In this document: piece after piece, positions 1-64,000 of the stretch | How the letters are laid out: the number at the start of each line of letters is the position of its first letter | Numbering within the stretch: position 1 is the first letter of the stretch | From: a virus | Lineage: Duplodnaviria > Caudoviricetes | Virus record (IMG/VR): IMGVR_UViG_3300049828_000292 | Location: 5,349 to 69,348 of that record | DNA: 64,000 nucleotides | Reading direction: 5' to 3' (one strand) | The notes under the pieces: model-generated | Told to the model about the DNA's origin: nothing | Databases searched by the model: none | Seen by the model: the letters and a program-made list of their open reading frames with translations, nothing else | Translations under genes and position numbers: made by a program

Positions 1-1
1 G

Positions 2-334
2 TCATGTGCGCCTCCCGCTGCCCTGGCAGTACGGGCACTCGGAGCCTTTCGGCTCGAACGTGCCGCGGCCGTGGCACTCGGGGCACTCGGTGGCCGCCAC
101 GCGGCGCTCGAGCTCCTCGAAGAGGCCGGCTTCCTTGACCGCGAAGACCGGCAGCTGTGCCAGCTGCCAGCTGTGCAGTCGATCGAAGAAGCCAGCGCCC
201 CACTTCTTGAGGCCGCACTCGACGTGGGCGTAGTGCCGCACGGCGTACTTGATCGGTGCGCCGAAGCGGGTGTCATGGCTCTCGCCGCAGATCCGGCAGG
301 TGCCGTTCGGCATCTTGCTGAAGAAGTCGTTCAT
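2..334 (-). CDS. small Zn-finger protein (N-terminal CxxC, C-terminal DnaJ-like CxxCxGxG pair)
   Basis: CRICGE...H, CPECHGRG and CPYCQGSG motifs; coupled by overlap to the upstream small genes. Confidence 0.75.
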   Translation of the reverse strand: MNDFFSKMPNGTCRICGESHDTRFGAPIKYAVRHYAHVECGLKKWGAGFFDRLHSWQLAQLPVFAVKEAGLFEELERRVAATECPECHGRGTFEPKGSECPYCQGSGRRT

Positions 335-543
335 GCTGTGCGCTCCTCTTTGTCCTGGTTGCGGAAGGGGGCCGGGGCGGCGGGCGGGTCGCTCAGCGCC
401 TGGCGCCGCTTGCGTTCTGCCTCGAGCTCACGGTCTCGCAGCAGCTCGTACATGCCCATGTTGTGTTTCGCCTGGCACAGCACGAGGAACTGGAAGTCCT
501 CGGACGTGCGCTCGCTGTACTCCTTGTCGCTCATGTGGCTCAT
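331..543 (-). CDS. hypothetical early protein
   Basis: ORF track; start/stop overlaps with both neighbours. Confidence 0.65.
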   Translation of the reverse strand: MSHMSDKEYSERTSEDFQFLVLCQAKHNMGMYELLRDRELEAERKRRQALSDPPAAPAPFRNQDKEERTA

Positions 544-773
544 GTCATCTCCTGGCCGGGGAACAGCCCGGCGTAAAGGGTGCGGCTGGCTCCGTCGACA
601 AAGTCGACGAGGGCGTACTCCCAGGCCCCGTCGGGCTTGCCTTCGGCAAACGATCGGACATAGATCCGGGTGCCGTCGCAGTAGCAGTGCATCGGCTGGC
701 CTTCGCGGTCAGCCCGGCGGCGGGCCTGAACCAGGCCTTCCTGGGCGGTGCGGGCTAGCACTTCGTTCGTCAT
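540..773 (-). CDS. hypothetical early protein
   Basis: ORF track; GGAGGC RBS before ATG. Confidence 0.7.
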   Translation of the reverse strand: MTNEVLARTAQEGLVQARRRADREGQPMHCYCDGTRIYVRSFAEGKPDGAWEYALVDFVDGASRTLYAGLFPGQEMT

Positions 774-922
774 GGGGCCTCCGTTTCGATGGCTTCATAG
801 AAGCCAGACTTCGCCCAGTCGCTCAGAACCATCTGCAGTTCCGACTCGTGGCAGCGGACCTCGTGAGTCACGCCGGTCTTCGCGTTGACGACATCGAAGA
901 TCAGCAGGTAGTCGCGTTTCAT
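770..922 (-). CDS. 50-aa hypothetical protein (MKRDYLLIFDVVNAKTG...ETEAP), not in ORF track
   Basis: Translated by hand; AAGGAGGC RBS; ATGA overlap with the next gene. Confidence 0.75.
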   Translation of the reverse strand: MKRDYLLIFDVVNAKTGVTHEVRCHESELQMVLSDWAKSGFYEAIETEAP

Positions 923-931
923 GGAGCCTCC

Positions 932-1213
932 TTAGCTGACGACTTGTTCGAGCTCGAGCGCTTCCGGGGAGGGCGTGCCGCCCGCCTTGCGGATGTTCTC
1001 GACGTGGTACTTGACGTCTTCGGTGTAGAGCCGGCGGACTTCGTCCGCCCCGTAGTCGCTCAGCGTGTTGTAGATGCTGAGCAGCTGGAAGCAGTCAGCG
1101 CAGCCGTTGTGATCCCAGCCAGCCGTCGCATTAGTCTTGCGGGCCGCTCGACCACAGAATGTGCACTTGAAGACGCCGCCTGCTGATCGGCGGAAGGTGT
1201 CGCGGTTTCTCAT
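932..1213 (-). CDS. first gene of leftward early operon, Cys-containing (CTFC...CADC) hypothetical protein
   Basis: Start re-called at 1213 from the GGAGGC RBS downstream of the sigma70 promoter. Confidence 0.75.
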   Translation of the reverse strand: MRNRDTFRRSAGGVFKCTFCGRAARKTNATAGWDHNGCADCFQLLSIYNTLSDYGADEVRRLYTEDVKYHVENIRKAGGTPSPEALELEQVVS

Positions 1214-1256
1214 CGGTTGCCTCCGGTGGGGGTCGGCGGGGTGCCGGCCTAAATTC

Positions 1257-1285
1257 AAGCTAGTCGGCTGCCGAACAGTTGTCAA
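1257..1285 (-). promoter_or_regulatory. sigma70 promoter for the leftward early operon
   Basis: Minus strand TTGACA-17 nt-TAGCTT; spacer contains the inverted repeat TCGGC-T-GCCGA (1264-1274). Confidence 0.8.
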
Positions 1286-1322
1286 GAATTATTTTGCATC
1301 CCGTAGGGATGGGGAGGTCGCA

Positions 1323-1589
1323 GTGCCAGTATTGAAGATGGACGGCTTCGACGAGGCCTTGATCGGCAGGGCAGAGCCCTGGGACACCTCCGGCTCTCGG
1401 CCGGCCCGCCTGGTGTACGACGGGCTCAAGATTGTTGACGCCCTGGTGGCTCAGGGCATGAGCGAGGACGAGGCGGTCGAGTACATCGAGTTCAACATGG
1501 AAAGCGCCTATGTCGGGCCGCACACGCCCATCATCGTCTGGCCGATGACGATGGACACGGTCGACGAGATCGCTGACATGGATGACTGA
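1323..1589 (+). CDS. conserved phage hypothetical protein (DGFDEALIG...EAVEYIEFN..AYVG..TP family)
   Basis: GGGGAGG RBS then GTG at 1323; motif pattern familiar from uncultured phages. Confidence 0.75.
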   Translation: MPVLKMDGFDEALIGRAEPWDTSGSRPARLVYDGLKIVDALVAQGMSEDEAVEYIEFNMESAYVGPHTPIIVWPMTMDTVDEIADMDD

Positions 1590-1908
1590 GCGCGACGAGT
1601 GGATCGTGTACTGGCGCAGCGCAGGAATGCCGCGCGCCGCGATCGCTCGTGCGTTCAATCTATCGCGGGCTCGCGTGGATCAGGTGGTCAATGCCGACCT
1701 GGCCGCGCGCCGGCGCCAGCTGGGCGTGCTGCAGCGCGCGCTCAAGGAAGGCTCTCCAGGCCTGCGGGGGTGCCTCATCGCGCTAGCGATGGGCTACGAA
1801 CAGAACAGCGGATCGCCGGGGGAACCCGTGAGCGCCGCCAGCCGGCAGCCTGCGGGCACGTCGGCTCCATTGCGTCAAGGGGCCATTGAGGCCCCTTTTC
1901 GGGGCTAA
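1582..1908 (+). CDS. HTH DNA-binding protein (sigma region-4-like)
   Basis: GMPRAAIARAFNLSRARVDQV helix-turn-helix pattern. Confidence 0.65.
   Translation: MTERDEWIVYWRSAGMPRAAIARAFNLSRARVDQVVNADLAARRRQLGVLQRALKEGSPGLRGCLIALAMGYEQNSGSPGEPVSAASRQPAGTSAPLRQGAIEAPFRG
1877..1899 (+). terminator. terminator-like hairpin before terS
   Basis: AAGGGGCC-ATTGA-GGCCCCTT followed by TT; part of an alternating GGGGC/GCCCC array. Confidence 0.45.
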
Positions 1909-1928
1909 TTGCCCCACATGCCCAGGGG

Positions 1929-1937
1929 TGTGGATAA
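1929..1937 (-). promoter_or_regulatory. perfect DnaA box (TTATCCACA)
   Basis: Plus strand TGTGGATAA is the exact reverse complement of the R-type consensus. Confidence 0.7.
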
Positions 1938-1949
1938 TCCGCTGTGAAT

Positions 1950-1965
1950 TGTTTCATGTGGAACA
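1950..1965. promoter_or_regulatory. bacterial chromosomal-type parS site
   Basis: TGTTTCATGTGGAACA; reverse complement TGTTCCACATGAAACA is one mismatch from TGTTCCACGTGAAACA. Confidence 0.7.
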
Positions 1966-1998
1966 TCGACTCAAGTGTCTGATTTCTAAGGAGCACCT

Positions 1999-2526
1999 AT
2001 GGCTGCCACCCCTGAAAAGGCCGGCGCGGACAAGGTCAAGGGCAGGCCAGGTCGCCCCAGCAAGTTCACCGAGGCGATCGCCGCTGAAATCTGCAAGCGC
2101 ATGTCAGAGGGCGAAACCCTGCGCGCTATCTGCCGCGATGAGCACATGCCAGCCTGGCAGACCGTGTACGACTGGATGAGCGACGACCGGCATGTCGAGT
2201 TTTCCAGACGGGTCGCGCGCGCGCGTGTGCTGGGGTACGACGCGATCGCGGAGGAAACGCTCGAGATCCTGGATGAGCGGCCCGAGTACGCCACGAGCGA
2301 GGGTGGCTCGAGGGTGGACACGGGCTATGTGGCCTGGCAGAAGAACCGGGCTGAGCAGCGCATGAAGCTGCTGGCCTGCTGGGACTCGAGGCGGTACGGC
2401 GTGAAGACGTCGACTGAGCTGACCGGGGCCGGTGGCGGGCCGATCGCCGTGGCAGCTACGCTGCAGGCTGCCCCTGACCTGGAGCTGGTGCGGCAGAAGA
2501 TTCGCGATCGCAAGGCGGCGAAGTGA
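1999..2526 (+). CDS. terS: terminase small subunit (Sf6/P22-like)
   Basis: GRPSKFTEAIAAEICKRMSEGETLRAIC...P...TVYDW HTH pattern; upstream of terL. Confidence 0.85.
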   Translation: MAATPEKAGADKVKGRPGRPSKFTEAIAAEICKRMSEGETLRAICRDEHMPAWQTVYDWMSDDRHVEFSRRVARARVLGYDAIAEETLEILDERPEYATSEGGSRVDTGYVAWQKNRAEQRMKLLACWDSRRYGVKTSTELTGAGGGPIAVAATLQAAPDLELVRQKIRDRKAAK

Positions 2527-2798
2527 CCGTGCAGACTGCGCCGCTGCAGCTGTCGCAGCGCCTCGAGCCGCCCTGTCTCAAGCGCTTCGAGCTGGGTCGC
2601 ATGGCCGGAAACAACGGCTACCTGCTGGCGCGGCGCATCGATGGCATCGTGTTCGTGGTGGAGATGCCTGACAAGCTGGTGGCTCTGCGCGGCATCCTGG
2701 ACTGCTGCAGGCACGCCAGGGTGCTGATTGAGGAGATGGTGCGGCAGCGTCGGCTGCGCTTGCTGAACGAGCCCAGCCCCTCGAGGTGGGCGCATTGA
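2523..2798 (+). CDS. hypothetical protein between terS and terL
   Basis: ORF coupled at both ends. Confidence 0.65.
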   Translation: MTVQTAPLQLSQRLEPPCLKRFELGRMAGNNGYLLARRIDGIVFVVEMPDKLVALRGILDCCRHARVLIEEMVRQRRLRLLNEPSPSRWAH

Positions 2799-4459
2799 GC
2801 GCGGCGCCGACCGACCAGGAGCTGCGGGCCCTGATCCGCAGCCAGGTGCTGGACGCTGACTTCGACATCGTCGGCGACATCTGGGCGGACATCATCGACG
2901 CCTACGGCGTCCAGGGCGAGCGCTGCCTGGGCCTCGAGGATCGCTTCTACCTGGTGACGGTGCTGTGCGGCCGCATCGATCTGCTCCACGAGTGGCTGTA
3001 CGCGCGCTGCAGAGAAGTGGAGCGTGAGCCTGACGGCTACCTCGACCTGTGGGCGCGCGAACATGGGAAGAGCTCGCTGATCACCTTCGCGGGCTGCGTG
3101 CAGGAGATCCTGCGCGACCCGGAGATCACGATCTGCATCTTCAGTCACACCTTCGGTGTGGCGAAGGACTTCCTGAACCAGATCAAGCTGGAGTTCGAGC
3201 GCAACATCAAGCTGCAGAACCTCTACCCCGAGGTGCTGTACGCGGACCCGAAGAGCCAGGCCACGCGCTGGTCGATCGATGGCGGGATCGTGGTCAAGCG
3301 CAAGGGCAACCCGAAGGAGCCCACCTTGATGGCGAGCGGGCTGGTGGATCACATGCCCACCGGCGCTCACTTCGCACTCAGGGTCTACGACGACACGGTC
3401 ACGCCCGAGTCAGTGACGACGCCAGAGCAGATCCAGAAGACCACCAGCGCCTGGTCGCTCTCCGACAACCTGGCGGCTCGAGGGGCGGACGGTCACTCGA
3501 GGGCCTGGCACATCGGGACCAGGTACAGCTTCGCTGATACCTACCAGGCGATGCTGGACATGGGCGCGGTGAAACCGCGGATCTACCCGGCCACCGACGA
3601 CGGCACCATGACCGGGAAGCTGGTGCTCATGTCCCAGGAAGCCTGGGACAAGAAGATGACGACGCAGCTGCCGGCCATCATCGCCTGCCAGCTGCTGCTG
3701 AACCCGGCGGCCGGCAACGAGGCGACCTTCAAGTCGGAGTGGCTCCGCTATGCGGAGATCCGGCCGGCCACGCTGAACGTCTACATCATGGTCGACCCGG
3801 CTTCCGCCTCGAGGAAGAAGGGCACGGACAGCACGGCGATGGCCGTGGTCGGCATCGACGCGCAGCGCAACAAGTACCTGCTCGACGGGCATCGATGCAA
3901 GATGAACCTCAAGCAGCGCTGGGACAACATGCGCGCGCTCAGGCGCAAGTGGCTCGAGGTGCCAGGGGTCCAGATGGTGCGCGTGGGCTACGAGCGCTAC
4001 GGCATGGACAGCGACCTCGAGTATTTCGAGGAACGCATGCTCATCGACAAGGACGCGTTCGAGGTGGTGGAGCTGGCCTGGCCGCGGGAAGGCCCGGGCT
4101 CGAAGTTCGATCGCGTGCAACGGCTGGGCCCGGATTTCATGCAGGGACGCTTCTTCCTCGCTAAGCTCTGCACCCGGGAGGAGGGCGGCAAGGTGGTCGA
4201 ATACGAGACCAGCGATCAGACGCGGATGCGCGAGCTGGGACAGTCGTTCCGGATCTTCAAGCCACCGCGCCAGCGCGACCATAACAATCGCGTGTACTCG
4301 CTCAACAAGGCCTTCCTCGAGGAGTTCTTAGTCTTCCCGTTCGCGCCGCACGATGACCTGATCGACGCGACGAGCCGTATCTACGACATGGATCCAGTGC
4401 CGCCGGTGATCATCGACGAGGGCGCGCTTGAGCCTGAGACCTTCAACGACGGGGCATAG
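2786..4459 (+). CDS. terL: terminase large subunit
   Basis: Walker A-like REHGKS, YDD Walker B, RNaseH-like VDPA...DSTA and FP...HDDLIDA motifs; true start may be TTG 2795. Confidence 0.92.
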   Translation: MGALSAAPTDQELRALIRSQVLDADFDIVGDIWADIIDAYGVQGERCLGLEDRFYLVTVLCGRIDLLHEWLYARCREVEREPDGYLDLWAREHGKSSLITFAGCVQEILRDPEITICIFSHTFGVAKDFLNQIKLEFERNIKLQNLYPEVLYADPKSQATRWSIDGGIVVKRKGNPKEPTLMASGLVDHMPTGAHFALRVYDDTVTPESVTTPEQIQKTTSAWSLSDNLAARGADGHSRAWHIGTRYSFADTYQAMLDMGAVKPRIYPATDDGTMTGKLVLMSQEAWDKKMTTQLPAIIACQLLLNPAAGNEATFKSEWLRYAEIRPATLNVYIMVDPASASRKKGTDSTAMAVVGIDAQRNKYLLDGHRCKMNLKQRWDNMRALRRKWLEVPGVQMVRVGYERYGMDSDLEYFEERMLIDKDAFEVVELAWPREGPGSKFDRVQRLGPDFMQGRFFLAKLCTREEGGKVVEYETSDQTRMRELGQSFRIFKPPRQRDHNNRVYSLNKAFLEEFLVFPFAPHDDLIDATSRIYDMDPVPPVIIDEGALEPETFNDGA

Positions 4460-5032
4460 ATGGATCGCTACGAGGCAACGCATGCGGGATTCCAGCGCGA
4501 CCTGAAGGCCAGTGAGCCGGCCAGGCAAGCGATCGGCGAGCACCTACGGTGCAGCGGTCGCTTCACTGACGTCTACCTGCCGCCCCTGGTGGTGGCAGAG
4601 CGGCGAGCCGATGCTCACAAGTGCCGGGATCACGGCGACATCATCGGCACGTTGCCGGATGGTCGGCGCATCCGCTACGAGGTGAAGCACGCGAAGAAGC
4701 TCGAGTTCACGGGCCCGGGCGATTACAAGTACCCCTCGGTGCTGGTGGTCACGCGCTACAAGCATGACGACGCGATGCTCGAGGACGAGCTCAAGCCGTT
4801 CGCCTACTACATCGTCAACAAGGCGCTCACGCACTACGCGGTGGTGCCGGTCAGCACGCAACCGCAGTGGAAGGTCCGAGTCACGGGGGACCAGGACGGC
4901 AACAACCAGGAGCGCTACTTCGCGGACAAGAGGCTGTGCACCTGGCGATCGATGGGCATCACGCAGTCGAACAAGGACTGGATCGCGGACTACGAGGCCG
5001 AAGAGGCCCGGCAGCGCGGGGGAGCGCAATGA
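4460..5032 (+). CDS. PD-(D/E)XK-type nuclease
   Basis: DHGDII...YEVKH catalytic-type motif. Confidence 0.6.
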   Translation: MDRYEATHAGFQRDLKASEPARQAIGEHLRCSGRFTDVYLPPLVVAERRADAHKCRDHGDIIGTLPDGRRIRYEVKHAKKLEFTGPGDYKYPSVLVVTRYKHDDAMLEDELKPFAYYIVNKALTHYAVVPVSTQPQWKVRVTGDQDGNNQERYFADKRLCTWRSMGITQSNKDWIADYEAEEARQRGGAQ

Positions 5033-5664
5033 AACGCCTGGTGCTCGCTCTCCTGCTGCTGCCAGCTCTGGCCTTCGGCCAGGTCACGCCGTCCTGCTAC
5101 CCCTGGCTCGACCCGACCACGGCCTATCCGCCGCGCTTCCCTCTGGCGCTGTATCACTCGCAGGGCATGGCGCTGTACTGGTACTGCTGGGATGGCGCGA
5201 AGTGGACTGGCGTGTTCCGCTCCCTGCCGGCCGCGGCGATCCCGGCGATCGTCGAGAAGTCAGGCCAGGCCACGCTTGACGTGGCGATCGGCAAGGCGGT
5301 GAGCGAGATCGTGAACGCCCCTGATCCGCGAGCGAAGCTGAACGAGATCACAGCGTTCTATGCGGGTGCGCCCAGCTGTGCCGAGGCGATCGCCACTGGG
5401 GCGGTGGACAAGCCGCTGTGCGAGGCGATCTTCGCTGCAATGGCAGCGAACGTGCCGCAGTCGCGCTCGCTCTACTTCGTAGCCGGCACTGGCGATCGAC
5501 CGACCTACGCCCCGATGGGAGGCGCTCTGCGCTACCCGGCGAACGGGACGGTCGCAGCGGGCACGGCGTGCAACTGCAACATCAGCGTGGGCAAGGATCC
5601 GTACCGCTACTGCAGCGTGAACGGGCGCTCTGACACGCTGGCCCTGTGCAAGGTGAAGCCGTGA
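5029..5664 (+). CDS. exported Cys-rich protein with Sec signal peptide
   Basis: Start re-called at ATG 5029: MKRLVLALLLLPALAFGQ; multiple Cys. Confidence 0.7.
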   Translation: MKRLVLALLLLPALAFGQVTPSCYPWLDPTTAYPPRFPLALYHSQGMALYWYCWDGAKWTGVFRSLPAAAIPAIVEKSGQATLDVAIGKAVSEIVNAPDPRAKLNEITAFYAGAPSCAEAIATGAVDKPLCEAIFAAMAANVPQSRSLYFVAGTGDRPTYAPMGGALRYPANGTVAAGTACNCNISVGKDPYRYCSVNGRSDTLALCKVKP

Positions 5665-6002
5665 GACCCCTGACCTACATGGAGCGCATCAACGCCCTCG
5701 AGAGCCGCGTGAGCGAGCTCGAGCGCCAGCTGCGTGAGATGGGAGTGCAGCGACGCATCCCGGAGCGGTTCCTGCGATCGAAGGTCGACGCGCCGTACGA
5801 CGGCCTCGAGCAAGCCGCCCCGCCGATCATGCCGATGCCGCGGGCGAAGCTGCATGTGAACTGGTCGAACCCCTACATCCTGGACACCCAGGCGAAGGTC
5901 GACTGGGCGAACCACCACATCACTGACGGGTATGTGCCCTGGAAGCTGGGCGATGCCTGCCCGTTCGAGCCACCGAAGGAGCTGAGCGATGGCGACAAGT
6001 AG
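5661..6002 (+). CDS. hypothetical protein
   Basis: GTGA overlap with upstream stop; short coiled coil. Confidence 0.65.
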   Translation: MRPLTYMERINALESRVSELERQLREMGVQRRIPERFLRSKVDAPYDGLEQAAPPIMPMPRAKLHVNWSNPYILDTQAKVDWANHHITDGYVPWKLGDACPFEPPKELSDGDK

Positions 6003-6222
6003 CGATCAACGCGTGACCACGAGCACGGTGCTGTGGGGCGACGTCTGCCAGGCGGTGGACCCGGATCCCGGCACGCCGTATCCGATCTACACCTTCGGTG
6101 GCCGCAAGGAGTTCGTGGAGCCGTACCGCAGCCCGGTGGCGCCTGTCGTCGAAGACGACCTGGTCGCTGACGACAGCGACTACTTCCTGGTCACGAGCGG
6201 CAACCAGCGCATCGGAGTCTGA
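5989..6222 (+). CDS. hypothetical protein
   Basis: ORF track; GGAG RBS. Confidence 0.65.
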   Translation: MATSSDQRVTTSTVLWGDVCQAVDPDPGTPYPIYTFGGRKEFVEPYRSPVAPVVEDDLVADDSDYFLVTSGNQRIGV

Positions 6223-6224
6223 GC

Positions 6225-6785
6225 ATGCCGAACATCAAGGTCTCATCCCTGCCTGACGCGAGCGCGATGACCGGCGACGAGCTGGTGCATGTCGTCCAGG
6301 CTGGGGTCAGCAAGAAGGTGCCGGCCTCGCAGATCGTGCGGCGTGACCATGCTGCGATCTTCGTCTACGACGGGGTCTATGCGCAGTCGGTGGCGAACGG
6401 CTCGACGCCAGCGAAGCTGCTGCACTTTGCCCAGGCGGGCGGTGCGGCGAGCCATGCCGATGGCATGGTGGCTGATCACCTGAACAACCAGCTGATCGCG
6501 GGGGCGGACGGGCACTACCTGGTGCACTACACGCTCTCGTACACCTGCGGCCAGAACAACGTGACGTGGGAGGCCTATGCCTTCGCGAACGGGATCCAGG
6601 CGCAGGCCAGTGGTGCGATGAGCAAGCTCTCCACGGGAGCGGACACGCAGTGCATCAGTGGCGTGGCGATCGTGGAGATGGAGCAGGGCCAGGCGCTGGA
6701 TCTGCGGATGTACCACAACTACGGCGCGCCGGTGAACCTGACCGTGAGTCACGCCTCGCTGGTCGCCCTCTTCCTGCATGACTGA
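6225..6785 (+). CDS. virion decoration/fibre-like protein with C1q/BclA-like beta-sandwich
   Basis: N-terminal KVSSLPDA...GDELV.VVQAG.SKK fibre-anchor motif; G.YLVHY.L...ISG.AIV.M..GQ.LDL C1q-like pattern. Confidence 0.55.
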   Translation: MPNIKVSSLPDASAMTGDELVHVVQAGVSKKVPASQIVRRDHAAIFVYDGVYAQSVANGSTPAKLLHFAQAGGAASHADGMVADHLNNQLIAGADGHYLVHYTLSYTCGQNNVTWEAYAFANGIQAQASGAMSKLSTGADTQCISGVAIVEMEQGQALDLRMYHNYGAPVNLTVSHASLVALFLHD

Positions 6786-6786
6786 G

Positions 6787-6936
6787 ATGCCGCTGCCGCC
6801 GATCGATGAAGAGGATGAGTACCTCGGGCTGCCGCTGCCGATCCAGATGCGCTACACGAAGCAGCAGTGGCTCTGGCTCAGCGATGCTGAGAAGGCCCGG
6901 CTGATGGACAACGAGACCGAACCGGACCCCGAATGA
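6787..6936 (+). CDS. 49-aa hypothetical protein (MPLPPIDEEDEYLGLP...), not in ORF track
   Basis: Translated by hand; fills the gap and has an ATGA overlap with the next gene. Confidence 0.65.
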   Translation: MPLPPIDEEDEYLGLPLPIQMRYTKQQWLWLSDAEKARLMDNETEPDPE

Positions 6937-7310
6937 GCCAGATCATCCAGACCATCGGCGACAACGAGGAGCACCTCGCTGCCGAGAACCAGATCGATGC
7001 GAACGACCTGCTTCTAGCGAAGCAGATCGCCGATGTGCTGATGCGGCACTACCCGGGCCACGCCTGGCTGGTCAACGTCGACGGCAAGCAGGGCGTGGCG
7101 AACATCAAGAACGGCCTGATGAGTGGGCTGCACGGCTACCGGCTGATCCTGCCCGACGTGATCAGTTCCACCGACCTGGATCACAAGGTGATGAAGGCCG
7201 GCGGCGAGATCCTCGAGCGGTTCAATACGCCTCGGGGTCGCTTCGACGGTGAGCAGTGGGCGGGTCTGCCAGTGACGGCAGCCGGCACGCCGTTATTCCA
7301 GAAGGATTGA
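6933..7310 (+). CDS. conserved hypothetical protein upstream of portal
   Basis: ORF track; typical codon usage. Confidence 0.75.
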   Translation: MSQIIQTIGDNEEHLAAENQIDANDLLLAKQIADVLMRHYPGHAWLVNVDGKQGVANIKNGLMSGLHGYRLILPDVISSTDLDHKVMKAGGEILERFNTPRGRFDGEQWAGLPVTAAGTPLFQKD

Positions 7311-7312
7311 GC

Positions 7313-9511
7313 ATGGACGATCGCCTGAAGCCCTGGCTCGAGCTAGCACGCGACGCCTACTCCACGAGCACGACCTACTTCGACTCGAACATCCGCAGCC
7401 AGGTCGAGAAGGATCTGCGCGCGTTCCAGTCGCTGCATGCGCCGGGCTCGAAGTACCTGAGCGATGCGTACAAGGCGCGCAGCCGGATCTTCCGGCCGAA
7501 GACACGCACGGCCATCCGCAAGAATGAGGCGATCGCGGCCGAGGCCTTCTTCTCGACGAAGGACGTGGTGAGCTGCACGCCAGGCGACGAGAGCAACCCG
7601 CTGCAGCGCGCGAGTGCCCAGGTCATGCAGGCGCTGCTGCAGCATCGCTTGAGCAAGAGCATCCCCTGGTTCCACACCTGCATCGGCGCCTACCAGGACG
7701 CGATGACAGTCGGCATGGTGGCGAGCTACCAGAGCTGGAAGTACAACGAGAAGCGCGGCATCGATCAGCCTTCGATCGAGCTGATCCCGATCGAGAACAT
7801 CCGCTTCGACCAGGCCGCGGACTGGACTGATGTGGTCGACAGCTCGCCGTACCTGATCCGGCTGATGCCGATGTACGTTCGCGACGTCACGTCGCGCATG
7901 CGCACGATCGACCCGAAGACGAACCAGCCGAAGTGGTTCAAGCTCGAAGAGAACCAGATCACGAAGGCGGTGCAGGGCTACACCGACTCGATCCGCTCGG
8001 TGCGCGAGGGCAACCGGCAGGACTCGAGGGAGCCGGGGGCCGCCGCGGTCACCGCGTTCAGCGTGGTGTGGGTGCACCAGAACTTCATCCGAGTCGGCGA
8101 TGACGACTGGGTGTACTACACGCTCGGCACGCAGGACATGCTGAGCGTCCCGCAGCCGATCGAAACGATGTACTGGCATGGCCGCCGGCCGTTCGTCATC
8201 GGCAGTGCTGTGCTCGAGACTCACAAGAACTACCCGGCCTCGATCCCCCAGCTCGGCCACCAGCTGCAGACCGAGATCAACGAGATCGCGAACCAGCGCA
8301 TAGACAACGTCAAGTTCGTGCTGAACAAGCGCTACTTCGTTGCGCGCAACCGCCAGGTTGACGTGCGCTCGCTGACCAGGAACGTGCCTGGCAGTGCCAC
8401 CTTCATGCAGGACGTCGAGAAGGACGTGAAGGTGGTCGACACGCCCGACGTCAGCCGCTCGGCCTATGAGGAGCAGGACCGACTGAACGTCGACTACGAC
8501 GATGTCGTAGGGGGCTTCTCGCAGAGCAGCGTGCAGAGCAACCGCAACCTGAACGAGACCGTCGGTGGCCTCGAGCTGGTGCACTCCGATGCGTCCCAGG
8601 TGGGCGCGTACCAGCTGCGCACCTTCGTCGAGAGCTGGGTCGAGCCGGTGCTGGAGCAGCTGGTGCTGCTCGAGCAGGAGTACGAGACCGACCTCACGAT
8701 CATGAGCCTGGCCGGCACCGAGGCCGAGATCCAGAAGCTGGGCTTCGACGAGGTGACCGACGAGATGCTGACGCAGCAGCTCACGGTCGACGTCAACGTG
8801 GGCATCGGCGCGACGAGCCCGGCGAAGAAGGTCTCGCAGTTCCTGTTCGCGATGCGCTCGCTCAAAGAGATGCTGATGGACGGGGTGCTCGACACCTACG
8901 GCCTCGACGTGGCCGAGGTGGTCAAGGAAATCTTCGGCAACCTGGGCTACCGCGACGGCACGCGCTTCTTCCAGTGGGACGAAGAGGATCCGACGGTCGC
9001 CGTGCTGAAGAAGAAGCTCGACGAGCTGCAGAAGGCGGCTGACGCGAAGATGCCGCCGGCGCTGCTGCAGAAGACGCTCGACAAGATGGATGCCGAGATC
9101 CGCTTCCTGGAAGCCAGGAAGGTGGGCCAGGGTGTGGACAGCGCCTACAGCGCGATGCAGGGTGCCGAGGTCATTGCCGCCATCCCGGCGGTCGCTCCGG
9201 TGGCCGACGAGATCATGCGCGGCGCGGGCTACATCAACCCGACGCCGCCCGGGATCGACCCGAACTTCCCGATCCTGCCCGAGGCCGAGGCCGCGATCGC
9301 GCACGGCAAGGTGGGCTTGCCTGGCACGGGGCTGAGCTTCCAGGCCCCTGGCGGGCCCGAGGAGGAGGCTGTGGGCGCGCAAGGCGGGGCGATGGGGCAT
9401 TCCCCGAACCCGATGAACCCGATGCCGCCACCGGGCCCTGAGAGCCCTGGTGCGGGCCGCCTGGCCGGGATCCAGACCCAGCGGCCAGATGAGGACGAGG
9501 TGGAAGATTGA
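7313..9511 (+). CDS. portal protein (P22-like)
   Basis: Position and size; QLQTEINEIANQRIDNVK and DVNVGIG patterns; coiled-coil plus Pro-rich tail; start re-called at ATG 7313. Confidence 0.85.
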   Translation: MDDRLKPWLELARDAYSTSTTYFDSNIRSQVEKDLRAFQSLHAPGSKYLSDAYKARSRIFRPKTRTAIRKNEAIAAEAFFSTKDVVSCTPGDESNPLQRASAQVMQALLQHRLSKSIPWFHTCIGAYQDAMTVGMVASYQSWKYNEKRGIDQPSIELIPIENIRFDQAADWTDVVDSSPYLIRLMPMYVRDVTSRMRTIDPKTNQPKWFKLEENQITKAVQGYTDSIRSVREGNRQDSREPGAAAVTAFSVVWVHQNFIRVGDDDWVYYTLGTQDMLSVPQPIETMYWHGRRPFVIGSAVLETHKNYPASIPQLGHQLQTEINEIANQRIDNVKFVLNKRYFVARNRQVDVRSLTRNVPGSATFMQDVEKDVKVVDTPDVSRSAYEEQDRLNVDYDDVVGGFSQSSVQSNRNLNETVGGLELVHSDASQVGAYQLRTFVESWVEPVLEQLVLLEQEYETDLTIMSLAGTEAEIQKLGFDEVTDEMLTQQLTVDVNVGIGATSPAKKVSQFLFAMRSLKEMLMDGVLDTYGLDVAEVVKEIFGNLGYRDGTRFFQWDEEDPTVAVLKKKLDELQKAADAKMPPALLQKTLDKMDAEIRFLEARKVGQGVDSAYSAMQGAEVIAAIPAVAPVADEIMRGAGYINPTPPGIDPNFPILPEAEAAIAHGKVGLPGTGLSFQAPGGPEEEAVGAQGGAMGHSPNPMNPMPPPGPESPGAGRLAGIQTQRPDEDEVED

Positions 9512-9798
9512 GCGACGCCGTCCCGAACCGGGAGCTCGAGGCAGTGATCACGCTCGGCATGGATGCCGAGGCGTTCATGCGCAGCAACGTGGGGCGCTAC
9601 CTGGCGCAGCGCGCGGCTGAGGAGATCGAAGTAGCACGGACGTCCCTGGAGACAGTGGACCCCGAAGACGCGAAGGCAGTTCGCGATCTGCAGTTCGTGA
9701 TTGCCGTGGCGCGAGCCACCACGAGCTGGATGAAGGAAGCCATCGACGACGGCCGCAATGCAGCCGAACAGCTCGAGGCACGCACAAGAGAGGACTGA
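9508..9798 (+). CDS. conserved small protein between portal and scaffold
   Basis: ORF track; synteny typical of P22-like head modules. Confidence 0.75.
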   Translation: MSDAVPNRELEAVITLGMDAEAFMRSNVGRYLAQRAAEEIEVARTSLETVDPEDAKAVRDLQFVIAVARATTSWMKEAIDDGRNAAEQLEARTRED

Positions 9799-9802
9799 GA
9801 CA

Positions 9803-11014
9803 GTGGGCAAGAACACGCAGGGCGCTACCCCCGCAGGGGATGCGAGCAGTAACCCAGCCGCGACGATCGAAGAAGCGACGGCCCAGGTGGTCGCGCAGAA
9901 CGAGAACTTGCCTGCTGGTGATGAGCCGGCACCGAGGCCTCTGCCACCGAAGAAGGTGAAGGGGATGGAGACCGACCAGCAGATCCGCCAGGCGCTGCGC
10001 AATCCACGCATGGAAGCGATGGAGCGCATTGCCGCTGGCCGGGTCGAGGCGATCGAAGCCCAGGAGGGGGTGACCCTCGATCGTGGCGAGCCGACGCCGT
10101 TTGATTCCGCAGGCGATCCCGACGTGGATCCCGCGGACGCTGAGGCCGAAAAGGCCCGCAAGGAACTGGGGAAGGGTGGCGCACCTAACGACGAGCCGGC
10201 ACCGCCAGAGCCGTCGCAGACGCAGAGGCAGCTCGAGGGTGACGTCATCGACGACCCCAGCCGCTTCAAGGTCCGCCTGAAGGTGGACGGGCAGGAGATG
10301 CTGGTGCCGCTCAGCGACATCGTGCGTCCCGCCCAGAAGGAAGCGGCGGCTAACAAGCGCCTCGAGGAAGCCACGCGGATGCTGGCCGAGGCGAAGGCTG
10401 CCACGGCGGCGCCGCCGGCGGCTCCTGCGCCGGCACCGGCGCCAGTCGGGCCTCGACTGGAAACGAAGAAGGCCGAAGAGTTTGCTGACGCCGTGTACAG
10501 CGGCGATCAGGGGCGACTCGTGAAGAGCCTCATGGAAGTGGCAGAGGCGCTTGCGCCGCCGCAAGGCACGCAGGCCACCTCGGTCATTCCCGAGGAGGTT
10601 ATTCAACGAGTCGTCGAGCAGCAGCTGCGCAAGACTGAAGTCAGCAGTGCATTGAGCAGGTTCAGGAGCGAGAACCCCGAGATCGTGAAAGACCCACATC
10701 TCGCGTTGATCGCGGACCAGTTCCTCGCTTCCGAGACCCAGGGCGTGCCGCTTGAGGCGCTACCCATAGACACTGTCAAGGAAGCGCTGAACAACGCCGC
10801 GAAGAACACGCGTGACTGGGCAACGGCGTTAGGGATGCAGCTCGGGCCGAAACCTGCGGCAACCACTCCTCGACAAGATCGTGCAGCAAGGAAGCAAGAG
10901 ATCGATGAACTGCCGTCGATCAGCGCAGCCTCTAGCAACGCAGCAGATCGTCCACAGACACCGCAAGAGGTGATGAACGAGATGCGTGCAGCTCGGGGTC
11001 TTCCACCGATCTGA
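9803..11014 (+). CDS. capsid scaffolding protein
   Basis: Acidic, Pro/Ala-rich; VRLKVDGQE..VPL motif; C-terminal EMRAARG; directly upstream of MCP; GTG start at 9803. Confidence 0.8.
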   Translation: MGKNTQGATPAGDASSNPAATIEEATAQVVAQNENLPAGDEPAPRPLPPKKVKGMETDQQIRQALRNPRMEAMERIAAGRVEAIEAQEGVTLDRGEPTPFDSAGDPDVDPADAEAEKARKELGKGGAPNDEPAPPEPSQTQRQLEGDVIDDPSRFKVRLKVDGQEMLVPLSDIVRPAQKEAAANKRLEEATRMLAEAKAATAAPPAAPAPAPAPVGPRLETKKAEEFADAVYSGDQGRLVKSLMEVAEALAPPQGTQATSVIPEEVIQRVVEQQLRKTEVSSALSRFRSENPEIVKDPHLALIADQFLASETQGVPLEALPIDTVKEALNNAAKNTRDWATALGMQLGPKPAATTPRQDRAARKQEIDELPSISAASSNAADRPQTPQEVMNEMRAARGLPPI

Positions 11015-11035
11015 TAGATAGAAGGAGAACCGGCT

Positions 11036-11980
11036 ATGGCTGGTCAAATCTGGGTAACGGCCTCTCTGGGCGGGTACATGTTTTCCGAGACCCTCTCGAA
11101 AGTGCTGCGTATGTCGGTGCAGCCGCTGGTGAAGTTCCGCCAGTTCGCTGACATCAAGGATGCCGCCGTGCAAGGCAAGAACCGTGGCGACGCGTTCCAC
11201 TGGAACGTGTACAGCGACGTGGCGAACCAGGGCACGACGGTGCTGGAAACGAACACCCTGCCCGTGACGAACTTCACGATCTCGCAGGGCACGATGACGA
11301 TCACCGAGTACGGCAACTCTGTGCCGTACACGGGCAAGCTCGACGATCTGTCGGTGCACCCGGTCAAGGAAGTCATCAAGAAGGTGCTGACGAACGACGC
11401 GAAGAAGGCGTTCGACATCGCGGCGCAGGCGCAATTCAACGCGACCCCGCTGCGTGTGGTGCCGGCCACGAACACCACGTCCGATGCGGTGACGCTGACG
11501 ACGAACGGCACGGCCACCCTGACGAACTCCATTGCCCTGGGCAAGGATCACGTCAAGGCCATCGTCGACCTGATGAAGGAGCGGAACATCCCGCCGTACC
11601 AGGGGGATGACTACTTCGCGATCGCGCACCCGACGACCTTCCGGAAGCTGAAGAACGACCTGGAGAGCATTCACCAGTACGTTCAGGCCGGCTTCCAGAT
11701 GATCATGAACGGTGAGATCGGGCGCTACGAAGGGGTCCGCTTCATCGAGCAGACGAACATCGCGAAGGGCACGTTCGCTGCCGCGAAGTCGAACTGGGCG
11801 TACTTCTTCGGCGACGACACCGTCGCGGAAGGCATCGTGATCCCGGAAGAGATGCGCGGTGCAATCCCGTCCGACTACGGTCGCACGCGCGGGATCGCCT
11901 GGTACTACATGGGCGGCTTCGGCATTGTTCACACCGCGGCCGCGCAGGCCCGGATCGTGAAGTGGGACTCGGCGGGCTAA
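11036..11980 (+). CDS. major capsid protein (N4-gp56-like)
   Basis: KFRQFA...GD...W, T.TITEYGN, YFAIAHP, GEIGRYEGVRFIEQT, RGIAWY..GGFG motifs; strong GAAGGAG RBS. Confidence 0.88.
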   Translation: MAGQIWVTASLGGYMFSETLSKVLRMSVQPLVKFRQFADIKDAAVQGKNRGDAFHWNVYSDVANQGTTVLETNTLPVTNFTISQGTMTITEYGNSVPYTGKLDDLSVHPVKEVIKKVLTNDAKKAFDIAAQAQFNATPLRVVPATNTTSDAVTLTTNGTATLTNSIALGKDHVKAIVDLMKERNIPPYQGDDYFAIAHPTTFRKLKNDLESIHQYVQAGFQMIMNGEIGRYEGVRFIEQTNIAKGTFAAAKSNWAYFFGDDTVAEGIVIPEEMRGAIPSDYGRTRGIAWYYMGGFGIVHTAAAQARIVKWDSAG

Positions 11981-12035
11981 TCCCCTGCAGAGTAGGGCCG
12001 GTCTGTCTCCCCGGCCCGCTTTCTTCGCTGCTTTG

Positions 12036-12069
12036 CCCCGGGGGGGAGTGCACCTCCCCGGGGGTTTTT
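12036..12069 (+). terminator. rho-independent terminator after MCP
   Basis: CCCCGGGG...CCCCGGGG stem followed by TTTTT; second hairpin GGGCCGG/CCGGCCC just upstream. Confidence 0.75.
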
Positions 12070-12080
12070 CAGGAGGACGA

Positions 12081-12890
12081 GTGAGGAAGATCGTTGAAAC
12101 GAAGTACGGCCCGATGCTGATCAACGACAAGGATCGCTATGTCGGCCGATCGCTCGAGGCGTACGGCGAGTTCTCGCGTGGCGAGGTGAACTTCTTCGCA
12201 CACGTCATCAAGCCGGGCATGGTCGTCTGCGATGTCGGGGCGAACATCGGTGCCCACACCATTCACTTCGGGCGGCTCGTCGGGCCGACCGGACGCGTTG
12301 CAGCCTTCGAGCCGCAGCGCTTGCTGTTCCAGATGCTGTGCGCGAACGTCGCGCTGGCGAACCTCAACAACGTCTTCTGCTACCAGCTGGCCGTAGGCAA
12401 GCAGCAGGAGAACATCAAGATCGGCGAGGCGGATCCGGAAGCCGAGATGAACTTCGGCGGCATCGACTTGCGCTCGCTGCAGTCGGTGGGCGGCGAGGAG
12501 CCGCTCGAGATCGTGCCTCTGCAGTTCCCCTGCCACGTCATGAAGGTCGACGTCGAGGGCATGGAGTGCGAGGTGCTCGAGGGCGCGGCCGACATGATCC
12601 GGCTGTACCGCCCGCTGCTGTTCGTGGAGAACGATCGAGTCGATCGATCGGAGGAGCTGATCCGCCTGGTGCGGCGCCTCGGCTACACGCCGCGCTGGTT
12701 CCTCACGCCGTTGTACTTCGAGGACAGCTGGAGCGGGAAGAAGGAAAACATCTGGGGTCAGCAGGCCGTCAGCGCGAACATGGTGTGCTGCCCAGACTCT
12801 GACATGTTCGTCAACCTCGATGAGGCCACCCAGGCGAATTACATCGAGTACCAGAAGGAGAAGTTCGATGGAACGCAGCCCCCTGCTTGA
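12081..12890 (+). CDS. FkbM-family SAM-dependent methyltransferase
   Basis: DVGANIGAHT, AFEPQ, MKVDVEGMECEVLEGA, LFVEN motifs; AGGAGG RBS with GTG at 12081. Confidence 0.9.
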   Translation: MRKIVETKYGPMLINDKDRYVGRSLEAYGEFSRGEVNFFAHVIKPGMVVCDVGANIGAHTIHFGRLVGPTGRVAAFEPQRLLFQMLCANVALANLNNVFCYQLAVGKQQENIKIGEADPEAEMNFGGIDLRSLQSVGGEEPLEIVPLQFPCHVMKVDVEGMECEVLEGAADMIRLYRPLLFVENDRVDRSEELIRLVRRLGYTPRWFLTPLYFEDSWSGKKENIWGQQAVSANMVCCPDSDMFVNLDEATQANYIEYQKEKFDGTQPPA

Positions 12891-13107
12891 CCCGGTTCTG
12901 CTGAAAGACAGCGCGGCCGGCACATCGATGAACGGCGACGGCAAGCTGGTCGGCGCCGCCGAGGGCGACCTGGTGACAGGCATCGTCAGCACTGAGCACA
13001 GCGTGAGCCCGGCCGAGATGGACATGCCCACGCAGGACATGAGCAGCACAATCCCGGAGCCCGCCTTCGGCGGCTTCCTCGGCCGTTCGCACGGCTGGGA
13101 TCGGTAA
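12868..13107 (+). CDS. small acidic low-complexity protein
   Basis: GGAG RBS with ATG 12868; typical codon usage. Confidence 0.65.
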   Translation: MERSPLLDPVLLKDSAAGTSMNGDGKLVGAAEGDLVTGIVSTEHSVSPAEMDMPTQDMSSTIPEPAFGGFLGRSHGWDR

Positions 13108-13133
13108 CACCCCACCCCTGAACGGAGAACGAC

Positions 13134-13451
13134 ATGAGCGAAACGAACAACCGCAACAAGCAGGGCCCTGGCCTGCAGGACGTGCGCGAAGGTGGCGGCG
13201 GCCTGCCGGATGCCGGCACGAAGACGGGCTCGCTGCAGGGCTATCCCGGCCTCGGCAGCGGCATCGACGACATCGGCCGCATCGGTAGCGTCAACGGCAA
13301 CTCCGACGCGCCAGGCTCGAGCAACGACCTGCCGAACATGACCGACGACTTCAGCGGCTCCACGAGCGGCAACGACGTCGGCTCGATGGGCGGCCTGGGC
13401 AGCACCGGCTCAGATCCGATGGATCAGACGCTGCCGAGCAAAGCGAGGTAA
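13134..13451 (+). CDS. Gly/Ser/Asp/Asn-rich low-complexity protein
   Basis: GGAG RBS; ORF track. Confidence 0.7.
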   Translation: MSETNNRNKQGPGLQDVREGGGGLPDAGTKTGSLQGYPGLGSGIDDIGRIGSVNGNSDAPGSSNDLPNMTDDFSGSTSGNDVGSMGGLGSTGSDPMDQTLPSKAR

Positions 13452-13453
13452 GC

Positions 13454-15070
13454 GTGGTCTGGCGAGCTGACAATCCGCAGGGCAACGAGGGTCGCAAGAT
13501 CAAGTACCTGATCGTGCCGTACACGCGGGGCAAGGGGCTGGACGTGGGGGCGGGAGGCTACTCGAAGCTCTACCCCCACTTCATCACGGTCGACAACAAC
13601 TCGCACAACGATCTGTTCGCACCTGGCACCACAGCCACGGTCGACATTCGTTGCGACGCGCTCGACCTGCCCTTCAAGGATGAGTCGCAGGACTTCGTCT
13701 TCAGCTCGCACTGCCTCGAGCACATCGAGGATCACCGGGGTGCGCTGCGCGAGTGGTGGCGCGTCATCAAGCCGGGCGGCCACCTCGTGCTGTACCTGCC
13801 GCACAAGCTCTTCTACCCGAACATCGGCGAGAAGGATGCGAACCCGGATCACAAGCATGACTTCCTGCCGCGCGACATCGAAGACGTGATGATCGAGATC
13901 GGGCACTCCGGCTGGGATCTGCTCGAGAACGAGGATCGCAACGGCGGCGAGGAGTGCAGCTTCTACCAGGTGTACCGGAAGCGGGACGACAAGACGTTCA
14001 CGCACCCGTGGATGAGCGAGAAGCCGAAGAAGAGCGTGATCATCTGCCGCTTCGGCGGCTTCGGCGACATGCTGCAGACGGCCGCGGTGTTCCCTGAGCT
14101 CAAGCGCCAGGGCTACCACATCACCATGATGTGCACGCCGAAGGGCCAGGACATCATCCGCAATGATCCGCACGTCGATGCGTGGCTGATCCAGGACGAC
14201 AACCAGGTGCCGAACGAAGAGCTCGGCCCGTACTGGCACGCCTGGCAGGAGCGCTGCACCAGGCTGATCAACTTCAGCGAGAGCGTGGAAGCCACGCTGC
14301 TGGCGGTGCCGGGTCGCACGAATCACTGGTGGCCTGACAGCGTGCGGCGCAAGTACCTGAACGTGAACTACGGCGAGTTCATGGCCGACCTGGCCGAGGT
14401 GCCGTTCTGCCCGGAGGGCAAGTTCTACCCGACCGGCACCGAGATGACCTGGGCGAACGACTACCTGCTCGAGATCCGCCGCGAGGCCGCGCAGCGCGCG
14501 AACCTCGGGCCGATCGCGCGCACGCCGGCGACGTTCAACGTGCTGTGGACGCTGGCGGGGTCGAGCGTGCACAAGTTCTACCCGGGCCAGGATCAGGTGA
14601 TCGCTCGCATGATGCTCGAGATGCCGGAGGCGCACGTCATCTTCGTGGGCGACGCAGCGTGCGCGCTGCTCGAGGCAGGCTGGGAGGCTGAGCCGCGTGT
14701 ACATCGTGAAAGTGGCCGCATGGAGATCCGCAACTCGCTCGCGCTCGCGCAGCGAGTGGATTGCGTGGTGGGTCCGGAGACCGGGGTGCTCAACGCCGTG
14801 GCCTACGAGAACATGCGCAAGGTGGTGCTGCTATCGCACAGCTCGCGCGAGAACCTCACGAAGCACTGGGTGAACACGGGCGCCCTGGTGCCGAACGTGC
14901 CGTGCTACCCGTGCCACCGCATGCACTACACGCGGCAGTGGTGCCCCGAGGATTACGCCACCGGCGCCTCGGTGTGTGCAGTGTCGATCAAACCGGACGA
15001 CGTGTTCGGCTCGATCAAGATCGCCTACGACGCCTGGCGCGAGCGACCGCGCCTCAAGGAAGCAGCATGA
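13454..15070 (+). CDS. class I methyltransferase fused to a GT9 (heptosyltransferase-like) glycosyltransferase
   Basis: N-terminal LDVGAG...DFVFSSHCLEH...IKPGG; C-terminal RFGGFGDMLQ, VVGPETGVLNA, CYPC-x9-C-x10-C. Confidence 0.85.
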   Translation: MVWRADNPQGNEGRKIKYLIVPYTRGKGLDVGAGGYSKLYPHFITVDNNSHNDLFAPGTTATVDIRCDALDLPFKDESQDFVFSSHCLEHIEDHRGALREWWRVIKPGGHLVLYLPHKLFYPNIGEKDANPDHKHDFLPRDIEDVMIEIGHSGWDLLENEDRNGGEECSFYQVYRKRDDKTFTHPWMSEKPKKSVIICRFGGFGDMLQTAAVFPELKRQGYHITMMCTPKGQDIIRNDPHVDAWLIQDDNQVPNEELGPYWHAWQERCTRLINFSESVEATLLAVPGRTNHWWPDSVRRKYLNVNYGEFMADLAEVPFCPEGKFYPTGTEMTWANDYLLEIRREAAQRANLGPIARTPATFNVLWTLAGSSVHKFYPGQDQVIARMMLEMPEAHVIFVGDAACALLEAGWEAEPRVHRESGRMEIRNSLALAQRVDCVVGPETGVLNAVAYENMRKVVLLSHSSRENLTKHWVNTGALVPNVPCYPCHRMHYTRQWCPEDYATGASVCAVSIKPDDVFGSIKIAYDAWRERPRLKEAA

Positions 15071-15175
15071 TCTTCGTGCTCCGACTCCGCTCTCGCCCAG
15101 GCTGCGCCTGCGAGGGCGGGGGATTCTTCGTGGTCGCGCTTCTCGGCGATCGGCTGTACCTGGTGGGGATGGCCC

Positions 15176-15877
15176 ATGAATCTACGCAAGCTCATTGAGC
15201 TGTTCCGGATCGAGACCGACGATCTCGTCGCTCCGTTCGCCTGGCAAGACCCCGAGCTGGCCGAGTACGCCACCGATGCGCAGAACGAAGCGTGCCGGCG
15301 CGCGCGCTTGCTGGTCGACAGCTCGTCGGCCGACATCTGCCAGTACGAAGTGCTGGCCGGCGATCCCTGGATCACGCTCGACCCGCGGGTCATCTTCGTG
15401 CGGCGCGCGAAGGTCGGGCAGCGCACGAGCCGCCTGACGCGCTTCAGCTACCGCGACCTCGATCCGGTGCCTGGCTGGGAGGCGCATCTGGCGATCCCGC
15501 ACGGCTTCATCACCGACATGGAGACCGGCAAGCTCCGGCTCTACCCGTACTACGAGCCCGACAATCCCCTGCCGGTGCCGCCGGCGACGGCGACCCAGGT
15601 CGACACGCTGAGCCTGACGGTGGTGCGGCTGCCGCTCACCGACCTCACGCATCCGGACGACACGGTCGAGATCCACGATCGCTACGCGCGCAACCTGCGG
15701 CACTGGATGGCGTACCGGGCCTACATGAAACGCGACAGCGAGGTCTTCAACCCGGTGAAGGCGGCCGAGGCGCTGAAGCTGTTCGAGGCCGAGTTCGGCC
15801 CGCCGTCCTCCGCGGTGGAGGAGGAGTGGATCGAGCGCACGCGTGACAACGCCGAAGACCTGGACGGGACGTTCTGA
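15176..15877 (+). CDS. head-tail adaptor protein
   Basis: N-terminal L..L...R...DD...W.D.EL..Y...AQ.EAC and C-terminal L.HWMAYRAY.K.DSE pattern. Confidence 0.7.
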   Translation: MNLRKLIELFRIETDDLVAPFAWQDPELAEYATDAQNEACRRARLLVDSSSADICQYEVLAGDPWITLDPRVIFVRRAKVGQRTSRLTRFSYRDLDPVPGWEAHLAIPHGFITDMETGKLRLYPYYEPDNPLPVPPATATQVDTLSLTVVRLPLTDLTHPDDTVEIHDRYARNLRHWMAYRAYMKRDSEVFNPVKAAEALKLFEAEFGPPSSAVEEEWIERTRDNAEDLDGTF

Positions 15878-17067
15878 TGAAGCCCGTGCTCCTCGACAAG
15901 TTCAAGGGTCTGCGCAACGACGTCGACCCGACCGCCTTCGAGCCGGGCGACATGACGGTCGCGTCGAACGTGGACATCGAGGAGACCGGCAAGCTGCAGC
16001 GCCGCGGCGGCTACGCCCAGGTGCGCGCCGGCAGCTCGCACTCGCTGTGGGCGAAGGGCGACCTGTGCCTGTTCGTGAGCGGCACCACGCTGTACCGGCT
16101 GAAGCCTGACTTCACCACCACCGTGCTCGCCAGCGGGCTGGCGGCGGGCCTGCCTCTGTCCTACATGGCGCCGGGCAACGGCCTGGTGTACTGGGCGAAC
16201 GGCGTGGACAGCGGCGTCACTGACGGCGTGCTATCGCGTCCCTGGGGCATCCAGCCGCCCGAGTACCAGCCGATGGCGAGCAACATCGGCGGCGAGCTGT
16301 ACCCGGGCCTCTACCAGTACGCCATGACCTTCGTCGCTGACGACGGGCGCGAGTCTGGAACGGGCCAGGCCGGCGTCACCCAGATCACTGGCGGCGGCAT
16401 CGCGTTCTCGCAGATGGAGGTGTCGACCGACCCCACCGTCACGCACAAGCGCGTCTACCTCACGGCCGCGAACGGCGAGCAGCTCTACCTCGCCCTGGTG
16501 GTGCCGGCCGCGGCGACGAGCGCGTCCTACACCGCGAACACGCTGAGCCTGCAGACGCCGCTCGAAACGCAGCTGCTGCTGCCGCCAGTCGCCGGCCAGG
16601 TGGTGGCGAGCTTCATGGGCCGCGCGCTGGTCGCCTCGGAGAACGTGCTGTTCGTGTCGAACGGGCTGAGCTACGAGCTGTTCAACGTGCTGGAGCACTA
16701 CGCCTTCGACAGTCGCATCAACGTGGTGGCTCCGCTGCAGGACGGCTGCTTCATCGGCACAGAGACCGAGATCCTCTGGGCCGGCGGGCGCGACCCCGAC
16801 AAGTGGAGCTTCGTGCGCAAGGCGGTTGATCGGGCGGTGCCAGGGACGCTGGTGTTCGCGCCGGCCACCGAGGTGCTCGAGAGCGCCGAGGACGAGGCGA
16901 CGGTCGCGCTGTGGGTGAACGACAGCGGGATCTGCATCGGCCTCAACGGGGGCGGCCTGACGAACATCAGCGAAGGCAAACATTCGTTCGACTCCCCTCT
17001 GAGGGGAGCTGGACTTTTTAGAGCGCAGGGCTCGCTCAACAACTATGTCGGCGTGCTCTCGTACTAA
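15877..17067 (+). CDS. tail nozzle / head-closure (stabilisation) protein
   Basis: FKGLRN...ASNVDI..TGKLQRRGG N-terminus; follows the adaptor. Confidence 0.6.
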   Translation: MKPVLLDKFKGLRNDVDPTAFEPGDMTVASNVDIEETGKLQRRGGYAQVRAGSSHSLWAKGDLCLFVSGTTLYRLKPDFTTTVLASGLAAGLPLSYMAPGNGLVYWANGVDSGVTDGVLSRPWGIQPPEYQPMASNIGGELYPGLYQYAMTFVADDGRESGTGQAGVTQITGGGIAFSQMEVSTDPTVTHKRVYLTAANGEQLYLALVVPAAATSASYTANTLSLQTPLETQLLLPPVAGQVVASFMGRALVASENVLFVSNGLSYELFNVLEHYAFDSRINVVAPLQDGCFIGTETEILWAGGRDPDKWSFVRKAVDRAVPGTLVFAPATEVLESAEDEATVALWVNDSGICIGLNGGGLTNISEGKHSFDSPLRGAGLFRAQGSLNNYVGVLSY

Positions 17068-17106
17068 CCGGAGACACCCAGTCTCCTTCCATACTGGAGA
17101 AACACC

Positions 17107-17883
17107 ATGACTCTTCGAGTGTCCTCGGGACTTCGCAACCACATCCTGACCTTCGGGTCTCTGAAGCACGCCCTGCAGAACGGCGAGCTTCAAATCTGGT
17201 CTGGCACTCAGCCAGGCTCGGCCGACTACGCGCCCACGGGCACGCTCCTGTCGACCATCACGGCGGCGAGCGCCGCGCGCACGGCGGAAGTGCAGGCCAC
17301 CGGCTCGATCACGCTCACGGGCGGATCGGCGGGCTCGATCAATACCCTGACCGTCAACTCGATCAACCTGATCCCGAACGGCGCGGTGGACTACAACACG
17401 TCGCTCAATCAGACGGCGGCCGACCTGGCCGCAGCGATCAACGCGAACGTCAGCTTCCCCGACTACTACGCCACCGCCTCCGGCGCAGTCGTCACGATCT
17501 ACGCGCCGAAGGGCCTGGGCGCGGGCGCGAATGCCTGGACCGTCACGGCCACCCTGACCACGATCACCGCGACCTACGCGAACATGAGCGGCGGCGTGAG
17601 CCCGGCGAACGGGCTGCGGCTCGGCTCGGCGGCGGCGGGCGTGATCACGAAGGACGCGGCGCAGACCTGGACCGGGGTCAACGCGAACGGCGGAACGGCC
17701 GGCTGGTTCCGCTTCGTCGGCTCGGTGGCTGATAGCACCCTGGCCGACTCCGAAGAGAAGCAGATCCGTCTGGATGGCTCGGTCAGCACCTCGGGCGCCG
17801 ACCTGAACCTGACCAGCACCACGCTTGCGCAGGGTGCGACTCAGACCATCAGCGCCTTCCAGGTCACGATGCCGGCCTCCTAA
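17107..17883 (+). CDS. structural tail protein
   Basis: LRVSSGLRN...G.L.IWSGTQP..AD.A.TGTLL and RLDGSVSTSGADLNL motifs common in uncultured phages. Confidence 0.7.
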   Translation: MTLRVSSGLRNHILTFGSLKHALQNGELQIWSGTQPGSADYAPTGTLLSTITAASAARTAEVQATGSITLTGGSAGSINTLTVNSINLIPNGAVDYNTSLNQTAADLAAAINANVSFPDYYATASGAVVTIYAPKGLGAGANAWTVTATLTTITATYANMSGGVSPANGLRLGSAAAGVITKDAAQTWTGVNANGGTAGWFRFVGSVADSTLADSEEKQIRLDGSVSTSGADLNLTSTTLAQGATQTISAFQVTMPAS

Positions 17884-17895
17884 CCGGAGCGAGCG

Positions 17896-19143
17896 ATGGC
17901 TGACGAAGCAGCAGTAATACTCCCGAAGCTCACGAAGGGAACCAGCACCGGCCTCAACGGCGAGCTGGGCTTCACGGGCTGGAATCCGGTCTATGAGTAC
18001 GAGGAGGAGATCCCGTCGCTGCCTGCCCTGACTGGGGCCGCGACTGGCGCTTCTGGCCGCGTCAGCTCGATCGAGCCGACGCTGCCCATGCTCACGATCG
18101 GCGCGGGTGGCGATAACGGGCTGTGGCTGCCATCGCTCGAAGTGACTGCCAGCGGCAAGACGGGGGACGCGGGCTCCCCCGACCTGCTGCTGCCGATGTT
18201 TGCGGTTGTGGGCTCCGGCAAGACTGGAGCCACAGGGAGCGCGGCGACGCGCCTCCCGGCGCTTCTGGCTGATGCGCGCGGCATCAGCGGCGCCCAGCTG
18301 CTACTGCCTGCCCTGACAGTCAGCGCCACCGGGAAGACCGGCGGCCTCGGCTTTGCGGGTGTAGCAGCCCTGCCGGCTCTCGTGGCGAGCGCCGCCGGGA
18401 TCACCGTGAACCGTGGTGACGCGGACCTTGTTCTGCCACCGCTGCGGGTCGCGGCCTCCGGCCCGGCCACGTCCACAGGAAGGCTGTCGGCCCTCCTTCC
18501 TGCGCTCGCCCTAGCCGCTGCAGGACGGTCAGGGACGGTGGGGACATCCGCCGACACCCTGCCCATCTTCCTGGTGTCGGCGGCTGGACGCGGCCCGGCG
18601 ATCGGCACGGCCACGCTGGTGCTGCCGTCGCTCACGCTGTGGTCGAACGGGTACGGCGCGCCGTCGGCGGTGCCGACCGCGTACACGACGCTCAACCTGA
18701 ACACGCTGAACCGCGCGCTCACGCTGTACGAGGGGTGGCAGTTCAACTCGATGGTCGAGTTCGATGGCGCGTACCTGGCCGCGAGCGCGGACGGCATCTT
18801 CAAGCTCGAAGGGGACACGGACGCAGGCGTTCTGATTGACGCGGCCGCGCGCCTGGGCGTGACCGACTTCGGCGATCCGAACGTGAAGAAGATCGACCAG
18901 GCCTACTTCGGCTACCGCGCCGAGGGCGACCTGAAGCTCGTCATCATCACCGACGAGCACGATGTGCACGAGTACCGGCTGGAGTCCACCGGGCACGAGG
19001 GAGTGCACAACGCGCGCGCGAAGCTCGGCAAGGGCATGCGCGGGCGCTACTACCAGGTGGGCTTCGAGAACGAAAACGGCGGCGACTTCCGCATCGACCA
19101 GGGTGAGCTGCGGGCGGTCGCACTGAAGAGGCGTCTTGCATAG
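17896..19143 (+). CDS. tail protein with ~21-aa LP.L...A.G repeats
   Basis: Tandem LPAL/LPML/LPSL repeats plus a globular C-terminal domain. Confidence 0.7.
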   Translation: MADEAAVILPKLTKGTSTGLNGELGFTGWNPVYEYEEEIPSLPALTGAATGASGRVSSIEPTLPMLTIGAGGDNGLWLPSLEVTASGKTGDAGSPDLLLPMFAVVGSGKTGATGSAATRLPALLADARGISGAQLLLPALTVSATGKTGGLGFAGVAALPALVASAAGITVNRGDADLVLPPLRVAASGPATSTGRLSALLPALALAAAGRSGTVGTSADTLPIFLVSAAGRGPAIGTATLVLPSLTLWSNGYGAPSAVPTAYTTLNLNTLNRALTLYEGWQFNSMVEFDGAYLAASADGIFKLEGDTDAGVLIDAAARLGVTDFGDPNVKKIDQAYFGYRAEGDLKLVIITDEHDVHEYRLESTGHEGVHNARAKLGKGMRGRYYQVGFENENGGDFRIDQGELRAVALKRRLA

Positions 19144-21153
19144 ATGAGCTTCAACCCGATCAACTTCGGGTTCTATGTGAACGGCGTTGCGACCGGGATC
19201 CAGCGGGAGCATGAGTCGCTGATCCCGTTCGCCCAGCATCAGCTGATCAACCTGCGCCAGCGCTTCGGCGAAGGCGTGGCCTACAAGACGACGGTGACGG
19301 CGCCGGATGGATCCGTGCTGCGGTTCATCTCCGACGGCCAGGTGGACCGGGTCTCGATCTTCGTGCGGCGTGCGCCGCCCCCGCGGCCGAAGCCGGAGGA
19401 GGAGAAGGGCGAGGCGCGCGCGCCGTATCTGTGGGTCGGGATCAAGCGGCTGTCGGGCGGCGTGTACGAAGACCCGTGCGATGGGCCGCAGGAGGACGAC
19501 TACGTCAAGCTCGTGCTGCACGTCTGGGAGCCGTCGACGGGCGACGGTGGACCGACTGACAACGAGATCGTGAGCGGCCGCAAGGCGATCATCGGCGCCA
19601 CGCAGAGCTACCCGCTGGGCGAGCTCGCGCACATCGATGTGCAAGGGTGCCTGACCGACGACGGCACGCCGTACACCACGGCGGTCGAGTACGGTGCGGC
19701 GCACCGGATGTATCACATCCCCTGCAAGCAGATCGGCTACGACCCCGAGGACGACGGCGACTACTCCTGGGAGCGGATCGTGGTGATGGATCCGGCCGAG
19801 GTGACGAACGCGAACCCCTACGAGAGTGGTGAGGGCGTCGCCTACAACGTGCCGACGATCCCGACCGAGCGCGCGTTCCAGCTGCCAGACGAGAACGTGC
19901 CTGGCATTCGAGCGAAGTGGATCCCTGGCAACTACGCCATCAAGGTCTCGGCGATGTCGAACGAGTGCGACAAGTACTCGCCGGTGAAGGTGCGCATCAA
20001 GGTGGTGTGTGGCAAGGATCCGAACACGTTTGTGCTGACGCACGAGTTCGAGATCACGGGAGATCCGTTCTGGTCCGACGACAAGAACGATCACATCCCC
20101 TTCGGCTATGAAGACAAGGAGTGCCATCACGGCAAGTGGTGGTGGCAAGACGGGATCCTCGCCGATCCAGAGGGCGCGGCCGAGGTGGTGAGCGGCTTGA
20201 TGCCGAGGGGCATCGTTGCCGACAACGAGCGCGACCCATCGTGCGAATCGCACGGCGACTACGTTGTGCTGTGGTACAGCAACGGCGGCCACCTTCGCTG
20301 GGACGAGAGCTGGTGGACAGAGATCATTGCCTACGATCCTCCGACCTTCTGCGGGTGGTGGAATGTGTGGGGCGATATGACCTCGAACCAGGACGGCAAC
20401 GGCTACAACAACATGATGTACTACCTGCGCCTGGCGGCTCAGGGGATGTCGATGGTGGCCGGGAAGAAGGACTGCCCGGTCAACGAGACCGACTACAAGA
20501 TCGCGCCGAGCGTGTTCATGTCCTTCCTGACGACGCCGGTGACCTACTACATCGAGCGGTGGGGATCGCAAGGAAGGCGCTATCTCCCGCCCGTCGGTCC
20601 TCCGCTGTATCGGCCGTACATGACGCTTCCACTGGTGGGGCCGGATGGCCTCACGTCGAAGGAGCGCTACTACGAGACCGGCGACTTCATGCCGAGCGAC
20701 CCGTCGGAGTGGACCGGCTTTCCACCGTGGCAGGCGCCATGCCCGGTGCCGATCGTCGAGAACTGGCTGCTGGATCCGCAGTACCTCGATCATCGCAACC
20801 AGTCGTATGCGAGCTATGTGTTCGACGTCGGTGGCGGCGACCATGTCTCCTTCGACTCGAAGGATGGCGTCGGCGACGGCGCGGCCATCGCAGTCGTCGA
20901 CCCGGGCAACATCGACATCATCGAGATCCCGCTGGAAGAAGACGTCGACTTCTACTACAAGGGCCTCACCCAGCGAGCGGCCGACATTGCCGCGTCGCGC
21001 GGGAAGCACCTGATGACGACGTTCGAGCTGGGGTTCAGCGGGGGCGAACTCGTGGTCGCCGGCTGGTATTACCCCTACGACGAAGACACGGGCCAGGTCG
21101 ACCTGACCCGCTATCTGTTTCACAGGTTCGGTCCAGACCCGTGGATCACCTGA
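19144..21153 (+). CDS. large acidic aromatic-rich virion protein
   Basis: 669-aa ORF with typical codon usage in the structural operon. Confidence 0.75.
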   Translation: MSFNPINFGFYVNGVATGIQREHESLIPFAQHQLINLRQRFGEGVAYKTTVTAPDGSVLRFISDGQVDRVSIFVRRAPPPRPKPEEEKGEARAPYLWVGIKRLSGGVYEDPCDGPQEDDYVKLVLHVWEPSTGDGGPTDNEIVSGRKAIIGATQSYPLGELAHIDVQGCLTDDGTPYTTAVEYGAAHRMYHIPCKQIGYDPEDDGDYSWERIVVMDPAEVTNANPYESGEGVAYNVPTIPTERAFQLPDENVPGIRAKWIPGNYAIKVSAMSNECDKYSPVKVRIKVVCGKDPNTFVLTHEFEITGDPFWSDDKNDHIPFGYEDKECHHGKWWWQDGILADPEGAAEVVSGLMPRGIVADNERDPSCESHGDYVVLWYSNGGHLRWDESWWTEIIAYDPPTFCGWWNVWGDMTSNQDGNGYNNMMYYLRLAAQGMSMVAGKKDCPVNETDYKIAPSVFMSFLTTPVTYYIERWGSQGRRYLPPVGPPLYRPYMTLPLVGPDGLTSKERYYETGDFMPSDPSEWTGFPPWQAPCPVPIVENWLLDPQYLDHRNQSYASYVFDVGGGDHVSFDSKDGVGDGAAIAVVDPGNIDIIEIPLEEDVDFYYKGLTQRAADIAASRGKHLMTTFELGFSGGELVVAGWYYPYDEDTGQVDLTRYLFHRFGPDPWIT

Positions 21154-21163
21154 AGGAGTTGCG

Positions 21164-23101
21164 ATGGGCTGCATAAATGTCGTCCTAGTTCCGAAGCCTC
21201 CCGCCGCAGCGCCACCGCCTGACAACGGTGGGAAGCAGGCTGCGCAGGACATGGTCGCCTCGATGCAGGGGCTCGCGCGCTCGCACCTTCAGGCGGCCGC
21301 GGAGCTGCTGCAGGACATCATCGCCGCCTCGCAGGTGACGGGCTCGATCAACATTCCGCCTGGCTCATCGCAGATCGTCGCCGAGTTCGATCCCGGGCCG
21401 GCGCCGGCGTTCTGCGAGAACGAGGTGAGCTATCCGCTGGCGCCGGGCTACCCGACCCTCGGAACGCTCACGCTTCCGACGTTCGCGACGTTGCCGCAGT
21501 ACAACCCGACTCCGGTGATCGTCGACCTGAATCTGGCACTGCCGGATCCCCTCGATGCAGAGGCGCCACTCGCGCCAGCGGTGTCGGATGTCACCATGCC
21601 GACCGCTCCAGCCATCGAGTTCCCGGCGGTGCCAGACCTCTTCGGTATCGATCTGCCGGCTCCTCCGGTCATCGACCTGCCGCTGTTCGAGGGCGTCGAC
21701 GCCGCCGCGCCGGCCGCGATCTCGCCCACGTTCTCGTACGCCGAGAGCGCCTACACGTCCGAGATGCTGGAGCGGCTGCGCGCCGGCTTCACCGAGCTGC
21801 TCGAGAGGCAGGCCACCGGCATCATCGCGAACGTCGAGGCCGCGCTCTGGGAGCGCGATCGCGCGCGCAACGATGCCGTGGGCACGTCGCTCGACCAGGG
21901 GCTGATGGCGTCCCGCTTCCCGATGCGGCCGCTGATGGAGCGCGTGGCGCGAGCGATGGCCGGCCAGGTGAGGCAGGACTGGAACTGCAGCGTCGAGCGC
22001 GACATCGCGATCAAGCGCGCCGAGCTGCAGCAGAGCAACCGGCGGTTCGCCTTCCAGATCACCCAGCAGTTCGAGGCGATGCTGCTCGACGCGCACGATC
22101 AACTGCAGGCGCGCAGCTACGAGGCGGCGCGCTTCATGCAGGAAGCGGCGATCCGCATCTACAACTCGATCGTTCGCGCCTTCAGCGTCGAGGTGCAGCA
22201 ATTCGGAGCGCGCGCGGAAGTGTTCCGCGCCGAGCTGGACGGCGAGCTGGCGAAGATCGAGGTCTACAAGGCCGAGCTCGAGGGCCAGTCGATCGTGAGC
22301 GACATCAATCGCGCGCAGGTCGAGGTCTACAAGGCGCAGATCGCCGGCGTGCTGACGGCGGTCGAGGTCTACCGCACCCAGGTCAACGCGGCGAAGGCGA
22401 TCGTCGACGCGAACATGACGCGGGTGTCCGCCTTCGGCGAGGCGATCCAGGCCTTCAGCGCGAGGGTGAAGGCGAAAGAGGCGGAGTACACCGGCTACGC
22501 GGCCCAGGTCGAAGGCGAGTCGTCGAAGGTCGACATCTACAAGGCGCAGTCCGACGCCTTCAAGGCGGAGACCGATGCCTACCGGGCGAACGTGTCCGCT
22601 CTGGTGTCGGTGAAGGAGGCCGAGTACGCGGTCAACCAGGAAATGCCGATCGAGACCTACATCGCCCAGGCCGAGGCCTACAGCGAGATCGTGGGCGCGG
22701 CGACCGAGCAGATTCGCGGTCTGACCGCAGAGATCGAAGGCAAGACCGCTCTCCTGGCGACGCAGGAGCGCGCGGACGCGGCGGCGGCGCGCGTGCAGGG
22801 CTCCGGTGCCACGGCATCGGCGCAGGTGGTCGAGGCTGGCCTGTCGCTGCAGTCTTCCGCCATCAATACGAACACGACGCTCACCGACGAGAGCATTGCT
22901 GTCTCGGCGGAAGCGGCGCGCACGGCTGGCGCGATCGCCTCGCAGATCGGCGCCGCGACCTACGCGTGGGCGCACGGCTCAGTCGGGATCTCGTACCAGG
23001 ATTCCGTGAGGGCCAGCAACTCGACTGGTCGCACCGGCGCGTATCAGAGCCGCTTCGGCCATGACGAGCGCTGCACAACTACGATTTACCACGGGAGCTG
23101 A
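21164..23101 (+). CDS. Pro-rich plus coiled-coil internal virion (ejection) protein, paralog A
   Basis: Pro-rich N-terminus then heptad region (IEVYKAELEG); similar to the next gene. Confidence 0.7.
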   Translation: MGCINVVLVPKPPAAAPPPDNGGKQAAQDMVASMQGLARSHLQAAAELLQDIIAASQVTGSINIPPGSSQIVAEFDPGPAPAFCENEVSYPLAPGYPTLGTLTLPTFATLPQYNPTPVIVDLNLALPDPLDAEAPLAPAVSDVTMPTAPAIEFPAVPDLFGIDLPAPPVIDLPLFEGVDAAAPAAISPTFSYAESAYTSEMLERLRAGFTELLERQATGIIANVEAALWERDRARNDAVGTSLDQGLMASRFPMRPLMERVARAMAGQVRQDWNCSVERDIAIKRAELQQSNRRFAFQITQQFEAMLLDAHDQLQARSYEAARFMQEAAIRIYNSIVRAFSVEVQQFGARAEVFRAELDGELAKIEVYKAELEGQSIVSDINRAQVEVYKAQIAGVLTAVEVYRTQVNAAKAIVDANMTRVSAFGEAIQAFSARVKAKEAEYTGYAAQVEGESSKVDIYKAQSDAFKAETDAYRANVSALVSVKEAEYAVNQEMPIETYIAQAEAYSEIVGAATEQIRGLTAEIEGKTALLATQERADAAAARVQGSGATASAQVVEAGLSLQSSAINTNTTLTDESIAVSAEAARTAGAIASQIGAATYAWAHGSVGISYQDSVRASNSTGRTGAYQSRFGHDERCTTTIYHGS

Positions 23102-23103
23102 GC

Positions 23104-24993
23104 ATGGCTGAAGAGACCACGTCACTGGTCGAAGACCTGCTTCGCACGTCGCTCGAAACGGCGGAGATCACTTCGTCGATGATGAACGCGATGCCGACCG
23201 GCAACAAAGCCGCGCTGCTGACCCCGTACCTTTTCAGCTACGGCGACTATCAGCTCAGCCCAGGGCTGAACCTCGAGGTCGACACGACCTGCGCCATCCC
23301 GGAGATTCCGCCGATGCCGGAGGAGCCGATGCTGACCGAGGTGGACCCGGTCTCCATCCCGCCAGCGCCGGTGTTCACGCAGGATCCGCCGGCGCTCAAC
23401 CTGGACATCGCGGCTCCGGCGGCGTTCGACGAGCCCCCGCCGCTGGCGCCATCGCTGGCGCCGGTGGTGATCCCCGAGAGCCAGGACATCGTGATCCCGG
23501 ATGTCCCGCCGATGCTGGGCATCAACCTGCCCGACGTTCCGCTGATCGACCTGCCCGTGTTCAGCGCGACCGCGCCGGCGCGCCCCGGCGACATCGGCGT
23601 CACGTTCCAGTGGGACGAGGACTCGTACTCCTCGGCCCTGATGGATCTCCTGCAGCAGCGGGCCACCGAGCTGATCACCACCTTCGCCAGCGGATACGAC
23701 CCGGCCGTCGAGGGCGCGCGCTGGGACCGTGCCCGCGAGAAGGCTGACCTGGCATTCAAGGAGGCCGTCGAGAAGACGCGGCGCGAGTTCGCTACGCGCG
23801 GAGTCAGCGTTCCGACCGGGTACATGCACCTGGACATCGAGGCGACGCGCCGCAAGGCGAAGGCCGAGGTTCGTGTCGCCTCGCAGAAGACCGCCGAGGA
23901 GCAGGCTGACCTGGAGCAGACCACGCGCCAGCTGGCCTTCCAGACGATGACTGTGCTCGAGCAGTCGCTGATGGTGTACGCCAGCCGGGCGGCCACGCGC
24001 GGCCTGGAGGCGGCGAAGTACGCGCAGAGCGCGGCGATCGAAATATACGACGCGATGGTCAACCGCTTCGCAGCGGAGGTGCAGCTGATCTCGACGAATG
24101 CAGCGGTCTACAAGGACCGCATCCGCGCCGAGATCGCGAAGCTGGAAATCTACCGCGGCCAGCTCGAAGGACAGAAGCTGATCGCGAAGCTGAACCTGGA
24201 TGCGGTCGAGGTCTACAAGGCCAGGCTGGAAGCGGTCATGGCCGACGTGAAGAAATACGAGGCCGAGGTCACTGGGGTCAACGTGCGGATCCTCGACACG
24301 CGCTCGTACATCTCGCGCTATGGCGAAGAGGTCAAGGCGTACTCGGCGCAGATCGAAGCGAAGACCGCCGAGTACAAGGGCTACACCACGAAGGTGAAGG
24401 GCGAGGTCGCGAAGGTCGGCGTGCTCAAGGCTGAGGCGGATGCGTACAGCAACGTCGCGTCGGCCTACGACGCCGGCGTGAAGGCGACGAGCGAGCAGAT
24501 CAAGCTCGAGTACAAGTCGGAGCAGCAGCTCCCGCTGAAGGCCTACCGTGCGCGCCTCTCCGGCTATCGGGCCACCGTGATGAAGGCCTCCGCCGAGCTG
24601 ATGGGCAAGGCCGCCTCGATGCAGAACTCGGCGCGCATCTGGGGCGCCCGCATCGATTCTGAGGCAGCTGTCAGCGAAGCGATGATCGACATGCAGAAGG
24701 CTTCGGGCCTGGTGCAGACCTCGCAGAGCGGGGTGCTGCTTGCGCAGCAGCGCGCGGTCTGGAGCAACGCGATCGCGAACGCGCGGAAGAACGTCGCCAT
24801 CGCGGCGGCCGAGGCGCACCGCGAGGCGGGCATGGCCTCGAGCGCGATGAGCGCCGTGAACCTGTCGGCCGGCTACACGAATGCGGCGAGCTACAGCGAG
24901 TCCGAGAGCACCGACTTCAACGACAACTTCGCTGGGTTCTACAGCAATACGAGCGTCCACGAGAATCGATACACAGAGCGGCAGTCGTCCTAA
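23104..24993 (+). CDS. Pro-rich plus coiled-coil internal virion (ejection) protein, paralog B
   Basis: Colinear with the previous gene (YSSALMDLL, VEGARWDRAR, LEIYRGQLEG). Confidence 0.7.
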   Translation: MAEETTSLVEDLLRTSLETAEITSSMMNAMPTGNKAALLTPYLFSYGDYQLSPGLNLEVDTTCAIPEIPPMPEEPMLTEVDPVSIPPAPVFTQDPPALNLDIAAPAAFDEPPPLAPSLAPVVIPESQDIVIPDVPPMLGINLPDVPLIDLPVFSATAPARPGDIGVTFQWDEDSYSSALMDLLQQRATELITTFASGYDPAVEGARWDRAREKADLAFKEAVEKTRREFATRGVSVPTGYMHLDIEATRRKAKAEVRVASQKTAEEQADLEQTTRQLAFQTMTVLEQSLMVYASRAATRGLEAAKYAQSAAIEIYDAMVNRFAAEVQLISTNAAVYKDRIRAEIAKLEIYRGQLEGQKLIAKLNLDAVEVYKARLEAVMADVKKYEAEVTGVNVRILDTRSYISRYGEEVKAYSAQIEAKTAEYKGYTTKVKGEVAKVGVLKAEADAYSNVASAYDAGVKATSEQIKLEYKSEQQLPLKAYRARLSGYRATVMKASAELMGKAASMQNSARIWGARIDSEAAVSEAMIDMQKASGLVQTSQSGVLLAQQRAVWSNAIANARKNVAIAAAEAHREAGMASSAMSAVNLSAGYTNAASYSESESTDFNDNFAGFYSNTSVHENRYTERQSS

Positions 24994-25005
24994 AGGAACG
25001 CGGCT

Positions 25006-26244
25006 ATGGCAGAAAAGAAAGAGTGGTACCAGTTCGGGCCGGCTTACACGGGGCCGATCTCTCGTCCCGGGACCGACATCTACGCCGCATCGCGCGAATC
25101 ACTCGGCATTCCGAGTGGCGGCCTGCTAGCGGGCGCGGCCGCGCGCTGGGGCGGAGGAGGGTCGAGCTGGGATGCGCAGGCCGCTCCTGCTCCCGCAGCC
25201 GCGCCGCCGGCCGCTCCTGTCGCCGCGCCCACGGCGCCGGCGGAACGGCCGAAGAACCGCACCGCCATTCTGGCCGCGCAGGCCGCCGCGCCACCTGTGT
25301 TCTCGGCGCCCGCCGCTCCTGCGACGCCGGAGATCGCGGCCGCCCAGGGGCTGCTGCGCGACTCGCCGATCCAGGCGATGGTCTACGGGCCCACCTCCGA
25401 GGGCGGATACACGCAAGGCGTGCACTCGCGCAACGCTGCGCCGGTCATCCAGGCAATGGGCGCCGAGATGACCCCGGAGCAGCAGGCCTGGGTCAAGGCG
25501 CACGGCGTGTCCGATGCCGCCGCCGCGCGCGAGCCGGTGCGCGTGATCGAGGGCCAGGGCGGGAATCAGGCTGCCGATGAGCGCATCTTCTCGGTCAGCG
25601 GGAACCGGCGCGGCCGAGGCGGCAGCATTCGGGAGGAGGGCGCCTACGCGCAACCCACCCTGACCGAGAGCTTCGACCTGCCACAGCAGGCGGGCGGCTA
25701 CATCAACGCTCCCAGCTCAGTGGTGTCTGCCGGCAAAACAGCCGAGTACATCCAGGCGCTCGCGAAGGGCGCCGAGGTGGCAGCGGATCCGCTGTCCGCG
25801 AAGCTGGCCGCGGAGCTCGAGAAGCAGCGCCTGGTGAACGAGGGCGACATCGCGCAGCAGCGCATTGCCACCGGCGGCGGCATCGAACAGTCGCGCATCG
25901 GCGCGAAGGCGACGGTCGACGCGGCGACGGTTCGCCGGCCCACCATCATCAAGGTCGAGCGCGAAGAGCTGATCAACAAGGACGCTCCGGCGATGGGGAC
26001 GCGCAAGGTCACCGACCTGATCCGCGACAACGGCGACGGGACGATCACGAAGCTCGACCCGGAGACCGGCCAGCCGATAGGAACGGCCGTCGCCGCGCCG
26101 GCTGGCGGGGCTGCGAAGCCTGGCGCGAAGACGCCGAATGCGGCACAGCTCGCGCGCCTCAAGCAGAACCGCAACAACCCGGCAGAGATCAAGCTGTTCG
26201 AGGATCACTTCGGTCCCGGCACTGCGGCGCAGTACCTCAAGTAG
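25006..26244 (+). CDS. internal virion/ejection protein
   Basis: Ala/Pro/Gly-rich; C-terminal helical motif LFEDHFGPGTAAQYL. Confidence 0.65.
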   Translation: MAEKKEWYQFGPAYTGPISRPGTDIYAASRESLGIPSGGLLAGAAARWGGGGSSWDAQAAPAPAAAPPAAPVAAPTAPAERPKNRTAILAAQAAAPPVFSAPAAPATPEIAAAQGLLRDSPIQAMVYGPTSEGGYTQGVHSRNAAPVIQAMGAEMTPEQQAWVKAHGVSDAAAAREPVRVIEGQGGNQAADERIFSVSGNRRGRGGSIREEGAYAQPTLTESFDLPQQAGGYINAPSSVVSAGKTAEYIQALAKGAEVAADPLSAKLAAELEKQRLVNEGDIAQQRIATGGGIEQSRIGAKATVDAATVRRPTIIKVEREELINKDAPAMGTRKVTDLIRDNGDGTITKLDPETGQPIGTAVAAPAGGAAKPGAKTPNAAQLARLKQNRNNPAEIKLFEDHFGPGTAAQYLK

Positions 26245-26250
26245 GTCGCC

Positions 26251-29250
26251 ATGAAGAACCCGTACGCAGACCTCGACGATCCGGCGCCCTCCGCGCCGGT
26301 GAATCCGTACGCTGAACTCGACACCGCGAAGACGAGCGCGACGCGGCGCATCGTCGGCGACACGGCGATCAGTGCCCTGAAGGGCGCGATCGGTCTGCCC
26401 GAGTCGATCGTCGGCCTGGCGAACATCCCGACGCTGGGCTATGCCGGCAAGGCGGTCGAGGCGGCCGGCATCCGCTTCAAGGATGCGAAGACCGCGCTCG
26501 ACGAGCTCTACTCGCCCGAGCAGAAGCTCGCGAACATGCGGGTGTCCGAAGCCCAGGGCGTGGCCGACACGATCAAGGAGGTGGTGACGAACCCCTCGGT
26601 GGCGTTCCACACCACGGTCGAATCCCTGCCTTCCATGATCGGCGGGGCCGGCCTGGCGCGCGGCGGCGCGAAGGCGCTGGGCGTGCTGGCGCCGAAGGTG
26701 GCGCCGCTGATCAGCGCTCCGGTCTGGGGCGGTATCGGTGAGGGCGCGATCAGCGCCGGCCAGTCGGCTGAGCAGATCCGGCAGGAGAGCGCCGACGGCA
26801 CGATCACGGCCGGGCAGGCGGGCGCGGCGCTGGCTTCCGGCGCGGGCACGGCGGCGATCGGCGTGGTGGGCGGCAGCCTCGCCCAGAAGTGGAAGCTGGC
26901 CGACCCGGAGACCGTGCTGTACGGCGGACGCCAGATGCTGCCGGCCGGCACGAAGCCGCTGGGCGCGATCGCGCGCATGACCGGCGGCGCGCTGTCGGAG
27001 GGCATGCTGCAGGAGCTGCCGCAGTCGCTGCAGGAACAGGTCTGGCAGAACGTGGCGACCGGCCGGCCGTGGAACGAGGGGCTAGCCCAGGCCGGCGTCC
27101 TCGGCGCGGCCGCGGGCGGATTGCTGGGTGGCGTGGCGAACATCGGGCGCGCCCCGGTGGCCCCCGCGGTAGCCCCGCCAGCCGCGCCAGCCGGGCCTAC
27201 GGCGGGAGAAAAGGGGCAGGGTGGGGCTCCCATATCTCCCGTGGATCCGGGCGCGCCTCCAGCGCCTCCTGGAAGCCTCACGGCGGCCGCCCAGGTGGCG
27301 ACCGGCAACGAGCCGGCGATCCCCGGCTTCGCCACCGAGGAGGCGGCTGGCAAGCGGGCGGCGGCCGAGGCGGCGCGCACGGGCCAGCCGTACGGGGTGC
27401 TGCCCCATCCGGACCAGCCGGCGCAGTTCGCGGCGGCGCCGCAGGCCGACATCGACGCGATCGAGCAGCCCGAGCCGGTGCCGGTCAACCCGCACCAGGC
27501 GCGGATCGATGAGGCCACGGTCGAGCTGACCGACGCCCAGGATCACCTGCTCAAGCTCCAGACCGACCAGGCGGCCGGGCCGAACCCGGTGCGCGAGATG
27601 CGCATCGAGGTGCTGAAGAAGCAGGTCGCCGACCTGAACAAGTCCATCTCGAACCTGACGAAGCTGGGCGAGGCGTCCGCTGCGAAAGTGCAGCCGCAGA
27701 CTGCAACTTCGGCCGTAGGCGTTACGAATCAGCCTGGAAGTGAGCCACAAGGGGCGAAAGCCGTAACGGGTGAGCCACAAGCCGTGACGCCTACCACGGC
27801 GCCGGCCGCGGAGTCTCGGACATTAAGTGCCCCGGCGGCGGACTTAATGTCCGCTCCGACCTACGAGCCGACCCCGGCCGCCGAGACCCTGCACGAGCCC
27901 CCGGCGAAGTTCTCGCGCCTGACCGACCCGGCGCAGCGCCAGGCCGCGATCGCCGAGATCAATCAGCTGAAGCTCGAGGCGAAGGCACTCGGGGCGAAGG
28001 GTGGCCTGACCGCTCAGGAGGGGGCGCGCTACGACCAGGTGATGACGCAGATCCAGGCGCTGCGGTTCGACCTCGGGCGCCCGGATACCGAGGCCGACAT
28101 CACGGCCCCGGAACAGGAGCGCATGAGCACGCTCAGCCCGAAGACGAACGCGGCCATCAGCGCGGACATGTTCCGCAACAAGGACATCTACACCGCCATC
28201 GGCTCCGCGGCGGCCGGCGCCGCCTACAACGCGGACACCGCAGTCGACCGCATCTTCGACGGCAAGAACCCAGCCGTCACGCCGCAGGAGGCGTACGACA
28301 CATTCGCCGCCTCGAGGGAGGCGCTGCGTGCGCAGTACGGCGACACCCTGACGCTGTACCGCGCGCCAGGTGAGCAGAAGACGAAGACCACCACGAACTG
28401 GGCGACGACGCGCGAGTTCGCGCAGCAGTTCGGCGAGAAGGTGATCAGCAAGCAGATCCCGGTGGAGGATGTCCTGGCCGCGCACGTCAGCGGCAAGGGC
28501 CGCTACCACGAGCTGATCATCGGCGACTCCTCGAAGTTCGTGGCGAAGCCGGCCGCGCCAGAGATCGTTGCGCTGGCGCAGTCCCGCGGCAAGGCGTGGG
28601 ACGCGCTGCCGCCGATGGCGCGCACCCTGGCCGACAAGGCGATCGCCTCGGACGATCGGCTGACCGCGGACAACATCCAGTACGGCAAGGGCGGCACCGA
28701 GATGTCGACGAGCGAGGCATCGTTCGCGCAGAAGCGGGCCCGCCTGGCCGCCACCGCGCGCGCCATGAACGCCTTCGCGAAGGCGGCCGCTCCGCACCTG
28801 CCGGCCGACACCGACGCGAACTCGCTGCTCAACTGGCGCCGCCGGTCTGGCGCCTACGGCGCGGACACCACGCCAGCGATGAGGCAGTACTGGGCTGAGC
28901 GGGACAACCAGGAGAAGAGCAATGCCGGTCGAGAAGATGAAAAGCAACGAAACGCTGCGGCAAGAGGCCGAGGCGAAGCGCAAGGCGAAGCAGCCCGAGC
29001 CGTCGCTGAATCCGTTCGAGACCGTGCGCCGGATCAGCGACGTGCTGAAGAGCGCGCCGCCCCCGAGCGGCGACCGCAACGGCAAGCTGCCGCCGAAGTA
29101 GAGGCGAGCACCCAGCCGGTCACGTTCAGCGTGATCGAGGCCGGGACGGGTCGCGAGGTGACCGTTACGATGCCGGCTAACAAGGCGCTCGCGAAGATCG
29201 ATTCGCGCATCCAGATGATGAAGGATCTGCTGACATGTCTCTCGTCCTGA
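26251..29250 (+). CDS. 999-aa ejection protein with Gly/Ala hydrophobic N-terminal region and an ART-like domain
   Basis: NPYADLD start; EG..QE..Q...Q polyvalent-type motif; YGDTLTLYR...TNWATT...YHELII (~28340-28520). Confidence 0.8.
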   Translation: MKNPYADLDDPAPSAPVNPYAELDTAKTSATRRIVGDTAISALKGAIGLPESIVGLANIPTLGYAGKAVEAAGIRFKDAKTALDELYSPEQKLANMRVSEAQGVADTIKEVVTNPSVAFHTTVESLPSMIGGAGLARGGAKALGVLAPKVAPLISAPVWGGIGEGAISAGQSAEQIRQESADGTITAGQAGAALASGAGTAAIGVVGGSLAQKWKLADPETVLYGGRQMLPAGTKPLGAIARMTGGALSEGMLQELPQSLQEQVWQNVATGRPWNEGLAQAGVLGAAAGGLLGGVANIGRAPVAPAVAPPAAPAGPTAGEKGQGGAPISPVDPGAPPAPPGSLTAAAQVATGNEPAIPGFATEEAAGKRAAAEAARTGQPYGVLPHPDQPAQFAAAPQADIDAIEQPEPVPVNPHQARIDEATVELTDAQDHLLKLQTDQAAGPNPVREMRIEVLKKQVADLNKSISNLTKLGEASAAKVQPQTATSAVGVTNQPGSEPQGAKAVTGEPQAVTPTTAPAAESRTLSAPAADLMSAPTYEPTPAAETLHEPPAKFSRLTDPAQRQAAIAEINQLKLEAKALGAKGGLTAQEGARYDQVMTQIQALRFDLGRPDTEADITAPEQERMSTLSPKTNAAISADMFRNKDIYTAIGSAAAGAAYNADTAVDRIFDGKNPAVTPQEAYDTFAASREALRAQYGDTLTLYRAPGEQKTKTTTNWATTREFAQQFGEKVISKQIPVEDVLAAHVSGKGRYHELIIGDSSKFVAKPAAPEIVALAQSRGKAWDALPPMARTLADKAIASDDRLTADNIQYGKGGTEMSTSEASFAQKRARLAATARAMNAFAKAAAPHLPADTDANSLLNWRRRSGAYGADTTPAMRQYWAERDNQEKSNAGREDEKQRNAAARGRGEAQGEAARAVAESVRDRAPDQRRAEERAAPERRPQRQAAAEVEASTQPVTFSVIEAGTGREVTVTMPANKALAKIDSRIQMMKDLLTCLSS
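27686..27857. repeat. cluster of inverted and direct repeats inside a coding linker
   Basis: Perfect 12-bp IR CGGACATTAAGT/ACTTAATGTCCG (27817-28/27842-53); IR 27712-26/27783-800; direct repeat GTGAGCCACAAG x2; IR 27686-27709. Confidence 0.75.
28922..29101 (+). CDS. 59-aa gene nested in the +1 frame of the 999-aa gene
   Basis: AGGAG RBS, ATG...TAG; third positions mostly G/C in this frame while the host frame switches to A/T-ending codons. Confidence 0.6.
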   Translation: MPVEKMKSNETLRQEAEAKRKAKQPEPSLNPFETVRRISDVLKSAPPPSGDRNGKLPPK

Positions 29251-29543
29251 GTCGCGAAGAGATCCAGGCAGCCTCGCCGAGGTACAAGGTCGAGCGCTCG
29301 CCGCAACCGAAGCCGGCGGCGCCGGCGAAGGATCCGGTCGCCGATGCGATCGATCGGTTCAGCTCGGCGCTCGCCCAGGTCACCCAGGTGAACGCCGCCA
29401 GTAGCATCGCGATCACTGAATTGCTGAAGCAGATGTCGCAAGAGATCAAGGCGGCATCGCCGCCTCGCCCGAAGTCCTGGACGTTCAAGGCAACGAAGGA
29501 CAAAGCGGGAAACATGACCATCAACGCCACGCCGAACTACTGA
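29235..29543 (+). CDS. hypothetical protein
   Basis: AAGGA RBS; C-terminal PKSWTFKATKDKAG beta-hairpin. Confidence 0.7.
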   Translation: MSLVLSREEIQAASPRYKVERSPQPKPAAPAKDPVADAIDRFSSALAQVTQVNAASSIAITELLKQMSQEIKAASPPRPKSWTFKATKDKAGNMTINATPNY

Positions 29544-29544
29544 C

Positions 29545-31839
29545 ATGGCGAAGATCCGCGACTCGGCAGTCTCGATCGTTGCCACGGCGGCCGCCTCGAT
29601 CGCGGTCGAGATGCCGACGCACGCGACGGGCGACCTGCTGCTGTTCTTCTTCAACAAGGACACAACCTCGGGCGGGCCGTCCACGCCGTCGGGCTGGAGC
29701 ACGGTGAGCGGCTTCAGCAACCCGCTGAACTCCACTGGCTCTGGCAACTACCTGTTCGCGAAACGCGCCACCAGCAGCTCGGAGTCGCTCGGCACGGTGT
29801 CGTACACCTCCGAGACATCGATCTGCATCGTGATCGCGATTCAGGGCTGCTACGGCTCGACCGTGGCCGACGCGATCTCGAACTGCACCACCGCTGGCGC
29901 GGATGACTCGACCCTGCCGCTGGACGGCGGATCGAGCTTCACGCCGACATACGCGAACTCGCTGGTGCTGAGTCTGCTGGGCACCGACTCGGGCATCGGC
30001 CCGTTCTGTCTGCCGGGCTGGGTTCACCTGTTCGGCGGCGATGCTGGCGCGAACTCGCTCGCGGTGAGCTACACGTTCCAGCGCACCGCCGCTTCGCTGA
30101 CGCACCCCGGCTACTGGGGTGGCGTGGCTGACGACGCGCGCTGGGCCATGCTCGCGATCCGCGACGACGGCAACGGGCAGATCCCGGCCTACCCGGATCG
30201 CGGCACCTCGCCCGCCACGCTGCTCGCGCCGCTGGTCATGTCAGGCACGCCGGATAAGGGAACATGGGAGCTGGTGACGAACGACATCACGTCGGTCACC
30301 ATGACGAACGGCGGCGGCACGAAGACGCTGAACCAGCTCGACCCGGTGGCAGCGGCTGACTCGGGCTACGACCCGTTCCTCGCGGCCACGCGCGTGGTGG
30401 CCGCCTCTTCGACCTCGGCGATGAACGCCTCGCAGTTACGGCGCACAGCGAACGATGACCTGACGCTGGGCGAGGGCGTGATCTTCGGGACGTGGCGACC
30501 GCAGGTGCCTCGCGACTACCTCGACATGGGCAAGGTGGTGGCCGGCGGCACGGCGCTGATGATCGCGGACGCATCGAACAACTACCGGATGTGGTGCGTC
30601 GGGGCGCAACTCTCGAAGACCACGAAGGTGTCCGACCGCCAGAACTTCGTGATCGAGGTGGCGACTGAGGATACGGACTGGGCCGAGAGCGCCACGAACC
30701 CGACGCTGTCGGCGATCCAGGACTGGTACTTCTGCGGTTCGGGCTACTTCGGCGCGGCCTCGGTCGAGTGGTCGGGCCTGTACCTGCTCAACTCGTTCGT
30801 GATCGCGGGCGGCTCGGCGTCGGTGCCCATGACGTTCGACGACATCGTGCTGGCGGTGAACAACGGCGGCGGCTTCATGCCGTACATCGAGAAGGCCGGG
30901 GCCGCAGGAACAATCTGGGTGCCGCTGCAGTTCGGCGGCGGCGAGGCGTGCCATGTCGGCGTGAACCTGTCGGTGTTCCAGTGGCCGCGCAAGTCGGACG
31001 GCAGCCGCTACCTTGACTCGCACATCAGCGACAACAAGCACGGCATCGAGTTCTACGGGCAGGATCGCGGCGGGGGCGATGTCGACACGCTGAAGTTCAC
31101 GAACACGGTGTTCACGGCCGAGTCGCCGTACTACTGGCGCTTCAACGCCAGCCATGATGCGGACGCGACCGTGGACTTCGGCGGATCGACGGTGGTCGGC
31201 GCGACGGTGACGCTGCGCTCGACGGTGACCCTGAGCCGGGTTGCGTTCATCAACTGCCCGACGTTCACGCAGAACGCAGCGGTGCTGACGAACTGCTCCT
31301 TCACCGGCACGAAGGTGACCTCGGCCGCGCCGGGCGATGCGGACAACATCTCGAACTCCACCTTCACCAGCGCGGGGACGGGGCACGCGATCGAGATCGG
31401 CGGCACGGCGGCGAACATCACGCTCACAGGGCTGACCTTCACCGGCTACGCCGGCTCGAACGGCTCGACCGGCAACGAGGCGATCTTCGTCAACATTGCC
31501 TCTGGCAACATGACGATCACCATCAGCGGCGGCAATACCCCGAGCATCCGCACGGCGGGCGCCACGGTGACCGTGAGCAACGTCATCACGCTGACGCTGA
31601 CCGGGCTGGTGAGCGGCAGCGACATCGTCATCCTCGATGCCGGCACCACAACCGAGCGCGTCAACGTGGACGCGAACAGCGGCACGACCTACCCGTTCAA
31701 CTTCTCGACCGGCGGCAACGTCGACATCTGCGTCTACAAGGCGGGCTATGTCCCGTTCGTGGTGCGCAACTACACGCTCCCGGCGGCGAATGCCTCGCTG
31801 CCGATCTCACAAGTGACTGACCGCAACTACACCCCGTAG
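29545..31839 (+). CDS. tail fibre/spike-like protein with beta-helix C-terminal part
   Basis: Ser/Thr/Gly-rich; NCSFTG/NSTFT/GLTFTG beta-helix strands; terminal LTLTGLVSGSDIVI domain. Confidence 0.7.
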   Translation: MAKIRDSAVSIVATAAASIAVEMPTHATGDLLLFFFNKDTTSGGPSTPSGWSTVSGFSNPLNSTGSGNYLFAKRATSSSESLGTVSYTSETSICIVIAIQGCYGSTVADAISNCTTAGADDSTLPLDGGSSFTPTYANSLVLSLLGTDSGIGPFCLPGWVHLFGGDAGANSLAVSYTFQRTAASLTHPGYWGGVADDARWAMLAIRDDGNGQIPAYPDRGTSPATLLAPLVMSGTPDKGTWELVTNDITSVTMTNGGGTKTLNQLDPVAAADSGYDPFLAATRVVAASSTSAMNASQLRRTANDDLTLGEGVIFGTWRPQVPRDYLDMGKVVAGGTALMIADASNNYRMWCVGAQLSKTTKVSDRQNFVIEVATEDTDWAESATNPTLSAIQDWYFCGSGYFGAASVEWSGLYLLNSFVIAGGSASVPMTFDDIVLAVNNGGGFMPYIEKAGAAGTIWVPLQFGGGEACHVGVNLSVFQWPRKSDGSRYLDSHISDNKHGIEFYGQDRGGGDVDTLKFTNTVFTAESPYYWRFNASHDADATVDFGGSTVVGATVTLRSTVTLSRVAFINCPTFTQNAAVLTNCSFTGTKVTSAAPGDADNISNSTFTSAGTGHAIEIGGTAANITLTGLTFTGYAGSNGSTGNEAIFVNIASGNMTITISGGNTPSIRTAGATVTVSNVITLTLTGLVSGSDIVILDAGTTTERVNVDANSGTTYPFNFSTGGNVDICVYKAGYVPFVVRNYTLPAANASLPISQVTDRNYTP

Positions 31840-31847
31840 GAACCGAC

Positions 31848-33233
31848 ATGGCAAAGATCATTGATGGCGACGACCTCGACGTAGGCGTAGAGATCACCCT
31901 CGACACCACGGCAAAGACCTTCACCCTCATCGAGGCGGGGCAGCTCGTCGCGAAAGACGGCGTGACGCTGCAGGCGCTCTACAGCAAGTTCATCAAGCTG
32001 TGGGAAACGGCGGCCTACAACAAGTACCCGTTCCCGATGTACGCGATCGACGCGCTGTCGGGCCAGTTCCAGTTCGGCACCGATGGTGGCTCCTACAACG
32101 GCTGGAAGCCTGCGAACGATACGACGCGCCAGATGCTGCGCGACGGCGGCTGGTCGGAGTACAGCAACGCGGGCGTGCTCAATCGCCAGTATGTCGGCAT
32201 CGTGGCCCTGGCCTCGGGCTTCCCGAGCGGGGCGCAGTTCTACTACCAGAAGGACAGTGCCGGGGCGGCGGCCGACTTCACCTTCACCGATGCGCCGAAC
32301 CAGGGGATTCAGGTGTTCGGTGACGCAACGAACGGCAGCTTCGACAACCGGACGTTCTTCAAGATTTTCTGCCGCGAGCCGAACTACACCTTCGACGATG
32401 CGGTGCTGGGCGATGTGGGTCTGTCGGCCACGGGTGCCTTCAAGGTGTCGCTGCCGATCTCGGTCGGCACCGACCTGAAGACCTACTCAAGCGGCAGTCC
32501 GATCCTCGACACGGCGATGTCCGGTGCGCCGTACTCAAGTCTGGGGCTGGAGTACTTCGGCTCCGATCAGACCGGCTACGACATCGGCGCCTATCCGTTC
32601 CGCATCGTCGTCGACAACACCACGGCGAACGCCACGCTCGAGCAGATTTACACCTGGCTGCAGTACAAGCTGCGGCAGGACGCCGACATCGATGATGGCG
32701 CTGGCAATGTCAACGGCCTGACGGCCGCCTCGCTCGCCTACTTCGTGGGCGACACGCTGATCACCGCGAACGGCGTGTTCATCGATGGCGTGATCGATGC
32801 CGACCTGAACCGGGTCGACTTCTATGACCAGAATGGCGTGGTGCGGCGCTACCCCTACGCCTCGGCCGGGACGCTCAACTTCAACTCGTTCCTCACGTCG
32901 GGTGGCACCGGCTACTACCGGATGTACTTCACGAACGACGATGCGGGCGCGAACGCCGGCAACGACTACGGCACCTCGGGCGCGATCACCGTCAACGACA
33001 AGGACGGGAGTCCGATCGCCGGATCTATCGGCGCGGCGGCGATCTCGTTCTCCTACGACTACGACGGCAACGTGCAGCGCGGCACCGGCTCGAACGGCGA
33101 CGACGCGCCGATCACGATCGTGGCTGGCAACAAGGGCATCGCGAAACCCGTGGTGGCGACCGGCACGATCAGTCGCAGCAAGGGCATCTCGATCTCGCTG
33201 GTGGCCGAGCAAGACCGTGCGTACACCGCCTGA
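31848..33233 (+). CDS. tail-associated structural protein
   Basis: DGVTLQALYSKF..LW...YPFP motif; typical codon usage. Confidence 0.7.
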   Translation: MAKIIDGDDLDVGVEITLDTTAKTFTLIEAGQLVAKDGVTLQALYSKFIKLWETAAYNKYPFPMYAIDALSGQFQFGTDGGSYNGWKPANDTTRQMLRDGGWSEYSNAGVLNRQYVGIVALASGFPSGAQFYYQKDSAGAAADFTFTDAPNQGIQVFGDATNGSFDNRTFFKIFCREPNYTFDDAVLGDVGLSATGAFKVSLPISVGTDLKTYSSGSPILDTAMSGAPYSSLGLEYFGSDQTGYDIGAYPFRIVVDNTTANATLEQIYTWLQYKLRQDADIDDGAGNVNGLTAASLAYFVGDTLITANGVFIDGVIDADLNRVDFYDQNGVVRRYPYASAGTLNFNSFLTSGGTGYYRMYFTNDDAGANAGNDYGTSGAITVNDKDGSPIAGSIGAAAISFSYDYDGNVQRGTGSNGDDAPITIVAGNKGIAKPVVATGTISRSKGISISLVAEQDRAYTA

Positions 33234-33245
33234 TAGGGGAGCCCT

Positions 33246-33752
33246 GTGGCAACCACCTTCGACGGCGCCAGCAAGCGCATCGTTCTCGATAGCGCTGCAG
33301 TAACGGCGGCCGGCCTGTGGTCCGACTGGGTGCGGTGGCTCGACGCCGACACCGACAACGGGAAGTGGGATCCCGCTTTCCGCCAGGTGGGCGGGGACGA
33401 TCTCGGGGGCGGGCTGTCGATCCCGCCCTACATCTTCCTGCTGAACGGCTGGCGCGTGCGGCCGATGGAGTCGAACCACAACCTGACCATCACCGGCAAC
33501 CTGTTCGTCGACGGCGGCGGGGTGCCGGTGGTGGGCACGCTCGGCACCTACCAGGTGAACGTGAACTACACGGTGCCGGTGCAGGCCCAGGCGTTCGATC
33601 CTGGCGGCAGCACGGGCCCGTCCGCGGCTGACATCGCCGCTGCCGTCCTGGCGGCCCTCGAGGCCACCACCATCCCGGTCGACGCGAAGAAGATGAACGG
33701 CGCGCCGATCGCCGGCACAGGCCAGCCGACCGACCTGTGGCGCGGAGCGTGA
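33246..33752 (+). CDS. tail-associated structural protein
   Basis: LWSDWVRW...AFRQVGGD...YIFLLNGWRVRP; distantly like the N-terminus of the preceding gene. Confidence 0.7.
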   Translation: MATTFDGASKRIVLDSAAVTAAGLWSDWVRWLDADTDNGKWDPAFRQVGGDDLGGGLSIPPYIFLLNGWRVRPMESNHNLTITGNLFVDGGGVPVVGTLGTYQVNVNYTVPVQAQAFDPGGSTGPSAADIAAAVLAALEATTIPVDAKKMNGAPIAGTGQPTDLWRGA

Positions 33753-33955
33753 TGGGCGCGTTCGCCTCTAACTCATTCTCGGTCCTCGCGTTCAGCGCGG
33801 CGGCCTTCGCCTTCGATGGCGGCCTGCCGCCGGCCGAGTACCACGCCGGAGGCTCATGGCATGAGCCCGCGCGCGCCGAAGTCGTCGAGTTCACCGACGA
33901 CGAGATCCTGACCATCGTCCAGGCCGTCTGCGTGTCTGGCCTTCTTGAGAGCTGA
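33752..33955 (+). CDS. small hypothetical protein
   Basis: TGATG coupling; AF-repeat N-terminus. Confidence 0.6.
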   Translation: MGAFASNSFSVLAFSAAAFAFDGGLPPAEYHAGGSWHEPARAEVVEFTDDEILTIVQAVCVSGLLES

Positions 33956-33957
33956 CC

Positions 33958-36900
33958 ATGAGCCTGCGTAACTGCCTGAAGAAAGCCGGCCTTGCTGAGC
34001 ACGAGCTGGCGATCCTCAAGGGGAAGATCGAAGACATCCGCGATGAGGAGGGCATCAGCAAGCACGCCGCGGCCGTCGAGGCCGTGAAGGAGGCGATCGC
34101 CCAGCTGGAGACCCAGCGCGCGGACATCGTGCGCCAGGCGGGTGGCGAGCAGAAGGTGGTCGCGCGCGGCGAGTACGGCCCGGTCGCTCCGCCCCCAGTC
34201 GTCGCCGCCTTCGAGAAGCTGGCCGACGATCAGCGCGGCCGGCCAGAGAGCGCGATGCTGCGCATCCAGGATCTGACGGGCGGCGGCATGGTGCACCAGC
34301 TCGTCGAGGGCATCGGCGACCTGACGAACCGGATGGCGAAGGGCGCGGGCTGGGGCTACGACCACATCGACAACGTCAGCGACAAGGTGCGCGCCGGGAT
34401 CCGCAACCTGCGCCAGGGCGATCGCGGCCCACAGGCCGAGTACGACCGCATCATGCGCAGCAACGCCGAGTTCAAGGGCGTGCCGCTGGCCGAGTACCAG
34501 AAGCAGATCGAGGACGCGCTCGAGAAGTACGCCGCGGAGCACGGCAAGCTGAAGGTCTACAACCGCGTGCAGTGGCTCGGCCGCCAGGCAGCGGTCTTCG
34601 TCGGCAAGCGCGACTGGGAATACGCGCTGATGAGCCTGACGTCGCTCGACCAGCTGCTGCACAAGCCGCGCGAGGAGTACGCCGCCGCGCTGTGGGCCTA
34701 CGTTGCCGATGAGAACGGCAACCCGATCGAGTACGAGAAGGCGCTCGAGGCGGGCCTGTGGGAGCGCGGCAAGTGGATGCCGAAGGCCGAGATCCCGGCG
34801 TTCTCGAAGGCCAGCGACTACGTCACGATCGAACCGAAGGAGGGCGAGCCGCGCGCTCCGGTCGCTCCGTTCGTGGCGATCGAAGGGCGCGAGGGCGCGC
34901 AGGGCCGACTGTCGCGCGCGCTCTCGAGGATGTCCGAGATCCTGCAGAACGCCGTCGGCAGTCCGGACAACATGCGCATCGTCCTGGACAACGGCAAGCA
35001 GAAGCTCGTCGTCGGCAAGATCACGTTCCAGGACTGGAGGGAGCGCGTCGAAGGCGCGCTGACGCCGGAGCAGATCACTCAGTCGCGCGGCTGGTACGGC
35101 AACCTGCGCCAGCTGATGGTGCAGTTCTTCGGCGAGGATGCGGCCGATCGCTACTCCCTGGCCTGGTTGCTGTCGCAGCAGAACACGTCGCCATCTGGCG
35201 GAATGCTCAACGTGCTGCGCGCTGCCGACATCGTGGCCGGCAACCCGGTGATCAAGATGGCCGGGCTGGGCCATGACCAGCTGATCGCCACCCTGCGCGG
35301 CGAGGTTCCCGCGAACGGATACGGCGCGAAGCTACTCGACTTCATCGACAGTGAGCTGCAGAAGACCACGCGCACCGTGATGGGCGACGACCCGCGCGGC
35401 GGCGGCCCTGCCGTGGTCGACGTCTGGGCGAATCGCGACGTCGGCAAGATCGACAAGGCCTGGCGCAACTGGATCGCGGAGACCTTCGGTTACGAGGTCG
35501 CGCTGCACCTGACGATCGACGGGCAGAACATCACCGAGACCGACTACGAGTACGGCTCGCGCTTCTACAACGAGCTCACGAAGTGGCTCAACGAGAACAA
35601 GGTCGACGGCGGAAACTGGAAGCCGTTCGAGGTGCAGGCCGTCGGCTGGATCACGATGCAGAAGGTCAAGGGCATCGATCCGCAGTTCCCCTCCGACATC
35701 ATCGACCTGAACACGCGACGCGTGTCGATCGGCCTGTCGCCCGGGATGGGGTCTCGCCTGGGCAGCATCGACACGAACGACGCGATCGCGCTGGTCGATC
35801 GGGCCGCGAAGGCTACTGGCGTGGTGGTGCGCTCGACGCGGATCACGCCGAGTGCGTACTTCGGCTGGAAGGAGAACGGGCTGCAGGTCGACATCCTCGG
35901 CAGCCCGGAGGCGATGCAGGACTTCGCCGACGTGGTGGGCCATGCTCTGCAGCAGACCGAGGTCATCATCTCGCGGCCGCTGGCCGACGGCGCCACGGCC
36001 GGCTACACCATCACCCAGGTGAGCGGACAGGATCTCGCCGATCCGGACAAGGCGCGCGCGTTTCTGGATCTCGTGCGCGAGCGCATGACTGTGCAACTGA
36101 GGATCCGCGGCGGAAAGGCGGGGCCGAACTATCAGCTGCTGCCTCACATCACCGACGGCTACCAGGGGATCTTGACCGACAGCGGTCAGCCTGGCTTGCG
36201 CATGTTTCACACGCAGACCGAAGAAAACTCAAATCTGGTACAGTGGAAGGGAACGTGGGACGCAGAGGAGCGCGCGGCGTTCGTGAACGCGGTACGGGAG
36301 GCAGCTCATGATCAACAAATCGAAGTCGACCTCGACGCCTCAAACTTCGACGTCGTCAGCACCGGCAACGACTGGCGAGCCCAGCCAGACGGCGAAGGCT
36401 ACCGGGCTTCGCTCCGTAACCGAGGGCGCGGCGTACTCGCAGACCGACTCGGCAACGATGAGCTTCGGCTACTACAGGACACCGGACGGCAAGCCGCCCC
36501 AGCGGAAAGCCCCGCAGTCTTTAGTCGACCTGCAACACTTGCCGTTCGACCCGGCAACGCAGCTCCAGCAGGAGCTGGACGAGAAGGGTCCGTCGCAGCC
36601 GTAGGCGTTCACTACGGCAACCAGAAAGTCTCGACTCTCTCCGCTGCCGCCTTCGGCAGTGGCATCCGCGGCCAGGAGCAGGCGCGCGTTGCGGGCTCTG
36701 ACGATCCGCGGCTGAAGAAGCGGGTCTACTTCTACATCGGCACACCAGGCAAGGGCCTGCCGCCCCCAGAGGGCGGCCTGGGCCCCTGGGTCTACCGCGC
36801 GAACCTGCAGAACCTCTACGAGGCCGGCGTCAGCCCGCCGCTCACGGTCGACTACACGAGCCGCAATGGCTGGCCGCTGGACGTGGGCGAGCGCGCGAAC

Positions 36901-39900
36901 CGGCTCGAGAGCGCGATCCTCGACGCCGGCTATGACGGCTACCTGCTGCGCTCAGCGGCGCCGGCTGGAGTCGCGGTCGTCCTGAACAAGGACGTGCCGG
37001 TCGAGCTGCTGGGGCACCGCATCGAGTCGCCTCCCGTGTTCTCGAGGAGGATGTCGCCCGAGCGCCGGCAGGCGTTCGAGGGCTGGTCCGGAGGCTTCCG
37101 GCCGAAGGACATCATCCTGGACGCCTCGCCGCAGGGGAAGCCAGACTTCAAGACCGGCCAGGCTTTCGTTGCGCAAGTTCATCACGGCTCGATGAGCAAG
37201 CTGAAGGGCGACGCCTTCGACGCGAAGATGCGTGGCCGCAGCACTGGTGCGCCCAGCGCAAGGCTGGGCTTCTTCGCTGCCGGATCAACTGACACGGCGG
37301 TGCGCTACACGCGCTTCATCGATGACGACGGGCCGCTCGATCAGATGGACTTCGTGTCGGGCGATGTCGTTCCGAAACCTGGAAGCGACGGGAAGGAGAT
37401 GCTCTTCTTCCATCTCGTCAAGCCGAACTGGTGGGTGATGCGGCGCGAGAAGGATCCGGACAGCCTGCTCACCAGGGACTTCACGAAAGAGTGGGCGACA
37501 CAGGAGCTCGTCGACAAGATCAAGGAGTACCAGCCGAAGTATCGCGAGTGGGTCGCGGCCGGCGTCATGGCCGAGCAGAAGATCACCGGCAATCAGCTGA
37601 CCGACGAGATCCAGCGCATCATCAACAAGCGCTTGAGCAAAGAGCAGATGTTCGAGACAAAGGAGCGCGCCTGGGCGATCGAGACAGGCTTGCTTCCGCA
37701 GGTGGCCGAGTCTGAGGTGGAGTTCGGCTCGCCTACCGATCGCGCCGTCTACCGGCTTGAGCCAGAGGTGGATGGGACGTGGGTCGCCAGCGTCAACGGC
37801 AAGGCCGTGGGCGCATTCCAGGACAGAGTGCAGGCCGAAGCCGCGCTGCAGGACGCGTTCCAGAGCGACATTGAGCTTCGCACCGAGGGGCTCGACACCG
37901 CCGGCGACAGCAGCCTCTACACGCTGTACCTGCGCTCAGCGAACCCCTATGTCCACGATTACAAGGGCAAGCAGTACCGCGAGAAGTCCTACTACGAGAT
38001 CATCAGGAAGGCGAAGGCCGCCGGCCACGATGCCGTGGTGCTCAAGAACACCTACGACGGCGGGCCGAAGGACAACATCTTCGTCTTCTTCGATTCGAAC
38101 CAGGTCAAGGATCCGAACTCGAAGGCCTTCAGCCTCTTCAGCGACAACATCTACCTGTCGCGCGCTGAGGGCGGCCCGGTGGTCGGCGCGCGCGCGGACT
38201 CGCATGCGGCTCAGGTCGGCAAGTGGGTCACGCCGTACACGAAGGTCATGCGCAACGGCGCCCAGGTTCGCATCCTGGCGCGCACCTCCGACGCGAAGAA
38301 CTACGGCTTCGAGGCGCCGGCCGATGCTGAGGGCGCGTTCTTCCGCGGCACGGTCTACCTGTTCGCCGACAACCTGCCGACCGCCCTGGCAGCGCAGACC
38401 GCACTGTTCCACGAGATGCGCGGCCACTACGGCCTGCGTGGCGCGTTCGGCCCCGGCCTCGGCCTGGCGATGCTGCGCCTATACGCGAACAGCGCGAACG
38501 TGCGTGCCGCGGCGAACGCCTGGAAGGCGAACAACCCGCGCGACACGGCGAAGCAGACGGCGCACGAGTGGAATCTGCTGGCGATCGAAGAGGCCCTGGC
38601 CCAGCTGGCCGGCCGCGGCGAGAGCTTCAACGGCTTCACGGAGTTCGTGCGCGCGATGCAGAACGTGCTGCGCGCCGTGCACCTGGACGAGCTGGCGAAC
38701 TGGCTCGAGAAGGCCACCGACGCCGAAGCGCTGGGCATGCTGAAGAAGGCGCAGCGGTTCGTCGAGGGCAAGGCACTGCCGGCTGCGCAGTGGGTGCCGC
38801 CGGCCGGCGTGGCCGAGGCTCCGGCCTTCCAGGAAGGGAAGCCCATCAAGGAAGTCTGGGACGCGCTCGAGCGCATCGACAAGGCGGTGGCGGGCGAGCG
38901 CAACGAGGGCATCGAGGCGGCCGAGGAAGCGTGGATCGGTGGCCTGGCGGACTACGGCGATCCCGAAGCGGCGTACACGATCCAGGCCATGCGGGGCTAC
39001 TTCAACTACCAGGGCGAGCTGGTCAACGAGCTGCGCAAGGAGTTCGGCGACACGCTCACGATGTACCGCTCGATGACGATGTCGCAGTACCAGGCGTTCC
39101 TGCGTGGCGACATGCAGAACGAGGACGTCCCGCTGGGCTGGACGTTCAATCGCGATCGCGCGATCAACTGGGAGAAGCTGGCCGCTGCCGACCAGACCGA
39201 GGACAAGGAAGACCGGATCGTGGTGCGCGGCACCTTCGGCCCCGAGTCGGCCGTGATGCTGGGCCACCTGGGCGAAGAGGAAGTGGTGCTCACCTCCTCC
39301 GGGATCCTGAGCTTCGAGCCGGCGGCGATCCCGAGCACGTCGAAGTTCTCGCCGCAGTTCCGCAAGTGGTTCGGCGAGAGCAAGGTGGTCGACATCTATG
39401 GCTGGCCGCAAACCGTCTATCACGGAACGAAGCGTGTCTTCACGTCATTCGCTGCAGAGGCCGAGCCGCGCACGGTAGGCGGGGAGGGCTTCTCGAAGAT
39501 CAAGCAGACACTCGGAAAGGGCGTGTTCTTCTTCACCAGCGACCCAGAGACCGCGTCAACGTATGCCGGCGTTCCGATCGGCGCGCCGACGACGGCGCCG
39601 ACATTCCCCGTTCCTGGCGGAAACGTCATCCCAGCCTACCTGCGGATCCTCAATCCGCTAGTGCTCACGGCGAAGAACGGCACCTGGGAGAAGATCACTC
39701 CGAAGATCAAGGCGGCGATGGTCAGCGGAAAGTACGACGGCGTGATCGTGCACAACGTCCGCGACGGCTTCTCGGCTGGGGTCGCCCCTTCGACGGTGTA
39801 TGCCGTCTTCGATCCTGCGCAGATCAAGAGCACGTTCAACCTGAACCCCGACGAGGGTCCGGCGTTCTCGCGGCGCGTGATGCGGCCAGGGCTGACGCCA

Positions 39901-42597
39901 GAGCAGCAGGCGGCGATCGCGAAGTTCGGCAAGGAAGACGTGCCGATCAAGACGCGCGTGAATCAGTTCCGCGCGAACTTCGCGCTGCGCTTCGTGCAGC
40001 AGATGCTCGACGCCTTCGCGCCGGTCAAGGCGCTGGCGAAGGACACCCGCTACAAGGCGGCGGCGATGCACGCCTACAAGATGCTGCGCCTCACGAAGAG
40101 CTCCGACGCTCTGATCGAAGCGCTGCTGAAATTCGGCAAGCCGTTCCTGAACAGCGCCGGCGCCGTCGCTCTCGCCCCCGAGCGTGGCGGTCTGATCAAG
40201 GCGCTGCAGGACACGGTCGGCAGCGAGATCGACGACTTCCTGCTGTGGATCGCCGGCAATCGTGCCGAGCAGCTGATGAGCGAGGGCCGGGAGCACCTGC
40301 TGACCGGCACCGACATTCAGGCGCTGAAGGATCTGAACCAGGGCAACATGGCCGACGGGCGCCTGCGCAAGGACGCGTACGACGCCGGGCTCAAGCGGCT
40401 GAACGAGTACAGCAAGAGCGTGCTCGACATGGCCGAGAAGGCCGGCATCATCGAGTCGACCTGGTATCTCGTGGTAGACGCCGCGGGCAACGTGATCGAT
40501 CAGAGCGGACTGTCGCGCCCGGCCGCGGCGCGGCTCGCGGCCCAGACTCCTGGGGCGACGATCCAGGTGCGCGGGCGCGGCCAGTGGGAGCGCGACTTCT
40601 ACGTTCCGTTCTACCGTCTTCTCGAGGGCAAGAAGGGTGAGGTCGGCGGGCCGCACCAGCTGGGCGGCGTGTCGAACCAGTACGCCTTCAAGCGGTTGAA
40701 GGGCGGCACCGAGAACGTCAACGACCTGTTCGAGAACATGCTGATGAACTGGTCGCACCTGTACTCCGCATCGCTGAAGAACCAGGCGGCGGATGCCACG
40801 CTGACGGTGGCCGAGTACGCCGGCATCGCCTCGCCGATCCCCTCGAGCCAGGCGGCGGCGGGCGACATCTTCGTGCTGCGCGACGGCAAGAAGCAGTACT
40901 ACCAGGTGCACGATGACTATGTGCTCGACGCGCTGAGCTCACTGGCGCCGACGCCGATCTCCGGCCCGATCCCGAAGGCGGCCGCGAAGCTCAAGCGCGC
41001 GCTGACCTACGGCGTGACGTTCCAGCCGGCCTTCCGCGTGCGCAACCTGATCCGCGACTCGCTGCAGGCCATCGGCACGAACCCGATCAGCCTGAACGTG
41101 GCGAAGAACCTGGTCGAGGGCTGGCAGCTCACGAACCCCGAGAACCCGATCTATCAGCAGGCGATGGCGGGCGGCGGCTTCATGTTCTTCGGCGCCGGCA
41201 TCGAGAGCGAAAGCGCGGCGCTGCAGAAGCGCCTGATCGCCGGGGGCGTGAAGGCAGCCCACATCCTGGACACGCCGCAGAAGGCGATGGACGCCGTCCG
41301 CACCGGCATCAAGTGGTGGGAGGACTTCGGCTCCCGCGGCGAGAACGTGAACCGTGCGGCGATCTACCAGCAGGTGTACGAGCAGTCGGTCGCGAAGGGC
41401 ATGACGAAGGACATGGCTCACCTCGAGGCGGCCTTCGCTGCCAGGGACAGCATGGACTTCTCGATGATGGGATCGATGCCGACCGTGCGCCTGTTCGCGC
41501 AGATCGTGCCGTTCCTGAACGCGCGCATGCAGGGCCTGTACAAGGTCGGCCGCGAGGGCGTGGCGCCGACGGCGCGCGTGCTAATGGGCAAGGGCACGGC
41601 CGAGGATCGCGCGAAGGCCCTGCGCTTCAGCGCCGTGCTGGGTGCGGTGACCCTGGCGTCGGTCAGCTTGCTGCTGCAGTACCGCGACGATGACGACTGG
41701 AAGCAGCGCGAAGAGTGGGATCGCGACAACTTCTGGTGGTTCAAGGTCGACAACATCGCCTACCGGATCCCGAAGCCGTTCGAGATCGGCGCGATGGCGA
41801 GCGTGGCCGAGCGCGGCCTCGAGGCCATGATGGACGGCATGGACGAGCCGGCCCGCCAGCGGTTCGCTGCGCGCCTCCAGGCGCTGCTGCTGGACAACCT
41901 GTCGATGAACCCCACGCCGCAGATCATTCGGCCAGCCTACGAGCTGTACGCGAACCGCAGCATGTTCACCGGCCGGCCGATCGAGACCCCGGGGATGGAG
42001 CGCCTGCTCAAGGCCGGGCGCGTCGGGCAGCAGACGAGCGCGGTGGCGCAGGAGCTGGGCAAGGTCACGGGCCCGGTGCTGAACCTGTCGCCGGTCCAGA
42101 TCGATCACCTGGTGCAGGGCTACCTGGGCTGGCTGGGAGCGCACCTGGTGACGACCGCCGACCTGGCGCTGCGCCCGGCGCTGGGCTACCCGGAGCGGCC
42201 GGCGTTCCGGCTCGACGAGTACCTGAGCGCCGTCGGCATGCGCGGCTTCGCGCAGACGCTGCCGCAGGATCAGTCGCGCTGGGTCACCAGCTTCTACGAG
42301 CAGGCTGAGAAGATCCAGCAGGCGAACAACATGATGAAGCTGTACTACGAGCGCGGCGAGATCGAGCGAGGCAACGCCGTGCTGGAGCAGTACAAGGACG
42401 AGCTGCCGCTCGCGAAGATGTACACGAAGCAGCAGGACAACATTGCCACACTCAACAAGGCGATCAGACAGATCCAGGTCAGCGGCATCAGTCCCGACGA
42501 GAAGCGAGCTCAGATCGACGAGCTCACCCGACAGAAGAACCTGATCGCATCGAGCGTCGAGCAGGCTCGACTGCAATACATTCGCTCACTGCCATAA
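33958..42597 (+). CDS. 2879-aa large polyvalent ejection protein: glycosylase-like domain, four ART-like domains, metallopeptidase, LPD38
   Basis: FRKWFGESKVVD...VYHGT...FFFTSD..A..YA...AYLRILNP (ART-PolyVal); FHEMRGHYGL (HExxGH); W.QREEWDRDNFW.F...RIPKPFEIG (LPD38). Confidence 0.9.
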   Translation: MSLRNCLKKAGLAEHELAILKGKIEDIRDEEGISKHAAAVEAVKEAIAQLETQRADIVRQAGGEQKVVARGEYGPVAPPPVVAAFEKLADDQRGRPESAMLRIQDLTGGGMVHQLVEGIGDLTNRMAKGAGWGYDHIDNVSDKVRAGIRNLRQGDRGPQAEYDRIMRSNAEFKGVPLAEYQKQIEDALEKYAAEHGKLKVYNRVQWLGRQAAVFVGKRDWEYALMSLTSLDQLLHKPREEYAAALWAYVADENGNPIEYEKALEAGLWERGKWMPKAEIPAFSKASDYVTIEPKEGEPRAPVAPFVAIEGREGAQGRLSRALSRMSEILQNAVGSPDNMRIVLDNGKQKLVVGKITFQDWRERVEGALTPEQITQSRGWYGNLRQLMVQFFGEDAADRYSLAWLLSQQNTSPSGGMLNVLRAADIVAGNPVIKMAGLGHDQLIATLRGEVPANGYGAKLLDFIDSELQKTTRTVMGDDPRGGGPAVVDVWANRDVGKIDKAWRNWIAETFGYEVALHLTIDGQNITETDYEYGSRFYNELTKWLNENKVDGGNWKPFEVQAVGWITMQKVKGIDPQFPSDIIDLNTRRVSIGLSPGMGSRLGSIDTNDAIALVDRAAKATGVVVRSTRITPSAYFGWKENGLQVDILGSPEAMQDFADVVGHALQQTEVIISRPLADGATAGYTITQVSGQDLADPDKARAFLDLVRERMTVQLRIRGGKAGPNYQLLPHITDGYQGILTDSGQPGLRMFHTQTEENSNLVQWKGTWDAEERAAFVNAVREAAHDQQIEVDLDASNFDVVSTGNDWRAQPDGEGYRASLRNRGRGVLADRLGNDELRLLQDTGRQAAPAESPAVFSRPATLAVRPGNAAPAGAGREGSVAAVGVHYGNQKVSTLSAAAFGSGIRGQEQARVAGSDDPRLKKRVYFYIGTPGKGLPPPEGGLGPWVYRANLQNLYEAGVSPPLTVDYTSRNGWPLDVGERANRLESAILDAGYDGYLLRSAAPAGVAVVLNKDVPVELLGHRIESPPVFSRRMSPERRQAFEGWSGGFRPKDIILDASPQGKPDFKTGQAFVAQVHHGSMSKLKGDAFDAKMRGRSTGAPSARLGFFAAGSTDTAVRYTRFIDDDGPLDQMDFVSGDVVPKPGSDGKEMLFFHLVKPNWWVMRREKDPDSLLTRDFTKEWATQELVDKIKEYQPKYREWVAAGVMAEQKITGNQLTDEIQRIINKRLSKEQMFETKERAWAIETGLLPQVAESEVEFGSPTDRAVYRLEPEVDGTWVASVNGKAVGAFQDRVQAEAALQDAFQSDIELRTEGLDTAGDSSLYTLYLRSANPYVHDYKGKQYREKSYYEIIRKAKAAGHDAVVLKNTYDGGPKDNIFVFFDSNQVKDPNSKAFSLFSDNIYLSRAEGGPVVGARADSHAAQVGKWVTPYTKVMRNGAQVRILARTSDAKNYGFEAPADAEGAFFRGTVYLFADNLPTALAAQTALFHEMRGHYGLRGAFGPGLGLAMLRLYANSANVRAAANAWKANNPRDTAKQTAHEWNLLAIEEALAQLAGRGESFNGFTEFVRAMQNVLRAVHLDELANWLEKATDAEALGMLKKAQRFVEGKALPAAQWVPPAGVAEAPAFQEGKPIKEVWDALERIDKAVAGERNEGIEAAEEAWIGGLADYGDPEAAYTIQAMRGYFNYQGELVNELRKEFGDTLTMYRSMTMSQYQAFLRGDMQNEDVPLGWTFNRDRAINWEKLAAADQTEDKEDRIVVRGTFGPESAVMLGHLGEEEVVLTSSGILSFEPAAIPSTSKFSPQFRKWFGESKVVDIYGWPQTVYHGTKRVFTSFAAEAEPRTVGGEGFSKIKQTLGKGVFFFTSDPETASTYAGVPIGAPTTAPTFPVPGGNVIPAYLRILNPLVLTAKNGTWEKITPKIKAAMVSGKYDGVIVHNVRDGFSAGVAPSTVYAVFDPAQIKSTFNLNPDEGPAFSRRVMRPGLTPEQQAAIAKFGKEDVPIKTRVNQFRANFALRFVQQMLDAFAPVKALAKDTRYKAAAMHAYKMLRLTKSSDALIEALLKFGKPFLNSAGAVALAPERGGLIKALQDTVGSEIDDFLLWIAGNRAEQLMSEGREHLLTGTDIQALKDLNQGNMADGRLRKDAYDAGLKRLNEYSKSVLDMAEKAGIIESTWYLVVDAAGNVIDQSGLSRPAAARLAAQTPGATIQVRGRGQWERDFYVPFYRLLEGKKGEVGGPHQLGGVSNQYAFKRLKGGTENVNDLFENMLMNWSHLYSASLKNQAADATLTVAEYAGIASPIPSSQAAAGDIFVLRDGKKQYYQVHDDYVLDALSSLAPTPISGPIPKAAAKLKRALTYGVTFQPAFRVRNLIRDSLQAIGTNPISLNVAKNLVEGWQLTNPENPIYQQAMAGGGFMFFGAGIESESAALQKRLIAGGVKAAHILDTPQKAMDAVRTGIKWWEDFGSRGENVNRAAIYQQVYEQSVAKGMTKDMAHLEAAFAARDSMDFSMMGSMPTVRLFAQIVPFLNARMQGLYKVGREGVAPTARVLMGKGTAEDRAKALRFSAVLGAVTLASVSLLLQYRDDDDWKQREEWDRDNFWWFKVDNIAYRIPKPFEIGAMASVAERGLEAMMDGMDEPARQRFAARLQALLLDNLSMNPTPQIIRPAYELYANRSMFTGRPIETPGMERLLKAGRVGQQTSAVAQELGKVTGPVLNLSPVQIDHLVQGYLGWLGAHLVTTADLALRPALGYPERPAFRLDEYLSAVGMRGFAQTLPQDQSRWVTSFYEQAEKIQQANNMMKLYYERGEIERGNAVLEQYKDELPLAKMYTKQQDNIATLNKAIRQIQVSGISPDEKRAQIDELTRQKNLIASSVEQARLQYIRSLP
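36308..36604 (+). CDS. gene nested in the +1 frame of the giant protein (98 aa, or 48 aa from ATG 36458)
   Basis: GGGAGG RBS before ATG 36308; G/C-ending codons in the +1 frame over ~36520-36604 while the host frame uses A/T-ending codons. Confidence 0.55.
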   Translation: MINKSKSTSTPQTSTSSAPATTGEPSQTAKATGLRSVTEGAAYSQTDSATMSFGYYRTPDGKPPQRKAPQSLVDLQHLPFDPATQLQQELDEKGPSQP

Positions 42598-42611
42598 CAA
42601 GGGGAAGGAAA

Positions 42612-42953
42612 ATGCAGAACACCGACGAGCGTCGAACCTCGTGGCACCAGGCCACGGTGTCATGGGGCCAGCTCATAGTGGCCTTGCTGCTGGGGTTCGT
42701 CACCACAATCGGATCGGTCTTCATCGACCGACTCAGTGTCGATCGCCGGCTGACGGTGGTCGAGGAGCGGCAGCAGTTCGTGCTGAAGTCGATCAGCGAG
42801 ATGCAGTCGCAGACGACGAGCTTCCGTGCCGAGATCGGAGCGAAGCTGGAGAACCTGCAGCGCGGCATCAACGAGGTGATCCTCGCCCTCACGCGGCACG
42901 AGGCGAATCAAGGCCGCATCTCACAGAACAACAATGGCAAGAAGATCGACTAA
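42612..42953 (+). CDS. holin/antiholin-like membrane protein (one TM plus coiled coil)
   Basis: GQLIVALLLGFVTTIGSVF TM; RLTVVEERQ coiled coil; precedes endolysin. Confidence 0.6.
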   Translation: MQNTDERRTSWHQATVSWGQLIVALLLGFVTTIGSVFIDRLSVDRRLTVVEERQQFVLKSISEMQSQTTSFRAEIGAKLENLQRGINEVILALTRHEANQGRISQNNNGKKID

Positions 42954-42966
42954 CTGAGGAGGCTCC

Positions 42967-44082
42967 ATGAATCGCGCCGAGCTGGAGGCGCTGCTCAGCA
43001 ACATCAACGTGCAGGCGTTCCTGCGCGTTATTCGGGAAGGCGAGTCCGACCAGTCGGATCGAGCCTTCTTCATGCGGTACACGATGCACGGCCCGGCGTT
43101 CATCGACTCCCTGCTGGGAGGCCACCCCCGGATCCTCGAGCCGACCCCGACGGGGCAGAAGTCATCGGCTTCGGGGGCCTGGCAATTCACCATGACCACC
43201 TGGGATTACATCGGGAAGAAGTTCGGTCTGGACGACGACTTCAGCCGCGAGTCCCAGGCGCTGCACGCAGTGGCCTTGCTGGTCGACTGCGGTGCGATCT
43301 CGCCGATCCTGACCGGCGATCTTCACGCGGCGGTCTCCGCTGCGCGCCGGCACTGGGCTTCGCTGCCAGGCAGCCCGCTGCAGGATGGCGGCAGCAAGAT
43401 CGGGTGGGCGCGCGTGCAGAGTGTGTGGGACCAGTGGTCGAGGGGAGCTGCACCGATTCGTGATTCCGTGCCGGAGATCCCGGCTCAACCAGTCAAAGAG
43501 GAGGGGAACATGGCGCTGCCAGTGCCGTTGATCATCGCACTCGGGGAGTCGCTCTTGCGCTTCCTGCCGGCCTTCGGGTCTGGCAGCAAGGTCAGCAATC
43601 GCAACATCGAGATGACCCAGGAGCTGGGCAAGACTCTCATCGAGAAGGCGAAGGAGGTGGTGCCAGAGGCGCCGAACGAGCAGGGCGCCGTGCAGGCGAT
43701 CCTCGACGATCCGCTCCTGCAGAAGCGGTTCACCGCCGAGTGCGCGGTCAAGTGGGACGACATCGCTCCCTTCGTCGAGGCGGAAGAGAAGTCCCGCAAG
43801 GAAGCGCGCAACTTCATGCTCGAGATGACGAGCGACGGGCCGATGTGGCGTGCCGTAGGGTATGGTGTGCTGGTCGGCGTCACCGCCATGATCATCATCG
43901 TCGGCGGCGGCTGGATGCTGTGGGAAGCAACGATCTCCTCGTGGGCGTCAGACGCCATGCGGCAGGAGAACCAGGCCTTCCTGCGCAACGTGATCCTGAT
44001 CGTCGTGGGCTTCATCTTCGGTAGCAGCTACAGCTCGCACCGGAAAGACTCCGCGAAGCAGCGGGAGGAGGGCGGCGCATGA
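42967..44082 (+). CDS. lambda-type lysozyme/transglycosylase endolysin fused in frame to a holin-like membrane domain
   Basis: AFLRVIREGE, SSASGAWQF..TTW, DFS..SQ, WASLPG motifs; C-terminal TMs ending FIFGSS. Confidence 0.85.
   Translation: MNRAELEALLSNINVQAFLRVIREGESDQSDRAFFMRYTMHGPAFIDSLLGGHPRILEPTPTGQKSSASGAWQFTMTTWDYIGKKFGLDDDFSRESQALHAVALLVDCGAISPILTGDLHAAVSAARRHWASLPGSPLQDGGSKIGWARVQSVWDQWSRGAAPIRDSVPEIPAQPVKEEGNMALPVPLIIALGESLLRFLPAFGSGSKVSNRNIEMTQELGKTLIEKAKEVVPEAPNEQGAVQAILDDPLLQKRFTAECAVKWDDIAPFVEAEEKSRKEARNFMLEMTSDGPMWRAVGYGVLVGVTAMIIIVGGGWMLWEATISSWASDAMRQENQAFLRNVILIVVGFIFGSSYSSHRKDSAKQREEGGA
43510..44082 (+). CDS. holin-like product from an internal in-frame start (3TM-holin-like)
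   Basis: AGGAGG RBS 5 nt before in-frame ATG 43510; two hydrophobic segments and terminal GFIFGSS. Confidence 0.55.
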   Translation: MALPVPLIIALGESLLRFLPAFGSGSKVSNRNIEMTQELGKTLIEKAKEVVPEAPNEQGAVQAILDDPLLQKRFTAECAVKWDDIAPFVEAEEKSRKEARNFMLEMTSDGPMWRAVGYGVLVGVTAMIIIVGGGWMLWEATISSWASDAMRQENQAFLRNVILIVVGFIFGSSYSSHRKDSAKQREEGGA

Positions 44083-44612
44083 ACTGGCTGGTCTGGCTGT
44101 CTGGGGCGCTAATGCTGGCCCTTGTCGCTGTGCTGTGGCTGATGCGCGTAAAGCCCGGTGATGCGCCCCAGGTAGAGCACCCTCACCGAGATCGCGAGCG
44201 ACGCCTGGGAGGCGCGTACACAAGCCGGGACGAGCTTTGCAAGGCGATCGGTCTCGACTACCCCAGGGCCGTGCTGCTTGACGGCGGGGCGATCCACAGC
44301 GGGCTCACGCCGCCGGTGGTCTACTACTCGAGCCCGAAGGGTGGCGTGATGATGGGCGGGCCTATGCAGCCGACCGCGCGCGGGGCTCCTTGCTCCGGCT
44401 GCGGGAAGCCGCCTTCGCGGCCCGCGCCGCACGCACCTCCAGCTCAACCACCCGGCGCTCCAGAAACTGGGAGCGGGCCCGCAGCAGGTAGTTCTCTTTA
44501 CGCTCGGCCGCCAGCAGGCAGTTTTGCTCCAGCATCAGCTCAATCAGGAACTCCCGCAGCAGCGCGTTCAGATCAAGGCGTTGCTGTGCCCCAGAAGGTC
44601 GATCGAGCGTGA
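44079..44612 (+). CDS. N-terminally membrane-anchored protein at the end of the lysis cassette
   Basis: WLVWLSGALMLALVAVLWL TM; Pro-rich C-terminus overlaps a convergent gene. Confidence 0.55.
   Translation: MNWLVWLSGALMLALVAVLWLMRVKPGDAPQVEHPHRDRERRLGGAYTSRDELCKAIGLDYPRAVLLDGGAIHSGLTPPVVYYSSPKGGVMMGGPMQPTARGAPCSGCGKPPSRPAPHAPPAQPPGAPETGSGPAAGSSLYARPPAGSFAPASAQSGTPAAARSDQGVAVPQKVDRA
44362..44535 (-). CDS. small coiled-coil basic protein
   Basis: LLAAERKENYLLRARSQFLERRVVELE heptads; start uncertain (track gives 44676). Confidence 0.45.
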   Translation of the reverse strand: MLEQNCLLAAERKENYLLRARSQFLERRVVELEVRAARAAKAASRSRSKEPRARSAA

Positions 44613-44782
44613 TCCAGCTCGGCTGGTGCCGCCTCGTGGAGCCTCTCTCCGGTGTCCTTGCGGCACCACCATCCATGATCCCTCCCCCCGATGCGTAGCT
44701 GCATCTCGACGCCGTCCACCACTTCCTCCCTCGCGAAGTAGCTGTCTCGCCGGGCGGCGTCGAAGTTAATCGTGAACGTCAT
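44573..44782 (-). CDS. hypothetical protein
   Basis: ATGA overlap with the upstream gene. Confidence 0.65.
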   Translation of the reverse strand: MTFTINFDAARRDSYFAREEVVDGVEMQLRIGGRDHGWWCRKDTGERLHEAAPAELDHARSTFWGTATP

Positions 44783-45219
44783 AGCCCTTTGCGCTGCCGC
44801 AGCCTGGCGTAGTTTTGTTCTGCGATGTAGAACGCATCGGCGACCACGTCATCCATCGTCGATCTCGAGGTGGCTGTCGTCATCGCTTGCGCGCGCGCAT
44901 CCATCCCCAGGCTCAGGCACCGCTCGAACAGGCGGTCCATCTCATCGAACACGGGCGCGGCCTCCTTCGGCAGCAGCTCGTACTGATCCCTGAACCACTG
45001 CATCTGCCCAGCGACCTCAGCGCGGAACGTCTGCATCGAGGCGCGCTCGTTCTGCATCGACACGCGCTCGGCCTGAATCAGCGCGCGCTCGGCATCTGCC
45101 GCGTCGCACGCCGCCGTCCATCTCGCCGTCGAGGCGCGCGTGTCCTGAATCGCCTGCGCGTAGAGCCGCTCCAGCGGCGTGGGATTCGCCCCGAGGGCGG
45201 TGGTCAGATCAGCATCCAT
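44779..45219 (-). CDS. coiled-coil hypothetical protein
   Basis: AGGAG RBS; ORF track. Confidence 0.7.
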   Translation of the reverse strand: MDADLTTALGANPTPLERLYAQAIQDTRASTARWTAACDAADAERALIQAERVSMQNERASMQTFRAEVAGQMQWFRDQYELLPKEAAPVFDEMDRLFERCLSLGMDARAQAMTTATSRSTMDDVVADAFYIAEQNYARLRQRKGL

Positions 45220-45233
45220 TCATTTCTCCTCTG

Positions 45234-45488
45234 TCAGATAACGAACTCTGGGTCGGTGTAAAACGGTTCTGCCCCCTTCGGCAGCTCCTCATTCGTGTTG
45301 ATCACCCGCTCAACGTCGAGCAGGTTGTCCCACGTCGGCGCGCGCACGGCGCGCACATAGATGTACTCCTCGAACTCCCACGTTCCGTTCTCGAACGCGA
45401 GCTGGCGCGCGCGGTTGCGGGTCGGCGCGAAGACGAGGAGATGGGCCTCGCCATCGAGCGCGGTGTCCATCGCGTGCCACGCCTTCAT
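45234..45488 (-). CDS. hypothetical protein
   Basis: ORF track; coupled start. Confidence 0.7.
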   Translation of the reverse strand: MKAWHAMDTALDGEAHLLVFAPTRNRARQLAFENGTWEFEEYIYVRAVRAPTWDNLLDVERVINTNEELPKGAEPFYTDPEFVI

Positions 45489-45586
45489 AGGATGTGCAGC
45501 AGCCAGGCCGTCACGAAGACGACGGCGATGAGCGCCGTCGGCAGGGCGACGACCCAGAACCAGTCGTACTTCCAGACCGGCTTCAT
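45485..45586 (-). CDS. 33-aa single-TM protein (MKPVWKYDWFWVVALP...)
   Basis: Start re-called; ATGA overlap. Confidence 0.55.
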   Translation of the reverse strand: MKPVWKYDWFWVVALPTALIAVVFVTAWLLHIL

Positions 45587-45744
45587 CCCGTCACCGCAAG
45601 GATGATCAGGCGGAAGAACACCGGCAGCATGAGGCACAGGCCGAAGATCCTGATCGCTACCTCGTACCTCGACTCGAACGGCATCGATGCAATCAGCGAG
45701 CCGACGATGGCGAGGAACCACGATGCTGCCCATCCTTCGATCAC
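45583..45744 (-). CDS. 53-aa two-TM membrane protein, not in ORF track
   Basis: Translated by hand (VIEGWAASWFLAIVGSLIAS...RLIILAVTG); GTGA overlap. Confidence 0.55.
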   Translation of the reverse strand: MIEGWAASWFLAIVGSLIASMPFESRYEVAIRIFGLCLMLPVFFRLIILAVTG

Positions 45745-45863
45745 TTCTTCTCTCCCCACTTCAGCTCGGGCGTAGGGATCCGCTTCGTCTTCTTTGCGGA
45801 GTGCGCCTTCTTCGCGCCGTTCTTCTTGTGCTTCGGCAGCAGCACGGTCTTTCGTTCGGTCAT
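45741..45863 (-). CDS. 40-aa Lys-rich basic peptide, not in ORF track
   Basis: MTERKTVLLPKHKKNGAKKAHSAKKTKRIPTPELKWGEKK; ATGA overlap. Confidence 0.55.
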   Translation of the reverse strand: MTERKTVLLPKHKKNGAKKAHSAKKTKRIPTPELKWGEKK

Positions 45864-46072
45864 GTGCTCATCCTAGCGGGATGGAAGCGCTGCGCGCGCA
45901 CGGGATTCGGCTCGGTCAGGCCGAGCAGATAGGCGCGCGACCACACGGCACTCCTGGTGCGACCCAGCAGCGCAGCGGTGGCCTCGCATCCGATGGCACG
46001 GTAGTACTCGCGGAGGAGCCGAAGCTCCTCCGCTGACCACCGGCGTAGCTTGATGCCGGTGATGCCTGGCAC
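45860..46072 (-). CDS. Myb/SANT-like HTH protein
   Basis: WSAEELRLLREYY...A.LLGRTRSAVWSRA..LGL; GGAGG RBS with GTG at 46072. Confidence 0.7.
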   Translation of the reverse strand: MPGITGIKLRRWSAEELRLLREYYRAIGCEATAALLGRTRSAVWSRAYLLGLTEPNPVRAQRFHPARMST

Positions 46073-46073
46073 G

Positions 46074-46325
46074 TTAGACCTCCGGGTCAACCGGGTCGGG
46101 TTGCAGCGGCAGCTCAGCCTGCGGCGTGTCGCCCTCCTCGATGATCGTCACCTTCGGCAGAAGACGAACGAGATCGCCCTGCTCCGCGTAACGGGAAGAT
46201 CCGCCGAGGTGCATCACGGCCGTACGCAGCGCCCCGGCGGGGCTCTTCGCATTGACCAGTTGCTCGATGACGTCGGTGCCGTTCGGCGAGAACCGAACGA
46301 GGTAGATGCGCTTCGCTGCTGCCAT
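46074..46325 (-). CDS. hypothetical protein
   Basis: ORF track; TAATG coupling to recT. Confidence 0.7.
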   Translation of the reverse strand: MAAAKRIYLVRFSPNGTDVIEQLVNAKSPAGALRTAVMHLGGSSRYAEQGDLVRLLPKVTIIEEGDTPQAELPLQPDPVDPEV

Positions 46326-47263
46326 TACTGCTTCTCCTGTGGTTGCTGCTGGTTGACTGCGGGAACTGCGACTGTGTCTGGGATCTGTGCCGGGTCAAGC
46401 GTCGGCGACGGCGCGTTCTCTAAGGCCGGCGGATCGACCGGGCGCTCAGCGTCGGGGTGCTCCGCGTGCAACTCCCCCACGGCGCCTCCCGACATCTGCG
46501 TGAAGCCCATCGCCTGGTTGTCAGAGTCGACGAGCTTGTCGACCTCGGCCGTGTGCGGCAGCTGCTTGTAGATGCGCTTGATCACGCTCTTCACTGCCAT
46601 CTCACCAGGCCAGGTCGACCAGGGCCCCTTCTCCGCGCTCTTGCTGGCGTTCTTCACGCTGTCGAGATCGTGCCTGCCCATCACCTCGAGCTTCGGCAGC
46701 GAGCTGCCCTTCAGCCGCACCACGCAGTACGCGGCGATGATCTGGCCGCGCTCGCCCTCGCCGAGGTAAGGCTCATGTTCGAGCTTGACGTCGAGCCCGC
46801 GCGAGAACAGGAAGCGGTCCTTCTCGTAGACCGGAGCGGCGTCCAGGTACTCGAGGAGCGAGGTCTCCCACAGCTTCTTGATGAGCCCGCCCGACATCGG
46901 CAGGTACTGCACTGCCGGCACCCACACGTCGCCACCAGGCCGCTTCTGCTTCGTGCTGTAGATGTTGAACACAGCCTCGCGACCATCGGGCATCAGCCCG
47001 TCATGCGCTGCCTTCATGCACGCCAGGAGCAGCGATCGGCGATCGGCATCGAGCAGGGCTGGCGTCTGCTGCACGGCCGTCAGGACGACGCGGATGAACG
47101 TGTCGACCAGCTTGTCGCTGCCCAGCAAGACCTTCAGATCGGTGCGCATCTGCGGCCCGCTGAAGTAGTTGCGGAACTTCTCGTACGGCGTGATCTCGCG
47201 CGCCGGCGCAGCGGCGACGGCGGTGGTCATGCCCAGCTTCTCCTTCAATTTCTCGGTGCTCAT
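46325..47263 (-). CDS. recT: RecT-family single-strand annealing protein
   Basis: SLLLACMKAA.DGL.PDG.EA, QYLPM..GLIK, VYEKD.F, W.TWPGEMA.KSVIKR..KQLP motifs. Confidence 0.9.
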   Translation of the reverse strand: MSTEKLKEKLGMTTAVAAAPAREITPYEKFRNYFSGPQMRTDLKVLLGSDKLVDTFIRVVLTAVQQTPALLDADRRSLLLACMKAAHDGLMPDGREAVFNIYSTKQKRPGGDVWVPAVQYLPMSGGLIKKLWETSLLEYLDAAPVYEKDRFLFSRGLDVKLEHEPYLGEGERGQIIAAYCVVRLKGSSLPKLEVMGRHDLDSVKNASKSAEKGPWSTWPGEMAVKSVIKRIYKQLPHTAEVDKLVDSDNQAMGFTQMSGGAVGELHAEHPDAERPVDPPALENAPSPTLDPAQIPDTVAVPAVNQQQPQEKQ

Positions 47264-48273
47264 TCTTTCCCTTTCAGCAGGAAGCGCCTGAACTCGATCG
47301 TCTTCGTGCAGGCCTTGTACACATCCGGGTAGTTCGTCTTGACCAGGTCGTTGTCGAGGCGCTTCTGCGCCGACCCCTTCCAGGTCGCCAGCTCGTTGCC
47401 CTCGAGGTCGACGAGCGAATTGCTGGCGCCCATCGCGCGCTTGATCAGGAACTCCATCCCTTCCTGGGCGGCGGTGAGCAGCTTCAGCTCAGCGTTAATC
47501 GTGCGCAGCGAGCGGACGTGGGCGAGCGAGTCTGGAGTGCCGACCGTGATCGAGCCGTTGTCCTTCGGGAAGATGCGCGTGACATCGTCCGCGTTCTTCG
47601 GCTCCGGGATCCGCGGCGTCCCATCTCGAGTCGGCCGGATGTACAGCTCCCAGAACTGGATCGCCTTGTCGCGCATCATGGAGATCAGCGCCTCGTCGCG
47701 CTCGACCCGGTAGAGCACCAGGTTGTCCGCCCCGAAGAGGGCGGCAACGATCGTGCGCCGGCGGCCGGTCACGCCCAGGCCCCACTGCGCCTGCGCCAGG
47801 TACTCGAGCGGCATCTCGTCGCTGCCGTAGTTGCCCCAGGATCCAGACATGAACGGGTGGACGGTCTTGATCTCGCCGTTCTCGTTCTCCACTGCGAGCC
47901 AGTCTTCGATCTCGCCCTCGGCGTTCTCGACGCGCAGCGTGCCGCGCCACTCGAAGTCGACCTCGGCGGCGAAGTACGGGATCTCCGGATCAACGTAGCG
48001 GTTCGGTTGAGCGTCGGTCGAGCGAGCTGTGATCTCGATATGGGGTTGCTCGTCGCCGATCATCTCGAGAACCACTGGCTCGAGCCGCTTGCCTCGCTTC
48101 CAGCGCTTCTCCACCTCTGGCTTCACGATCTGAAGCTGACCTTCGGGCCAGCCGACCATGTCGTAGTACAGCTGTACGGGCGTCTTCCACTTGCTGATGC
48201 CCAGGATCGCGGAGATCGCCGACCCCCCGATGAACTGCTTGCGGTCATACTGCTCTGCGGGGATCAGGTTCAT
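47260..48273 (-). CDS. YqaJ-like viral recombinase exonuclease
   Basis: R..FIGGSAISAILGISKWKTP..LY, G..LEP, GEIKT, Y.AQ.QW.L.VTG motifs. Confidence 0.9.
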   Translation of the reverse strand: MNLIPAEQYDRKQFIGGSAISAILGISKWKTPVQLYYDMVGWPEGQLQIVKPEVEKRWKRGKRLEPVVLEMIGDEQPHIEITARSTDAQPNRYVDPEIPYFAAEVDFEWRGTLRVENAEGEIEDWLAVENENGEIKTVHPFMSGSWGNYGSDEMPLEYLAQAQWGLGVTGRRRTIVAALFGADNLVLYRVERDEALISMMRDKAIQFWELYIRPTRDGTPRIPEPKNADDVTRIFPKDNGSITVGTPDSLAHVRSLRTINAELKLLTAAQEGMEFLIKRAMGASNSLVDLEGNELATWKGSAQKRLDNDLVKTNYPDVYKACTKTIEFRRFLLKGKE

Positions 48274-48518
48274 TGCCCCCTCCTCAAAAGCATTTCGTCT
48301 GCCATGTCGTATGCGATCTTTGCGTTGAGCTGGCCGACCGTCATCCCCAGCTCGTGCGCGACCTCAAACTGACCGGCGCGAAATTCGTCATCCCAGCCTT
48401 GCGCCATCAGCGACTGGATCACCCGCGACGCAAAGAAGTCACGCAAGGACATGCCAGGCTCTCCCGCTAAGTTGTCTCGCGGAAACGCCGGGCCGCCATC
48501 TTTTCTGCTGGCGCTCAT
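48270..48518 (-). CDS. conserved phage protein (DGGPAFP...GMSLRDFFA...AY.MAD.ML family)
   Basis: Familiar lambdoid motif; start re-called at 48518. Confidence 0.75.
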   Translation of the reverse strand: MSASRKDGGPAFPRDNLAGEPGMSLRDFFASRVIQSLMAQGWDDEFRAGQFEVAHELGMTVGQLNAKIAYDMADEMLLRRGQ

Positions 48519-48697
48519 TGCGTCCACCCTGCGAACAGCGTCAGGCCGATGGCGATCGCCAGCAGCAGGACGACCCAGTCGCCGACGTCACGCCGGCCCC
48601 TGAAGTAGTCGAAGGGCAGACCACTCTCACGCGGCGCGTGGATATGGCTCTGTCGGATGCCATGCAGCGACCCGATACGGAAGTACCGCTCTCTCAT
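48515..48697 (-). CDS. small protein with a C-terminal TM
   Basis: AGGAG RBS; WVVLLLAIAIGLTLF. Confidence 0.65.
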   Translation of the reverse strand: MRERYFRIGSLHGIRQSHIHAPRESGLPFDYFRGRRDVGDWVVLLLAIAIGLTLFAGWTQ

Positions 48698-48714
48698 GTG
48701 ATCTCCTGGAATGG

Positions 48715-48748
48715 AAAAAAGTGGGGCGGGCTGCTGATGGCCCGCCCC
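48715..48748 (-). terminator. rho-independent terminator/attenuator at the head of the leftward recombination operon
   Basis: GGGGCGGGC/GCCCGCCCC 9-bp stem with T6 on the minus strand. Confidence 0.75.
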
Positions 48749-48758
48749 GGGAACGACG

Positions 48759-48854
48759 TCACCCCGTATGCCGTAGGACGACGACGATCTCCCGCACCGC
48801 TGAACTTCTGGGGAAGGGTGGCGCGAGAAGATTCTGAATGTGGGAAAGTATCAC
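48759..48854 (-). CDS. putative 31-aa leader peptide before the terminator
   Basis: AGGAGGC RBS then GTG; ends just before the hairpin. Confidence 0.4.
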   Translation of the reverse strand: MILSHIQNLLAPPFPRSSAVREIVVVLRHTG

Positions 48855-48964
48855 GGTTGCCTCCTGATCGAAGCATCGTACCCCGTTTGTGGGGCTGGCT
48901 CAAGCGACAGTTGCTAGCGCGAATATGGGTCTGCTAATCTGCCGGCCTCAAACCAGGGGGCAAC

Positions 48965-49153
48965 ATGAATCTGCTGCAGGCAATCCGCCGTGATCTGAAG
49001 GACGCAAACACGGCCCGGCTCAGGGCGATCTCGAAGAGGACTGGCGTGCCCATGAACACCGTCTGGCGCATCGTCAGTGGCACCTCACCGAACCCGCGGT
49101 ACAACAGCGTCTACCGACTGTCGAAGTACCGACGAGACTGGAAAACCCACTAA
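48965..49153 (+). CDS. Cro-like HTH regulator
   Basis: LRAISKRTGVPMNTVWRIVSG..PNP HTH; divergent from the recombination arm. Confidence 0.75.
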   Translation: MNLLQAIRRDLKDANTARLRAISKRTGVPMNTVWRIVSGTSPNPRYNSVYRLSKYRRDWKTH

Positions 49154-49171
49154 GCCACTCGGGAATGTCGA

Positions 49172-49579
49172 GTGGCCGCCCGCAAGGGGCCGCCGGCCCC
49201 TGACCCCTACCCGATCTTCACGGCGCTCTTGAGGCAACTCGGAGCGCCAGCTCCCGTTCGGGAGCATCCTGTCTGTTTCGACCGCAAGTTCCGCCTGGAC
49301 TACGCCTGGCCCGATCACGGGCGTCTGGCCGTCGAGGTGGAGGGCGGCCTCTGGTCGAAGGACAGAACCCGCTTCGCTCACTCCACCCCGACAGCCATCC
49401 AGCGCGACATGGAAAAGAACAACCTGTGCGTGCTGAACGGCTGGCGGGTTCTGCGCTTCACACCCGAGCAGCTCCCAGGAGGGGTGCCGCTCATCGTTCA
49501 ATTGCTGACTGGGGAAGGAAACAAGAATGCAACGCGAGAAGCTCCACCCGGGGAAGTGGTTCCCGTTCTACTCATCTGA
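49172..49579 (+). CDS. DUF559/Vsr-like PD-(D/E)XK endonuclease
   Basis: EH.V...RKFRLDYAWP...LAVEVEGG...RD.EK.N....GWRVLRF. Confidence 0.8.
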   Translation: MAARKGPPAPDPYPIFTALLRQLGAPAPVREHPVCFDRKFRLDYAWPDHGRLAVEVEGGLWSKDRTRFAHSTPTAIQRDMEKNNLCVLNGWRVLRFTPEQLPGGVPLIVQLLTGEGNKNATREAPPGEVVPVLLI

Positions 49580-50381
49580 CTTCATCGGTGCCACGGTCGG
49601 CCTCTCTCACCAGGAGGTGACCACCTACGCCTGGATGCTGATCCTGTACTACGAGCTGGGCCCCTTCCCGGCCGACCAGGTGCGCTGCTATCGCATCGCT
49701 CGATGCGAGTCCGACGAGCAGAAGCGCACCGTCGACTTCCTGCTGGATCGCTTCTTCATCCTGGTCGATGGCGAGTGGTATCAGAAGCGCGCCGAGTCCG
49801 AGAAGGTCAAGATGGCCCAGGTCAGCCAGAAGGCCAGGGACAAGGCGAACAAGCGGTGGCACCACGATGCTGCGCCGCATGATGCTGCAGCATTGCCGCA
49901 GCATAGCCCGGGCAATGCACGGGCAATGCCAGCCACAGCCACAGCCACAACCACAGCTACAGATAAGGCCTTAAAGACTGATCCGCCTTCGGCGGATAGT
50001 CAGATCGCTATCGCGATCCGACCGGCAGAGGTGTCCGAGCGGATCAAGTCCGATGCCCCCCAGCCGCCGCCTTGCCCGTACGGCGAGCTGGTCGAGCTGT
50101 ACCACCAGAACGTGCCGACCGGAGCCCGGGTGGCTTCCCTGAACGACAGCCGCAAGGGCCACATCAACGCCAGATGGCGGCAGGTCTGGGCGGATGAGCG
50201 GTTCGATCGGGCGGGCGGGCTCGACTTCTTCCGTGAGTTCTTCGCGAGAGTCGGGGAGTCGAAGTTCCTCACCGGGCAGGTCAAGGGACGGGACGGCGCG
50301 AAGCCGTTCCAGGTCAGCCTGCCGTGGCTGATGAACCCTGAGAATTTCTTGAAGGTAATCGAAGGGAGGTACAACTCGTGA
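49527..50381 (+). CDS. DUF1376 (YdaU-like) replication initiator
   Basis: WFPFY.SDFI..T..LS..E...Y..L...YY...P, FF.LVDG.W.QKR; C-terminal helical domain with WLMNPENF.KVIEG.Y. Confidence 0.8.
   Translation: MQREKLHPGKWFPFYSSDFIGATVGLSHQEVTTYAWMLILYYELGPFPADQVRCYRIARCESDEQKRTVDFLLDRFFILVDGEWYQKRAESEKVKMAQVSQKARDKANKRWHHDAAPHDAAALPQHSPGNARAMPATATATTTATDKALKTDPPSADSQIAIAIRPAEVSERIKSDAPQPPPCPYGELVELYHQNVPTGARVASLNDSRKGHINARWRQVWADERFDRAGGLDFFREFFARVGESKFLTGQVKGRDGAKPFQVSLPWLMNPENFLKVIEGRYNS
49862..49960. repeat. iteron-like repeats in the initiator gene (lambda-type ori candidate)
   Basis: GATGCTGC x2, GCATTGCC inverted against GGCAATGC x2, (G/A)CCACA tandem array. Confidence 0.55.
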
Positions 50382-50932
50382 GTGGCAAGCTGAAGCAGTT
50401 CCTCAAGAAACCCCCGGCGGAAGACGCGCCGTCAACCAAGTCGATCATCGACTGCACCGTCAACGGCTGCCCGCTTCCTGGCGTGCACGGCGTCGGCCCT
50501 GGCCGCAGTATCTGCTGCGTGCACGATGGCGAAGACCCATCGCGCTGGCCCGAACAGACCGGCCGCATCAAGAACCGGCTGCGCCTGTTCCATGCCGTGC
50601 TCGACATGACGAACGCCCCACCGAACATGTCGGTGCCGCCGGCGCTGGTCGACCGCTTCGTGGACGCAGGCCTTCCAGAGCCGCTGCCGCAGCGTGATCT
50701 GCATGGCATCAAAGGTCGGCAAGTACCCACCGCCCGCAGCTATGGTGCGCAACTGAAGCGCGAGCTGATCGTCGCTTGCCGTGGGCCGCGGGAGGCCCCA
50801 GCGAACGATCGTCAGGCGCGCGATGCCGGCCATGACGGCTGGCTCACTGGTCTCGTGAAGTCGTTGACTCACTCGGAGAGGAAAGGAGGTGATCGTTATG
50901 GCGAAGTCGAAAGCACCGCCCGCGAAGGGTAA
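50378..50932 (+). CDS. Cys/His-containing hypothetical protein after the initiator (possible helicase loader)
   Basis: CTVNGC...H...CCVH; GGGAGG RBS with GTG. Confidence 0.65.
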   Translation: MSGKLKQFLKKPPAEDAPSTKSIIDCTVNGCPLPGVHGVGPGRSICCVHDGEDPSRWPEQTGRIKNRLRLFHAVLDMTNAPPNMSVPPALVDRFVDAGLPEPLPQRDLHGIKGRQVPTARSYGAQLKRELIVACRGPREAPANDRQARDAGHDGWLTGLVKSLTHSERKGGDRYGEVESTAREG

Positions 50933-50969
50933 GCCGGCGCCGTTCAAGCCGGGCAAGAAGGGCTGCTAG
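50898..50969 (+). CDS. 23-aa Lys/Pro-rich micropeptide MAKSKAPPAKGKPAPFKPGKKGC
   Basis: Extended RBS AAAGGAGGTGATC; stop TAG overlaps the next GTG. Confidence 0.6.
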   Translation: MAKSKAPPAKGKPAPFKPGKKGC

Positions 50970-51538
50970 TGGAGGCTGGCCGCGCGAGTCGCCCGGAGGG
51001 ATTCGCGCGGCCCTTAACGGGAGGCGAGATGAGGCAGGGCAGGATGGAAGCGATGCTGCTGCGCTGGTCAGAGACCAGCTCAGGCGGCGCGACGATCACG
51101 TTGCAGCTGGCGGACGTCGATGACCTCGAGCAGTTCAAGCTGATGACCCTGGCGAAGGGCAAGATGGCCGGCCAGATCCTGGACATCGCCTGGTCCGAGG
51201 TGGGCCTGGACGAGCGCGATCCGACCGAGGCGATCGCGGAGGCGCTGGCCGAGCGCGGGGTGAAGACCCGCCCGCTCTGCCTGCTGGCGGTGCAGTGGTG
51301 CCGGCTGCCGAAGTTCCAGGAGTGGCTGAGCACCGCCTACCCGATGATGTGGGAGGCGATGCGCGACGATGGCGACGCCGAGACCGTCGCGAAGATGCAG
51401 GTGCTTGAGCTGTGCGACATCTCCTCTCGCACCGAGCTGGACACGAACGCGGATGCTGCGAAGCGGTTCCACGAGAAGATCCGGGCGCCGTTCAAGTTCG
51501 TGTGCGAGGCCATCGGAGAGGAGCATGGCGACCGCTGA
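50969..51538 (+). CDS. conserved phage protein (nin-region-like)
   Basis: C.I.SR.ELD.N..AA..FH..IR.PF motif. Confidence 0.7.
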   Translation: MEAGRASRPEGFARPLTGGEMRQGRMEAMLLRWSETSSGGATITLQLADVDDLEQFKLMTLAKGKMAGQILDIAWSEVGLDERDPTEAIAEALAERGVKTRPLCLLAVQWCRLPKFQEWLSTAYPMMWEAMRDDGDAETVAKMQVLELCDISSRTELDTNADAAKRFHEKIRAPFKFVCEAIGEEHGDR

Positions 51539-51845
51539 GGTCAAGCGGTACTGGTCGCGCGTGGCCGAGCTGGGCTGTGTCTGCTGCGGGCGGCCGGCCG
51601 AGCTGGCGCACGCCCACGGCGGCAGCCTGCTCGACCTCGGCTACTACCGGGCGAAGGGCAGGAAGCCGTCCGACTGGCTGGTGCTGCCGATCTGCCCGGA
51701 GCATCACCGGGACGTCTACCGGGGCGGCCTCGATCGCGACGTGCGCATGTGGGAGGATCGCTGGGGTGACCAGGTGGTCTACCTGCGCTGGCTGCGCACG
51801 AAGCTGGGCGTCGACGTCTTCGCGAAGGCCGGCATCGAGGCGTGA
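51525..51845 (+). CDS. Ref/DUF968-like Zn-binding HNH-type nuclease
   Basis: GCVCCG...AH....D..VLP.C..HH motif; start re-called at 51525. Confidence 0.75.
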   Translation: MATAEVKRYWSRVAELGCVCCGRPAELAHAHGGSLLDLGYYRAKGRKPSDWLVLPICPEHHRDVYRGGLDRDVRMWEDRWGDQVVYLRWLRTKLGVDVFAKAGIEA

Positions 51846-52375
51846 CCATGCGAGAGAAGGTCGGCACGGCGCTGAACAGCGGCAACCTGATGGCCTCGGA
51901 GATCGCCGAGCGCCCGATCGACCGGGTGGCCGCCCTCGGCATGGCGCACTGGCTGGGCCGGGAGCTGTGGCACCTGAAGTACGCGGACCAGGTGACCGGC
52001 CCGCGGAAGCGCCTGGTGGTGGGCTACATCGCCCGCCGGCTGGCCCGGCCGAAGCCGCCGTCCGACGTCCTGCACCGGGTCGCCTTCCTGGCGCTGGAGG
52101 CCTGGCTGTACGACCGCTGCCCGGTCTGCGGTGGCCGTCGCTTCGTGGGCGGCGATCGCCAGAACCCGAACGAGCCCAGCACCGTGCGGCCGTGCCCGAG
52201 GTGCGAGGCAACCGGCCGGCTGGTGCTGCGGGATCACGATGTCGCCCGGGTGCTGCGGGTGCCAGTCAACCAGGTGGCCCGGTGGGAGCAGAAGATGCGC
52301 CAGGCTCAGGACATCCTGGCCTGGGCTGATGTGCGCGCAAGCGACGTGGTGCGGCGTCACCTTCGCCGCTATTGA
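51842..52375 (+). CDS. Q-like late antiterminator with Zn finger
   Basis: CPVCGG...CPRCEATG, then VARVLRV..NQV.RW HTH-like region; last gene before a pR'-like promoter. Confidence 0.7.
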   Translation: MTMREKVGTALNSGNLMASEIAERPIDRVAALGMAHWLGRELWHLKYADQVTGPRKRLVVGYIARRLARPKPPSDVLHRVAFLALEAWLYDRCPVCGGRRFVGGDRQNPNEPSTVRPCPRCEATGRLVLRDHDVARVLRVPVNQVARWEQKMRQAQDILAWADVRASDVVRRHLRRY

Positions 52376-52411
52376 CTGGCAGAATTGTCATCGGTAAATT
52401 CACAGTACCGT
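52372..52411 (+). promoter_or_regulatory. pR'-like late promoter with a -10-like pause element
   Basis: TTGACT(52372-77)-17 nt-TAAATT(52395-400); TACCGT (TAnnnT) at 52406-11. Confidence 0.75.
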
Positions 52412-52501
52412 TCGCGGCCGCGAATAAAACCGACAAGGCCGGCTCGAGAGTCCGATGCAACTTCGGACAGCACGGGGAAGATGTCCCCAGAATTTCTGAG
52501 A

Positions 52502-52522
52502 CCCGGCACCCGCCGGGTTTTT
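52502..52522 (+). terminator. tR'-like terminator
   Basis: CCCGGC-ACCC-GCCGGG-TTTTT about 100 nt after the promoter. Confidence 0.8.
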
Positions 52523-52537
52523 CATTTCGGAGGCGCG

Positions 52538-52774
52538 ATGTGGGTCGGTGAGATCAAACCAGGGCGCAGCGACATCCAGTCCGCTGAGCTCGAGGGCGTT
52601 GTGATTCGTTGCGGCTGCTCGCCGGCGGATCGCGAGCGCGCGCTGTGGCATGGCAGGTTCAACCAGCCGTGTCCGACTCCGAAGCTGCATGAACACCTCG
52701 GTGTCATCGCCACCTACCATCGCAATCCGATCGTGCACTTCTGGCGGCAGCTCAGGCTGCGATTGAGGAGATAG
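52538..52774 (+). CDS. hypothetical protein, first late gene
   Basis: GGAGG RBS with ATG 52538. Confidence 0.6.
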   Translation: MWVGEIKPGRSDIQSAELEGVVIRCGCSPADRERALWHGRFNQPCPTPKLHEHLGVIATYHRNPIVHFWRQLRLRLRR

Positions 52775-52776
52775 CT

Positions 52777-53178
52777 ATGGCATTCGGAGTCGCAACCGTT
52801 CTGACGAACAAAGGCAAGGCCGTCACCGCGAAGCGGTTGATCGGAGCCACCCCCTCACAGACCGAGCCGAAATACCTCGCTCTCGGTGTCGGCGCCACCG
52901 GCGCAGCACGCACTGCCGTCGCTGCTGACACGGTGCTCTCGAGCGAACTCTCGGAGGGCCGTGCAACGTGCACCACCTCGACGGTGACCACCGCCCAGAC
53001 CGACGACACGTTCCAGGCGGTCGGCACGGTGACCGCATCGGGCAACCGCTCTGTCGACGAAGGCGGGCTGTTCGACGCGAACACGGTCGGCAACATGTAC
53101 CTGAGCGCGACCTTCAACGTGGTCAGCCTCGCGAACGGCGACTCGCTGCAGATCACGGCGAAAGTCCAGTACACCTAG
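52777..53178 (+). CDS. tail-collar/fibre assembly-like protein
   Basis: VLTNKG...YLALG.G....A.ADT.L..E...R...EGGLFD...GNM pattern. Confidence 0.65.
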   Translation: MAFGVATVLTNKGKAVTAKRLIGATPSQTEPKYLALGVGATGAARTAVAADTVLSSELSEGRATCTTSTVTTAQTDDTFQAVGTVTASGNRSVDEGGLFDANTVGNMYLSATFNVVSLANGDSLQITAKVQYT

Positions 53179-53184
53179 CCGTGA

Positions 53185-55341
53185 ATGGCGACCCTCTATC
53201 TCGACCTGGCCGGAGGGGATGATGCAAACGACGGGCAGTCGTATGCGAATCGCGTAAAGACAAGCGCCAGCGGAATCACGGCGGCCCGCCACACGGCGGG
53301 CGACACGATCCGGGTGATGCGAAGCGCTCACCCGAGTCTGCTCGACAGTGCAGCGAGCGTGACGAACAAGAACCGCACCGTCACTCTGTCGAGCGCGGTC
53401 ACGAGCAACATCTGCTTGTGCGCGTCGAGCTGGACGGCGTCCACCGATGTCACCTGCTCGACGACCGGCACCGACGTGCGCCAGGGCACCGCCGCAGTCA
53501 CGGTGGCGGTGGGGTCGCCCTTCACCACGGGCAAGGCGGCGTACTGGGATCTCGGTGCGTCGACCGACTTCTCCGGGTTTCAGCAGGTCAGCTTCTGGGT
53601 CAAGGCGAGCGCGGCGCTGACGTCGGGGCGCGCCGAGCTTCGGCTGTGCAGTGACGCAACGGGCGACACCTCGATCGTCGCCGTGCCGATCCCGGTGCTG
53701 GGGACGACGTCCTACTTCGTTCCGATCACCTGGGACCGTGGCTCAGCGTTGCCGAACAACGTGCGCTCGATCTCGCTCTACTTCAACTCTGATCCGGGCA
53801 TCATCACCGTCTACCTCGACAACATCCTGGCATGCAAAGCGCCGAGCTCAGCCGACTCGCTCACGCTGACCAGCCTGATTGCTCCGGTTCACGCTCTGCA
53901 CTGGGTGGCAAGCACGAGCTACTCGCAGAACGACATCCGGCGTCCGACCCCGGTGGGGCGCACCGGGTGGCGCTACAAGGTCACGACGGTAGGGGGCGGG
54001 ACGAGCGGAAGCAGCGAGCCGACCTGGCCGAAGCTCATCGGTGAGACCGTTCAGGACAACAACCTGACCTGGGAGTGCATCGGCTCCGAGGACATCTGGC
54101 AGCCGATCCTCAACATCAACGACACGGCGGTGATGATCGCCGAAACGAACTACCCGTCGACGTCGGGGAGCTTTCGTTACGGGTGGTACGGGCCGACCGA
54201 GACCGTGGCGATGTACAAGCGCGAGCCGATCAGCCTGCTGCAGACGACGGCAGCATTCGTGCAAAACGAAGACGCCACCGAGGCTGCGTGGACGACGTGG
54301 CAGGGCGGATACGACACCACGGCCATGTCGACCCAGGATGGTGAGACCTGGATCCGCCTGAACTACCTGTGCGAAGGCATCCGCATCAGCCGGCCGTTCC
54401 ACTCGTACAAGAATCTCAACTTCGTGTCACCGACACGAGGTCTCAGTCACGCCTACGGCTACAAGACTGAGTTCACGAACATCACGGTGGTGGACGCCTA
54501 CACCGCAGCGATCGGCACCGCGAACAACACCGAGGTCAAGCACGCAAAGATCACTGGCTGCGTTCTCGACTGTGAGTCTGGATCTGAGCTGGGCAGCGGG
54601 ATGCAGTGGGAGTTCGAGCGCTGCAGCTTTATCCGCGGCACGTTTGCGCTGGGCGGGTACAGCAACGGCGTCGCTCGAGCGTTCCTGAACAACTGCTTCT
54701 GGTGGTCGAACTACAACCAGTACCTGCTGGACATCATGGCGCCGGCCGAGGCCTACGTTTACCGCGCGCACGGCCTGAACCTGCAGGGCTCGTACTGCAC
54801 GAGCACGGCGAACGCCGGCAAGATCGTGTTCAACGATTGCGTGTGGCCGTCCGAGCTGACCGCCTATGCGGGCGGGTATCACTGGCCGAACTACGCCTAC
54901 CACCACAACTACAACGGCACCGAAGGAGACCATCGGTTCTACTGGGCATCCGGCGCCGGCTTCGTGGCGTCAGCAACGGACCAGCGGCACACGGCGAGCG
55001 GGATCGCCTGGAAGTTCACTGGCAGGTATGCGACGACCTACCCGATGCGCTTCCTGCTGGGGAAGGTGCTCGTCGAGGCGGGCAACTCGTACACGATCCG
55101 CCTCTGGTCTCGGCGCTCCTCGACGGATGTCGTCGGGCGGTTCTTCATTCCAGGCTTCCAGCTCATGGGCATCGATGCCGAACAGTCGGCGGCGCTCGAG
55201 CCATCGATAAACACATGGGCGCAGTGCGATGCGCTGACGATCGAGCCCGACCAGACTGGCGTCATCGAGCTGTACATCGAGGCGCGGGTGCTCACCGGCA
55301 CCTACCTGTACCTGTGGGTTGACGACCTGACGGTGTCCTGA
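53185..55341 (+). CDS. receptor-binding protein A (beta-helix, CBM5/12-like insert)
   Basis: WVASTSYSQN.IRRPT...YKVTT..GTSGSSEPTWP...DN..TWEC module; beta-helix strands; ends VDDLTVS. Confidence 0.75.
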   Translation: MATLYLDLAGGDDANDGQSYANRVKTSASGITAARHTAGDTIRVMRSAHPSLLDSAASVTNKNRTVTLSSAVTSNICLCASSWTASTDVTCSTTGTDVRQGTAAVTVAVGSPFTTGKAAYWDLGASTDFSGFQQVSFWVKASAALTSGRAELRLCSDATGDTSIVAVPIPVLGTTSYFVPITWDRGSALPNNVRSISLYFNSDPGIITVYLDNILACKAPSSADSLTLTSLIAPVHALHWVASTSYSQNDIRRPTPVGRTGWRYKVTTVGGGTSGSSEPTWPKLIGETVQDNNLTWECIGSEDIWQPILNINDTAVMIAETNYPSTSGSFRYGWYGPTETVAMYKREPISLLQTTAAFVQNEDATEAAWTTWQGGYDTTAMSTQDGETWIRLNYLCEGIRISRPFHSYKNLNFVSPTRGLSHAYGYKTEFTNITVVDAYTAAIGTANNTEVKHAKITGCVLDCESGSELGSGMQWEFERCSFIRGTFALGGYSNGVARAFLNNCFWWSNYNQYLLDIMAPAEAYVYRAHGLNLQGSYCTSTANAGKIVFNDCVWPSELTAYAGGYHWPNYAYHHNYNGTEGDHRFYWASGAGFVASATDQRHTASGIAWKFTGRYATTYPMRFLLGKVLVEAGNSYTIRLWSRRSSTDVVGRFFIPGFQLMGIDAEQSAALEPSINTWAQCDALTIEPDQTGVIELYIEARVLTGTYLYLWVDDLTVS

Positions 55342-58193
55342 TGACGACCTACTACGTCGATCCGCTGAACGGAGTTGATGGTGAGTGGGACTTCGGCCCG
55401 AACCCGAGGAAGCTCACCTTCAATGACGGCGCGGCCATCTCATCGGCGCAGTCGATGTTCGGTGGAGGTTCGCTTTCACCTGGCAGCAACTACTACGGCT
55501 ACTGCTACTGCGCTGATAGCGACGACTTCCACTTCGGCTCTGGCACCTTCACGGTCGAGGCGTGGGTCCGATTCACGGGCACCACGGGCAACCAGTGCAT
55601 CATCGCCCAGAAGTACTGGACGTCGCACGGCTGGGGGCTGTACTGGACGGGGACGCAGATTTCCTTCGGCTGGTCGACCGACGGCAGCAACTGGACTACC
55701 TGCGCTGCGAACTGGAGCCCGGCCACAGGCACCTGGTATCACATCGCCGTTGATCGCGACTCCTCGAACAACATCCGCGTGTACATCGATGGCGCCGTGC
55801 AGGCAGGGCCGACGGCGGCAGCGGTCACCTTCAACAATTCGACGATGCCCCTCTACATGGGGGGCGACGGCAACGGGAACATCCGGGTCAACGGATACAT
55901 CGACGACGTCCGAGTGACGAAGGGCGTGTGCCGCTACGGTGGTGCCTTCACCAGGCCGACCGCCGCCTTTCCTGACAACGTCAGCGGCGACTCGAACTAC
56001 AACTCGGTGGTTCTGCTCTGCCACTTCGATGCCATGCTGCACGATGGCACCACGATGGCGAAGGCGTGGAAGACGCTGGACCCGCCCGACCTCAGCAAGG
56101 TGACGACCGGGGACACGATCCGCGTCATGCAGTCGCCCGACCCGACCCTGGTCGACAGCAGCGCCAGCTGGACGAAGGGTTCGCGCTCGGTCACCTTGAG
56201 CGGTGCGGTCACGCTGAACATCGATCGGTGCGAGACAGCGTGGACGCCCAGCACGAACGTGAGCTGCGCAACGGATACCTCGACGCACAAGGAGGGGAGT
56301 GCGTGCATCCAGATCGATCCGGCGAGCGCGTTCACGACCGGGAAGATTGCCTACAAGGCCACGGGCACGCTTGACCTGTCCGGTTACCAGCAGGTCAGCT
56401 TCTGGATTCGCTGCTACTGGGCGACGATCCCGGCGTCGACGCTCACGCTCAACCTCTGCACCGATACGGCGGGAGCGACCAGCGTCCACGCGATCCCCAT
56501 CCCGGCGATCCCGGTGACCGATAGGTGGCAGGTAGTCACCTTCGACTTCGCGACGAACCTGAACTCGGCGATCCAGTCGGTGGCGCTCTATGCCATCGCT
56601 GATCCCGCTGCTCCGCGGATCCATATCGACAACATCATCGCCTGCAAGGCGAAGAGCAGCGCCGACTCCCTGACGCTGGACTCGCTCATCGGCAAGGACT
56701 TGAACCTGACGTGGGTGGCGAGCACCAGCTACGCGCAGAACGCGATCCGGCGCCCGACGAAAGCGAACAGCACCGGGTTCCTCTACAAGGTGACGACCGT
56801 CGGCGGCGGCACCAGCGGCAGCAGTGAGCCGACGTGGCCGAAAGACTTCGGGGCGACGGTCAGCGACAACGGCATGACCTGGGAGTGTGTCGACATCGAG
56901 GAAACGTGGCTCGCGATCAAGTGCATCAACGGCACCGCGATCACGATCGACTCGTACCACAGCAACTACCAGAGCTACGGCCGGGGATATTCCGGAGCGA
57001 CGGCGACCGCCCCGCTCTACAAGCGCCAGCCCTTCGTCACTCGCCTGGTGGCCGACTCGAACGGCTGGGGTGTCTCGAAGATGAACGGGTCGGACGCCTC
57101 TCCTGTGAATGTCATCGGAGGCTATGACTCCACGAACATGTCGACCCTGGTCGGGGAGACCTGGATCTCCGGCAGCGGGTACGGCTACGGCCTGAAGTGC
57201 GGCACCGATAGCGGGCAGTACAACGGCAACATCGTGTGGAAGAACCTGCACTTCTTCCGCTTCCACTACGGCGCCATCTTCTCCACGTTCCAGAGCGGCC
57301 CGAGATACACGCGCATCGAGAACTGCTCGTTCAACAACTCCTACTACGGTGCCGTGAACACCGATTGCGTCCTGAAGGCGAACAGGATTGCGGTCTGCCA
57401 CAACTTCCGCAGCCTCTACCACTCGTATGAGGTGAACCTCCGGTTCGCGCGGATCGATAGCGCGATGGACTACGGCATCATCCGCCAGGTCGGCACGTTC
57501 TACAACGCGCACCAGGTTCAGCTCACGTTCTTCGCCGCGAAGCAGAACAACTGCTTCTCGGACACCTCTGGGCTCATCAATGCGCGCTTCATGTGGGGCG
57601 ACCTGGAGTCGAACCAGTCTGGCGAAAACGGTTACGGCCTGCAGGCGAACATCTATCACTCGAACTGCCTCATCGATGTGACCGACTACTACACTGGCGG
57701 CGGGTACCTCACGAACCCAGGCCTCTATGGTCGGGCCATCTTCCACAACCACCAGCGTGTCGCTGGGGCCCACTTCCAGCTGGTCGGCACTTACAACGAG
57801 ATCGAAGCGGTGACGGACGTGCGCCACACAGCCTCTGGGTTTGCGTGGAGGTTCTACGGCACCGCTTCAGATTTCGAGCACGCCACGACGCAGGTGATCG
57901 CGCGCGTGCTGTGCGAGGCGAACACCCAGAAGACGCTCTCCGCATGGATCAGGCGCAACAACACGGGATACACGGGCGGCGCGCAGGGCCGGCTCTTCAT
58001 TCGTGGCGGGCAGCTCAAAGGCGTTCCCGAGGATCTTTCAACCACCACGAATCCGACGGTCGACACCTGGACGCAGTACCAGATCCAGTGGACACCCACC
58101 GAATCCGGCGTGATGGAGATCGAGTTTCAAGTCTGGTACGGCAATGACAATCCGAGAACGTATTACTACGTTGACGACCTGACGGTGAGCTGA
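55341..58193 (+). CDS. receptor-binding protein B, paralog of A with an inserted LamG/ConA domain
   Basis: FTVEAWVRF...WYHIAV.R...VYIDG...GYIDDVRVTKG LamG; same insert module and VDDLTVS ending. Confidence 0.8.
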   Translation: MTTYYVDPLNGVDGEWDFGPNPRKLTFNDGAAISSAQSMFGGGSLSPGSNYYGYCYCADSDDFHFGSGTFTVEAWVRFTGTTGNQCIIAQKYWTSHGWGLYWTGTQISFGWSTDGSNWTTCAANWSPATGTWYHIAVDRDSSNNIRVYIDGAVQAGPTAAAVTFNNSTMPLYMGGDGNGNIRVNGYIDDVRVTKGVCRYGGAFTRPTAAFPDNVSGDSNYNSVVLLCHFDAMLHDGTTMAKAWKTLDPPDLSKVTTGDTIRVMQSPDPTLVDSSASWTKGSRSVTLSGAVTLNIDRCETAWTPSTNVSCATDTSTHKEGSACIQIDPASAFTTGKIAYKATGTLDLSGYQQVSFWIRCYWATIPASTLTLNLCTDTAGATSVHAIPIPAIPVTDRWQVVTFDFATNLNSAIQSVALYAIADPAAPRIHIDNIIACKAKSSADSLTLDSLIGKDLNLTWVASTSYAQNAIRRPTKANSTGFLYKVTTVGGGTSGSSEPTWPKDFGATVSDNGMTWECVDIEETWLAIKCINGTAITIDSYHSNYQSYGRGYSGATATAPLYKRQPFVTRLVADSNGWGVSKMNGSDASPVNVIGGYDSTNMSTLVGETWISGSGYGYGLKCGTDSGQYNGNIVWKNLHFFRFHYGAIFSTFQSGPRYTRIENCSFNNSYYGAVNTDCVLKANRIAVCHNFRSLYHSYEVNLRFARIDSAMDYGIIRQVGTFYNAHQVQLTFFAAKQNNCFSDTSGLINARFMWGDLESNQSGENGYGLQANIYHSNCLIDVTDYYTGGGYLTNPGLYGRAIFHNHQRVAGAHFQLVGTYNEIEAVTDVRHTASGFAWRFYGTASDFEHATTQVIARVLCEANTQKTLSAWIRRNNTGYTGGAQGRLFIRGGQLKGVPEDLSTTTNPTVDTWTQYQIQWTPTESGVMEIEFQVWYGNDNPRTYYYVDDLTVS

Positions 58194-58194
58194 G

Positions 58195-61100
58195 ATGTCC
58201 CTGACCCCGGTCACCTCGCTCGACTGGGGTTGCTGGGGCGAGCCCTACTGCAACCTCGGGACGAACACCTACACGCTCGACTGGGGCTGCTGGGGGCAGC
58301 CGTACACCACCGAGGCGATCGTCGGTGCGTACACCGCAACCTGGACGACCTCGTCAGCGTCGACGACGTTCTGGATCAAGGGCTACTCGTATGTCCTAAC
58401 GGCGACGGTCACGGCGGTCGCCACGCGCAATCTCCTCGCGTCTGCCATCCGGGTGGCGTCTGGAACGGCGACCGCCACCCTGAGCAAGCGGGCCCAGCTC
58501 GTAAGGCAGGCGACGGCGTCGGCGGCCAGCGCAACGTGGTCGACCGCGCGCTCGCTCGTGCGGGCGCTGGCGACAGCGACGGCGGGATCCACGGCAACGC
58601 TCCAGCGGGCGACCGCGCTGATCCGCTCGGCGACCAGCACCGCCACCCTGCCGGCCTTGCTGAAGGCCGCACGCCGCACGATCACGGCGACGGCCGTCAC
58701 GTCGACGGCGAGCTGGGGCAAGGCCAGGACGGTGGTGAAGACCATCACCGCCACGGCCGCGGCGTCGACCGCCACCGTCAAGCGGGCCGCGCAGCGCATC
58801 GTGAGCGCCACCGGCTCGGCGACGGTGCCGGCGCTGCTGAAGGCGGCGAACAGGAAGTGGACGACGGCGACGGCCTCGAGCACGGCGACCTGGTCAACGC
58901 TCAAGACCTTCCTGCGGACGCTCACAGCGACAGCGGCGACGAGCACGGCCACGTTCCGGCGGGCCGTGCAGCTGGTGCGCTCGGCCACCGGGGCGTCCGC
59001 GGCTTCGATCAAGCGGGATGTCGTCCTCCGGCTCGCCGCTGCCACCGCAGCGTCGACGGCGCTCTTCGTGAAGCTGGCGCATCGCATCCTGACGCTGGCG
59101 ACGGCCTCGCATACGCAGACCTGGACGAGCCTGAAGGTGCTGCTGCGGGCGTGGTCGACGGCCACGGCCAGCTCGACGGCCACGGTCAAGCGGGCGGTTC
59201 AAGCCGTGCGGACGGCCTCGAGCGGCTCGACTGGGACGTTCCTTAAGGCGGCCACCAGGACGCTGGCTGCAGCGACCGCCGCCTCGAGCGCGCTGCTCGT
59301 GCGGCAGGCGCAGCTGGTGCGCACGGCAGCGCACGGCGCAGCGATCGCAACGTGGGCTGGAGCTCGGGCGTACCTGCGGACGCTGACGGCGACAGCCAGC
59401 TCGACGCTGGTCTGGGTCAAGGCCGCAGCGCTGGTGCGGGCGGCCAGCTCGAGCGCCACCGCCTCGGCCCAGAGGGCGGCGGGCAAGGCGCTCACGGTCA
59501 CGTCGAGCGCCACGGTGAGCGTCCAGCGTGCGGTGGCGCTGATCCGTGCGGCCACGGCCTCGAGCGTGTCGACCTGGGAGCGGGTGGTCGGCGTTTTCTA
59601 CCGGACGCTGACGGCGACGGCCTCGTCGAGTGCGTCCGCTGCGAAGCTGGTCTCGACGACGATCGTCGCCACAGCGTCGGCCTCGGCGAGCCTGGTGCGA
59701 TCGGTGGTCAGTGCGCTGACGACGGCGGCCGCCTCGGTCGGCGCCTTCGTGAAGGCCGCCTCGACCACGATCGGGACGAGCGCCGGAGCGACGGCCACCT
59801 TCTCGGTCGGCCGGCTGTTCGTCAGGACGTGGGAAGCGGTCTCGACTGCGGTCGCCACCTGGGCCGGGCAGTTCACCGCTGCGCCCACGCCGTCGACCAG
59901 CGAGAAGATGCGCGGGATCGACTACGCGCATCACGGGGCGCCGTTCGTGATGCTCGGGGCCGACACCTTCACCCTCGACTACGCGCACCACGGCACGCCG
60001 TATCTCGCAGTCGGTGGGCCGCAGACGTTCATGCAGACGCTCACGGCCACGGCCACGTCGGTGGCGAGCTTCATCAAGGACGTGATGATCTCGATCGCCG
60101 CCGCCGGCAGCGCCGCGGCCGAGTTCGTCAAGCAAGCGCAGCTTGTCCTGGCGGCGCTCGGGACGACGGTCACCGAGTGGCGCCTGCCGGGCTACTTCTA
60201 CCTCACCGTGAGCACGGTGTCGGAGGCGACGGCAACGTGGGCGCGCGCGGTGGCCGCCAGCCTGGCGGCGGTCGGCGAGTCGGTCGGCTCGTTCGTGAAG
60301 GCAGCCAGCATCACCCGGTTCATGACTGGCGCCCCGGCGGCTGCCCTGGTGCGGTTCGGTCGCTTCGTGCAGGTGACGGCGACGGCGGGCAGCGTGGCGA
60401 CGCTGGTGCGGCAGGCACAGAAGATTGCGAGCACGGTCTCGAGCGCGATCGCCAGCTCGACCCAGCACGCGATCGTCACCCTGTACCTGGCGCTCAGCGC
60501 GACCGCTTCCTCGGTCGGCTCGATCGGCCGGGCGGTGAGCAAGGTCTGGCTGGCCGGCGGGATCACCTTCTCGAGCTTCGGCAAGGCGATCACCTGGCAG
60601 ATGCTGGCGGCGGTGGCGGGCAGCGCCGGCGCATGGAACAAGCGGGCCCGGATTGCCCTGGCGCAGGCCACGGCCGGGGCTACGGCAAGCGTTCGGCGGG
60701 GGGCGGGTAGGGTAGTAGCCGCCAGCGCCTCGAACGCAGCCACGGCCTTAAAATCGGCGCGCCTGGTGCGGGCGGCGGCAGTCACCGATTTCGCACGGGC
60801 TGAGATTTCTCGCCAGGCGAGAAAAGTGGTCGCGGCTACCTCGGTGGCGACGGCGACCTGGCTGACCCAGGTCTACCGGCTGTACCGGGCCACGCTCAGC
60901 GCGGCGAGCGCCGGGGCGGCGAGCGTCACGAAGCAGGCGCAGCTGGTGCGTAGCGCACTCGGGGCTCACTCGGTGAGCCTGACGCGCCAGGTGCAGCTGG
61001 GCTGGGTGTACGCGAGCGCTGCGGTGGTGGTGCTGCGCAAGGCGGTGACCGTGACCTGGCAGCCGGCGATCGGCCGGCACCTTGCGCTATGGTTCACGCC

Positions 61101-61332
61101 GTTCGACGAGGTCGGCCGCCTGGTGGCCGATGCGCTGATCAGGGTGGTGATGATGGCGAACGTGCAGCTGGCCGGCGTGGTGCGGGCTGAGCTCGAGGTG
61201 GACGAGGCGATCGAAGGCGAGCCGGTCGAGTACCTGGCGCTGTTCGGCGTGGTCGGTTCGTTCACGCCGCTGGTCGGCGAGGTCTCGATCCGCCCGCTGA
61301 CGGGCGATCCCGACGAAGGAAAGATTCGATGA
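58195..61332 (+). CDS. 1045-aa Ala/Thr/Ser-rich repeat fibre (stalk) with two aromatic paired-repeat modules
   Basis: ~21-23-aa TATASSTA..W/F/V.K/RA..R repeats; LDWGCWG x2 and DYAHHG x2. Confidence 0.8.
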   Translation: MSLTPVTSLDWGCWGEPYCNLGTNTYTLDWGCWGQPYTTEAIVGAYTATWTTSSASTTFWIKGYSYVLTATVTAVATRNLLASAIRVASGTATATLSKRAQLVRQATASAASATWSTARSLVRALATATAGSTATLQRATALIRSATSTATLPALLKAARRTITATAVTSTASWGKARTVVKTITATAAASTATVKRAAQRIVSATGSATVPALLKAANRKWTTATASSTATWSTLKTFLRTLTATAATSTATFRRAVQLVRSATGASAASIKRDVVLRLAAATAASTALFVKLAHRILTLATASHTQTWTSLKVLLRAWSTATASSTATVKRAVQAVRTASSGSTGTFLKAATRTLAAATAASSALLVRQAQLVRTAAHGAAIATWAGARAYLRTLTATASSTLVWVKAAALVRAASSSATASAQRAAGKALTVTSSATVSVQRAVALIRAATASSVSTWERVVGVFYRTLTATASSSASAAKLVSTTIVATASASASLVRSVVSALTTAAASVGAFVKAASTTIGTSAGATATFSVGRLFVRTWEAVSTAVATWAGQFTAAPTPSTSEKMRGIDYAHHGAPFVMLGADTFTLDYAHHGTPYLAVGGPQTFMQTLTATATSVASFIKDVMISIAAAGSAAAEFVKQAQLVLAALGTTVTEWRLPGYFYLTVSTVSEATATWARAVAASLAAVGESVGSFVKAASITRFMTGAPAAALVRFGRFVQVTATAGSVATLVRQAQKIASTVSSAIASSTQHAIVTLYLALSATASSVGSIGRAVSKVWLAGGITFSSFGKAITWQMLAAVAGSAGAWNKRARIALAQATAGATASVRRGAGRVVAASASNAATALKSARLVRAAAVTDFARAEISRQARKVVAATSVATATWLTQVYRLYRATLSAASAGAASVTKQAQLVRSALGAHSVSLTRQVQLGWVYASAAVVVLRKAVTVTWQPAIGRHLALWFTPFDEVGRLVADALIRVVMMANVQLAGVVRAELEVDEAIEGEPVEYLALFGVVGSFTPLVGEVSIRPLTGDPDEGKIR

Positions 61333-61652
61333 GCACTGTGCGCACCCTCTACATCGGCAACACGAACGCACTCGAGCTGGCGGCCCTGCGCAACCAGGTC
61401 ACGGGCGAGGTCGCGAATGCGGCCACGGTCACCTGCACGCTGAAGGACACGGCGGGCAATGCGGTGGCGGGCGAGACCTGGCCCCTGGCGATGGCGTATG
61501 TGCCAGGGTCGGAGGGCCTGTACCGCTGCTACCTGGTGAGCACGCTGCCACTCACGCCCGAGGCGCGCTACGTTGCCGAGGTCACGGCCACGGTGAGCGG
61601 CTCGCTGATCGGCAAGTGGCTGCTCGATGTCGTCGCGAAGACAAGGAAGTGA
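61329..61652 (+). CDS. Ig-like/BppU-like small structural protein
   Basis: ATVTCTLKD..G...G.Y...L......Y.AEVTAT beta-sandwich pattern. Confidence 0.65.
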   Translation: MSTVRTLYIGNTNALELAALRNQVTGEVANAATVTCTLKDTAGNAVAGETWPLAMAYVPGSEGLYRCYLVSTLPLTPEARYVAEVTATVSGSLIGKWLLDVVAKTRK

Positions 61653-61657
61653 AGCCG

Positions 61658-61834
61658 ATGCTCGACTGGTTCTATCGGACTCGGCATGCGATGTGCGCCA
61701 CGCCTGGCACCTTCTGGGTGCGGGTGGCGGATCAGTTCATCGTCGACTGCCACTGCTGCACCTTCTGGCGCGGTATGCTGATCGGCGGATTGTCGGGGGC
61801 GCTCTGCGGTGTGATGATCGCCCTCATCGGTTAA
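61658..61834 (+). CDS. small Cys-rich membrane protein
   Basis: DCHCCTFWRG followed by a hydrophobic helix; start re-called at 61658. Confidence 0.6.
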   Translation: MLDWFYRTRHAMCATPGTFWVRVADQFIVDCHCCTFWRGMLIGGLSGALCGVMIALIG

Positions 61835-61835
61835 T

Positions 61836-61917
61836 GGTCGAGTAAGGGCGTGAGCGGTTGCCTCCGGTAACGCCCAGCGCACCTCGGTGCGGGAGCGACC
61901 TCCCCTTTCCCTGGGAG
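61836..61917 (+). ncRNA. candidate structured RNA (multi-way junction plus RBS-sequestering hairpin)
   Basis: GGTCG/CGACC, GGGCGT/ACGCCC, CGCAC/GTGCG and CTCCC/GGGAG helices fill the intergenic gap. Confidence 0.5.
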
Positions 61918-61922
61918 AAGCA

Positions 61923-62219
61923 ATGGCGAAAGTCACAGTCGTACTGAGCGTCGCAACGCGGTCCTTCCCGGCCGGTACGCAAGCGGGCCCGATGCGGGTC
62001 ACGCTGACGAACAGCGCCGGCGAGTCGGTGTTCCTCGAGGGCGACGAGTCCTCGTTCGTGTTCGACAACGTGGCGCCTGGCGACTACCTGGTCGGCGCCG
62101 GCCGTCTGGACGCCGCCGGCCAGCCCCTGGGTGACGCGATCACGCAGGCAGTCACGGTGGCGCCGTCGGCCGTGGACATCACGGTGCCGGTCAGCATGGT
62201 GGTGCAGACCACGCCGTGA
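61923..62219 (+). CDS. Ig/FN3-like virion decoration protein
   Basis: SFVFDNVAPGDYLV motif; ATG 61923 after the GGGAG RBS. Confidence 0.7.
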   Translation: MAKVTVVLSVATRSFPAGTQAGPMRVTLTNSAGESVFLEGDESSFVFDNVAPGDYLVGAGRLDAAGQPLGDAITQAVTVAPSAVDITVPVSMVVQTTP

Positions 62220-62320
62220 AGAAGCTGAAGGAGAAGATCCGCAAGCTGGTGATGCGGATCTCTCGCAAGCGGGTGAAGGTGAAGGTGCCGGTCGAGATGG
62301 AAGTCTGGATCGGGAAATGA
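62216..62320 (+). CDS. 34-aa basic peptide (VKKLKEKIRKLVMRISRKRVKVKVP...)
   Basis: GTGA overlap; ends at the terminator. Confidence 0.5.
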   Translation: MKKLKEKIRKLVMRISRKRVKVKVPVEMEVWIGK

Positions 62321-62342
62321 AAGGGGCGCCGTAGCGCCCCTT
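62321..62342. terminator. bidirectional terminator between convergent operons
   Basis: AAGGGGCGC-CGTA-GCGCCCCTT. Confidence 0.7.
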
Positions 62343-62343
62343 G

Positions 62344-62520
62344 TTACTTGAGCTTCGGGCCTCGTGTGCCTGGCTTGATCTCGAAGTCAGCTGGGATCTG
62401 CCAGGCTCGCCCGGCCACGAGCTTCGCGCCCTTGATGCGGCGCTGCTTGCACAGGATCTGCACGCGGCGCTCGCTGACGCCCAGGATGACGGCGGCTTCC
62501 CTGGTGGTGATCGTCATCAT
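62344..62520 (-). CDS. HTH_17/excisionase-like DNA-binding protein, not in ORF track
   Basis: TTREAAVILGVSERRVQILCKQRRIKGAK...W.IP winged-HTH pattern. Confidence 0.75.
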   Translation of the reverse strand: MMTITTREAAVILGVSERRVQILCKQRRIKGAKLVAGRAWQIPADFEIKPGTRGPKLK

Positions 62521-62807
62521 GGCGCCCTCGCTTTCCTGATCGCCTCGGCGGCCGCGCTTTCCGACACTGCCTCGTCGAAGGACTTCTCGACCGACTTCGA
62601 GGCGAGGACCGCGGCCACCATGAACTGCTCGACGTTGATGCCGAGTCCCTTCGCCAGGATGGCGGCGGCCCCCAGCATCGAGGCCATCAGTGCGGCCGCG
62701 TGCAGGGCTGGCTCGGGGGCGCTCATCGCAGCGCCGACGATCGGGTCGAGCTGCTGGTCGTAGTACAGGAACAGACCCATTGCCTTGATGCGTGCCTGGT
62801 CGCTCAT
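62517..62807 (-). CDS. hypothetical helical protein
   Basis: GGAGGC RBS with ATG 62807. Confidence 0.65.
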   Translation of the reverse strand: MSDQARIKAMGLFLYYDQQLDPIVGAAMSAPEPALHAAALMASMLGAAAILAKGLGINVEQFMVAAVLASKSVEKSFDEAVSESAAAEAIRKARAP

Positions 62808-63073
62808 GCTGCCTCCTTCGGCGTGATCCAGTCGAGGTACGCCTTCGGCGAGCCCCAGGCGTTCGACGGGACTTCGTTGTAGATGAAGGCCACGATCGCC
62901 GGCAGGTTGCGCAGGTTGTCGCTGTCTGCGTGGCCGCAAGCGTCGGACAGGTTGTTCTCCAGGCAAGCCTGGAGGAAGCCGCCGACTGGCGTGTGGGAGT
63001 AGGCGTAACTCCTGAGCGCGTCGATCATCTCGGCGCGGGCCAGGAACTCGTTGAAACGATAGCCTTCTGTCAT
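62804..63073 (-). CDS. conserved phage protein (GGFL.A.L.N.L..A...AD..N...L.AIV...P..AWGS family)
   Basis: Familiar motif; GGAGGC RBS with ATG 63073. Confidence 0.75.
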   Translation of the reverse strand: MTEGYRFNEFLARAEMIDALRSYAYSHTPVGGFLQACLENNLSDACGHADSDNLRNLPAIVAFIYNEVPSNAWGSPKAYLDWITPKEAA

Positions 63074-63084
63074 GGTGCCTCCGG

Positions 63085-63297
63085 TCAAAGGTTGCGAACG
63101 ATGATCTCGTTCTTGAGCGCGTTGTTCTCCTTGCGCCCCAGATCGAACTTGTAGGAGTCCTGGGCTGCCATCCAGAACCAGTTGCGCAGGTGCCGGCCGT
63201 CCCACTCTTCGGGCGCCTCCGGCAGCTTCTTGAGCAGGTGTGCCTGCAGGTCACGGGCGTAGGCTCGGATCAGCTCGGCTTGCTGTTCGCGTGTCAT
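63085..63297 (-). CDS. hypothetical protein
   Basis: ATGA overlap; start re-called. Confidence 0.65.
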   Translation of the reverse strand: MTREQQAELIRAYARDLQAHLLKKLPEAPEEWDGRHLRNWFWMAAQDSYKFDLGRKENNALKNEIIVRNL

Positions 63298-63485
63298 AGA
63301 TCCCTCGGGTTCGTGAACACACGGGCGATGGCGAGGCGCACCGCCCGCTCGTAGTGCTCGCGGCCGACGGGCACTGCCCTCGGGCAGCGCCCGGCCGTGT
63401 ACATGTTCGCGGCGTGCTTCCAGGTGTCGAGCCAGCGGTACAGCGGCCGGCCGCACGTCATGCACACGAGCTTGCTCTTGCTCAT
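63294..63485 (-). CDS. small Zn-finger-like protein (CMTCG...H...C)
   Basis: GAGGC RBS with ATG 63485. Confidence 0.6.
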   Translation of the reverse strand: MSKSKLVCMTCGRPLYRWLDTWKHAANMYTAGRCPRAVPVGREHYERAVRLAIARVFTNPRDL

Positions 63486-63760
63486 GGGTGCCTCGCCGCG
63501 GGTGGCGTGAACCCGTCCGTGCCCGCCTTGAAGCCGGTGAAGCGCCGGCCATCGTGGGCGAGCTCGTCCCAGTGCCCCATCGAGTCGCGGTAGAAGATGC
63601 GCCGGTGGGGGCCGTAGTCGTCGATGATCCGCTCGACCACCTGCTCGGCGCCGTTCGTGACGCTGGGCGCCTCGATGTCGTCGTCCAGGTCGACCAGGAA
63701 GACGGGGTCTTCGTAGGTCTCGCCGGAGCTGACTACGCGGAAGCTCGGTAACCGTTTCAT
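63482..63760 (-). CDS. conserved phage protein (SVTN.AE.V...RI.YRDS.G.WDEL.H...F.GF family)
   Basis: Familiar motif; GGAGGC RBS with ATG 63760. Confidence 0.75.
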   Translation of the reverse strand: MKRLPSFRVVSSGETYEDPVFLVDLDDDIEAPSVTNGAEQVVERIIDDYGPHRRIFYRDSMGHWDELAHDGRRFTGFKAGTDGFTPPAARHP

Positions 63761-64000
63761 GCTGCCTCCTTGATGACGCACTTCTCGAGGTCGGCGTCAT
63801 GGATGTAGTGGGTGTCGCGCTGGTGCTGCTCGAGCCACTCGAGGGCGGCCCGGGCGGCGCGGTCGAAGTCCGCCGGGGCGACGCACAGCCAGCGCTTGAC
63901 CATGAAGCAGTTCGTGGACTGGCTGCCGTTCTGCCTGGACTTGATGCCCAGCGGCCGCAGCACTTCCTTGCGGAAGCGCTGGAGCTCGGCGAGCACGGCG
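63757..64000 (-). CDS. hypothetical protein, 5' end beyond the window
   Basis: Open frame running to the window edge. Confidence 0.6.
   Translation of the reverse strand, partial: AVLAELQRFRKEVLRPLGIKSRQNGSQSTNCFMVKRWLCVAPADFDRAARAALEWLEQHQRDTHYIHDADLEKCVIKEAA

Follow-up and report, generated by a model that had tools for sequence, protein, structure and literature searches.

On comparative sequence evidence, the 70 bp that lie directly before the small terminase gene (terS) of an IMG/VR phage form a cis element that is under selection at the DNA level and stands where the packaging and structural operon begins. The reading that we favour, with a probability of roughly 0.42, is that this cassette is a phi29-like docking site for the host's ParB, and perhaps also for its DnaA, at the head of the late genes. 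The cassette holds one parS-like site and one exact DnaA box, each unique in the record; it is under purifying selection, its parS-like part has changed partly in the manner of a parS site, and the same arrangement recurs in an unrelated phage lineage. That ParB and DnaA would bind here, together with every downstream consequence of such binding, we infer from these features.

Genome context of the cassette

The window, which is the whole stretch of DNA that was analysed (64 kb), corresponds to bases 5349-69348 of the 69,348-bp IMG/VR virus record IMGVR_UViG_3300049828_000292, a linear fragment with a G+C content of ~65% that is rated ~75% complete. The cassette fills most of a short gap between a gene for a small helix-turn-helix (HTH) protein and terS (Table 1). 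A 91-aa ORF separates terS from the large terminase gene (TerL), and ~40 kb of structural genes, all on the plus strand of the ORF map, follow on the 3′ side of TerL. The record also encodes a polyvalent protein of 2879 aa, in which ART-PolyVal and LPD38 domains were recognised.

Table 1. Coordinates of the features discussed, numbered from the first base of the window
Feature	Position	Strand	Remarks
Gene for small HTH protein, 108 aa	1582..1908	+	Directly 5′ of the cassette; weak HTH_28/HTH_7/HTH_23 and phrog_686 matches
In-frame indel relative to contig L031, 132 bp	1798..1929	+	Holds the HTH ORF stop codon, the promoter -35 and two strong hairpins
Predicted sigma-70-like promoter, TTGCCC-18-GATAAT	1909..1938	+	Predicted start near 1945
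Gap between HTH ORF and terS	1909-1998		90 bp; 49% G+C, 51% A+T
Exact DnaA box, TGTGGATAA (TTATCCACA on the minus strand)	1929..1937	-	Overlaps the predicted -10 hexamer; identical in L031
Conserved cassette, DnaA box to terS ribosome-binding site (AAGGAG)	1929..1998	+	60/70 identical to L031
Weak DnaA-box-like 9-mer, TGTGAATTG	1943..1951	+	Shares two bases with the start of the parS-like site; identical in L031
parS-like imperfect palindrome, 16 bp, TGTTTCATGTGGAACA	1950..1965	.	One arm perfect (reverse-strand TGTTCCAC); other arm C8->T
terS, Sf6-type small terminase	1999..2526	+	PF20901, E 1e-27; phrog_1482, E 2e-32
TerL, large terminase	2786..4459	+	phrog_38, E 3e-43
SU10-type portal	7256-9511		
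RecT/YqaJ recombination pair	46325-48273	-	
DUF1376 gene, replication-associated	49527-50381		

The phage is nearly an orphan. The best match to its terS among 5.8 billion proteins is 62% identical, and the nearest isolates depend on the gene that is compared, being Burkholderia and Ralstonia phages for RecT (best matches 45-53%), Vibrio phages for the portal (best match 40%) and roseophages for TerL (best match 27%). The closest relative of RecT, P0123, is 70% identical and is encoded on a 48-kb contig. For the 108-aa HTH protein no homologues were found among the 5.8 billion proteins, and its assignment consists of sigma-70 region 4 and Mor-like leads only; the 3′ end of its ORF is still recognisable in the alignment with the related contig L031 described below.

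A six-frame Pfam search of the whole 69-kb record, itself ~75% complete, gave no match at E<=1 to ParB_N, AAA_31, CbiA, Phage_integrase or Resolvase. The preliminary description of this DNA had reported that parA, parB and an integrase are lacking; this holds throughout the record and was overstated for the phage, since with a record ~75% complete the absence of ParB and integrase is confined to the record.

Sequence of the two sites and their expectation by chance

The consensus 9-mer TTATCCACA that defines a DnaA box is present without mismatch at 1929-1937. This box is unique in the 69-kb record and is the sole box at <=1 mismatch in the 64 kb of the window. Counted from start to start, it precedes by 21 bp the 16-mer TGTTTCATGTGGAACA, which differs from the parS consensus TGTTNCACGTGNAACA by a single mismatch (C8->T), thereby matching 13 of the 14 defined positions, and from the perfect palindrome TGTTTCACGTGAAACA by two. 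The 16-mer is separated by 33 bp from the terS ATG at 1999. It is the sole match at <=2 mismatches in the window and at <=1 in the 69,348-bp record, giving the phage one such site in 69 kb. Both sites had been named in the preliminary description, and both were confirmed, each occurring once in the record. A second, degenerate DnaA box that it had placed at 1943-1951 fared less well: the 9-mer TGTGAATTG is present, but it has three mismatches to TGTGGATAA and two to TGTGNAWAA and would make a weak DnaA box.

Expectation by chance was assessed by shuffling. None of 100 shuffled windows contained a parS match at <=1 mismatch, for which the analytic expectation is 0.003 per 64 kb, and 6 of the 100 contained an exact DnaA box anywhere. 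An exact DnaA box would fall no more than 40 bp from a given site with a chance of 1.4e-4 to 6e-4, and the joint chance of the parS-like site together with the box is ~4e-7 to 2e-6 per window. Since ~250,000 windows were scanned, ~0.1-0.5 chance pairs of parS and DnaA box are expected, and the joint chance per window is therefore insufficient by itself to dismiss coincidence.

Conservation of the cassette in a related contig

The same cassette stands in the same place, directly 5′ of terS, in L031, an independent 2.7-kb JGI metagenome contig whose terS and TerL products are 60% and 77% identical at the amino acid level to those of the window. The two versions of the cassette are 86% identical. 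Because the cassette also precedes terS in this independent contig, an assembly chimera with host oriC DNA, which had been named as a possible source of the motifs, is excluded. Between the window and L031, 55% of the four-fold degenerate sites of TerL are identical, where saturation would give 42%; neutral non-coding DNA is therefore expected near 42%. Comparison of the 86% identity of the cassette with the 55% at the four-fold sites of TerL thus indicates that the cassette is under strong purifying selection.

Conservation is distributed unevenly along the cassette. The alignment shows an invariant 24-nt block on the left, which includes the DnaA box and TGTGAAT, and the blocks AACATCGA and TCAAGTGTCTGATT on the right are conserved between the window and L031. 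The best-conserved parts are flanks that belong to neither motif, so that something else must also constrain the region. The conserved block runs on into the part of terS that encodes the N-terminal DNA-binding region, with ~85% nucleotide identity to ~2165. The third of the TGTGRA direct repeats is lost in L031.

The cassette is known from two sequences only, those of the window and L031. It is absent from L030, the contig with the closest terS (62%), which has a different upstream gene and keeps the TerS N-terminus, and among the four closer terS contigs fetched by identity it was found in L031 only. Some 50 other loci fetched by terS and TerL queries from viral, metagenome and genome collections lack it as well, and near the terminase genes of the loci from these queries there was no parS at <=2 mismatches, the sole such match (L018) lying ~2 kb from terS on its 3′ side. 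Nothing relevant came from viral and metagenome collections when these were scanned for exact patterns of the cassette, Bcep22-like and Ralstonia phages that share only a RecT relative contained no parS, and no relatives were found among 72,556 plasmid records. Conservation of the motifs in relatives, on which the preliminary description had let its case depend, thus extends to the cassette of L031, but not to L030 or to the ~50 other terS/TerL loci.

Evolution of the parS-like site

The orthologous site in L031, TGTTCCACGGGAAACA, is also one mismatch from the consensus. The two 16-mers differ from each other at positions 5, 8, 10 and 12, and each is exactly one mismatch away from parS. In both copies the mismatch falls in the core, at position 8 in the window and at position 10 in L031, so that an intact CACGTG is present in neither (CATGTG and CACGGG, respectively), while each phage keeps one perfect arm, TGTTCCAC. 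In this comparison of two sequences only, positions 5 and 12 changed by transitions and the other two differences are single-arm core changes. Neither the palindrome arms nor the DnaA box vary, and within the cassette conservation is lowest at the palindrome centre, with 4 of 8 positions identical, near neutral divergence.

If the four changes had fallen at random anywhere in the 16-mer, the chance of staying within one mismatch of parS would be 0.002; if only the central 8 nt were free, the arms being otherwise held, it would be 0.02-0.03. This retention through four changes gives independent, moderate support to the view that the parS likeness itself may be maintained. The substitutions can also be compared with mutagenesis of parSc1 of Burkholderia cenocepacia and with natural parS variants, where transitions at 5/12 and distal changes at 1/16 are tolerated (PMC5450999). 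In some species changes at positions 7/10 are also accepted, ‘to a lower extent’, and symmetrical changes other than those at 1/16 and 5/12 abolish binding of ParBc1 (PMC5450999). A half-site keeps 49% of the ParBc1 signal, and some single-arm mutants are inactive in vivo (PMC5450999).

Promoter, operator and packaging-site readings

The predicted sigma-70-like promoter is the only match between 900 and 2600, against 0.2 expected. Its -10 lies inside the exact DnaA box, and the parS-like site would fall at about +6 to +21. L031 shares the GATAAT of the -10 but not the -35, which falls in DNA that only the window has. The upstream ORF of L031 runs through the DnaA box, which forms its last codons (..YVDNPL stop), and no -35 is visible there. 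The hairpins within the indel (1877-1916; inverted repeat I9) are terminator-like, with -27.2 kcal/mol and z -3.3. With the parS-like site at +6 to +21 and the DnaA box over the -10, occupancy of the two would be expected to repress the late genes, and the geometry of the motifs appears to fit late-promoter control at least as well as episomal partition.

The main rival to the docking reading is that the cassette is the phage's own operator or late promoter, served by the HTH protein, or the pac region of TerS, with its likeness to parS and to a DnaA box coincidental. We consider this explanation possible but somewhat unlikely. RinA-type late activators of staphylococcal phages are arranged as an activator gene, a short promoter gap and then terS, and the layout here is of this familiar kind. 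The cassette travels with the HTH gene, both being found in the window and in L031 and both absent from L030; the -10 is promoter-like, and the leads for the HTH protein are to sigma-70 region 4 and Mor. The distribution of the conservation speaks in the same direction, as all 70 bp are conserved with the best parts outside both motifs, the conservation continues into the DNA-binding region of TerS, and the centre of the palindrome is near neutral divergence. However, this explanation needs three coincidences, namely that 13 of 14 positions match parS, that a DnaA box without mismatch starts 21 bp before this site, and that the site has stayed at one mismatch through four substitutions, with 5/12 transitions among them. 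The palindrome TGTT-N8-AACA occurs once in 69 kb, with no recurrence elsewhere, whereas operators of phage regulators usually recur. As for a pac region, which would be expected to show repeated TerS boxes whose conservation goes with that of the TerS DNA-binding domain, L031 has not kept the direct TGTGRA repeats, and L030 keeps the conserved TerS N-terminus without the cassette.

Other types of element were considered for the same 70 bp and rejected. An RNA element does not fit, since the cassette folds with z ~0 in both phages, shares no structure between them and shows no hairpin covariation at 5/12; no Rfam family exceeded its threshold for the cassette, the one sub-threshold match elsewhere being attributable to chance. 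A repeated operator was likewise rejected, as 11-mers of the cassette recur 38 times, against 56 +/- 21 in shuffled versions. The half-parS GTTNCAC is not enriched (19 against 25 expected), and two 12-mer look-alikes upstream are start-codon contexts of the minus strand. With no RNA structure and no recurring sub-motifs, the cassette is best regarded as a single DNA-level site. By eye, parS is a better fit than any of CRP (TGTGA-N6-TCATG), Fur (one GATAAT only) and LexA (CTGT-N8-ACAG, where the second arm has 2 of 4). An ORF on the minus strand that would start from an ATG inside the palindrome was dismissed because this ATG is missing in L031.

Recurrence of parS before terminase genes in other phages

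A scan of IMG/VR for perfect parS yielded at least 151 sites on at least 119 contigs. Among the matches listed, a TTWTNCACA box lay within 100 bp of parS at 10 sites, against 2.9 expected. Terminase families were the commonest among the 111 genes just downstream of perfect parS (~7/111 against 2/99 controls, among the matches listed), an enrichment that is suggestive only, as several of the loci are related to each other. Five of the parS-adjacent terminase genes form a single marine lineage, whose nearest isolates are the pelagiphages HTVC027P and HTVC023P.

The best 80 of at least 600 TerL relatives of this lineage were examined (L184-L263), of which 70 loci had enough upstream DNA. Among these best 80 relatives, parS was found upstream of TerL in 62 of the 70 loci, at a distance of 68-136 bp or, in four of them, ~1040 bp; in L171 the ~1040-bp interval between parS and TerL holds what by eye is a small-terminase-like ORF. 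The site is perfect in 60 of the 62 loci, and no other parS-like matches were found in 486 kb of marine-lineage loci. A DnaA-consensus box (TTWTNCACA) accompanies parS within 70 bp in 34 of the 48 distinct versions, standing 18-35 bp upstream of it. One marine variant, TGTTTCACATGAAACA, carries a central change on the arm opposite to that altered in the window. The complete genomes of HTVC027P and HTVC023P contain no ParB_N and one one-mismatch parS each; that of HTVC027P is intergenic, and ~630 bp separate its gap from the annotated terS. A further, unrelated contig with an Sf6-type terS, L150, has a perfect parS 248 bp upstream of that gene.

The marine lineage and L150 together show that unrelated phages, too, have a host-type parS ahead of their packaging genes, often next to a DnaA-like box and without an evident ParB. 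This recurrence argues against an operator or pac region with accidental likeness to parS, as an unrelated lineage has the same parS-before-terminase layout with a perfect parS. A much broader proposition is that phages of different lineages have independently come to place a host-type parS, often beside a DnaA box, in the gap that precedes the terminase genes or late operon, a widespread design in which host ParB-CTP and DnaA would gate late transcription or packaging and hitch a silent, non-integrated genome to the segregating host origin, as a general ‘lytic deferment and carriage’ switch outside sporulating Firmicutes; we regard this generalisation as doubtful.

A proposed docking site for host ParB, and competing explanations

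In the docking reading, host ParB dimers would nucleate on the parS-like site, of which one arm is perfect and the other a single change away. ParB on the site would hitch the non-integrated phage genome to the ori-domain machinery of the host, and occupancy by ParB and DnaA may also hold down expression of the terminase and late genes while lytic growth is deferred. That the host's ParB is cognate to the site is an assumption. Borrowing of host ParB by a phage through parS is of a known kind, given the precedent of phi29. The general interpretation put forward in the preliminary description, in which host ParB and DnaA are borrowed, is partly supported, in that the motifs are improbable by chance, conserved in position in L031, variable in part in the manner of parS, preceded by phi29 and matched in marine phages; it is weakened by the core mismatch in both copies.

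Several observations count against the docking reading. The core mismatch is found in both known copies, and symmetrical core changes abolish binding in the ParBc1 work cited above; the palindrome centre varies most and the flanks outside the motifs vary least; there is one site against five in phi29, the cassette is absent from L030 and the ~50 other loci, and the -35 is unconserved in L031.

A more specific alternative is that the site is a true centromere, by which the host's ParA and ParB partition a low-copy plasmid prophage, with the DnaA box aiding its replication. This is in our view improbable. No integrase or serine recombinase was found in the 69 kb, the RecT/YqaJ module is of a temperate style and is joined by the replication-associated DUF1376 gene, and in experiments with B. 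subtilis and Pseudomonas a chromosomal parS reportedly stabilised an unstable plasmid in a ParB-dependent manner. However, a quarter of the genome is unseen and could encode an integrase, neither a repressor nor a plasmid replication module was identified in the record, and the plasmid records contain no relative. A replicon with the chromosome's own centromere competes with the chromosome. The site is moreover single and mismatched in its core, and single-arm parSc1 mutants lacked in-vivo incompatibility (PMC5450999). Nor does the gap resemble an origin: its exact DnaA box stands outside any cluster of boxes, AT-rich repeats and an unwinding element are lacking, and the replication genes lie 47 kb away. 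On these grounds the mimicry of a bacterial origin domain suggested in the preliminary description is not upheld, and partition of an episomal prophage, also suggested there, is one of several possible uses and is not singled out by the evidence.

Still less probable is a reader encoded by the phage itself, for example a ParB/KorB/BisD-like CTP clamp of the ParB family whose gene lies in the unassembled quarter, so that nothing would be borrowed from the host. The record is ~75% complete, which leaves room for such a gene, and phages and mobile elements often encode proteins with a ParB fold, which can serve as long-range regulators, according to the accessible parts of PMC12704722 and PMC12409273. 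Against this, the 69 kb contain no ParB_N, the site here is of the chromosomal consensus, which element-encoded ParBs usually avoid, the complete genome of HTVC027P has a parS-like site and no ParB_N, and ParB_N accounts for 1 of the 111 genes beside perfect parS in viral contigs, among the matches listed. Finally, the parS and DnaA letters might be without present function, either because they arose by chance or because they descend from host DNA that was once captured and is now decaying. The imperfection of both copies, a palindrome centre close to neutral divergence and the look-elsewhere effect of a very large scan speak for this explanation, but it is very improbable given a cassette identity of 86% where ~42% is expected and invariant palindrome arms and DnaA box.

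Phages are usually viewed as persisting either by integration or through partition genes of their own. Should the docking reading hold, there would be a third route of persistence that extends beyond phi29 and Bacillus, in which a few dozen bp recruit chromosome-cycle proteins of the host. The position is specific, right before the packaging genes, both here and in an abundant marine lineage, and this turns the idea of ‘mimicry’ into a testable link between ParB/DnaA occupancy, late expression and carriage of unintegrated DNA (pseudolysogeny or a carrier state). It would also bear on the prediction of lifestyle, as the lack of an integrase and of ParAB genes would then not mean ‘strictly lytic’.

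Comparison with known systems

The closest precedent is provided by the Bacillus phages phi29 and Nf, which have parS sites for host Spo0J (ParB) as well as Spo0A boxes (Meijer et al. 2005, summarised in PMC2731898). Phi29 encodes no ParB but has five sites for host Spo0J, by means of which its genome gains entry to the spore, and its Spo0A boxes at promoters and origins suppress the lytic cycle (PMC2731898). The phage described here likewise has a site of the type bound by the host's partition protein and no ParB found in a record ~75% complete, and a candidate site for a second host DNA-binding regulator at a predicted promoter. In phi29 and Nf the two kinds of site together defer lysis and carry the phage genome along with the host DNA. 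The differences are that phi29 spreads five parS sites over a 19-kb protein-primed genome, where here there is one imperfect site, and that the partner in phi29 is Spo0A, acting in spore entrapment in a Firmicute, where here it is a DnaA box exactly 5′ of terS. Unlike phi29, the present phage has a podophage-like genome of at least 69 kb with 65% G+C and terminase packaging.

P. aeruginosa ParB and ParBc1 can each bind an isolated half-site (PMC5450999, and the accessible parts of PMC5961200 and PMC10419367). The site resembles the parS of chromosomal ParABS systems (TGTTNCACGTGAAACA; parSc1 of B. cenocepacia and parS1-4 of Pseudomonas aeruginosa) in that it is a palindrome of 16 bp, its arms are identical, part of its variation falls at 5/12 and one of its half-sites is perfect. 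It differs from chromosomal parS in its core, which is CATGTG (CACGGG in L031) instead of CACGTG, and in being a single phage copy with no nearby oriC or parAB operon.

Promoter-proximal DnaA boxes let DnaA act as a transcription factor at E. coli dnaA, nrdAB and mioC. The box before terS is similar to these in being a single consensus box over the -10, outside any origin-type cluster. Unlike at the E. coli promoters regulated by DnaA, the promoter here is predicted only, its -35 is unconserved, and the box of L031 lies in the last codons of the upstream ORF.

CtrA boxes in phages of Alphaproteobacteria, discussed under the term ‘lytic deferment’ in the accessible part of PMC9437464, offer a further parallel. 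These phages, as portrayed there, also carry cis sites for a host regulator of the chromosome or cell cycle with a proposed role in lytic timing, but the proteins and motifs are others and the work, in that part, concerns transcription-factor sites only. The HTVC027P/HTVC023P lineage, finally, differs from the phage described here in its unrelated terminase, of the Terminase_6C type, its 44-54% G+C and its lack of similarity to the cassette outside the motifs, and resembles it in having a host-type parS in the non-coding gap that heads the packaging genes, usually with a DnaA-type box upstream.

Single parS sites upstream of TerL in a marine phage lineage

A canonical parS, the 16-bp palindromic ParB site of host chromosomes, was found upstream of TerL in a marine phage lineage that is abundant and comprises at least 600 relatives by TerL. 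Among the best 80 of these relatives (IMG/VR contigs L184-L263), 70 had enough upstream DNA, and the site was present in 62 of these 70 loci, being perfect in all but two (60/62). It lies 68-136 bp from TerL inside a non-coding gap, or about 1040 bp away in four loci. In most cases a DnaA-consensus box is located 18-35 bp upstream of parS, and a divergent gene starts ~40 bp beyond this box.

The nearest isolates to this lineage are the cultured pelagiphages HTVC027P and HTVC023P. Each genome contains a single parS with one mismatch (see table), and the ParB_N domain was not found in either complete genome.

Coordinates of parS sites and associated genes
Sequence	Feature	Position	Strand	Remark
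HTVC027P, MN698241.1 (L268/L270)	one-mismatch parS	16412-16427		single in genome; intergenic, ~630 bp from annotated terS
HTVC023P, MN698239.1 (L269)	one-mismatch parS	29137-29152		single in genome
Window	RecT/YqaJ recombination pair	46325-48273	(-)	
Window	DUF1376 replication-associated gene	49527-50381	(+)	
L150	parS	1260 (oriented position)	reverse	
L150	terS-like ORF	3362-3931	(-)	

Gene content and an indel in the window phage

The window phage encodes RecT and YqaJ, which form a recombination pair, as well as a DUF1376 gene. This combination is characteristic of phages that are temperate or proficient in recombination, although neither an integrase nor a repressor was recognised. A RecT 70% identical to that of the window phage (P0123) is encoded on a 48-kb Logan contig, which is probably its closest large relative.

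Comparison of the window with L031, a 2.7-kb contig from a close relative, revealed a 132-bp in-frame indel at the 3′ end of the gene for the helix-turn-helix protein (window 1798-1929). The segment, which supplies a stop codon and the -35 element of a predicted promoter and also carries two stable hairpins, may be a terminator/promoter cartridge that was inserted in the window; alternatively, L031 may have lost it by deletion.

Perfect parS sites on other contigs

Perfect parS sites were also observed on L150, L105 and L152. On L150, a perfect parS of the Pseudomonas type (TGTTCCACGTGGAACA) lies 248 bp upstream of an Sf6-type terS; four direct repeats of the CGCGATCCA type come before this parS, and an A/T-rich tract comes after it. 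On L105, a gokushovirus-like contig encoding a Chlamy_scaf scaffold and a REP_ORF2-G2P replication protein, a perfect parS and an exact DnaA box lie 61 bp apart in a non-coding region (2424-2500). On L152, a phi29-like contig with a Podovirus_Gp16 packaging ATPase, the site (2423-2438) is directly 5′ of the gp16 start codon, with a TGTGGAAAA box 36 bp upstream.

Among the matches listed, six IMG/VR sequences (L065, L076, L095, L096, L097 and L109) instead contain arrays of 2-5 perfect parS, all within a few kilobases. These arrays resemble genuine partition loci, belonging to plasmid-like elements or to host DNA, rather than single phage sites.
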